Part shown: piece by piece, positions 1 to 10,913 of the stretch
Numbering within the stretch: the stretch's first letter is position 1
Layout of the letters: each line of letters begins with the position of its first letter
Source: Thermoanaerobaculia bacterium
Lineage (GTDB): Bacteria > Acidobacteriota > Thermoanaerobaculia > Multivoradales > UBA5704
Direction of reading: 5' to 3'
Assembly (NCBI GenBank): GCA_035644215.1
Contig: DASQPA010000064.1
Coordinates: 1-10,913, forward strand
Length of the DNA: 10,913 bases
Translations under genes and position numbers: made by a program
Notes under the pieces: model-generated
Told to the model about the DNA's origin: nothing
Databases searched by the model: none
What the model saw: the letters and a program-made list of their open reading frames with translations, nothing else

Positions 1-165
1 TCTAGTGAACTATTTTTTGTATCCCTTCCTGGGAGTTCTTGTTGGTGGGGCAGGAGGGGGAGCCGTCGGCCTCCTGACGGCCGGGTGGTCCGGTCCAGAT
101 CGGGCGGAATGAGCCCTTGGGAGCAAATAGCTCGGGTGAAGCTGCGGACCTGAGAGACCGCTTCC

Positions 166-1233
166 TCAAGCCGAAGAGCTCTGGGGCACCAGAACGACCT
201 CGCACGGATTCTTCCGCCCGCGGATCAGGCGCGGGATACCTGCCTCCAGCTTGAATCCGTCCAAGTCGATTTGCGAACATCCAAGGTCGAAGGCCTTTTG
301 CAGGTCCGTGCCATAGCCGAGAGCGCGATAGAAACTCCGCGAGAAGCTGATCGCCGCTCTGTCGGTAATCCCCGCAGACATTCCGACCACCGCATCGGTG
401 TGCTCAGCTATAGCCTTTGCCTGCCCTTCGGACAGGCAGGCGTTGAGCACGACACAACGAAGGCGGTCTGAGAAGACGCGGAGCAAATTGGACAGGCTTT
501 CCGCCGACACCTCCCTGGCCACGCCCCCCTCGCTCTCCACAAGGATGGCGTTCGAACGGTTGCCGTGACCGCTGAAGTGGACGAGTCGCGGCCGGTGGGC
601 GAGAAGGGTCCGCTGAAGATCGTCGACACTTATGGCGAGGTCCGACGTGAGGAGGATTCGCTCCCGAAGGGGCGCCTCTCGGAGGACGGCCTCCACCTGG
701 TGAAGCTCGCGAGCAATCCCCAGCGCCGTGCTGCCGTCCGGATTGGCTCCCAGGAAGAGGAAGACCGCACCCGGAAAGAGACGCGCGTATACCAGGTCCT
801 GGATCTCCTGCAAGGAAACCTTCGTCCGGGCCTCCCCATGGATCTGTCGGAGAGCAGCAGCTGCAGCGGCGAGAGCTCGCTCGAGATCACCGGCTGCGAG
901 CTCCACTCTTGTCGAGTCCTCTCCGCTACGCCTTTCCCCGGGCAGCGCCTCAGCGAGATTCCGCAGGAGGGACCTCGCCGAGATCGCGCTGTTCCGGAGC
1001 AGGTGATCCACGGTTATCGTAACGAAGGAGAGAACTAGCACGAGATCCGGAATCAGCCCGAAACCATCGCCGAGCATCTCGTCACCTTCGAGGTGAGGGT
1101 CGGCGAAGTAGGCAGCGGCTAGCTCGTCGAAGTCCTCGATCTCGTCAGGAGCGAGCCGGGTGACGATAGGCTTCGCGAGGTCCCTGACGAGATCTTTCCC
1201 CGGTTCGCTGCGTAGAGCCTTGGCGATCCTCAT
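166..1233 (-). CDS. CHAT-domain (caspase-like Cys/His) peptidase with an unrecognised roughly 150-aa N-terminal helical domain; about 355 aa.
   Basis: Caspase-fold catalytic dyad motifs: PRLVHFSGHGN (His) and LRCVVLNACLSEG (Cys), preceded by a hydrophobic beta-strand AVFLFLGANPDG. This order and spacing is typical of CHAT/caspase-like domains. ATG at 1233 (4th codon of the track ORF, whose first codon is GTG at 1242) with Shine-Dalgarno AAGGTGA and a 5-nt spacer. Last gene of the operon. Confidence 0.75.
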   Translation of the reverse strand: MRIAKALRSEPGKDLVRDLAKPIVTRLAPDEIEDFDELAAAYFADPHLEGDEMLGDGFGLIPDLVLVLSFVTITVDHLLRNSAISARSLLRNLAEALPGERRSGEDSTRVELAAGDLERALAAAAAALRQIHGEARTKVSLQEIQDLVYARLFPGAVFLFLGANPDGSTALGIARELHQVEAVLREAPLRERILLTSDLAISVDDLQRTLLAHRPRLVHFSGHGNRSNAILVESEGGVAREVSAESLSNLLRVFSDRLRCVVLNACLSEGQAKAIAEHTDAVVGMSAGITDRAAISFSRSFYRALGYGTDLQKAFDLGCSQIDLDGFKLEAGIPRLIRGRKNPCEVVLVPQSSSA

Positions 1234-1263
1234 CGATCTCACCTTTCGCCGGCAGTCGCCGGT

Positions 1264-2508
1264 TCAAGCGGTCGTCCTGGCGTTGGCATTTCCCGCGGCC
1301 AGGACTCGGGTCTTCGTCGCCGCCGCCAACTGGGCGAAGGTAAAAACCTCGCCCTTGCCGAGCCCGACGGTGTCTCGGGGCTCGACCGGAGTGGCGACCT
1401 GGGGGGTCAGCCGGCGCCCGCTCACGAAGGTGCCGTTGGTCGAGCCCAGGTCGGCGAGCGAAAGCCGGCCGCCCGCGACCCACAGACGGGCGTGGTGGCG
1501 CGAGACGCCGTCGCTCTCGACGACGATGTCCCCTTCGCGGCCGAGGACGTAGGTGCCCTCCTCGGCCACGGAGGGGGGCGCGGCGAGGGCTCGTGGCGGC
1601 CGGCTCCCGGCCCCGACACCGGCACCGGCCCCGAGCGGCGCCTGGGCGGGGACCGGAAAACCCATCTGTCCCGCGTAGAAGAGCTGCATGAGGCTGTTGG
1701 TGCCGCCTGCCGCGCGCATCGCGACCTCCAGCGCCGCATCGTTCTGATAGAAGCCGAGGAGGAAATTGCGGGCCTCTTCGAGGGGGAGATCCCGCCCCTG
1801 CTCGCGCTTCACCTGCTCGACCATCTGGGCCGCCACCTGATTGAAGAGGAGACCTTTCTGGACCTGCGCCTCCCAGCCCGCGAGGCGCCCCTTGCCCTCC
1901 ATCTGCTCGCGCACTTCCGACTGGACGGCCTGCTTGACCTCTTTGTCGTCGGCGTCGACCTCGGTCAGCCAGACCTCCGGGACGGTGAGGCCCCAGCGGC
2001 GGGCGGTCTGCTCCAGGCCGCCCCGGATGCGCTCCCGCAGACCGCCCGCCGGCCCGCCGCCGAAAAGGACGCTGTCGATCCGCATCGACTGCACGGTCTC
2101 CCGGATCGAGTTCTGCGCCAGGCCGCGGAGGACGATGTTGGCTTCTTCTCCTCCCGCCTTTTGGCCATCCTCACCATCGCGCGAGAAGGGCTGGTAGGTG
2201 CCCGGCCCTTGCTCGAAGAGAGCGACGGCGTCGGTGACCGTGACGCGGAGAGTCGTCTTGAAGGAAATCCGCACCCGGTCGGCGGTGTAGTACTGTGCGG
2301 GCGGAATGTCCACCTGGCGTTCGCGGCGATAGATCACCACCAGCTCGGTGAGCCAAGGGAACAGCCATGTTAGCCCTTCCTGCCGCACGTCGTTCGTGCG
2401 CCGGCCGAGCACCAGCACGATTCCCACGGCGCCCACGGGGACGCGCTTCAAGCCGAGCCCCAGGATGATCAGGGCTCCCAGGGACAACACGACGACGGCA
2501 GCGAGCAT
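1264..2508 (-). CDS. SPFH/band-7 (stomatin/prohibitin/flotillin/HflKC-like) membrane protein with coiled-coil region and C-terminal FHA domain; about 414 aa.
   Basis: N-terminal TM helix MLAAVVVLSLGALIILGLGL, then an SPFH-like core: LKRVPVGAVGIVLVLGRRT...GLTWLFPWLTELVVIYRRERQVDIPPAQYYTADRVRISFKTTLRVTVTDAVALF...NIVLRGLAQNSIRETVQSMRIDSVLFGG. Charged helical region (EVKQAVQSEVREQMEGK...). C-terminal FHA domain: YVLGREGDIVVESDGVSRHHARLWV...LGSTNGTFVSGRRL. ATG at 2508 with GGGAGG (plus 2517-2522) and an 8-nt spacer. The 194-aa Arg/Pro-rich extension in track ORF 1264..3090 was rejected. Confidence 0.8.
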   Translation of the reverse strand: MLAAVVVLSLGALIILGLGLKRVPVGAVGIVLVLGRRTNDVRQEGLTWLFPWLTELVVIYRRERQVDIPPAQYYTADRVRISFKTTLRVTVTDAVALFEQGPGTYQPFSRDGEDGQKAGGEEANIVLRGLAQNSIRETVQSMRIDSVLFGGGPAGGLRERIRGGLEQTARRWGLTVPEVWLTEVDADDKEVKQAVQSEVREQMEGKGRLAGWEAQVQKGLLFNQVAAQMVEQVKREQGRDLPLEEARNFLLGFYQNDAALEVAMRAAGGTNSLMQLFYAGQMGFPVPAQAPLGAGAGVGAGSRPPRALAAPPSVAEEGTYVLGREGDIVVESDGVSRHHARLWVAGGRLSLADLGSTNGTFVSGRRLTPQVATPVEPRDTVGLGKGEVFTFAQLAAATKTRVLAAGNANARTTA

Positions 2509-2516
2509 GGCCGGTA

Positions 2517-2522
2517 CCTCCC
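2517..2522 (-). promoter_or_regulatory. Shine-Dalgarno GGGAGG for the SPFH-FHA gene, 8 nt from the ATG.
   Basis: Plus cctccc at 2517-2522 is GGGAGG on the minus strand, 8 nt upstream of ATG (2508-2506). Confidence 0.7.
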
Positions 2523-2525
2523 TTT

Positions 2526-3248
2526 CTAGGACGCGATGTAGAGCGGGCTGGACTGGGACTGGTTGGCGCGCCCCTGAGTATCCTCCAGCTGGGCCTCGGC
2601 CGAATAGGTACCGTTCGGCGCATTGGAGGGGAGCTCGAACTCCGCGGTCGCATCGACGATCCCACCGCCGTGGGGCACCTTGATCGTCGCGTCCTCGCCG
2701 GTCAGGTAGGAGCCCTGGTACTTGATGCCCCGGTAGCAATGGATCTCCAGGGTCTCCTTGGGATCGGGACCGATGACCAGATAGCGGATGTGGAGGGTCG
2801 CCTTCTGCCCCGGCTGGACGGTCTGCGGATCGAAGCGAATCTCCTGCACCCGGATCACGTAGCCGTCGCCCGGCTGGTAGTTGACGGCGCGCACCGCTTC
2901 GTCGCGGCTGTATTGAACGACGTCTTTGTGGCGCCCGATGAGATAGCCTGCAACCCCACCCACGGCGGCACCGGCCGCGACGCCGCGCGCTACGTTCTGG
3001 CCCAGCAACTTGGCCCGGAGCCCTCCGAGGACGCCGCCGACGATCGCTCCCGTCACGGCGCCCTTGCGGGAACGGTTGGCGGTCACCCACTCCTTTATGG
3101 ATTTCGGCTTTTGATCCTGCGAACCCGCCTGGGACGGGGCCGCAGAGTCGCCTCCGCCGGATGGCTCCTGGGACTGACAGTACGCCGGTGTCCCGGCCAG
3201 GGCTGCGAGCCAGATTGTCATGAGGGCCAATGCGGTGAATCGTTTCAT
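2526..3248 (-). CDS. Secreted glycine-zipper protein (Gly-zipper/17-kDa-surface-antigen-like segment) with a roughly 130-aa C-terminal domain of unknown function; about 240 aa.
   Basis: Starts MKRFTALALMTIWLAALAGTPAYCQ (signal peptide). Glycine zipper: GAVTGAIVGGVLGGLRAKLLGQNVARGVAAGAAVGGVAGYLIG. ATG at 3248 with GGGAGG (plus 3258-3263) and a 9-nt spacer. The upstream part of track ORF 2526..3398 is Arg-rich and was rejected. Confidence 0.7.
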   Translation of the reverse strand: MKRFTALALMTIWLAALAGTPAYCQSQEPSGGGDSAAPSQAGSQDQKPKSIKEWVTANRSRKGAVTGAIVGGVLGGLRAKLLGQNVARGVAAGAAVGGVAGYLIGRHKDVVQYSRDEAVRAVNYQPGDGYVIRVQEIRFDPQTVQPGQKATLHIRYLVIGPDPKETLEIHCYRGIKYQGSYLTGEDATIKVPHGGGIVDATAEFELPSNAPNGTYSAEAQLEDTQGRANQSQSSPLYIAS

Positions 3249-3257
3249 TGTCTCTAT

Positions 3258-3263
3258 CCTCCC
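3258..3263 (-). promoter_or_regulatory. Shine-Dalgarno GGGAGG for the glycine-zipper gene.
   Basis: Plus cctccc at 3258-3263, 9 nt upstream of ATG 3248-3246, in the 22-nt gap after the kinase stop. Confidence 0.65.
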
Positions 3264-3270
3264 GTTATCC

Positions 3271-5037
3271 CTATTGCGGTGGCTTCTTGACCACCGAATC
3301 CTGGGTCTTGATCTTTGTCTTGTTGAAGAGATCCTTGAGGGCCTGATCGGCCTGTGCCGCGAGCTCCCGCGCCCGATCGGCGACCGTCTCGGGAACACCG
3401 TTCTCGCCGGCCAACTTCGTGGCCATCTGCCTGGCTTCAGGGTAGGACTTCTCGCCGATCAGGCCTTCGATCTGCTGCAGGCGCTGCTGCCACTTCTCCT
3501 TCTCGCTCTCCTTGCGAAGGGAGTCCGTTTTCAGCGAAATCTGTGTCGTGGTGATCTCCTCGTCGAGGGCATGCAGGCGGGCGACCTCTTCAATGAGATC
3601 GGCGCGGTAGGGAACGGCCGTCTCTTGCAGGCGGCTGAGCCGAGAACGGGCGGCGGTGAACTGCTGCGCCTCGATGTCGGAACGCACGATCTCTATCCCC
3701 TGCCGGAGGGTCTCGCGAATCCGGACGAGCTCAAGCTGATGGGTCTGCACGTCGACCATGGCGGGCGACGGACGGGAACGAGGCGGTTCCGAAGGTTGGC
3801 GCTCGGCCCGCGGCGCTTCGTGACGGTGCGAAGGTGCCACCGGCTCGGCCGGGGTGAGGACGGCGACCGGCGTCGACCGCAGATTCCCCTCCAGAGGGCG
3901 GGAGGACGGCGGCGCGGAGACGCTCTCCGGGCTCACCGAAGGCGACGGTCCCAGAGTCGCGGCGGCAGCCGGCGCCTCGGCCGGAGGCGGCGCGGCGGGC
4001 AGCGCGGCGAAGTGGGCGATACCGAAGGCCACGAAGGCAAGAAGGAGAGCGGCGCCAGCCGCCACCCACAGCCGCCGAGCGGCGGGCTTTCGGCCAGCTG
4101 CCCCGGGCAGCGGCGGCGGAGACGGACGAGGGAGTACCGGGGCCGGAGCGGGAGACGGGGCCGGCGGCGCCGGAGGGCGCTGGGGGACCGTCGGGGAGGT
4201 CGTGAGGTCGGCGCTCCCCGGGGTCATCGCGTCGCGGAGAGCCCGCAGCATCTCGCCGGCGCTCTGGAAGCGATCGTCCGGTCGCTTGGCGAGCGCCCGC
4301 AACACTACTCTCGCCACCGCCGGCGGCACTCCCGACTGCAGCGTGGAGAGATCGGGTGGAGTCGCCTCTACCTGGAACTTGCTGACCTCGAACACGCTTT
4401 CGGCGTCGAAGGGCGGCGCGCCGTTCAGCATCTCAAAAAAAACGATGGCGGCGCTGTAGATGTCGGTCCGGTGGTCCATCTCGCGCGGCCGGAGGATCTG
4501 TTCGGGAGACATGTAGACTGGCGTACCGATCGAGGACTGCGACGCGGTCAGACGCTTGTCGCCGACGAGGAGGGCGATGCCGAAGTCCATGAGCTTCACC
4601 CGCCCGTCGGGGGTGAGCAGGATGTTCGACGGCTTGACGTCCCTGTGGATGACCCCTTCGGAGTGGGCGTAGTCGAGAGCCGCGAGCACCTGGGAGAAGA
4701 TCCCCACCGCCTCGCCCAAGGCGAGACCCCGACCCGCGCGCTCGGCGAGCCAGCTGTCGCAGGAGCGCCCGGTGACCAGCTCCATGACGATGAAAAAGTC
4801 GTCCTCGTCCTCGATCAGGTCGAACACCGAGACGATGTTGGGATGCTGCAGGCGCGCCTGGGTCCGCGCCTCGGAGAAAAACCTTTCTTTGAACTCGGGC
4901 TGGCGGGTCAGCTCGGGCGCCAGCTCCTTGATCGCCACCTGGCGGCGCAGGTGCTCGTGGGTGCCGCGGTAGACGACCCCCATGCCGCCCCGGCCGACCA
5001 ACTCGTCGATGCGGTAGGGTCCGACGTGCGTCTTCAT
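3271..5037 (-). CDS. Hanks-type Ser/Thr protein kinase (RD kinase), Pro-rich juxtamembrane segment, single TM helix, and a roughly 240-aa extracytoplasmic helical/coiled-coil sensor domain; about 588 aa.
   Basis: GRGGMGVVYRG; VAIKEL; HRDVKPSNILL; DFGIA; GTPVYMSPEQ; DIYSAAIVFFEMLNGAPPF. Juxtamembrane sequence TTSPTVPQRPPAPPAPSPAPAPVLPRPSPPPLPG. TM helix LWVAAGAALLLAFVAFGIAHFAAL. The C-terminal domain is helical with a coiled-coil-like stretch (KTDSLRKESEKEKWQQRLQQIEGL). ATG at 5037 with AGGAG (plus 5045-5049) and a 7-nt spacer. The track ORF extension (3271..5229) is Arg-rich and was rejected. Confidence 0.9.
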   Translation of the reverse strand: MKTHVGPYRIDELVGRGGMGVVYRGTHEHLRRQVAIKELAPELTRQPEFKERFFSEARTQARLQHPNIVSVFDLIEDEDDFFIVMELVTGRSCDSWLAERAGRGLALGEAVGIFSQVLAALDYAHSEGVIHRDVKPSNILLTPDGRVKLMDFGIALLVGDKRLTASQSSIGTPVYMSPEQILRPREMDHRTDIYSAAIVFFEMLNGAPPFDAESVFEVSKFQVEATPPDLSTLQSGVPPAVARVVLRALAKRPDDRFQSAGEMLRALRDAMTPGSADLTTSPTVPQRPPAPPAPSPAPAPVLPRPSPPPLPGAAGRKPAARRLWVAAGAALLLAFVAFGIAHFAALPAAPPPAEAPAAAATLGPSPSVSPESVSAPPSSRPLEGNLRSTPVAVLTPAEPVAPSHRHEAPRAERQPSEPPRSRPSPAMVDVQTHQLELVRIRETLRQGIEIVRSDIEAQQFTAARSRLSRLQETAVPYRADLIEEVARLHALDEEITTTQISLKTDSLRKESEKEKWQQRLQQIEGLIGEKSYPEARQMATKLAGENGVPETVADRARELAAQADQALKDLFNKTKIKTQDSVVKKPPQ

Positions 5038-6296
5038 GGCTGTTCTCCTGGGGTTTTGTCCGCCGCCCCGCCGTCGGCGCCATGGGCGCGGCGGAAAGCC
5101 GCCTGGCGCGCGGCGACGGCGGCGAGGAGTGGCGCGCCGCTCGCGTAACGTCCACGACCGTCGAGCAGTGAGAAGTAGTGCTTGTGGCCGCCGCGCGCCG
5201 CGAGGACGAGCGTGTAAGGGCTCTCCCACAGGCCGCCGTCGACCGCGAGCGAGGTGAGCTCAGCCCAGGGAACCGACCACTCGGCGGCACCGTGGCCGGC
5301 GCGGTGGAGGGAGATTCCGTCCTTGGACAAGCGCAGCTGCGCCGTCGCCTCTCCGCCGAAGCCCACCCCGGCGGTGGCCGGACGCACCGTGAACACCGAA
5401 TCGGAGCGCTCGGCTGCCGATGCAGGCTCGGTTTTTCCTGCGGCGGTCGCTGGCGCAGACACGGTCCTCTTCCCGGCGGCCGTAACCGCGGGTGCGGCTT
5501 TTTCGGCAGCCGCAGGCGCGGTTTTCCCGGTGGCCGGTGGGGGTGCGCTCGCCAACTTGGCCACCGCCCGGTCCTTGAGGTCGCGGGTGCGCACCACCAG
5601 GTCCACCGGCAACCGCGGCTCGAGCAGCAGGCAGTCGGCCTGTTCGACCGCCGCCTCCAACTTGCCGTCGAGCACGAGGTCTGCGATCTGGAGCACCTCG
5701 CGGCTCCATTCCTGCAGCTCCGAAGCCGAGGGTGCCGGGGGCTGATCGCCCACCCGCAGCAGACCGGGACGCTCCGCCAGCCGCCGAAACCAAGCGAGAA
5801 GGGGCGCCGACGACCGCAGGGCTGCGGCGACGGCGAGCCGGGCGGCGCGGTGGTCGTCTCCCGCGGTGCCGGCAGGCAGGAGGAGCGGACCGAAGAGGAA
5901 GAGCTCCGGCGGGTCCTTCTTCGGCGGACCGTCGCCCAGGGCGATGAGCAGGGTGGCGGTCGCCACGGCGGACCGCCCGGAACGCGGCAACGTCACCTGC
6001 AGGTCCCACCAGAGGGGCACCACCTCCGGACCCGGCGCGCGGCACACCTCCGTGAACCGGGCAGCGGCCGGGAGGGCGGAGTGGTCGGCGCAGACCACCA
6101 CGCCGCCGTCCCAGGCCCGTTCGCGCAGGGCCTCCTCGATCTCGCTGCGGTCCTCCGCCGCCAGGGAACGGCCCGGAGCGTCCGCGGCGCGGAGGATCGT
6201 GCGGAGCGCGGGAGACTCCGCCTCGGCGCCCCAGCCGGCCGGCACCCCCGGCACACCCGCCAGTGCCGCCAGCGCGAGGACAGCCCACGCCATCAT
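5034..6296 (-). CDS. Secreted/periplasmic protein of unknown function, about 420 aa: signal peptide, roughly 240-aa N-domain, Ala/Pro/Lys-rich flexible linker, roughly 100-aa C-terminal beta-rich (possibly PH-like) domain.
   Basis: ATG pair at 6296/6293 begins MMAWAVLALAALAGVPGVPAGWGAEA, a Sec-type signal peptide. The upstream part of track ORF 5034..6485 is Arg/Cys-rich junk. Low-complexity linker: PPPATGKTAPAAAEKAAPAVTAAGKRTVSAPATAAGKTEPASAAE. Stop TGA (5034-5036) overlaps the ATG of the downstream kinase (ATGA). The exact start is uncertain because the Shine-Dalgarno sequence is weak (AGGTG directly abutting the ATG). Confidence 0.6.
   Translation of the reverse strand: MMAWAVLALAALAGVPGVPAGWGAEAESPALRTILRAADAPGRSLAAEDRSEIEEALRERAWDGGVVVCADHSALPAAARFTEVCRAPGPEVVPLWWDLQVTLPRSGRSAVATATLLIALGDGPPKKDPPELFLFGPLLLPAGTAGDDHRAARLAVAAALRSSAPLLAWFRRLAERPGLLRVGDQPPAPSASELQEWSREVLQIADLVLDGKLEAAVEQADCLLLEPRLPVDLVVRTRDLKDRAVAKLASAPPPATGKTAPAAAEKAAPAVTAAGKRTVSAPATAAGKTEPASAAERSDSVFTVRPATAGVGFGGEATAQLRLSKDGISLHRAGHGAAEWSVPWAELTSLAVDGGLWESPYTLVLAARGGHKHYFSLLDGRGRYASGAPLLAAVAARQAAFRRAHGADGGAADKTPGEQP
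5045..5049 (-). promoter_or_regulatory. Shine-Dalgarno AGGAG for kinase 1, inside the 3' end of the upstream secreted-protein gene.
   Basis: Plus ctcct at 5045-5049, 7 nt upstream of ATG 5037-5035. Consistent with coupled translation across the ATGA overlap. Confidence 0.6.
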
Positions 6297-6372
6297 CACC
6301 TGCCGGATCCGCCGGCCGCCGGAATTCGTCGTTTGCTCCACGTCCTGTCTCCTTCCTTCCGCTCTCCCGGCT

Positions 6373-7542
6373 CTACGGCCGGGGATAGGACAAATGCTTC
6401 TGCCGCAGCGTGGCGAGCACCGCCTCGCCGGCCGGGCCGCCGGCCTCGGCGAGCTGACAGCTGCGCCGCATCTCCTCCAGCTCATGGCGCGCCCAAAGTC
6501 CGTCCTCCGAGTCCTCGGCGAGGGTGGCCGCGAGATCGCGCGCCTCGAGATAGGTCGGATCGGTCAACGCGCAATGGTGATCGAGCACCTTCTCCTCGAA
6601 GGCCGACTGCAGTGCCTGAAACCGCGGCCGGAGCCCCGCTCCGCCCGCCTCCATCGGCACGCCGCCGCTCGGGGGCGGGGTCCCTGGCTCTACCGGACCG
6701 CCCACCACCAGCCAGCCGCCAAGGAGGGCGAGACCGCCGGCGGTGGCCGCGGCCAGCCACCACTGCGAGCGCAGGAACGGGATCCGGCGGGGCGTCGCGG
6801 TGCCGGCCGGCGGCAGGACGGCACCGCGACGGGCACGCCGATATGCGAGGCGCAGCGCTCCGGCATCGGTATAGCGTTCGCCGGGCAGGTGGCGTCTCGC
6901 CTTCTCCACCACCGCCATCAGAGCGGCCGCCGGCCGCGGCAGGGCGGCGAGGATTTCGGCGAGCATCTGGCCCAACGCGTAGACATCGGTCGCGCAGGCG
7001 AGCGCGCCGCCTTCGACCTGCTCGGGCGCTCCGTAGGGGAGCGAGTAGGCCCGGAGCCCAGGGCCCCCCGCCCGCCGGGCGATCCCGAAATCGATCAGCA
7101 CCGGTTGCGGGCCGGGGGCGCTCTCGGTGACGAGGACGTTGTCCGGCTTCAAGTCGAGGTGGAGGAAGGGCACCGCACGGTGGTGGAGATAGTCCACCGC
7201 GCCCAACATCTGCTCGAAGAGGTCGAGCACCCGCTCGGCGGCCGCGGCGTTCCTCTGCACCCAGGCGTCGAGCGGCACGCCGTCGACTTTCTCCATCAAC
7301 AGGCAGACCCGCTCCTGGGGGTCGAAGTGGCAGCGCCGGAAGGTCACGATGTTGGGATGCCGCAGCTGCCTCAGAAGCGCCGCCTCCTCGGCGAAGGCGG
7401 CGCGCACGGCGGGGAGAGCGCTCATCTCGGCGTTCAGGCGCTTGAGGATCAGCCTCTCGGGGAGAGCGCTCGCCGCGTCCTCGACCTCGAAGATCTCCGA
7501 AAAGCCGCCGCCCGAAAGGCGGGCGATGATCCGATAGTCCAT
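6373..7542 (-). CDS. Hanks-type Ser/Thr protein kinase, non-RD subclass (HLD instead of HRD), single TM helix and a short periplasmic helical domain; 389 aa.
   Basis: Gly-rich loop LSGGGFSEIFEV; beta3 Lys in LILKRL; catalytic loop HLDLKPDNVLV (Arg of HRD replaced by Leu); DFGIA; APE (YGAPEQ). TM helix WWLAAATAGGLALLGGWLVVGG, then a roughly 100-aa C-terminal domain. ATG at 7542 with GGAG 9 nt upstream. Confidence 0.85.
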   Translation of the reverse strand: MDYRIIARLSGGGFSEIFEVEDAASALPERLILKRLNAEMSALPAVRAAFAEEAALLRQLRHPNIVTFRRCHFDPQERVCLLMEKVDGVPLDAWVQRNAAAAERVLDLFEQMLGAVDYLHHRAVPFLHLDLKPDNVLVTESAPGPQPVLIDFGIARRAGGPGLRAYSLPYGAPEQVEGGALACATDVYALGQMLAEILAALPRPAAALMAVVEKARRHLPGERYTDAGALRLAYRRARRGAVLPPAGTATPRRIPFLRSQWWLAAATAGGLALLGGWLVVGGPVEPGTPPPSGGVPMEAGGAGLRPRFQALQSAFEEKVLDHHCALTDPTYLEARDLAATLAEDSEDGLWARHELEEMRRSCQLAEAGGPAGEAVLATLRQKHLSYPRP

Positions 7543-7562
7543 GCCGCCGGTCTCCGTCCCAG

Positions 7563-9023
7563 TCAGAGCACGCCATGGCTGTGCAGGAAGGAGCGGATGT
7601 CGTCAGCGCTCACCGCCTTGTTGCCGGCGTTGACCGGCTCCTGCATCAGGATTTCCTGGCCCTGCACGTTGATCGATTTCGCCTGCTGGAACTGCTGCGA
7701 GACGATGCCGATGAGCTCGCCTTTGTCGTTAATCACCGCGCCGCCGCTGCTGCCGTGGGTGACCGCGGCGTCGAAGACGACGTAGTTGGCGCCGGTGCTG
7801 CCGGTCAGCGGGTGGGTGACCGTGCCGGCGACGAAGGTGGGGGTCACCTCGGTGATGTTCGACAGGTCGGCGCCGAATCCCGACAGATTGCGGACCTGCG
7901 CCGGCCGCTCGCCCAAGTTGGCCGGATAGCTGATCACCGCGATGCGGTCGGTAACGTGGACGGCGGCATTCGAGGCGACGATCGGCACCTCGTGCGCCGC
8001 CGTCGTCTGGATCTGGACGAGCGCCAAGTCGAACTCGTCCGAGGAGGCGACCAGGGTGGCCTTCAGCGGCTGCTGGCCCGGGAATTGAACCTGCAGTTCG
8101 TCGTACTCGGCCTTGGCCGAGCTCTTGCGCTGAAGGACCTCCCAGTCGGCGAACTGCAGCTTCCAGGGCTCGACCACGTGCTTGGCGGTGAGCACCAGCC
8201 CGGGCCGGACCAGCACACCCGAACCGGTGACGCCGCCGAAGAGCAGAACTTCGCCCGAGGCGAGCGCCACCCCTTGGTTGTTGGAGGCGACGATCTTGGG
8301 CATCTTCACGCGGTAGAGGCAGCGGATGTGCACCGCCGCCGGGCTCACCTTCTTTTCGACGTCCCCCCAGATATTGCCGGCCTGTTGAGTGACCTTTGCG
8401 AGCCGGGTCTGTGTCTCGGAGGTCTCCGCCTTGTGCCGGACCTCCTGACGGTGGTTCCAAAAGAGGAAGGCGGTAAGTCCGCCGCCGGCTAAGACCAGCA
8501 CGGCGAGGAGGCCGGCGGTCAGCCAGACGCCGGTCGAGCGGCGGGTGCTGGCGATCTGGCCGGCGACGGCGTCGCGCTCCTCGCCGCGGGCGCGGTCGAT
8601 CTCGCGCAGGAGAGTCGCCCGGCCGACCGACTCCTTGCCGGCCGCGGGCGGCGGGGCACCGGCCGGAACCGCCGCCGCCGCCGGAGCGTCCGCCATCTCG
8701 AGCACCGCCTGCATCTCCGGACCCTGGCGGGCGAGGCGGATGCGCGAGCCGTCGGCCACCGCGATGCGCTGGAAGGGCGGACAGGGCGCGCCGTTGACGA
8801 AGGTGCCGTTCGAGCTGCGCTTGTCCTCGATGTAGAGGCGCCCCTTCTCCAGGCTCAATTCGGCGTGGGTGGTGCTCACGCTGTCGTCGGCCGTGTCGCT
8901 GAACTTGACGTCGTTCGTCTCGCCGCGGCCGAGTCGCAACACCTGGCCCTCCTTGATGGCGATGCGCTGGCTGCGGCCAGCGAGCGATCCGTTGAGATGC
9001 CTGAGGCTCAGAATCGTCGACAC
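7563..9023 (-). CDS. N-terminal FHA domain - single TM helix - C-terminal trypsin-like (S1/chymotrypsin-fold) serine protease, 486 aa.
   Basis: FHA domain at aa ~25-100: LRLGRGETNDV...STTHAEL...KRSSNGTFVNG. TM helix at aa ~166-189: VWLTAGLLAVLVLAGGGLTAFLFW. The protease domain has catalytic His (LTAKHVV), Asp (DEFDLALV) and a GDSGG-like Ser motif (THGSSGGAVI). GTG start at 9023 with Shine-Dalgarno AGGAGGAG (plus 9029-9036) and a 5-nt spacer. Confidence 0.85.
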   Translation of the reverse strand: MSTILSLRHLNGSLAGRSQRIAIKEGQVLRLGRGETNDVKFSDTADDSVSTTHAELSLEKGRLYIEDKRSSNGTFVNGAPCPPFQRIAVADGSRIRLARQGPEMQAVLEMADAPAAAAVPAGAPPPAAGKESVGRATLLREIDRARGEERDAVAGQIASTRRSTGVWLTAGLLAVLVLAGGGLTAFLFWNHRQEVRHKAETSETQTRLAKVTQQAGNIWGDVEKKVSPAAVHIRCLYRVKMPKIVASNNQGVALASGEVLLFGGVTGSGVLVRPGLVLTAKHVVEPWKLQFADWEVLQRKSSAKAEYDELQVQFPGQQPLKATLVASSDEFDLALVQIQTTAAHEVPIVASNAAVHVTDRIAVISYPANLGERPAQVRNLSGFGADLSNITEVTPTFVAGTVTHPLTGSTGANYVVFDAAVTHGSSGGAVINDKGELIGIVSQQFQQAKSINVQGQEILMQEPVNAGNKAVSADDIRSFLHSHGVL

Positions 9024-9028
9024 CGTCT

Positions 9029-9036
9029 CTCCTCCT
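9029..9036 (-). promoter_or_regulatory. Shine-Dalgarno AGGAGGAG for the FHA-protease gene, which starts at GTG.
   Basis: Plus ctcctcct at 9029-9036, 5 nt upstream of GTG 9023-9021. Confidence 0.7.
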
Positions 9037-9063
9037 GCTCGCCTGTGGGTACGAGCGTGTAGC

Positions 9064-9855
9064 TCATGGAAGGGAAGCGCCGGAAGAAGGCTCGACCGGC
9101 TCGATTTGGAGAAAGATCAGCTCCACTCCACCGCAGCGGATACGGTCGCGGTCGCGCAGAGCGACCGTGCCGTTGGTCGGTACCTCCTCGCCGTTGACGA
9201 AGGTGCCATTGGTCGACATCCGGTCGGCGAGGAAGAAGCTGGTGCCGCGGTGGAGGAGCAAGGCATGCTCGGCGGATACCTGGAGATCGGCGCCCAGACA
9301 GACGTCGCTCGCGCGGTCGCCGCCGATCGTGTTCTTGCCCTGGCGGACGGCGAAAACGGTCCCTCCTGGCCCGAGCGAGGGCGCCGCAAGAACGGCCACC
9401 AGGGGCCGGGAGGCCACCGCCGGGGAGGAAATCGGGGCCGCCGGCGCGGCGATCTCGACGGCCGGGGGCAACCCAGCGGGAGAGCTCGCCTTGCCGGCAT
9501 CCCCCAGGGCACCGGCGAGCATCGTCCGGCGCGGCGCCGCTGACCCCGCCAAGCCCGCCGGCACTGCCTCCAGGCGGGTGGCGCGGCTGCCGCTCGGCAC
9601 CGTCGGCTGGACCACGGTCGGGTTGTAGGAGGAGGGCGACGGTGGGCCGGCGGCGGCCCCTTCGAGCCGGGTGGAGCGCCCCGGACCGTCTCCGCCCGCC
9701 CGCAGGCGGTCACAGTACGGGCAACTGCGCCAGCTGGGATCGATCGGATGCCCAGCGGGGCAGCGCAGGGTCGCCGCCTGCAAGGGAGCGCCGCACATGA
9801 GGCAGGCCGGCTCCGCGTCGGGATTCAGGGTACGACAGCTGGCGCATTCGATCAC
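9064..9855 (-). CDS. Double zinc-ribbon (4x Cys pairs) + Pro/Ala-rich linker + C-terminal FHA domain protein, 263 aa.
   Basis: The N-terminus has two CxxC...CxxC units (CASC...CLMCG; CPAGH...CPYCD). The C-terminus is a canonical FHA domain: GGDRASDVCL...SAEHALLL...MSTNGTFVNGEEV...RDRDRIRCGG. The start is GTG at 9855, preceded by a strong Shine-Dalgarno AAGGAG (plus 9863-9868) with a 7-nt spacer. The GTGA overlap with the PP2C stop implies translational coupling. Confidence 0.8.
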   Translation of the reverse strand: MIECASCRTLNPDAEPACLMCGAPLQAATLRCPAGHPIDPSWRSCPYCDRLRAGGDGPGRSTRLEGAAAGPPSPSSYNPTVVQPTVPSGSRATRLEAVPAGLAGSAAPRRTMLAGALGDAGKASSPAGLPPAVEIAAPAAPISSPAVASRPLVAVLAAPSLGPGGTVFAVRQGKNTIGGDRASDVCLGADLQVSAEHALLLHRGTSFFLADRMSTNGTFVNGEEVPTNGTVALRDRDRIRCGGVELIFLQIEPVEPSSGASLP

Positions 9856-10733
9856 AGGGTCTCTCCTTGGAAGGTCTCGCCGCCGCCCGCCGGGAATGCC
9901 TCGACCCGGGTGATGCGCCGGCCTCGTCCCGAGCTCTCGGCGCAGGTCACCCGCAGGTAGCCGACCGTGATGTTGTCCGCGCTGTGCGCCGCCAAGGCGG
10001 CGTCGAGAAGCCGTTGGCAGATCTCGGCTGTGGACCCGGAACTCGCCGCGAGGACGACGATCTGGGCGATCTCGTCATCGGGCAGGGCGCCGTGCAGGCC
10101 GTCCGACGAGAGCAGGATGAGGTCGCCGGAGTTGAGCGCAAGCGGCACTTGCACCTCGGGCTCCAGAGGTCCGGACTGGCCGATGGCACGCTGGATCACG
10201 TTGCTGTCGGGGTGGCCGAACGCCTCCTCTTCGGCGAGCAGCCCGTCGCGCACCATCTGGCCGACCAACGAATGGTCGGAGGTCAAGCGGGTGAACGCCC
10301 GCCCACGCAGGAGATAGGCGCGGCTGTCGCCCGCATGGGCCAGGTGGAGCATCGGCTGGCCGGGCTCGCCGGCGGCGACCGCCATCACCGCGGTGGCTCC
10401 CATACCCTCGGCGCCGCCGCGTGCGGCCGTGGCGCGCACCGCCTCCTGGGAGGCGGCGAAGGCCTGCCGAAGCCGGTCCTCCCAGGCCAGACTGTCGCCT
10501 CCCGGCCGCTGCAGCACCTCGACGGCCACCCGCAAGACGATCTCCGCCGCCTCGCGGCCCGCCGCGTGACCGCCCATTCCATCGACAACGAGGAGCACCC
10601 CCTCTCCCGCCTCGCCCTGCCAGGCGGCCGCCGCGTCCTGGTTCTCCTCCCGCACCGGACCGCAGATTGAGACCACGTCCATCTCGATTCGATCCGCCGG
10701 GCGGCCGGTCTGCGGCATGAGCGGTGGGTTCAT
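9852..10733 (-). CDS. PP2C-family Ser/Thr protein phosphatase, about 293 aa. I take ATG at 10733; ATG at 10718 or 10682 (MDVVSICGPVREENQD, the canonical PP2C N-terminus) are alternatives.
   Basis: Minus-strand translation carries classic PP2C metal-binding motifs: LLVVDGMGGHAAG, HAGDSRAYLL, LLSSDGLHG, DNITVGYL. The N-terminal R-x-x-NQD motif is also present. GGGAG lies 6 nt upstream of ATG 10733. The stop TGA (9852-9854) overlaps the GTG start of the next gene. The track ORF 9852..10838 starts at TTG with a Pro/Arg-rich, non-protein-like extension, so I trimmed it to the Shine-Dalgarno-preceded ATG. Confidence 0.85.
   Translation of the reverse strand: MNPPLMPQTGRPADRIEMDVVSICGPVREENQDAAAAWQGEAGEGVLLVVDGMGGHAAGREAAEIVLRVAVEVLQRPGGDSLAWEDRLRQAFAASQEAVRATAARGGAEGMGATAVMAVAAGEPGQPMLHLAHAGDSRAYLLRGRAFTRLTSDHSLVGQMVRDGLLAEEEAFGHPDSNVIQRAIGQSGPLEPEVQVPLALNSGDLILLSSDGLHGALPDDEIAQIVVLAASSGSTAEICQRLLDAALAAHSADNITVGYLRVTCAESSGRGRRITRVEAFPAGGGETFQGETL
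9863..9868 (-). promoter_or_regulatory. Shine-Dalgarno AAGGAG for the zinc-ribbon-FHA gene, which starts at GTG, embedded in the 3' end of the PP2C gene.
   Basis: Plus ctcctt at 9863-9868, 7 nt upstream of GTG 9855-9853. Confidence 0.65.
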
Positions 10734-10739
10734 TGGGGT

Positions 10740-10744
10740 CTCCC
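10740..10744 (-). promoter_or_regulatory. Shine-Dalgarno GGGAG for the PP2C gene, the first gene of the operon.
   Basis: Plus ctccc at 10740-10744, 6 nt upstream of ATG 10733-10731. Confidence 0.55.
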
Positions 10745-10913
10745 AGGGTTCGGGCGGCGGCCGATCCGCCGCCGTTCTCCTAGACACCGGATCGCCGCGA
10801 ATGTTGAGCCCGGGAGAGCGACCTCCAGGACCCAACAAAACAGCCGCCTTCAGGGTCTCAATAGGACGAAATGCGCGCCGTATGGACCGTCCACGACCGA
10901 CCCTTGGCCCGGC

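Follow-up and report, generated by a model that had tools for sequence, protein, structure and literature searches.

In the H1-T6SS threonine phosphorylation pathway of Pseudomonas aeruginosa (TagQRST-PpkA-Fha1-PppA), accessory proteins and a Hanks kinase sense envelope perturbation, an FHA protein reads phosphothreonine (pThr) and a PP2C phosphatase resets the system (PMC7817224). This pathway and the ternary threat-sensing system Esr (preprint, PMC13622651) are precedents for envelope- or threat-sensing pathways built on STK, PP2C and FHA components. Related elements are found in the vWA-STK-FHA-PP2C modules (Kaur et al. 2020, PMC7159879), in the Deinococcus DRA0331-0334 system (preprint) and in the actinobacterial FhaA/FhaB(FipA)-PstP-RodA-PbpA-PknA-PknB cluster. 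In the HflK/C-FtsH and stomatin/QmcA-NfeD/YbbJ partnerships, as here, genes for an SPFH protein and a membrane protease occur together. The window, the whole 10,913-nt stretch of DNA analysed here, comes from an uncultured soil acidobacterium, and holds nine ORFs at 166-10733, all on the minus strand:

9852..10733, minus strand: g1, PP2C (Pfam PP2C 7.6e-19)
9064..9855, minus strand: g2, double zinc-ribbon and FHA (Pfam FHA 4e-13, DZR 1.8e-5)
7563..9023, minus strand: g3, FHA-TM-Trypsin_2 (Pfam FHA 5.9e-16, Trypsin_2 1.2e-21)
6373..7542, minus strand: g4, Pkinase (Pfam Pkinase 1.8e-26)
5034..6341, minus strand: g5, without a Pfam match
3271..5037, minus strand: g6, Pkinase (Pfam Pkinase 1e-52)
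2526..3248, minus strand: g7, Gly-zipper (Pfam Gly-zipper_YMGG 3e-6, Gly-zipper_Omp 4e-5)
1264..2508, minus strand: g8, Band_7 and FHA (Pfam Band_7 2.9e-19, FHA 2.1e-14)
166..1233, minus strand: g9, CHAT
10734..10870: divergent intergenic region of 137 nt, between the ATG of g1 and that of the divergent gene

The locus follows the same logic as the H1-T6SS pathway, with outer-membrane or periplasmic accessories, single-pass Hanks kinase, FHA reader and PP2C, and the glycine-zipper protein g7 is weakly similar to TagQ-type lipoproteins. However, T6SS genes are missing from all of the ~21-kb cluster loci, TagH and TagQ score 30 and 28 in the present cluster (far below the cut-offs of 120 and 300), its kinases lack a vWA domain, and in place of a secretion machine it has a protease and an SPFH scaffold as outputs. 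With Esr, the vWA-STK-FHA-PP2C modules and the Deinococcus system it shares a kinase/phosphatase pair and variably fused FHA outputs; vWA-FHA proteins occur in class B relatives of the cluster, and the CHAT effector clade is common to both it and these conflict systems. In contrast, the window lacks the MoxR ATPase, vWA protein and beta-propeller surface sensor, and the corresponding papers do not list SPFH-FHA and FHA-TM-S1 outputs. The actinobacterial cluster likewise combines in one operon a PP2C, several FHA proteins and two TM kinases encoded in tandem, but the present operon has no RodA, PBP or PASTA sensor, scores under the equivalog cut-offs, and carries FHA domains fused differently (to a Zn-ribbon, an S1 protease and an SPFH domain). 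Unlike the SPFH-protease pairs, it has neither NfeD nor FtsH; its protease is HtrA-like, of the S1 type, and on the opposite, periplasmic face. Here FHA binding to pThr would join the two, an interaction of which no description was found for any SPFH protein in the literature searched. In agreement with the first-pass annotation, the combination corresponds to no named system; no PADLOC defence model matches it either.

Layout and products of the putative operon

The refined gene model agrees with gene calls made independently for the source contig, L001. From g1 to g9, the junctions measure -4, 40, 20, 31, -4, 22, 17 and 30 nt, so that neighbouring genes either overlap by 4 nt (GTGA for g1/g2, ATGA for g5/g6) or lie 17-40 nt apart. 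The earlier description of nine co-directional, tightly packed genes is borne out, except for its maximal gap of 76 nt, which arose from choosing the ATG at 6296 for g5. Position 10745, formerly taken as the operon end, falls on a Trp codon; g1 more likely begins at position 10733, where an ATG is preceded by a GGGAG ribosome-binding site. The gene spacing suggests a single transcription unit of nine genes; this operon status, the topology and all mechanistic steps beyond domain presence are deduced. The operon promoter is presumed to lie in the 137-nt divergent region, beyond which the divergent gene encodes more than 546 amino acids without a Pfam match. No sigma-70 consensus was found in this region, neither the promoter nor the terminator of the cluster was identifiable, and internal terminators are not above chance across the cluster (6 found, 5.1 expected).

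Pfam confirmed every domain call made previously, including the complete writer/eraser/reader set with three FHA proteins of different outputs, and the CHAT and SPFH assignments hold up in profile and fold checks. The 'eraser' g1 is a cytoplasmic PP2C-type Ser/Thr phosphatase of 293 amino acids, scoring 178 bits against the NCBIfam Stp1/IreP model (below the cut-off of 230), whose metal-binding motifs DGMGG, GDSR, SDG and DN are kept in 8 orthologues. Both kinases, like g3, are single-pass by hydropathy. The first, g4 (389 amino acids), is a short non-RD (HLD) Hanks kinase with a TM segment at 263-281 and a helical extracytoplasmic tail of ~100 residues; its G-loop, Lys, HLDLKPxN, DFG and APE motifs are kept in 6 orthologues. 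It is a variable member of the core. The second, g6 (588 amino acids), is an RD Hanks kinase with a PknB-like catalytic domain (310 bits against the NCBIfam PknB kinase region, below the cut-off of 450), followed by a Pro/Thr-rich juxtamembrane segment, a TM segment at 323-341, a Pro-rich linker and ~160 extracytoplasmic residues forming a helical domain. NCBIfam profiles detect no PASTA domain in it, and its activation loop, DFGIALLVGDKRLT..S..IGTPVYMSPEQ, is nearly invariant among orthologues.

For all three FHA domains, FhaB/FipA is the top NCBIfam family, at 35-43 bits against a cut-off of 125. A cytoplasmic adaptor, g2 (263 amino acids) consists of a double zinc-ribbon, a Pro/Ala-rich linker and the FHA domain; its orthologues keep four Cys pairs and the FHA S..H and NG motifs, but conservation does not extend to the Arg of the phosphate-binding GR motif, which g2 lacks, and this FHA domain may be non-canonical. 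In g3 (486 amino acids), a cytoplasmic FHA domain (~1-100) precedes a TM segment (170-188, by hydropathy) and a periplasmic HtrA/DegS-like S1 protease, whose closest counterparts of known structure are DegS, DegQ and HtrA1 (E 2e-9). The FHA GR/S..H/NG motifs and the protease H/D/S triad are conserved, save for a His->Gln change in one locus (L006). The protein resembles the DegS/HtrA site-1 proteases in being membrane-anchored, periplasmic and intact in its triad, but it has no PDZ domain, bears an N-terminal cytoplasmic FHA domain ahead of the TM segment instead, and scores 47 against the NCBIfam DegS cut-off of 408. The signature gene of the cluster, g8 (414 amino acids), encodes a TM anchor (2-20), an SPFH/Band-7 domain, a coiled region, a Pro-rich linker and a canonical FHA domain, whose residues G323, R324, S336, R337, H339, S356, N358 and G359 do not vary among 18 sequences. 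QmcA and stomatin are the closest matches to the SPFH domain, a weak similarity (E ~1e-4) from which oligomerisation and cytoplasmic orientation are extrapolated.

The two genes that the first-pass annotation left undescribed, g5 and g7, both carry signal peptides. The g5 product (435 amino acids) is an exported or anchored protein, of a family with 59 members in 1.84e9 proteins, in which a signal/anchor, a domain with two invariant Cys, a helical region and an Ala/Pro linker are followed by a C-terminal PH/PTB-like domain; its predicted model is poor except for the latter (mean pLDDT 46). The g7 product (240 amino acids) is exported and combines a glycine zipper with a beta-rich domain that is conserved at its C-terminus; it matches the NCBIfam YiaD and TagQ models weakly and over the zipper portion only. 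Its orthologues conserve the zipper and the beta-domain but not a lipobox Cys, and it immediately precedes the SPFH-FHA gene in every class A locus.

Conservation of the core and its CHAT neighbour

An eight-gene core, in the order PP2C, Zn-ribbon-FHA, FHA-TM-S1, non-RD kinase, g5, RD kinase, glycine-zipper and TM-SPFH-FHA, is collinear in at least nine independent metagenomic loci. All eight genes are present in L001, L004, L008, L009, L013, L015 and L016, while L005 and L006 retain seven or fewer: g4 and most of g5 are deleted in the former and g4 is missing from the latter, which also carries the g3 substitution. These losses indicate that not all parts are indispensable. Across the core loci, identities fall from 94% to 44% in the case of g8, and to 25-33% in that of g5. 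Gene order and even the overlaps of stop and start codons survive where the proteins are 25-45% identical, and both 4-nt overlaps recur in L004, L006 and L008. The flanks change from locus to locus (MacB, ThiG/pantothenate genes, DoxX/PDZ, SnoaL, integrase). Neighbourhood analysis, the check put forward in the first-pass annotation, shows SPFH-FHA, FHA-S1, kinase and PP2C genes in collinear order across diverged genomes, the block being conserved in unrelated surroundings. The class A loci may all belong to a single acidobacterial lineage, in which case shared descent could explain some of the synteny; the flanks are nonetheless not conserved. SPFH-FHA proteins have ~36 full-length relatives in 5.8e9 proteins, and a pattern-limited scan found them in 4 of 185,579 GTDB species. 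In class B loci, SPFH-FHA is linked to ZnR-FHA, PP2C and kinases, with vWA-FHA also present, and its SLT, NlpC/P60 and M23 peptidoglycan-hydrolase neighbours fit an envelope theme.

The proposed nine-gene unit holds for these eight genes but not for the last. The g9 product (355 amino acids) is a caspase-like CHAT peptidase with a conserved all-helical N-domain (1-152) and a short CHAT domain (156-340), and is a compositionally distinct accessory outside the conserved core: its GC3 is 0.73, against 0.83-0.91 in core genes, its counterpart is truncated in the closest, 94%-identical relative (L004), and CHAT is missing from several core loci, among them L013, where none lies within ~1.2 kb upstream and 2.5 kb downstream. 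Elsewhere, full-length members of the g9 family pair with an M48-like membrane protein, not with kinases. This usual neighbour sets g9 apart from SAVED-CHAT, TPR-CHAT (Craspase) and DdvA, as does its lack of a SAVED, TPR or anti-sigma module; instead it has a family-specific helical N-domain of ~150 residues. CHAT genes of at least three subfamilies, in differing positions, do adjoin the core in seven Thermoanaerobaculia-type loci (L001, L004 as a remnant, L005, L006, L008, L009 and L010), which makes the linkage recurrent but replaceable.

Proposed envelope signalling and alternative functions

The reading I favour, to which I give about an even chance, is that eight genes of the window form a conserved operon for Ser/Thr phospho-signalling across the envelope, to whose 3' end a replaceable CHAT accessory is attached. 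Gene order, domain content, intact residues for catalysis and pThr binding, and the conservation of the block are the observed part of this reading. The two single-pass kinases would expose their helical domains to the periplasm and, together with exported g5 and g7, sense an envelope cue. Once activated, they would give rise to pThr sites, probably within the linkers and the juxtamembrane segment rich in Thr and Pro, and these sites would recruit the FHA domains of g3, g8 and g2. In g3, coupling of the cytoplasmic FHA domain through one TM segment to a protease lacking the usual PDZ regulator could give inside-out control of periplasmic proteolysis, or cluster the protease at the kinase. SPFH relatives of g8 oligomerise as 16-26-mers; if g8 does the same, it would display many FHA domains as a high-avidity scaffold, and concentrate the phosphorylated complex in a membrane patch. 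The Zn-ribbon adaptor g2 would be the third output, with its perhaps non-canonical FHA domain, and g1 would reset the system. CHAT peptidases may be loosely coupled cytoplasmic effectors or clients, repeatedly swapped, a g9-type member having been captured downstream of g8 at the present locus. Physiologically, the operon would most likely serve in envelope stress, quality control or a response to threats.

FHA domains need pThr, so the SPFH-FHA bulk of g8 must be cytoplasmic. Given its QmcA/stomatin-like N-terminal anchor and the S1 domain in the periplasm, the idea that the SPFH protein cages the protease does not fit this topology: any coupling would have to pass through the FHA domains on the cytoplasmic side or through the TM segments.

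Abortive infection, towards which the first-pass annotation leaned, would have kinase signalling license the CHAT executioner and S1 protease, so that the cell dies or arrests upon phage or other invasion. The support for this is indirect. The g9 clade is also fused to EADs, STAND/AAA NTPases, SAVED and NB-ARC and includes an FHA+CHAT fusion (P0150), the best structural match of g9 is a SAVED-CHAT defence protease, and the CHAT genes beside the core are swapped as effectors would be. Some flanks hold integrase, AbiJ/Abi_C, M78+DUF4411 or TIR genes, and kinase-based defence has precedents, with generic matches here to PD-T4-6, MADS6 and PglW kinases. I nevertheless consider this unlikely. PADLOC returns only generic kinase, trypsin and chat domains, the L013 core has no CHAT within ~1.2 kb upstream and 2.5 kb downstream, the core stays intact beside the truncated gene of L004, and the M48-like partnership of g9 homologues points away from kinases. 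Moreover, the L006 core is flanked by housekeeping genes, no copy of the core occurs among IMG/VR viral contigs or PLSDB plasmids, and the components are mostly turned towards the envelope or cross it, instead of sensing cytoplasmic nucleic acid.

A growth or division regulator of the actinobacterial kind, controlling routine peptidoglycan or outer-membrane biogenesis, is somewhat less probable still. It would account for the shared parts list (PP2C, at least two FHA proteins and two kinases per operon), the FhaB/FipA model as best match and the peptidoglycan hydrolases of class B, but not for FhaB scores so far under the cut-off, nor for an operon without RodA/FtsW, PBP gene or PASTA domain. 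The cluster is also very rare, found in a handful of uncultured Acidobacteriota and detected in only four of the GTDB species representatives scanned, and this rarity, with the decay in L005 and L006, argues against a housekeeping role. Finally, that the nine genes are adjacent by ancestry or chance, without common function, is very improbable: Acidobacteriota carry many kinase, FHA and PP2C genes and the class A lineages are perhaps related, but order and overlaps outlast sequence divergence while both flanks change in each locus, and g5 and SPFH-FHA are essentially confined to the cluster context.

Gene model and domain content

Nine long ORFs were found by an ORF scan of the window, all on the minus strand, in agreement with the first-pass annotation, which had observed nine genes on one strand. 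The gene model was set by inspection of start codons and ribosome-binding sites, and coincides exactly with the genes called independently on L001, the source contig. Pfam returned every domain assignment of that annotation (PP2C, double Zn-ribbon with FHA, FHA with Trypsin_2, two Pkinase, Band_7 with FHA, and CHAT); the two genes that it had left uncharacterised are g5 and g7.

Genes of the cluster, with window coordinates, strand and domain content
g1, 10733..9852, minus strand: PP2C
g2, 9855..9064, minus strand: double Zn-ribbon and FHA
g3, 9023..7563, minus strand: FHA and Trypsin_2
g4, 7542..6373, minus strand: Pkinase
g5, 6341..5034, minus strand: no Pfam, NCBIfam or PADLOC match
g6, 5037..3271, minus strand: Pkinase
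g7, 3248..2526, minus strand: glycine-zipper
g8, 2508..1264, minus strand: Band_7 and FHA
g9, 1233..166, minus strand: CHAT

The junctions from g1 to g9 measure, in order, -4, 40, 20, 31, -4, 22, 17 and 30 nt, with two 4-nt overlaps and no gap above 40 nt. Terminator-like hairpins occur in the window at chance level (6 found, 5.1 expected). This, together with the spacing, suggests that g1–g9 form one transcription unit. Scans for promoters and terminators identified neither, and folding the 3' tail gave no informative structure.

The kinases g6 and g4 both possess the Gly-rich loop, VAIK Lys, catalytic Asp-Asn, DFG and APE elements of Hanks-type kinases, which are conserved in their orthologues, and score 179.6 and 93.5 bits respectively against Pfam Pkinase (cut-off 31.7). 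The catalytic domain of g6 is PknB-like and of the RD type, and that of g4 is non-RD (HLD). Hydropathy and motif checks predict one transmembrane (TM) segment in each, followed by a helical tail outside the cytoplasm. PASTA repeats are absent from both, the PknB_PASTA model matching the kinase domain only (310 bits, cut-off 450), and Pfam shows no vWA domain in either. The phosphatase g1 scores 68.8 bits against Pfam PP2C (cut-off 20.3), and its DGxGG, GDSR, SDG and DN metal-site motifs are kept in 8 orthologues. Both g1 and the Zn-ribbon-FHA protein g2 are predicted to be soluble.

FHA domains that bind pThr canonically are recognised by the residues GR ... SxxH ... (S/T)xNG. In g8 the GR, SxxH and NG residues are invariant across 18 homologues, and in g3 the canonical pThr-binding residues are conserved in the orthologues. 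In g2 (residues ∼177–181), SxxH, NG and the Gly of the GR motif are conserved, but most orthologues lack the Arg next to that Gly or have it displaced; this domain may bind differently, or independently of phosphorylation. g2 also passes the Pfam cut-off for Yop-YscD_cpl (40.4 bits, cut-off 33.2).

From hydropathy and motifs, g3 is predicted to consist of a cytoplasmic FHA domain, a single TM segment and a periplasmic S1 protease. The closest solved relatives of the protease are DegS, DegQ and HtrA1 (E 2e-9), and the S1 catalytic triad is present. Pfam identified no PDZ domain, however, and g3 scores only 47 bits against the NCBIfam DegS model (cut-off 408). It is HtrA-like in fold and sequence, yet is not a canonical HtrA/DegS member, as it lacks the PDZ domain.

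g8 scores 70.2 bits against Band_7 (cut-off 23.6), with an N-terminal TM segment at residues 2–20 followed by basic residues. Its SPFH domain is divergent, the nearest relatives being QmcA and stomatin, with weak similarity. The bulk of QmcA and stomatin is cytoplasmic, and by analogy I infer the same for g8, because its FHA domain needs pThr. In a subgroup of SPFH-FHA proteins, a zinc-ribbon lies between the SPFH and FHA domains (L014:6638-8017, L025:9848-11230, and proteins P0029, P0030, P0032 and P0033), in effect merging the g2-type and g8-type architectures in one protein.

The products of g5 and g7 are predicted to be exported. g7 starts with a signal peptide, and its double glycine-zipper and beta-rich C-terminal domain are both conserved; a lipobox Cys is not conserved, and its Pfam matches are to glycine-zipper families only. 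Given this C-terminal beta domain and the position of the gene just before the SPFH gene, g7 was considered as an NfeD analogue, but there is no sequence support for this, and the predicted topology is periplasmic. For g5, the structure model derives from a shallow alignment and is usable for the C-terminal domain alone. Among 1.84 billion representative proteins, no more than 59 belong to the g5 family. Relaxed Pfam scans of the g5 N-terminal region, the extracytoplasmic regions of g4, g5, g6 and g7, and the g9 N-terminal domain gave no significant match.

Conservation of the eight-gene core

The window comes from a Thermoanaerobaculia (Acidobacteriota) soil MAG, and the hosts of the cluster are uncultured Acidobacteriota. 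The SPFH-FHA fusion is rare, with ∼36 full-length relatives in 5.8 billion proteins. Pattern-limited scans located it at 4 loci in 185,579 GTDB species representatives and in the JGI metagenome collection at 7, of which two are duplicates. None was found in viral contigs (IMG/VR) or plasmids (PLSDB). In high-GC loci ORFs were chosen by strand and GC3, since greedy ORF calling gave antisense artefacts there.

Comparison of these loci provides strong evidence that the eight-gene block is a selected functional module. Gene tables and tblastn mapping show that the order and orientation g1-g2-g3-(g4)-g5-g6-g7-g8 are constant in nine loci, namely the reference L001 and, with g8 identity to it, L004 (94%), L005 (68%), L009 (66%), L006 (58%), L008 (53%), L016 (53%), L013 (50%) and L015 (44%). 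Four fragments (L010, L020, L023 and L026) are consistent with this arrangement, and the 4-nt start/stop overlaps recur across the core loci. The flanks differ at every locus (MacB, ThiG/pantothenate genes, DoxX/PDZ, SnoaL, integrase), and g5 identity across the core loci is just 25–33%. In the neighbourhood co-occurrence check proposed in the first-pass annotation, g1–g8 are collinear in nine loci with differing flanks, but the CHAT gene g9 lies outside the conserved block.

Some variation is seen within the block. g4 is missing in L006. In L005, g4 and most of g5 are deleted, the first 31 codons of g4 being fused to the PH-like C-terminal part of g5 with a frameshift (L005:6920-7465), and the rest of the cluster is intact. 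Separately, the FHA-S1 orthologue in L006 (4487-5887) is possibly a pseudo-protease, since Gln stands in place of the catalytic His and the GxSGG motif is degenerate.

More distant SPFH-FHA loci (class B: L011, identical to L022, and L025) represent a second, differently organised multi-FHA module. In these, the SPFH-FHA gene is divergent from genes for one to three kinases, a long PP2C, ZnR-FHA and vWA-FHA, and peptidoglycan hydrolases are encoded close by (in L011 SLT-TPR and NlpC/P60-SH3, in L025 M23). These neighbourhoods span L011:398-9522 and L025:274-13041, and one of their kinases bears a YARHG domain. In L014, the Zn-ribbon-containing SPFH-FHA gene lies beside those of a kinase-FGE-sulfatase protein and a PEGA protein, and in L012 there is a kinase alone, ∼8 kb from the SPFH-FHA gene. 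Because class B, L014 and L012 also hold kinases, the link of SPFH-FHA to Hanks-kinase signalling is a consistent one. The FHA-protease, g5 and g7, by contrast, are confined to the loci with the g1–g8-type block (class A).

A divergent gene of >546 aa lies upstream of the PP2C gene, starting at window positions 10871-10913 (plus strand) and continuing in L001:1-1638 (minus strand). It has no Pfam match, and is 92% conserved in L004. In L008 a large unannotated divergent gene occupies the same position, for which no homology to that of the window was detected.

The CHAT gene as a replaceable accessory

g9 belongs to the CHAT/caspase-like peptidases of clan CD (caspase-hemoglobinase fold, His-Cys dyad). 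Its composition (GC3 0.73, GC 0.63) differs from that of g1–g8 (GC3 0.83–0.91, GC 0.66–0.74), and the 165-nt tail after it has a GC of 0.61. There is therefore a compositional boundary at the g8/g9 junction (166-1233 vs 1264-10733). In L004, the 94% relative, g1–g8 are intact, and homology to g9 covers only the first 74 codons or so (90% amino-acid identity) before giving way to unrelated DNA, with the breakpoint at about window position 1010. The sequence beyond (L004:11279-21248) holds two large unknown ORFs of 712 and 723 aa, then a Phage_integrase gene, more unknown ORFs and an HTH gene, and looks like an integrative element or a replacement at this exact spot; there is no tRNA near the breakpoint. 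No CHAT gene is found in the available context of L013, L015 and L016.

Three full-length g9 homologues on long contigs (L017–L019) have no kinase or FHA neighbours. There, the g9-type CHAT gene is always divergent from a conserved gene pair (L017:4721-9879, L018:5294-9886, L019:7344-9856), encoding a 667–685-aa membrane protein and a ∼165-aa protein. The larger partner matches Peptidase_M48 (27.5 bits, cut-off 20.3), and its conserved N-terminus reads 'MAEE..RLLNPFAFPSETELR'. Both L017 and L018 contain a tandem duplication of the pair, and in L017 the two members are also fused (845 aa). This CHAT-M48 pairing may be an uncharacterised module. The 299 nt that follow g9 on the source contig, up to its end, contain neither the M48-like partner nor any ORF. 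The divergent >546-aa gene upstream of PP2C was considered as that partner, which would place the kinase block as an insertion into a CHAT/M48 pair, but no similarity was found.

The GC3 shift, the L004 break, the loci without CHAT and the M48-like partner elsewhere place g9 outside the conserved block. Other core loci nevertheless have CHAT genes of their own. In L009 and L010, a different subfamily (the L005-type CHAT-FGE-sulfatase) fills the slot directly after SPFH-FHA; in L005 itself the CHAT-FGE-sulfatase gene is divergent from PP2C. In L006 a short CHAT gene immediately precedes PP2C in the same orientation, and in L008 CHAT-TPR and Peptidase_C14-HEAT are encoded 2–5 kb downstream. In addition, the 326-aa protein P0150 fuses an FHA domain to a CHAT domain of the g9 clade, a 'Rosetta-stone' fusion that provides a putative independent link between pThr reading and this CHAT family. 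The CHAT genes by other core loci and the P0150 fusion speak against a merely accidental adjacency. My conclusion is that the linkage recurs but can be replaced, and that CHAT behaves like an accessory effector or client rather than a fixed operon member.

Proposed mechanism and relation to known systems

The cluster is a genuine, non-random feature: eight conserved genes that form a putative signalling operon, with CHAT as an accessory gene. For its function, the best-supported model that I infer is a Ser/Thr phospho-relay spanning the envelope. An envelope cue would be sensed by the exported g5 and g7 together with the periplasmic tails of g6 and g4. Autophosphorylation would then create pThr sites, most likely in the conserved activation loop and in the juxtamembrane segment rich in Thr and Pro. 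The FHA domains of g3, g8 and possibly g2 would dock on these sites, and the PP2C g1 would reset the system. Through its docking, g3 could bring a PDZ-less HtrA-type protease under inside-out control or cluster it locally. By analogy with the 16–26-mer assemblies of stomatin and QmcA (entries 9wmj, 8z5g), g8 could form a multivalent FHA platform.

The first-pass annotation envisaged an SPFH cage with FHA docking in place of the NfeD/FtsH partnership. The known SPFH-NfeD and HflKC-FtsH pairs have an adjacent NfeD-family or FtsH gene, which the cluster lacks, and no Pfam match to NfeD or FtsH (Peptidase_M41/AAA) was found among the nine products. The proposal nevertheless has to be modified: the S1 and SPFH domains are predicted on opposite membrane faces, and any coupling would therefore have to run via the cytoplasmic FHA domains and the TM segments. 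A more elaborate version, a 'phospho-raft signalosome', is quite improbable: a stomatin-type SPFH cage with an FHA crown would capture the activated, Thr-phosphorylated receptor kinases and the FHA-tethered transmembrane HtrA-like protease. The resulting membrane compartment could be switched and would link a cue in the periplasm to proteolysis on either side of the membrane, with CHAT as the cytoplasmic executioner. If true, SPFH-protease regulation would here operate by pThr docking in place of NfeD/FtsH caging, and prokaryotes would have a parallel to the raft-associated signalling of receptor kinases and caspases.

STK/PP2C/FHA modules are common, but few of their outputs are known. The cluster is of this kind, with familiar building blocks and unusual fused outputs, one pThr reader being joined across the membrane to a PDZ-less HtrA-type protease, and another to a stomatin-like scaffold. 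These outputs are hard-wired by gene fusion, which makes the wiring unusually explicit and testable. Should the phospho-relay mechanism be true, it would offer a tractable case of cytoplasmic phosphorylation governing periplasmic proteolysis inside-out, the first SPFH protein with defined phospho-dependent client recruitment, and a natural link of Hanks-kinase signalling to caspase-like CHAT peptidases.

In its proposed way of working, the cluster is closest to the T6SS-linked envelope-damage pathway TagQRST-PpkA-Fha1-PppA (PMC7817224). No T6SS genes are present in any annotated locus, and the T6SS models score far below threshold against the cluster (VI_FHA 20–32 bits, cut-off 120; TagQ 27.9, cut-off 300). 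There is also a resemblance to the recently described Esr pathway (PMC13622651), which senses threats and has variable FHA outputs. Esr and the vWA-MoxR ternary systems comprise a MoxR AAA+ ATPase, a vWA protein and a variable sensor, whereas no AAA/MoxR or vWA Pfam match was found in the window, and vWA-FHA is confined to the class B relatives. The actinobacterial Fha-PstP-PknAB locus is similar in its parts list; the division-cluster genes of that locus (RodA/FtsW, PBP) are absent from the cluster. All NCBIfam equivalog scores for the cluster proteins lie far below their cut-offs. Judged by these matches, the cluster belongs to none of T6SS TagQRST-PpkA, Esr and actinobacterial Fha-PstP-PknAB. 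In the full-text literature, the coverage of which is incomplete, no description of SPFH-FHA, stomatin and FHA, or FHA-TM-S1/FHA and HtrA proteins was found; the core of eight genes and the families of g5 and SPFH-FHA, all of them rare and uncharacterised, likewise have no description in the searchable literature.

The reading towards which the first-pass annotation leaned, a role in defence or abortive infection, is possible but unlikely, and is not favoured. Other fusions in the g9 CHAT clade include EAD, STAND/AAA, SAVED, NB-ARC, TPR and GUN4 modules, which are typical of conflict-system effectors. PADLOC-DB v2 returned generic domain matches only (PD-T4-6/mad6 kinases, the RT-protease trypsin domain, chat and SAVED_CHAT), with no match for g2, g5, g7 or g8 and none to a system-specific model. 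The view that the cluster corresponds to no named system, also taken from the first reading, thus holds for T6SS, Fha-PstP-PknAB, MoxR-vWA/Esr and the PADLOC system models. Defence-type genes do lie ∼6–10 kb downstream of the cluster, past housekeeping genes, in two related loci: Peptidase_M78 with DUF4411, Hypoth_Ymh and AbiJ_NTD3/Abi_C genes at L006:17559-21202, and an integrase, an HTH gene and a CAP12-PCTIR TIR gene at L007:9567-12932. This region varies between the two contigs, which are otherwise identical.

Follow-up and report, generated by a model that had tools for sequence, protein, structure and literature searches.

A rare SPFH-FHA fusion protein from a Thermoanaerobaculia bacterium that probably links membrane scaffolding to Hanks-kinase phospho-signalling

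Solved SPFH complexes share a cage plan in which CC1 and CC2 helices and a hydrophobic C-terminal motif form the wall and the cap, with a relation between CC1 length and subunit number of y = 0.1782x + 10.22 (PMC12624060). Despite many structures, the choice of clients and the fate of those clients in SPFH cages (stomatin, prohibitin, flotillin, HflK/C, QmcA) are largely open. SPFH scaffolds that act on membrane kinases have been described for HflKC with BarA and B. subtilis FloT with KinC (cited in PMC13086221), and Arabidopsis HIR2-BAK1/BIR provides another case in which an SPFH protein controls a membrane kinase (PMC13534476). Known modules that contain an FHA protein include archaeal ArnA (zinc ribbon-FHA) with ArnB (vWA) and bacterial vWA-FHA-PP2C-kinase cassettes such as D. 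radiodurans DRA0331-0334 (PMC6509490; bioRxiv 10.64898/2026.01.23.701218). A protein in which an SPFH scaffold is fused to an FHA domain is rare and apparently undescribed; literature searches found no characterised SPFH-FHA fusion, in agreement with the initial annotation of this locus.

The window analysed here is a stretch of 10,913 nucleotides from a Thermoanaerobaculia bacterium, and its features are collected in Table 1. The initial annotation had placed the SPFH-FHA gene at 1264-2508, and this proved exact on the minus strand, with the ATG at 2508, an AGGGAGG ribosome-binding site 8 nt upstream and the stop codon at 1264-1266. Pfam, the AF2 model (mean pLDDT 77.5) and Foldseek bore out the earlier calls of a transmembrane (TM) helix, an SPFH domain, a helical stretch and an FHA domain; the protein thus consists of a TM helix, SPFH/Band_7 domain, coiled-coil (CC) helices, linker and canonical FHA domain. 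A 100% identical protein, HZF07869.1, is deposited at NCBI from a metagenome-assembled genome (MAG) as 'SPFH domain-containing protein [Thermoanaerobaculia bacterium]'. Public annotation of the family goes no further than this name or 'HflC', some members being called 'regulator of protease activity HflC' by JGI. A promoter and terminator scan of the window gave counts no higher than in shuffled sequence and is uninformative at the high GC of this organism.

Table 1. Positions in the window of the SPFH-FHA gene, its parts and the neighbouring genes
Feature	Coordinates	Strand	Basis
SPFH-FHA gene	1264..2508	(-)	414 aa + stop
N-terminal TM anchor, residues ~2-20	2449..2505	(-)	Hydropathy and AF2 helix 2-18
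SPFH/Band_7 domain, residues 22-208	1885..2445	(-)	Pfam PF01145
Family-specific loop in SPFH domain, residues 100-124, QGPGTYxPF ... EE	2137..2211	(-)	Alignment
CC1/CC2-like helical region	1666..1944	(-)	AF2, alignment, Foldseek alignments reaching through the region
Disordered Pro/Ala/Gly-rich linker, residues 283-317	1558..1662	(-)	pLDDT <50 at 283-312
FHA domain, residues 318-390	1339..1557	(-)	Pfam PF00498, AF2 beta-sandwich
C-terminal tail, residues 391-414	1267..1338	(-)	Short helix, then A-A-T-x-T-[RG]-x-[LI] motif
CHAT (caspase-like) protein, 21 nt downstream of SPFH-FHA	166..1242	(-)	CHAT E 3.5e-7
Gly-zipper secreted protein or lipoprotein, upstream of SPFH-FHA	2526..3248	(-)	Pfam Gly-zipper_YMGG, Gly-zipper_Omp
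Hanks-type Ser/Thr kinase 1	3271..5037	(-)	Pkinase E 7.9e-53
Fast-evolving signal-anchored protein	5034..6341	(-)	No family match
Second, shorter Hanks-type kinase (kinase 2), then one TM	6373..7542	(-)	Pkinase E 1.8e-26
FHA-TM-trypsin-like serine protease	7563..9023	(-)	FHA E 5.9e-16, Trypsin_2 E 1.2e-21
Double zinc ribbon-linker-FHA protein (ZnR-FHA)	9064..9855	(-)	FHA E 4e-13, DZR 1.8e-5
PP2C Ser/Thr phosphatase, first gene of the operon	9852..10838	(-)	PP2C E 7.6e-19

A profile search, which the initial annotation had named as the deciding check, upheld the SPFH/band-7 assignment of the N-terminal region: PF01145 matched residues 22-208 with an E-value of 1.3e-19 (71.4 bits; gathering threshold 23.6). 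Foldseek comparison with the PDB agreed at about 1e-12, with matches to stomatin (9z7u, E 8e-13), HflK/C (7vhq, E 1e-12), QmcA (8z5g, E 8e-12) and prohibitin (8rrh, E about 1.5e-11), all at probability 1.0 over 280-320 aligned columns that span the TM helix, the SPFH domain and the CC helices; flotillin was a weaker match (E 7e-9). Global TM-scores to the solved cages were low, 0.3-0.47 with the AF2 monomer model, because the helices of a monomer model are angled differently from those of the cages. With the family profile run against PDB sequences, the nearest solved SPFH proteins were QmcA (8z5g, E 3.8e-5) and stomatin (E 1.4e-4), at scores of just 24-26 bits, and the SPFH domain is in this sense divergent. 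Pfam gave no match to Flot or another flotillin family, and the helical region has only about 90 residues; the NCBIfam SPFH-type models, including those for HflK and HflC, likewise had no match. The domain carries a family-specific loop, in which Gln100, Gly101, Pro102, Thr104, Pro107, Phe108 and Glu122 are invariant in an alignment of 27 homologs, while its centre is variable, acidic and glycine-rich and is modelled at low confidence (pLDDT <50 at 114-117). The QGPGTYxPF loop is missing from the FHA-less relatives P0083 and P0222.

In the AF2 model the TM helix is followed by an alpha/beta SPFH core (20-186) and a long helix (189-237, kinked at 212-217), and then by helices at 243-253, 257-266 and 272-281, the helical region ending in a conserved hydrophobic motif, LMxLFYLQHLGxPLP. 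The 49-residue CC1-like helix would correspond, very roughly and by extrapolation of the published relation, to about 19 subunits (range 17-21), an estimate made shaky, like the CC1 length itself, by the low confidence at which the kink is modelled. Hydropathy analysis found a single hydrophobic segment, residues 1-20, and this N-terminal helix is kept in all 27 homologs, which have 0-2 Lys or Arg residues ahead of it and 1-3 in the five residues after it. Since positive charge lies C-terminal of the TM, since there is but one hydrophobic segment and since an FHA domain is fused, an N-out/C-in topology is predicted, with the whole soluble part in the cytoplasm. The partner protease, described below, occurs in two domain orders, FHA-TM-trypsin and signal peptide-trypsin-TM-FHA, and both orders would place the FHA domain in the cytoplasm and the protease on the far side of the membrane.

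The linker between the CC helices and the FHA domain is 32-40 residues long in most members, with a Pro, Ala and Gly fraction of 0.35-0.65. In a sister clade, a CxxC...CxxC zinc ribbon occupies this position, within linkers of 68-77 residues in P0029, P0030, P0032 and P0033, and also in P0074, P0075 and P0077-79. The FHA domain itself is modelled with confidence (pLDDT 89-94) and matches PF00498 over the full profile (1-67 of 67; residues 320-384, E 1.2e-14, 54.9 bits against 20.7). Its phosphothreonine-binding set comprises Gly323-Arg324, Ser336-Arg337-His338-His339 and Ser356-Thr357-Asn358-Gly359, of which Gly323, Arg324, Ser336, Arg337, His339, Ser356, Asn358 and Gly359 are invariant in the 27 homologs at identities down to 44%. 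The Arg/Ser/Asn residues whose absence, by the initial annotation, would have spoken against its FHA call are therefore retained, with the His in addition, and the domain is a canonical FHA, predicted to bind phosphothreonine. Solved FHA structures matching it include 6hc1 (E 2e-13), OdhI (2kb3, 1e-10), FhaA (3po8, 1e-9) and GarA, as well as ArnA (5a8i, E 2.4e-8). None of the named NCBIfam equivalogs reached its cutoff (FhaB_Rv0019c 42.7 bits against 125, VI_FHA 20.1 against 120, OdhI 22.2 against 200), all of these matches being confined to the FHA domain and FhaB/FipA being the best partial one. Behind the FHA domain, the tail motif reads AATKTRVL in the window protein; its conservation is limited to this operon type (type A), where most members have it.

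The family is small. It forms about 40 clusters at 90% identity; a search of 1.84 billion representatives gave about 10 clusters at 50% identity, and a scan of 241 million metagenome records with a narrow, SPFH-only alignment gave 7 loci. All members come from metagenomes or MAGs, and 2.9 million viral contigs contained no relatives. When the SPFH part alone served as a profile, it retrieved this family and nothing else, and nearly all of the proteins so retrieved carry the FHA domain. The exception is a split form in L094, where an SPFH-zinc ribbon gene (P0222) directly precedes a separate zinc ribbon-FHA gene, flanked by trypsin-TM-FHA, FHA and PP2C genes; this arrangement is the Rosetta-stone counterpart of the fused gene. 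SPFH-linked FHA domains score 67-77 bits with one another and at most 42 bits with neighbouring FHA domains, so that they are orthologous to each other and not to their neighbours, and the fusion is ancient, of single origin and maintained. Beyond the roughly 10 true family clusters, the matches listed in the representative search were mostly multi-FHA proteins, and FHA domains may have been fused independently to other SPFH clades. When the full-length alignment was run against GTDB species genomes, the FHA pattern swamped the search (the best 80 of at least 600 loci match the FHA part only), which therefore has no bearing on the presence or taxonomy of the family.

The gene order of the operon is PP2C, ZnR-FHA, FHA-TM-protease, kinase(s), periplasmic unknown, Gly-zipper protein and SPFH-FHA, the last conserved gene. 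The phosphatase, which probably begins at a codon downstream of the TTG that is listed, matches the NCBIfam model Stp1_PP2C_phos at E 3e-52, under the cutoff of that model, and its gene overlaps the next by 4 bp. The FHA-TM-protease has its TM at 163-190, with the FHA domain predicted to be cytoplasmic and the protease periplasmic, conserved His, Asp and Ser motifs, and a linker of sequence VGRATLLREIDRA. Kinase 2 keeps the catalytic motifs HLDLKPxN, DFG and APE. In kinase 1, whose ATG overlaps the preceding stop codon at 5034-5037, a kinase domain predicted to be cytoplasmic is followed by a single TM and then by a helical periplasmic domain, conserved among orthologs, at the C-terminus. The protein encoded between the two kinases is probably periplasmic; it has no Pfam, NCBIfam or PADLOC match, only three near-identical homologs, and positional orthologs recognised by phmmer. 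Its AF2 model (pLDDT 48) is uninterpretable, with seven strands and a helix at residues 315-420 giving merely a hint of a PH-like domain. The Gly-zipper protein weakly matches TagQ (E 1.3e-6, far under the NCBIfam cutoff). PADLOC had no match for SPFH-FHA, the Gly-zipper protein or ZnR-FHA, and for the kinases, the protease and CHAT it matched generic domains only ('chat', E 2.8e-14, for the latter).

Twelve loci with usable flanks allowed the neighbourhood to be compared. PP2C lies within 10 kb of SPFH-FHA in 11 of them, together with other FHA proteins, and Hanks kinases are near wherever the flanks extend far enough. In L102, phmmer at the threshold used recovered no PP2C and no adjacent kinase. 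The operon of seven to eight genes is kept at 44-68% protein identity in L001, L002, L003, L007 and L009, with fragments in L097, L100 and L101. In all eight the Gly-zipper gene is directly upstream of SPFH-FHA, with a lipobox in the orthologs of L002 and L007; the ZnR-FHA gene is also conserved across the orthologous operons, and kinase 2 is missing from L001 and L003. A membrane protease with a predicted periplasmic trypsin-like domain and a cytoplasmic FHA domain is found in 8/12 loci, with inverted domain order and unchanged topology in L094. It is missing from the other four, and the L003 ortholog has His replaced by Gln in a catalytic motif, so that protease control can be neither the sole nor the universal role. 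CHAT genes are adjacent or nearby in the window, L001, L002 and L003 (4/6 long type-A loci), at varying positions and with varying architectures, and were not found in L007 or L009; because presence and position vary between loci, CHAT was rejected as a core client protease. The sister clade adjoins FHA, FHA-trypsin, vWA-FHA, PP2C and kinase genes in another order, and one relative clusters with SLT and NlpC/P60 cell-wall hydrolases. Each locus has one SPFH gene. The initial annotation was correct that the gene is flanked by the Gly-zipper gene upstream and the CHAT gene downstream; the former is always directly upstream in type A. CHAT is not the conserved partner, and the protease that recurs is the FHA-TM-trypsin-like protein.

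Together, these findings suggest that SPFH-FHA probably links membrane scaffolding to phospho-signalling. The reading favoured here, at a probability of roughly 0.55, is that it forms a cytoplasm-facing SPFH oligomer that recruits, or is recruited to, phosphothreonine-marked partners of an envelope signalling module. By such a mechanism, the firing TM kinases would create phosphothreonine sites on themselves or on partners, and the FHA domains of the three FHA proteins would dock on these sites. The SPFH protein would oligomerise like other SPFH proteins, with very roughly 17-21 subunits, to present a multivalent FHA crown; kinase(s) and the FHA-tethered protease would be clustered in one membrane patch, or corralled there by their TM and cytoplasmic parts, and PP2C would reset the system. 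That the protein assembles into an oligomer or cage, what its phosphothreonine ligand is and how it affects protease or kinases are what we infer here. The proposal of the initial annotation that partnerships depend on phosphorylation survives as a general idea and fits the kinase/PP2C/FHA neighbourhood, whereas an enclosure of the protease domain in the manner of HflK/C and FtsH cannot hold in literal form: the catalytic domain is predicted to be periplasmic and the SPFH and FHA domains cytoplasmic, so that only the protease TM and its cytoplasmic FHA domain could sit under a cage. The 'TTSPT' segment of kinase 1, put forward earlier as the FHA ligand, is not conserved in the ortholog alignment, and no conserved pT-x-x-[ILV] was found in the kinase juxtamembrane regions, which are unalignable between orthologs.

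Other explanations of the fusion have to be weighed against this signalling scaffold. That an assembly error, frameshift or chance read-through joined SPFH and FHA might be suspected from the distant relative in which SPFH-ZnR and ZnR-FHA are separate genes, but the idea is effectively refuted by conservation, as the same architecture stands in one uninterrupted ORF in more than 35 sequences obtained independently, from many samples and with many assemblers, at 43-100% identity and with conserved linker length. An unlikely alternative is self-regulation, in which the FHA domain would bind phosphothreonine on SPFH-FHA itself, within or between subunits, and gate the assembly, opening or closing of the oligomer as a GarA/OdhI-like intramolecular switch, instead of recruiting foreign clients. 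The tail offers a candidate site directly behind the FHA domain: the second Thr of its motif has Leu or Ile at +3, pT-x-x-[ILV] is a common FHA preference, and the self-binding proteins OdhI and GarA are among the closest solved FHA domains. However, the motif is absent from the zinc-ribbon clade and from P0028, P0031 and P0034, the type-A members P0013, P0014 and P0016 have no Thr at the tail position, residues 391-400 form in the AF2 model a helix that packs behind the FHA domain and not a free peptide, and the co-encoding of two other FHA proteins and of kinases would be left unexplained.

It is similarly improbable that the SPFH part builds no cage and simply anchors the FHA domain at the inner membrane face or at particular lipids, as a membrane adaptor comparable to mycobacterial FhaB/FipA. 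The low score of the SPFH domain to QmcA and stomatin, the family-specific loop, the lack of an NCBIfam SPFH equivalog and the partial FhaB/FipA match of the FHA part would be consistent with an adaptor; yet the CC1/CC2-like helices and hydrophobic C-terminal motif, the elements of cage wall and cap (PMC12624060), are present and conserved, the Foldseek alignments extend through the CC helices, and a plain anchor should not need about 265 conserved residues. A role in conflict or defence is very doubtful. The operon would then be a kinase-triggered abortive-infection or programmed-death module with protease effectors, and SPFH-FHA a membrane-acting effector or regulator; CHAT/caspase-family genes of varying architecture do adjoin the operon in the window, L001, L002 and L003, variable effectors are typical of conflict systems (PMC7159879), Abi, TIR and integrase genes lie 6-10 kb away in L003 and L004, and PADLOC models match the kinases, protease and CHAT. 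Those PADLOC matches are generic, however, and four of the operon's proteins, SPFH-FHA among them, have none; CHAT is missing from two long operons, relatives are absent from the viral contigs, and the periplasmic protease, the lipoprotein, the TM kinases with periplasmic domains and the SLT and NlpC/P60 neighbours of one relative point rather to envelope sensing or remodelling.

A scaffold of the favoured kind would extend the outputs of Hanks-kinase/PP2C/FHA systems to the organisation of membrane microdomains. The reader fused to SPFH is one of well-understood specificity, and it is placed at the C-terminus, which is the cage apex in solved complexes; the eight-gene set is thus a compact and testable model for a phosphorylation-dependent SPFH scaffold. 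A bolder version, tentative and rather doubtful, makes the family a new kind of phospho-gated membrane compartment, a cytoplasm-facing dome whose apical crown of about 17-21 FHA domains would capture phosphothreonine-marked single-pass proteins, namely the operon's kinases and the FHA-tethered protease, and by corralling them switch on or off either the periplasmic protease or the cascade of kinases. No earlier SPFH cage would have had a module for client selection that is built in and defined by sequence, and the family would provide a direct mechanistic link between bacterial Hanks-kinase signalling and SPFH microdomains. If the protein were only a membrane-anchored FHA adaptor, it would add modestly to the known range of FHA architectures.

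In comparison with known SPFH systems, SPFH-FHA most resembles in layout the QmcA/stomatin type, which has a single N-terminal TM, SPFH domain, CC helices and a short C-terminal region in about 285-305 residues; the soluble part of QmcA also faces the cytoplasm. It differs in the extra QGPGTYxPF loop and in carrying a linker and FHA domain, or a zinc ribbon and FHA domain, where cage caps normally end, and sequence identity to the solved QmcA/stomatin-type proteins is only about 15-19%. E. coli QmcA has the NfeD partner YbbJ, whereas no NfeD gene was found by Pfam among the called genes of the window or of any locus. HflK/C and FtsH provide the parallel of an SPFH scaffold encoded alongside a membrane-anchored protease, besides the fold match to 7vhq. 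However, HflK/C is a paralog pair that faces the periplasm and encloses the periplasmic and TM parts of FtsH, whereas SPFH-FHA is apparently a single SPFH gene with a predicted cytoplasmic product, and its partner protease has its catalytic domain across the membrane and is trypsin/DegS-like and ATP-independent in contrast to the AAA+ FtsH.

On the signalling side, mycobacterial FhaA and FhaB/FipA with PknA/B and PstP likewise combine canonical FHA domains with TM Hanks kinases and a PP2C, and the type VI threonine phosphorylation pathway of P. aeruginosa (Fha1/PpkA-PppA-TagQRST) likewise co-encodes FHA, TM kinase and PP2C; the TagQ/TagR-PpkA-PppA-Fha1 layout is echoed by the outer lipoprotein and periplasmic unknown of the operon. 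None of FhaA, FhaB/FipA and Fha1 has an SPFH domain, and no type VI, FtsW/RodA or PBP genes were found in these loci; the likeness of the operon is an analogy of layout and not membership. A resemblance to the Arn and vWA-FHA modules is seen in the sister clade, which adjoins ZnR-FHA, vWA-FHA, PP2C and kinase genes, and in the many family members that end in ZnR-FHA, but those modules lack an SPFH protein and the window's operon lacks a vWA protein. HflKC-BarA, FloT-KinC and HIR2-BAK1, which have no fused phospho-reader and no operon with the kinase, share with the reading favoured here the theme of an SPFH oligomer that governs the clustering, mobility or activity of a kinase; in SPFH-FHA, the coupling is made by the FHA domain and by synteny.

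SPFH-FHA is encoded by one of nine genes in the window, every one of which lies on the minus strand; its ATG stands 17 nt past the stop of the upstream gene, with a ribosome-binding-type AGGGAGG 8 nt upstream. The fusion of an SPFH domain to a C-terminal FHA domain, described in the initial annotation, was borne out by Pfam matches, by an AlphaFold2 model built with 27 homologs as input (mean pLDDT 77.5) and by structural comparison, and its parts are listed in the table. A single hydrophobic segment is present, right at the N-terminal end. Foldseek matched the model to stomatin (PDB 9z7u, E 8e-13), HflK/C (7vhq, 1e-12), QmcA (8z5g, 8e-12) and prohibitin (8rrh, 1.5e-11), as well as to erlin, flotillin and vault, with probability 1.0 throughout and over 280-320 columns spanning the anchor, SPFH domain and helices. 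Among solved SPFH proteins the family sequence profile reached only QmcA (E 3.8e-5) and stomatin (1.4e-4), and among solved FHA domains it matched many, including 6hc1 (2e-13), OdhI (1e-10), FhaA (1e-9), GarA and ArnA. The canonical pThr-binding set, G323-R324, S336-x-x-H339 and N358-G359, is invariant in 27 of 27 aligned homologs, so that neither of the earlier reservations, that the N-terminal region might not be SPFH/band-7 or that the FHA domain might lack these residues, applies. Judged by sequence, SPFH-FHA falls within the SPFH superfamily, closest to QmcA and stomatin, with a bona fide FHA domain. Assignment as HflK/C (no equivalog matches), as flotillin (no Flot region) or as a stomatin-NfeD pair (no NfeD neighbour) was rejected.

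Positions of SPFH-FHA, its parts and associated genes (window genes on the minus strand)
Feature	Where	Position	Remark
SPFH-FHA gene	window	ATG 2508, stop 1264-1266	414 aa
TM helix	SPFH-FHA residues	2-18	AlphaFold2
alpha/beta core	SPFH-FHA residues	20-186	AlphaFold2
Band_7/SPFH	SPFH-FHA residues	22-208	Pfam E 1.3e-19, 71.4 bits (cutoff 23.6)
49-residue helix	SPFH-FHA residues	189-237	AlphaFold2; low-confidence kink 212-217
three short helices	SPFH-FHA residues	to 281	AlphaFold2
Pro/Ala/Gly linker	SPFH-FHA residues	283-317	AlphaFold2; disordered
FHA beta-sandwich	SPFH-FHA residues	318-390	AlphaFold2, pLDDT about 90
FHA	SPFH-FHA residues	320-384	Pfam, complete profile, E 1.2e-14, 54.9 bits (cutoff 20.7)
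short C-terminal helix, then tail	SPFH-FHA residues	end	AlphaFold2
tail motif	window	1267-1338	residues 391-414
CHAT/caspase family	window	166-1242
CHAT/caspase family	L001	1510-3459
CHAT/caspase family	L002	13278-20756
CHAT/caspase family	L003	1951-2700
Gly-zipper protein	window	2526-3248
signal-anchored protein	window	5034-6341
protease ortholog	L003	4487-5887
defence/mobile-element genes	L003	17559-21202
defence/mobile-element genes	L004	9567-12932
kinases with hydrolases	L095/L098	425-3753
~260-280-aa protein	L090	4475-5317	mutual phmmer E ~1e-7
~260-280-aa protein	L091	5525-6364	mutual phmmer E ~1e-7
~260-280-aa protein	L092	11323-12108	mutual phmmer E ~1e-7
split locus	L094	1363-6654	NCBI GCA_964537865.1, contig CAZIDA010000128.1

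The NCBI entry identical to SPFH-FHA comes from a Thermoanaerobaculia MAG and is titled 'SPFH domain-containing protein', relatives in JGI are named 'regulator of protease activity HflC', and the FHA domain is mentioned in none of the annotations found for the family in these databases. By three database measures the family is rare: Band_7 plus FHA proteins with full-length alignment form about 36 clusters at 90% identity among 5.8 billion; 1.84 billion representatives at 50% identity, scanned exhaustively with HMMER, yielded about 10 full-length clusters, beyond which unrelated multi-FHA proteins dominate the list; and a pattern scan with SPFH-only motifs gave seven loci among 241 million JGI metagenome records. 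No relatives were found in 2.9 million viral contigs. A profile of the SPFH domain and helices alone recovers this family and nothing else, and the SPFH module is thus a distinct clade, hardly ever seen without a fused FHA among the sequences recovered.

A CxxC...CxxC zinc ribbon sits in the linker, between helices and FHA, of many of the remoter members (among them P0029, P0030, P0032, P0033, P0074, P0075 and P0077-79, alignment columns ~355-385; loci L005 and L090-L093), and this ribbon appears to have been lost in the window's clade. The C-terminal half of these members resembles the stand-alone zinc-ribbon-FHA protein of the same clusters, and also archaeal ArnA. Two relatives, P0083 and P0222, stop after the zinc ribbon, without FHA. 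At the P0222 locus (L094), the order is signal peptide-trypsin-TM-FHA, SPFH-CC-Zn ribbon (P0222), double-Zn-ribbon-FHA, another FHA gene and PP2C, so that the next gene encodes a separate zinc-ribbon-FHA protein; this arrangement represents the fusion in split form. Across operon types the SPFH-fused FHA domains are mutual best matches (67-77 bits), as against 42 bits or less with the FHA domains of neighbouring genes, and the fusion is thus single, old and maintained; this conservation refutes its explanation as an assembly artefact.

The window operon runs from PP2C through double-Zn-ribbon-FHA, FHA-TM-trypsin-like protease, kinase 2 (with a TM segment), a signal-anchored protein, kinase 1 (kinase-TM-periplasmic helical domain) and a Gly-zipper protein to SPFH-FHA and CHAT. 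Four-base overlaps at 5034-5037 (stop of the signal-anchored protein, ATG of kinase 1) and 9852-9855 (PP2C and zinc-ribbon-FHA) are consistent with translational coupling in one long operon, and no terminator-like sites above background were found between the window genes. This order (type A) is kept in L001, L002, L003, L007 and L009, with SPFH-FHA identities of 44-68%, and is also seen in the short fragments L097, L100 and L101; kinase 2 is missing from L001 and L003, and the signal-anchored protein is reduced in L001. Type B loci, comprising the zinc-ribbon clade and a second group (L005, L092, L095/L098, L103), have a different gene set, with the SPFH-FHA gene divergent from FHA, sometimes FHA-trypsin, vWA-FHA, long PP2C and kinase genes. 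Within 10 kb, PP2C is encoded at 11 and an FHA-tethered trypsin-like protease at 8 of the 12 loci with usable flanks; further FHA proteins occur at all 12, and kinases at every locus whose flanks extend far enough. By genome context, SPFH-FHA is strictly coupled to an envelope-spanning Hanks-kinase/PP2C/FHA module.

No family matches the signal-anchored protein, and 5.8 billion clusters gave only three close homologs; phmmer barely picks up its positional orthologs (E 1e-10 to 1e-18), and its residues ~315-420, seven strands and a C-terminal helix in a poor AlphaFold2 model (pLDDT 48), are possibly PH-like. The Gly-zipper protein weakly matches the NCBIfam model of TagQ, a lipoprotein of type VI secretion (E 1.3e-6; 27.9 bits, cutoff 300), over the glycine-zipper segment only, and lipoboxes are clear in the L002 and L007 orthologs and less typical in the window copy (…LAGTPAYC). 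His/Asp/Ser motifs are kept in the FHA-TM-trypsin proteases except in L003, where Gln replaces the catalytic His (LTAKQV, as against LTAKHV elsewhere), possibly making this one lineage's copy a pseudo-protease. Members of the zinc-ribbon clade always have, after the SPFH-ZnR-FHA gene, one for a conserved ~260-280-aa protein without Pfam match, which has no counterpart in the window operon.

The CHAT neighbour pointed out in the initial annotation did not hold up as a conserved partner. The CHAT-family genes that accompany the operon in four loci (window, L001, L002 and L003) differ in position, strand and architecture (CHAT alone, CHAT-FGE-sulfatase, CHAT-TPR, and Peptidase_C14-HEAT, or caspase-HEAT) and are absent in L007 and L009, and CHAT is therefore an occasional accessory. 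In the window copy, SGHG and NAC motifs look, by eye, like a His/Cys catalytic dyad. These variable CHAT/caspase neighbours, together with Abi/TIR genes nearby in L003 and L004, do fit a rival reading in which the operon would serve conflict or defence, with proteases as effectors; it is opposed by PADLOC results on the window operon (generic domain matches only, and none for SPFH-FHA), by the lack of viral relatives, by the envelope-type components, and by one relative clustered with SLT and NlpC/P60 hydrolases. The defence or mobile-element genes in L003 and L004 (Peptidase_M78/DUF4411, AbiJ/Abi_C, phage integrase, a CAP12-PCTIR TIR protein) lie about 6-10 kb off the operon, with thiamine and pantothenate housekeeping genes in between. 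At L095/L098, kinases are interleaved with an SLT-TPR lytic transglycosylase and an NlpC/P60 peptidoglycan hydrolase, replacing the trypsin-like protease, which hints at a cell-wall remodelling connection.

Across the family, 0-2 Lys/Arg and 0-4 Asp/Glu precede the TM helix and 1-3 Lys/Arg directly follow it; because there is no second hydrophobic segment, the SPFH domain, helices and FHA share one membrane side. On established rules this side is probably cytoplasmic, as both positive-inside charge placement and the dependence of FHA on pThr made by kinases would require. The partner protease provides an independent topology check, as either domain order, FHA-TM-trypsin in the window or the reverse in L094, would place FHA inside and protease outside. 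Literal enclosure of the protease domain, of HflK/C-FtsH type, is ruled out by this predicted topology, and only the protease TM segment and cytoplasmic FHA could sit under the dome.

By sequence and model, SPFH-FHA has every element that forms the wall and the cap in SPFH cages of known structure, followed by a flexible tether and a predicted competent pThr reader. In solved cages the C-terminal regions meet at the apex, sealing by the variable cap is not complete, and subunit number follows CC1 length (y = 0.1782x + 10.22; PMC12624060); by rough extrapolation, weakened by the model kink, about 19 subunits would be expected for a CC1 of 49 residues. For this family, all of whose members are from uncultured bacteria, we propose that the protein would form an SPFH oligomer with numerous FHA domains exposed at the cytoplasmic apex, and that the kinases would make pThr sites on themselves or partner proteins. 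Docking of the operon's three FHA proteins on those sites would gather kinases and FHA-tethered protease in one SPFH-organised membrane patch, and PP2C would undo the assembly. Less probably, SPFH-FHA may be a plain membrane-anchored FHA adaptor, with no cage, which would leave the conserved CC and C-terminal elements unexplained. In another rival reading, the protein would regulate itself through its own tail motif, A-A-T-x-T-[RG]-x-[LI]. The motif lies directly past FHA, has Leu/Ile at +3 from its second Thr and is kept in most members of the window's operon type, but other clades do not have it, and P0013, P0014 and P0016 have no Thr in it. The tail may be a self-ligand or merely a capping helix. 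The TTSPT segment of kinase 1, earlier put forward as the FHA ligand, lies in a juxtamembrane region that is not conserved among orthologs, and this proposal was not sustained.

A full-text literature search for SPFH or stomatin with FHA or forkhead-associated found no description of the fusion, in agreement with the initial annotation. The two modules are well known; their combination and context are conserved, rare and undescribed, and SPFH-FHA provides a tractable handle on client selection by an SPFH assembly. The window operon is similar in layout to P. aeruginosa TagQRST-PpkA-PppA-Fha1 and to the mycobacterial FhaA/FhaB-PstP-PknA/B cluster, by analogy only, with scores far below family cutoffs, and the sister clade is likewise similar to ArnA/ArnB-like ZnR-FHA/vWA cassettes (PMC6509490), again as an analogy with scores below cutoffs. 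SPFH scaffolds act on membrane kinases in HflKC-BarA and FloT-KinC (cited in PMC13086221) and in HIR2-BAK1 (PMC13534476); in SPFH-FHA, by contrast, the kinase link would be hard-wired through the fused reader domain.

Follow-up and report, generated by a model that had tools for sequence, protein, structure and literature searches.

A PDZ-less HtrA-type protease joined through a transmembrane helix to an FHA domain and encoded with Hanks kinases and a PP2C phosphatase in Acidobacteriota

The stretch of DNA analyzed here (the window, 10,913 nt, contig DASQPA010000064.1 of a Thermoanaerobaculia bacterium) encodes a protein, FHA-TM-S1, in which an FHA domain, one transmembrane (TM) helix and a trypsin-like protease domain follow one another. 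We consider the chances about even that this protein is an inner-membrane-anchored, PDZ-less serine protease of the HtrA family, with its active domain in the periplasm and under FHA control linked to kinases and PP2C. The gene and its product comprise:

7563..9023, minus strand: FHA-TM-S1 coding sequence, 486 aa plus stop, with a GTG start at 9021-9023
9029..9036, minus strand: Shine-Dalgarno sequence AGGAGGAG, read from the sequence, 5 nt before the GTG start
8694..9023, minus strand: FHA domain, aa 1-110, predicted to be cytoplasmic (Pfam, alignment, AlphaFold2)
8529..8693, minus strand: linker, aa 111-165, predicted to be cytoplasmic and disordered (alignment, AlphaFold2)
8574-8636, minus strand: juxtamembrane motif K130-D150, KESVGRATLLREIDRARGEERD, highly conserved, within the linker
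8457..8528, minus strand: single TM helix, aa 166-189 (hydropathy, homologues, AlphaFold2)
8370..8456, minus strand: helical stalk, aa 190-218, predicted to be periplasmic, differing among members in sequence and length (alignment, AlphaFold2)
7566..8369, minus strand: PDZ-less HtrA-type (S1C-like) protease domain, aa 219-486 (Pfam, PDB profiles, Foldseek)
8178-8180, 8028-8030 and 7746-7748, minus strand: codons of the catalytic triad, H282, D332 and S426, read directly

The architecture proposed in the preliminary description, FHA followed by one TM helix and an S1 protease, was borne out by Pfam matches to FHA (aa 30-97, E=5.9e-16) and Trypsin_2 (aa 267-440, E=1.2e-21) and by a single TM segment. 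The motifs that it named were located at aa 32-33 (GR), 50-54 (S..HA), 70-78 (SSNGTFVNG), 278 (LTAKHVV), 332 (DLALV) and 424 (GSSGGAV), and the His/Asp/Ser triad described there as intact is present as H282/D332/S426. The GTG start and Shine-Dalgarno sequence were also as noted, AGGAGGAG being the reverse complement of 9029-9036 at a spacing of 5 nt, and the start codon is supported by homologues whose starts fall in that column of the alignment. No strand had been named for the ORF; it is the minus strand. An identical copy of the protein (P0001) was found in public metagenomes. An overlapping plus-strand ORF (7575..8492) and further long antisense ORFs were without support, and such ORFs are expected at 69% GC.

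The residues of the FHA domain that contact phosphothreonine (G32, R33, S50, H53, N72, and G73) were invariant in an alignment of 24 diverse members, T74 was invariant in the family as well, and AlphaFold2 modelled the domain as a beta-sandwich of 10 strands with a pLDDT of about 90. Judged from its sequence, it is a canonical phosphothreonine-binding module. The top NCBIfam FHA match was FhaB_Rv0019c, under the cut-off of that model. The juxtamembrane motif that follows in the linker is kept also in paralogues with a TIR domain in place of FHA. T137 of this motif was rejected as a ligand of the FHA domain; since T137 is conserved in the TIR forms too and has an Arg at +3, its role is more likely structural.

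For the C-terminal domain, PDB profile searches returned DegQ, DegS, DegP, and HtrA (E about 1e-13), with H282/D332/S426 aligned to the DegQ triad, and Foldseek gave TM-scores of 0.72-0.80 against the protease domains of HtrA1 and DegS. As in DegS and other HtrA proteases (MEROPS S1C), the fold is that of chymotrypsin with the His-Asp-Ser triad in order. The window's family is HtrA-like also in its active-site consensus of GNSGG type (HGSSGG in the window protein) and in an N-terminal 'VEKxVSPAVV' segment, and it resembles DegS in the combination of an N-terminal membrane anchor with a catalytic domain of, in our case, predicted periplasmic placement. The PDZ domain is the regulatory domain of DegS and DegP, and HtrA/DegS proteases are regulated from the periplasmic side through it. 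No Pfam or NCBIfam match to a PDZ domain was obtained in FHA-TM-S1, which ends 60 residues past S426; this end of the protein forms the final strands of the barrel and a C-terminal helix in the AlphaFold2 model. Unlike DegS and DegP, the protein carries instead a 165-residue extension with FHA, predicted to be cytoplasmic. Orthology to DegS, DegP, DegQ, MarP, MamE, and MamO was rejected, as scores fell far under the NCBIfam equivalog cut-offs (DegS best, 47 bits vs. 408-423; DegP, 28.6 vs. 720).

The likeness to anti-sigma/site-1-protease logic drawn in the preliminary description thus holds as a resemblance to DegS at the level of the fold, by profiles and structure, but is not supported as an anti-sigma pathway. 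Besides the missing PDZ domain, the window protein differs from DegS in having no RseA, RseP, or sigma-E partners encoded nearby, and none of the nine operon genes encodes an anti-sigma factor, an ECF sigma factor, or a site-2 protease. One related locus (L001) has, on the other strand and at a distance of about 4 kb, an ECF sigma/zf-HC2 pair that is not conserved.

Only one segment of the protein reaches TM-level hydrophobicity (aa 163-190, Kyte-Doolittle maximum 2.19). Such a segment was found once per member in all full-length homologues (106/106; lowest Kyte-Doolittle value 1.67), and one long helix spans the region in the AlphaFold2 model (aa 161-229). The lack of an N-terminal signal peptide, the single TM segment, the charged N-terminal domain of 165 residues and the HtrA type of the C-terminal domain together indicate that FHA probably lies inside and the protease outside. 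The positive-inside rule was weakly informative, with family means of 3.4 K+R on the N side vs. 2.6 on the C side. A coiled-coil relay via the stalk was unsupported; stalks vary in length and sequence, and a rigid conformational relay spanning the membrane is less likely on that account.

We found 113 homologues that share this architecture, with 37-91% identity along approximately their full length, so that the fusion is not due to chance. All homologues with a taxonomic name belong to Acidobacteriota, mostly to Thermoanaerobaculia. This family forms a narrow clade within Acidobacteriota, with 22 representatives at E<1e-30 and its own juxtamembrane motif and operon, while the general order of N-terminal FHA, one TM helix and Trypsin_2 occurs in at least 65 clusters at 50% identity. 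The architecture is common and already catalogued, by generic annotation and in a survey that listed FHA and trypsin combinations (Tripathi and Sowdhamini 2008, PMC2605481), and its function is uncharacterized: the survey list was the sole mention that full-text literature searches brought up, and no functional study of an FHA-TM-trypsin protein was among their results. The same Pfam pair in the same order is seen in an FHA-FHA-Tryp protein of B. thetaiotaomicron (NP_811686.1).

The triad is intact in 102 of the 106 full-length FHA-fused homologues (96%), and four members have lost His or Ser with complete operons around them. Fusion of the TM and protease module to TIR in place of FHA was detected in three paralogues, each with a triad residue lost. 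The difference (broken triad in 3/3 TIR forms vs. 4/106 FHA forms) gave a Fisher p=1.7e-4, phylogeny not corrected for. Each protein of the module family has one catalytic domain: the triad is almost always kept next to a reader (FHA) and lost next to an enzyme (TIR), in keeping with an output role of the protease where it is fused to FHA. On the other hand, the TIR pseudoproteases and the four broken-triad FHA members show that catalysis is not always needed for the periplasmic domain to work.

The operon consists of nine co-directional genes with gaps of -4 to 40 nt, arranged around two receptor-type Hanks kinases and PP2C, and it encodes three FHA 'reader' proteins. Along with FHA-TM-S1 it contains:

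9852..10733, minus strand: PP2C Ser/Thr phosphatase, first of the conserved core, its stop overlapping the next start (GTGA)
9064..9855, minus strand: protein with a double zinc ribbon and FHA (ZnFHA), directly upstream of the FHA-TM-S1 gene
6373..7542, minus strand: STK_A, a non-RD Hanks kinase with a TM helix at aa 262-281 and then a periplasmic two-Cys tail of ~108 aa
5034..6341, minus strand: exported protein of 435 aa that evolves fast and may have a PH-like domain at its C-terminus
3271..5037, minus strand: STK_B, a PknB-like Hanks kinase followed by a TM helix, a Pro-rich linker and a helical ectodomain
2526..3248, minus strand: exported glycine-zipper protein, accessory, recurring in related loci L003 and L087
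1264..2508, minus strand: TM, SPFH/Band-7 and C-terminal FHA protein, accessory, recurring in L003 and L087
166..1233, minus strand: CHAT (caspase-like) protease with His/Cys dyad motifs, accessory, recurring in L087

FHA-TM-S1 had been placed directly upstream of a membrane kinase, and indeed STK_A, with its Hanks domain and TM helix, begins 20 nt downstream on the same strand. A scan for terminators and promoters gave sites no commoner than chance. The 435-aa protein was without a Pfam family even at E<=5 and had three homologues by word index; its AlphaFold2 model was poor (pLDDT 46), and the C-terminal PH-like domain gave weak fold matches. Membership in T6SS TagH or gliding-motility GltG families was rejected, the similarity being at the FHA level only (TagH model, 31.6 bits vs. 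a 120-bit cut-off). A TagQ match arose through the glycine zipper only, and no T6SS genes were found in the window.

The order PP2C, ZnFHA, FHA-TM-S1 was preserved in 11/11 distinct related loci with a readable upstream flank, a count outside which L012 falls, as that locus begins inside the ZnFHA gene. Each of the 11 loci also has a Hanks kinase within a few kb of the FHA-TM-S1 gene, STK_B being the kinase tied to it most consistently. In addition, two remote FHA-TM-S1 proteins of other lineages, one from Azospirillaceae, adjoin PP2C and a kinase. Given this synteny in 11 loci and two distant lineages, a functional link of FHA-TM-S1 to Ser/Thr phosphorylation is well supported by gene context. 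Of the earlier proposal that an anti-sigma-like logic is driven by Ser/Thr phosphorylation, the functional link stands and the anti-sigma pathway is unsupported.

In bacterial Hanks kinases, phosphorylated Thr residues of the juxtamembrane region or the activation loop are docking sites for FHA proteins, as known for FhaA/FipA with PknB/PknA, Fha1 with PpkA, and Rv1747 with PknF. Like FhaA and FhaB/FipA with PstP-PknA-PknB in M. tuberculosis, the window's protein has a canonical FHA encoded beside PP2C and membrane Hanks kinases; encoding with a kinase is shared also with Fha1/TagH (PpkA-PppA, P. aeruginosa) and Rv1747 (PknF), and membrane tethering with FipA, TagH, and Rv1747. Unlike in FhaA/FipA, Fha1, and Rv1747, a TM helix connects its FHA to a protease, and the operon lacks the RodA/PbpA, T6SS, and ABC-transporter genes of those adaptor systems.

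In the mechanism that we propose, STK_B, and STK_A where present, would autophosphorylate or phosphorylate the disordered linker of the protease itself. The FHA domain would dock on the resulting phosphothreonine sites, tethering or clustering the protease beside the kinase complex. HtrA proteases have trimers as their working unit, so clustering could itself activate the enzyme. Acting from inside to outside, the signal would then lead the periplasmic domain to cleave envelope or ectodomain targets near the kinases, and PP2C would reverse the phosphorylated state. The co-encoded exported proteins had been put forward as substrates; this is conjecture, and the minimal conserved set is without both. 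Several observations weigh against the mechanism. A candidate FHA-docking motif of the kinases, T-[VT]-[LI]-[DE], is semi-conserved, occurring in the juxtamembrane region of STK_B in 5-6 of 10 orthologues, but it was looked for in the window's own STK_B and is absent. The members without His or Ser in complete operons show that a non-catalytic role exists, and the TIR-fused pseudoproteases suggest that the periplasmic domain can be a sensor or an anchor.

The protein could work in the opposite direction, which we regard as unlikely: the HtrA-like domain would mainly sense or bind a periplasmic ligand (unfolded protein, peptide, or foreign factor), with a change in the oligomeric state of the protein as the result, while FHA, as the output, would sequester or scaffold a phosphorylated kinase or ZnFHA and tune the kinase pathway, proteolysis being secondary. 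In agreement with such a sensor, the TM-S1 module and the juxtamembrane motif stay constant whether FHA or TIR makes up the cytoplasmic part, the TIR-fused forms are all pseudoproteases, implying a domain that works without catalysis, and the four FHA-fused pseudoproteases persist in full operons. One TIR-fused pseudoprotease is a solo gene in a conjugative (T4SS) element and so needs no kinase. Moreover, the TIR domain of the paralogue P0122 shares 70-78% identity with TIR domains of proteins that carry NB-ARC/TPR and WD40 sensor arrays, where the variable C-terminal part is the sensor. However, FHA has no enzymatic output of its own, and the whole triad is kept in nearly all FHA-fused members despite about 40-90% sequence divergence, indicating that catalysis is selected.

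The accessory genes bring in a different possibility, which appears doubtful to us, namely that the operon is a phosphorylation-controlled conflict or cell-suicide module. Its effectors (the periplasmic protease, CHAT, the glycine-zipper protein and, in relatives, TIR) would be set free once the kinases sense that the envelope is under attack, as by a phage, a predator, or a conjugative element. An active-looking CHAT (also in L087) shares the operon with the glycine-zipper and SPFH-FHA proteins (also in L003 and L087), in L002 and L088 TIR proteins take the place of STK_A or come in addition, and there are the TIR-TM-pseudoS1 paralogues, including the one on the T4SS element; the TIR domain is of the type shuffled among NLR-like proteins. 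Trypsin-like, caspase-like, TIR, and FHA domains are all listed among effector or signalling domains of prokaryotic conflict systems (PMC7159879, PMC8195603). A kinase/phosphatase/FHA precedent for threat sensing is Esr of Actinomycetales (PMC13622651); there, a kinase/phosphatase pair acts on divergent FHA outputs including zinc-finger-FHA proteins, comparable to the zinc-ribbon-FHA of the window, which unlike Esr has no MoxR, vWA, or beta-propeller sensor genes. The portions available of PMC13622651 and PMC7159879 do not mention a protease-fused FHA protein. Compared with NTPase-centered conflict systems (Kaur et al. 2020), the window has CHAT, and its relatives TIR, but it lacks an NTPase core (STAND, MoxR-vWA, GTPase) or vWA gene. 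Most of the related loci (L001, L004-L007, L009, and L010) have no CHAT, TIR, glycine-zipper, or SPFH genes beside the core, and no mobile element is evident around the core. Known anti-phage systems were rejected as well, PADLOC matches being generic only (kinase, trypsin, CHAT).

That the protein is an ordinary DegS/DegP-like envelope quality-control protease, with FHA merely a phosphorylation-independent cytoplasmic anchor or localizer, agrees with its HtrA-type fold and motifs and with the generic database label 'S1-C subfamily serine protease' but is very improbable in view of the invariant phosphothreonine-binding residues, the strictly conserved neighborhood of PP2C, another FHA protein and kinases across distant lineages, the absence of PDZ, and the 47 bits reached vs. 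the 408 asked by the DegS/DegP/DegQ equivalog cut-offs.

More broadly, the TM helix, HtrA-like module, and juxtamembrane motif might form a reusable trans-envelope signalling cassette, and with it a novel receptor class for envelope surveillance in Acidobacteriota, which can be wired to phospho-signalling or to TIR immunity; we put this forward tentatively, with low confidence. If it is true, the FHA fusion would be a periplasmic protease controlled by phosphothreonine, in which cytoplasmic phosphorylation decides on proteolysis outside, and the TIR fusion would be a catalytically dead periplasmic sensor driving a cytoplasmic NAD-consuming effector. The kinase-to-TIR swap is repeated on the periplasmic two-Cys tail of the neighboring kinase, of which TIR-fused versions also occur. 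With periplasmic modules that stay constant, such exchanges of FHA or kinase for TIR amount to a natural experiment on which way the signal runs, and they may bridge envelope signalling and TIR-based immunity.

Hanks-kinase signalling in bacteria acts on cytoplasmic targets and on membrane machines controlled through FHA adaptors. As the only recognizable regulatory domain of FHA-TM-S1 is a cytoplasmic phosphothreonine reader, the protein would join Hanks signalling to periplasmic proteolysis and would be a route for cytoplasmic phosphorylation to control extracytoplasmic proteolysis, or the reverse. The architecture occurs in such distant lineages as Acidobacteriota and Azospirillaceae, with PP2C and kinase genes adjoining in the loci examined. 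Because it is so widespread and tied to PP2C and kinases, one experiment in any tractable carrier would annotate a whole class.

The gene studied here is one of nine co-directional genes in the window. Neighbouring genes are -4 to 40 nt apart, and a scan of the window for terminator-like sites gave no excess over chance. The genes are listed below in the order of transcription.

Genes of the operon, in transcription order
9852..10733, minus strand: PP2C phosphatase
9064..9855, minus strand: double zinc-ribbon and FHA protein (ZnFHA)
7563..9023, minus strand: FHA-TM-S1, the third gene in transcription order
6373..7542, minus strand: STK_A, a non-RD Hanks kinase with a transmembrane (TM) helix and a ~108-aa two-Cys periplasmic tail
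5034..6341, minus strand: exported protein of no known family
3271..5037, minus strand: STK_B, a PknB-like kinase with a TM helix and a Pro-rich and helical ectodomain
2526..3248, minus strand: exported glycine-zipper protein
1264..2508, minus strand: TM-SPFH/Band-7 protein with a C-terminal FHA domain
166..1233, minus strand: CHAT caspase-like protease with the His/Cys dyad motifs HFSGHG and NAC

FHA-TM-S1 had been placed directly upstream of a membrane kinase, and STK_A is indeed the next gene. Start and stop codons overlap at 9852-9855 (GTGA, joining PP2C and ZnFHA) and at 5034-5037 (ATGA, joining the exported protein of no known family and STK_B), which suggests translational coupling at both sites. 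STK_A has HLDLKPDN in place of HRD, retains the catalytic Lys, DFG and APE motifs, and comprises only ~250 aa before its TM helix. The exported product of 5034-6341 (435 aa) is fast-evolving; a word index returned only 3 homologues, and no Pfam family matched it even at E<=5. Its AlphaFold2 model was poor (pLDDT 46), with a C-terminal domain of seven strands and a helix at aa 315-420 (pLDDT 70-81); the 50 best fold matches, at weak E-values of 2.5e-3 or worse, were nearly all PH/PTB/FERM-F3 domains or contained one. The gene usually comes after STK_A or the TIR counterpart of STK_A.

The FHA-TM-S1 ORF comprises 486 codons on the minus strand (7563..9023). It begins with GTG at 9021-9023; a spacer of 5 nt separates this start codon from the upstream Shine-Dalgarno sequence AGGAGGAG (reverse complement of 9029-9036). 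The G+C content of the window is 69%, and long ORFs are present on either strand. A search of 5.8 billion proteins yielded 113 homologues of identical Pfam architecture (37-91% identity, approximately full length) that begin at the same N-terminal alignment column; FHA-TM-S1 is thus no chance ORF. An antisense ORF inside the protease gene (7575-8492, plus strand, 305 aa) had no homologue or domain support, and neither had other long antisense ORFs opposite real genes, which are expected at 69% G+C.

In the 486-aa product, Pfam detected an FHA domain at aa 30-97 (E=5.9e-16; GR at 32-33, S..HA at 50-54, SSNGTFVNG from 70) and a Trypsin_2 domain at aa 267-440 (E=1.2e-21; LTAKHVV at 278, DLALV at 332, GSSGGAV at 424). 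Hydrophobicity reached TM level in one segment only, aa 163-190 (maximum Kyte-Doolittle 2.19). The AlphaFold2 model, built from 24 homologues (mean pLDDT 77), folds aa 1-110 with confidence into an FHA beta-sandwich (pLDDT about 90) and leaves the linker at aa 112-162 disordered. A single unbroken helix (aa 161-229) spans the TM segment and a predicted periplasmic stalk, and the protease domain after it has two barrels and closes with a C-terminal helix. The preliminary description had read the gene from its sequence as an FHA domain, one TM helix and an S1 protease with an intact triad, behind a GTG start and a Shine-Dalgarno sequence. All quoted motifs are in place, and the codons for H282, D332 and S426 were verified directly in the window DNA, so that the triad is intact.

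The family profile matched solved DegQ, DegS, DegP and HtrA structures with E down to 9e-14, the His, Asp and Ser of the family aligning with their catalytic residues, and superposing the AlphaFold2 model on the protease domains of HtrA1 and DegS gave TM-scores of 0.72-0.80. Around the catalytic serine the family consensus reads PGNSGGAV, which is the HtrA signature, and the segment at the domain start, VEKxVSPAVVHI, resembles the HtrA N-terminus. As FHA-TM-S1 has no PDZ domain and equivalog scores fell far under the cut-offs (47 vs. 408 bits), orthology to DegS, DegP or DegQ was rejected, and we classify the domain as a predicted HtrA-type protease that is no DegS or DegP orthologue. DegS and HtrA are its nearest enzymatic relatives. 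In fold, membrane anchor and predicted periplasmic location it is like them, but the PDZ domain and the RseA/RseP/sigma-E context are both absent. The likeness to anti-sigma/site-1-protease systems proposed earlier holds for the fold only.

The phosphothreonine-contacting FHA residues (G32, R33, S50, H53, N72, G73, and T74) and D332 are invariant among 24 diverse members, and H282 and S426 occur in at least 90%. In each of the 106 full-length cluster representatives, strong hydrophobicity is confined to one segment near residue 169. A cytoplasmic juxtamembrane motif at aa 130-150, KESVGRATLLREIDRARQEERD, is conserved to the same degree as the catalytic regions, and the predicted periplasmic stalk varies in both length and sequence.

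Related loci were taken from species-representative genomes and metagenome contigs, in which homologues of the nine window proteins were placed by phmmer; L002 and L008 are one contig, counted once. All are from Acidobacteriota, mostly labelled Thermoanaerobaculia. The order PP2C, ZnFHA, FHA-TM-S1 was found in every locus with a readable upstream flank (ten distinct loci among L001-L011, together with L087 and L088); L012 begins within the ZnFHA gene. Downstream of this core, STK_A, the exported protein of no known family and STK_B follow in L001, L003, L004, L006, and L007, while STK_B is the immediate next gene in L009, L010, and L012 and lies upstream and divergent in L002, L005, and L088. 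Of the accessory genes, those for the glycine-zipper and SPFH-FHA proteins were found again in L003 and L087 alone, the closest relatives, and CHAT recurs in L087, there upstream of PP2C. Between kinase domain and TM helix, 5-6 of 10 STK_B orthologues (those of L001, L002, L004, L007, and L010) carry a semi-conserved T-[VT]-[LI]-[DE] motif, a candidate FHA docking site of pTxxD/E-like type, which is missing from STK_B of the window (3271-5037) and of its closest relative, L003. In L088, which encodes a Ser-to-Asp pseudoprotease, the operon extends into a 1360-aa protein with faint GAF matches (10702-14784) and a second TIR protein (14784-15491).

When 1.84 billion cluster representatives were scanned exhaustively with HMMER, only 22 reached E<1e-30; the family proper is thus narrow. 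Among the best 150 representatives, 73 contained both FHA and S1, and in 65 of these 73 the S1 domain comes after a sole hydrophobic segment, itself preceded by one, two or three FHA domains at the N-terminus (Pfam confirmed 20/20 sampled). Five representatives (P0166, P0212, P0221, P0231, and P0257) have the reverse order, S1 and then a C-terminal FHA, and no hydrophobic segment lies between the two; they are presumably FHA-protease fusions confined to a single side of the membrane. The trans-membrane split is thus frequent but not general. For two of the remote proteins the genomic surroundings could be read: in an Azospirillaceae MAG, PP2C and a kinase come next after FHA-TM-S1, and in another MAG the gene is flanked by a divergent kinase and PP2C. 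The combination of FHA-TM-S1, PP2C and a Hanks kinase thus recurs in more than one phylum, which, of all the evidence, argues most strongly for a functional link of the protease with Ser/Thr phosphorylation. Coupling to kinase signalling, as put forward in the preliminary description, is well supported by this linkage in the Acidobacteriota loci and both remote MAGs.

In a 2008 survey of prokaryotic serine proteases (PMC2605481), the FHA and Trypsin Pfam pair appeared once, as FHA-FHA-Tryp in Bacteroides thetaiotaomicron. Public annotation names such proteins "trypsin-like peptidase domain-containing protein" or "S1-C subfamily serine protease", and we found no functional study of an FHA-TM-trypsin protein in full-text literature searches, whose journal coverage is incomplete. 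The architecture is catalogued and widespread, yet uncharacterised; it combines an HtrA protease with an FHA adaptor, each of a known kind.

In three paralogues TIR stands in the place of FHA, and the juxtamembrane motif, TM helix and S1-like domain after it are the same as in the FHA forms; the triad is broken in all three, each in a different way.

Triad losses in FHA-fused (4/106 full-length representatives) and TIR-fused (3/3) proteins
FHA-fused P0076: Ser to Asp
FHA-fused P0081 and P0085: His to Gln
FHA-fused P0109: His lost, Ser to Cys
TIR-fused P0121 (L006:5612-8260, directly upstream of PP2C of a complete FHA system): Asp to Gly and Ser to Gly
TIR-fused P0122 (L085:8001-9632): Ser to Ile
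TIR-fused P0114 (L086:369-1960, split by a frameshift): His to Arg

The difference in triad loss gave a Fisher p of 1.7e-4, uncorrected for shared ancestry, although the three TIR-fused losses affect different residues. P0122 is a solitary gene within a type IV secretion/conjugative element; its TIR is 70-78% identical to TIRs fused with NB-ARC/TPR, WD40, papain-like (C1-peptidase), and SIR2 modules, and we take it to be of the shuffled type typical of NLR-like immune proteins. A second exchange concerns STK_A, whose two-cysteine tail in the window lies at 6376-6699 (minus strand, ~108 aa). In the STK_A position, L002 encodes a TIR and TM protein (11593-12537) with a predicted periplasmic tail homologous to that of STK_A (both Cys aligned, pairwise E=4e-6), and L088 encodes a TIR protein (8552-9457) recognised by position, size and TIR_2 match only. 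These two swaps, FHA/TIR on TM-S1 and kinase/TIR on the STK_A tail, show the predicted periplasmic modules to be the constant parts, with the cytoplasmic ones exchanged, phospho-signalling modules (FHA, kinase) for TIR. Each protein of the module family appears to have one catalytic domain: with a reader (FHA) in the cytoplasm the protease triad is nearly always intact, and with an enzyme (TIR) the protease is predicted to be dead.

Since the triad is kept with the FHA reader and lost with the TIR enzyme, we consider the chances about even that the output of the FHA forms is the protease, with FHA as an input or targeting device. FHA would dock on phosphothreonine made by the co-encoded membrane kinases, in their juxtamembrane or activation segments or in the protease's own disordered linker. 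Docking would tether or cluster the protease at the kinase complex. HtrA proteases are active as trimers, so that clustering alone could turn the enzyme on; PP2C would reverse the docked state. The parts for this mechanism are present and linked in the genome; its topology, docking, direction and substrates we infer. It agrees in outline with that of the preliminary description, whose sequence observation is correct and whose interpretation is supported in part, the gating of the protease being hypothetical. The nearest signalling relatives are membrane-tethered FHA proteins of Hanks-kinase/PP2C modules (FipA/FhaB, TagH/Fha1, and Rv1747), which have the FHA domain and the kinase/PP2C gene linkage in common with FHA-TM-S1; to our knowledge, unlike FHA-TM-S1, none of them is a protease.

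An outside-in sensor with FHA as the output is unlikely, though it is favoured by the TIR-fused pseudoproteases and by the four FHA-fused ones retained in full operons. A defence or cell-death role of the whole operon concerns biological function and would fit signalling in either direction; the CHAT, TIR and glycine-zipper partners point to such a role, as do literature parallels, but we consider it improbable, as the operon has no NTPase core and no system match in PADLOC, and these accessory genes are absent from most relatives. That FHA-TM-S1 is a plain quality-control protease seems very doubtful. Of the new observations, the FHA/TIR and kinase/TIR swaps on constant periplasmic modules are the most interesting, and they make the direction of signalling testable by experiment.
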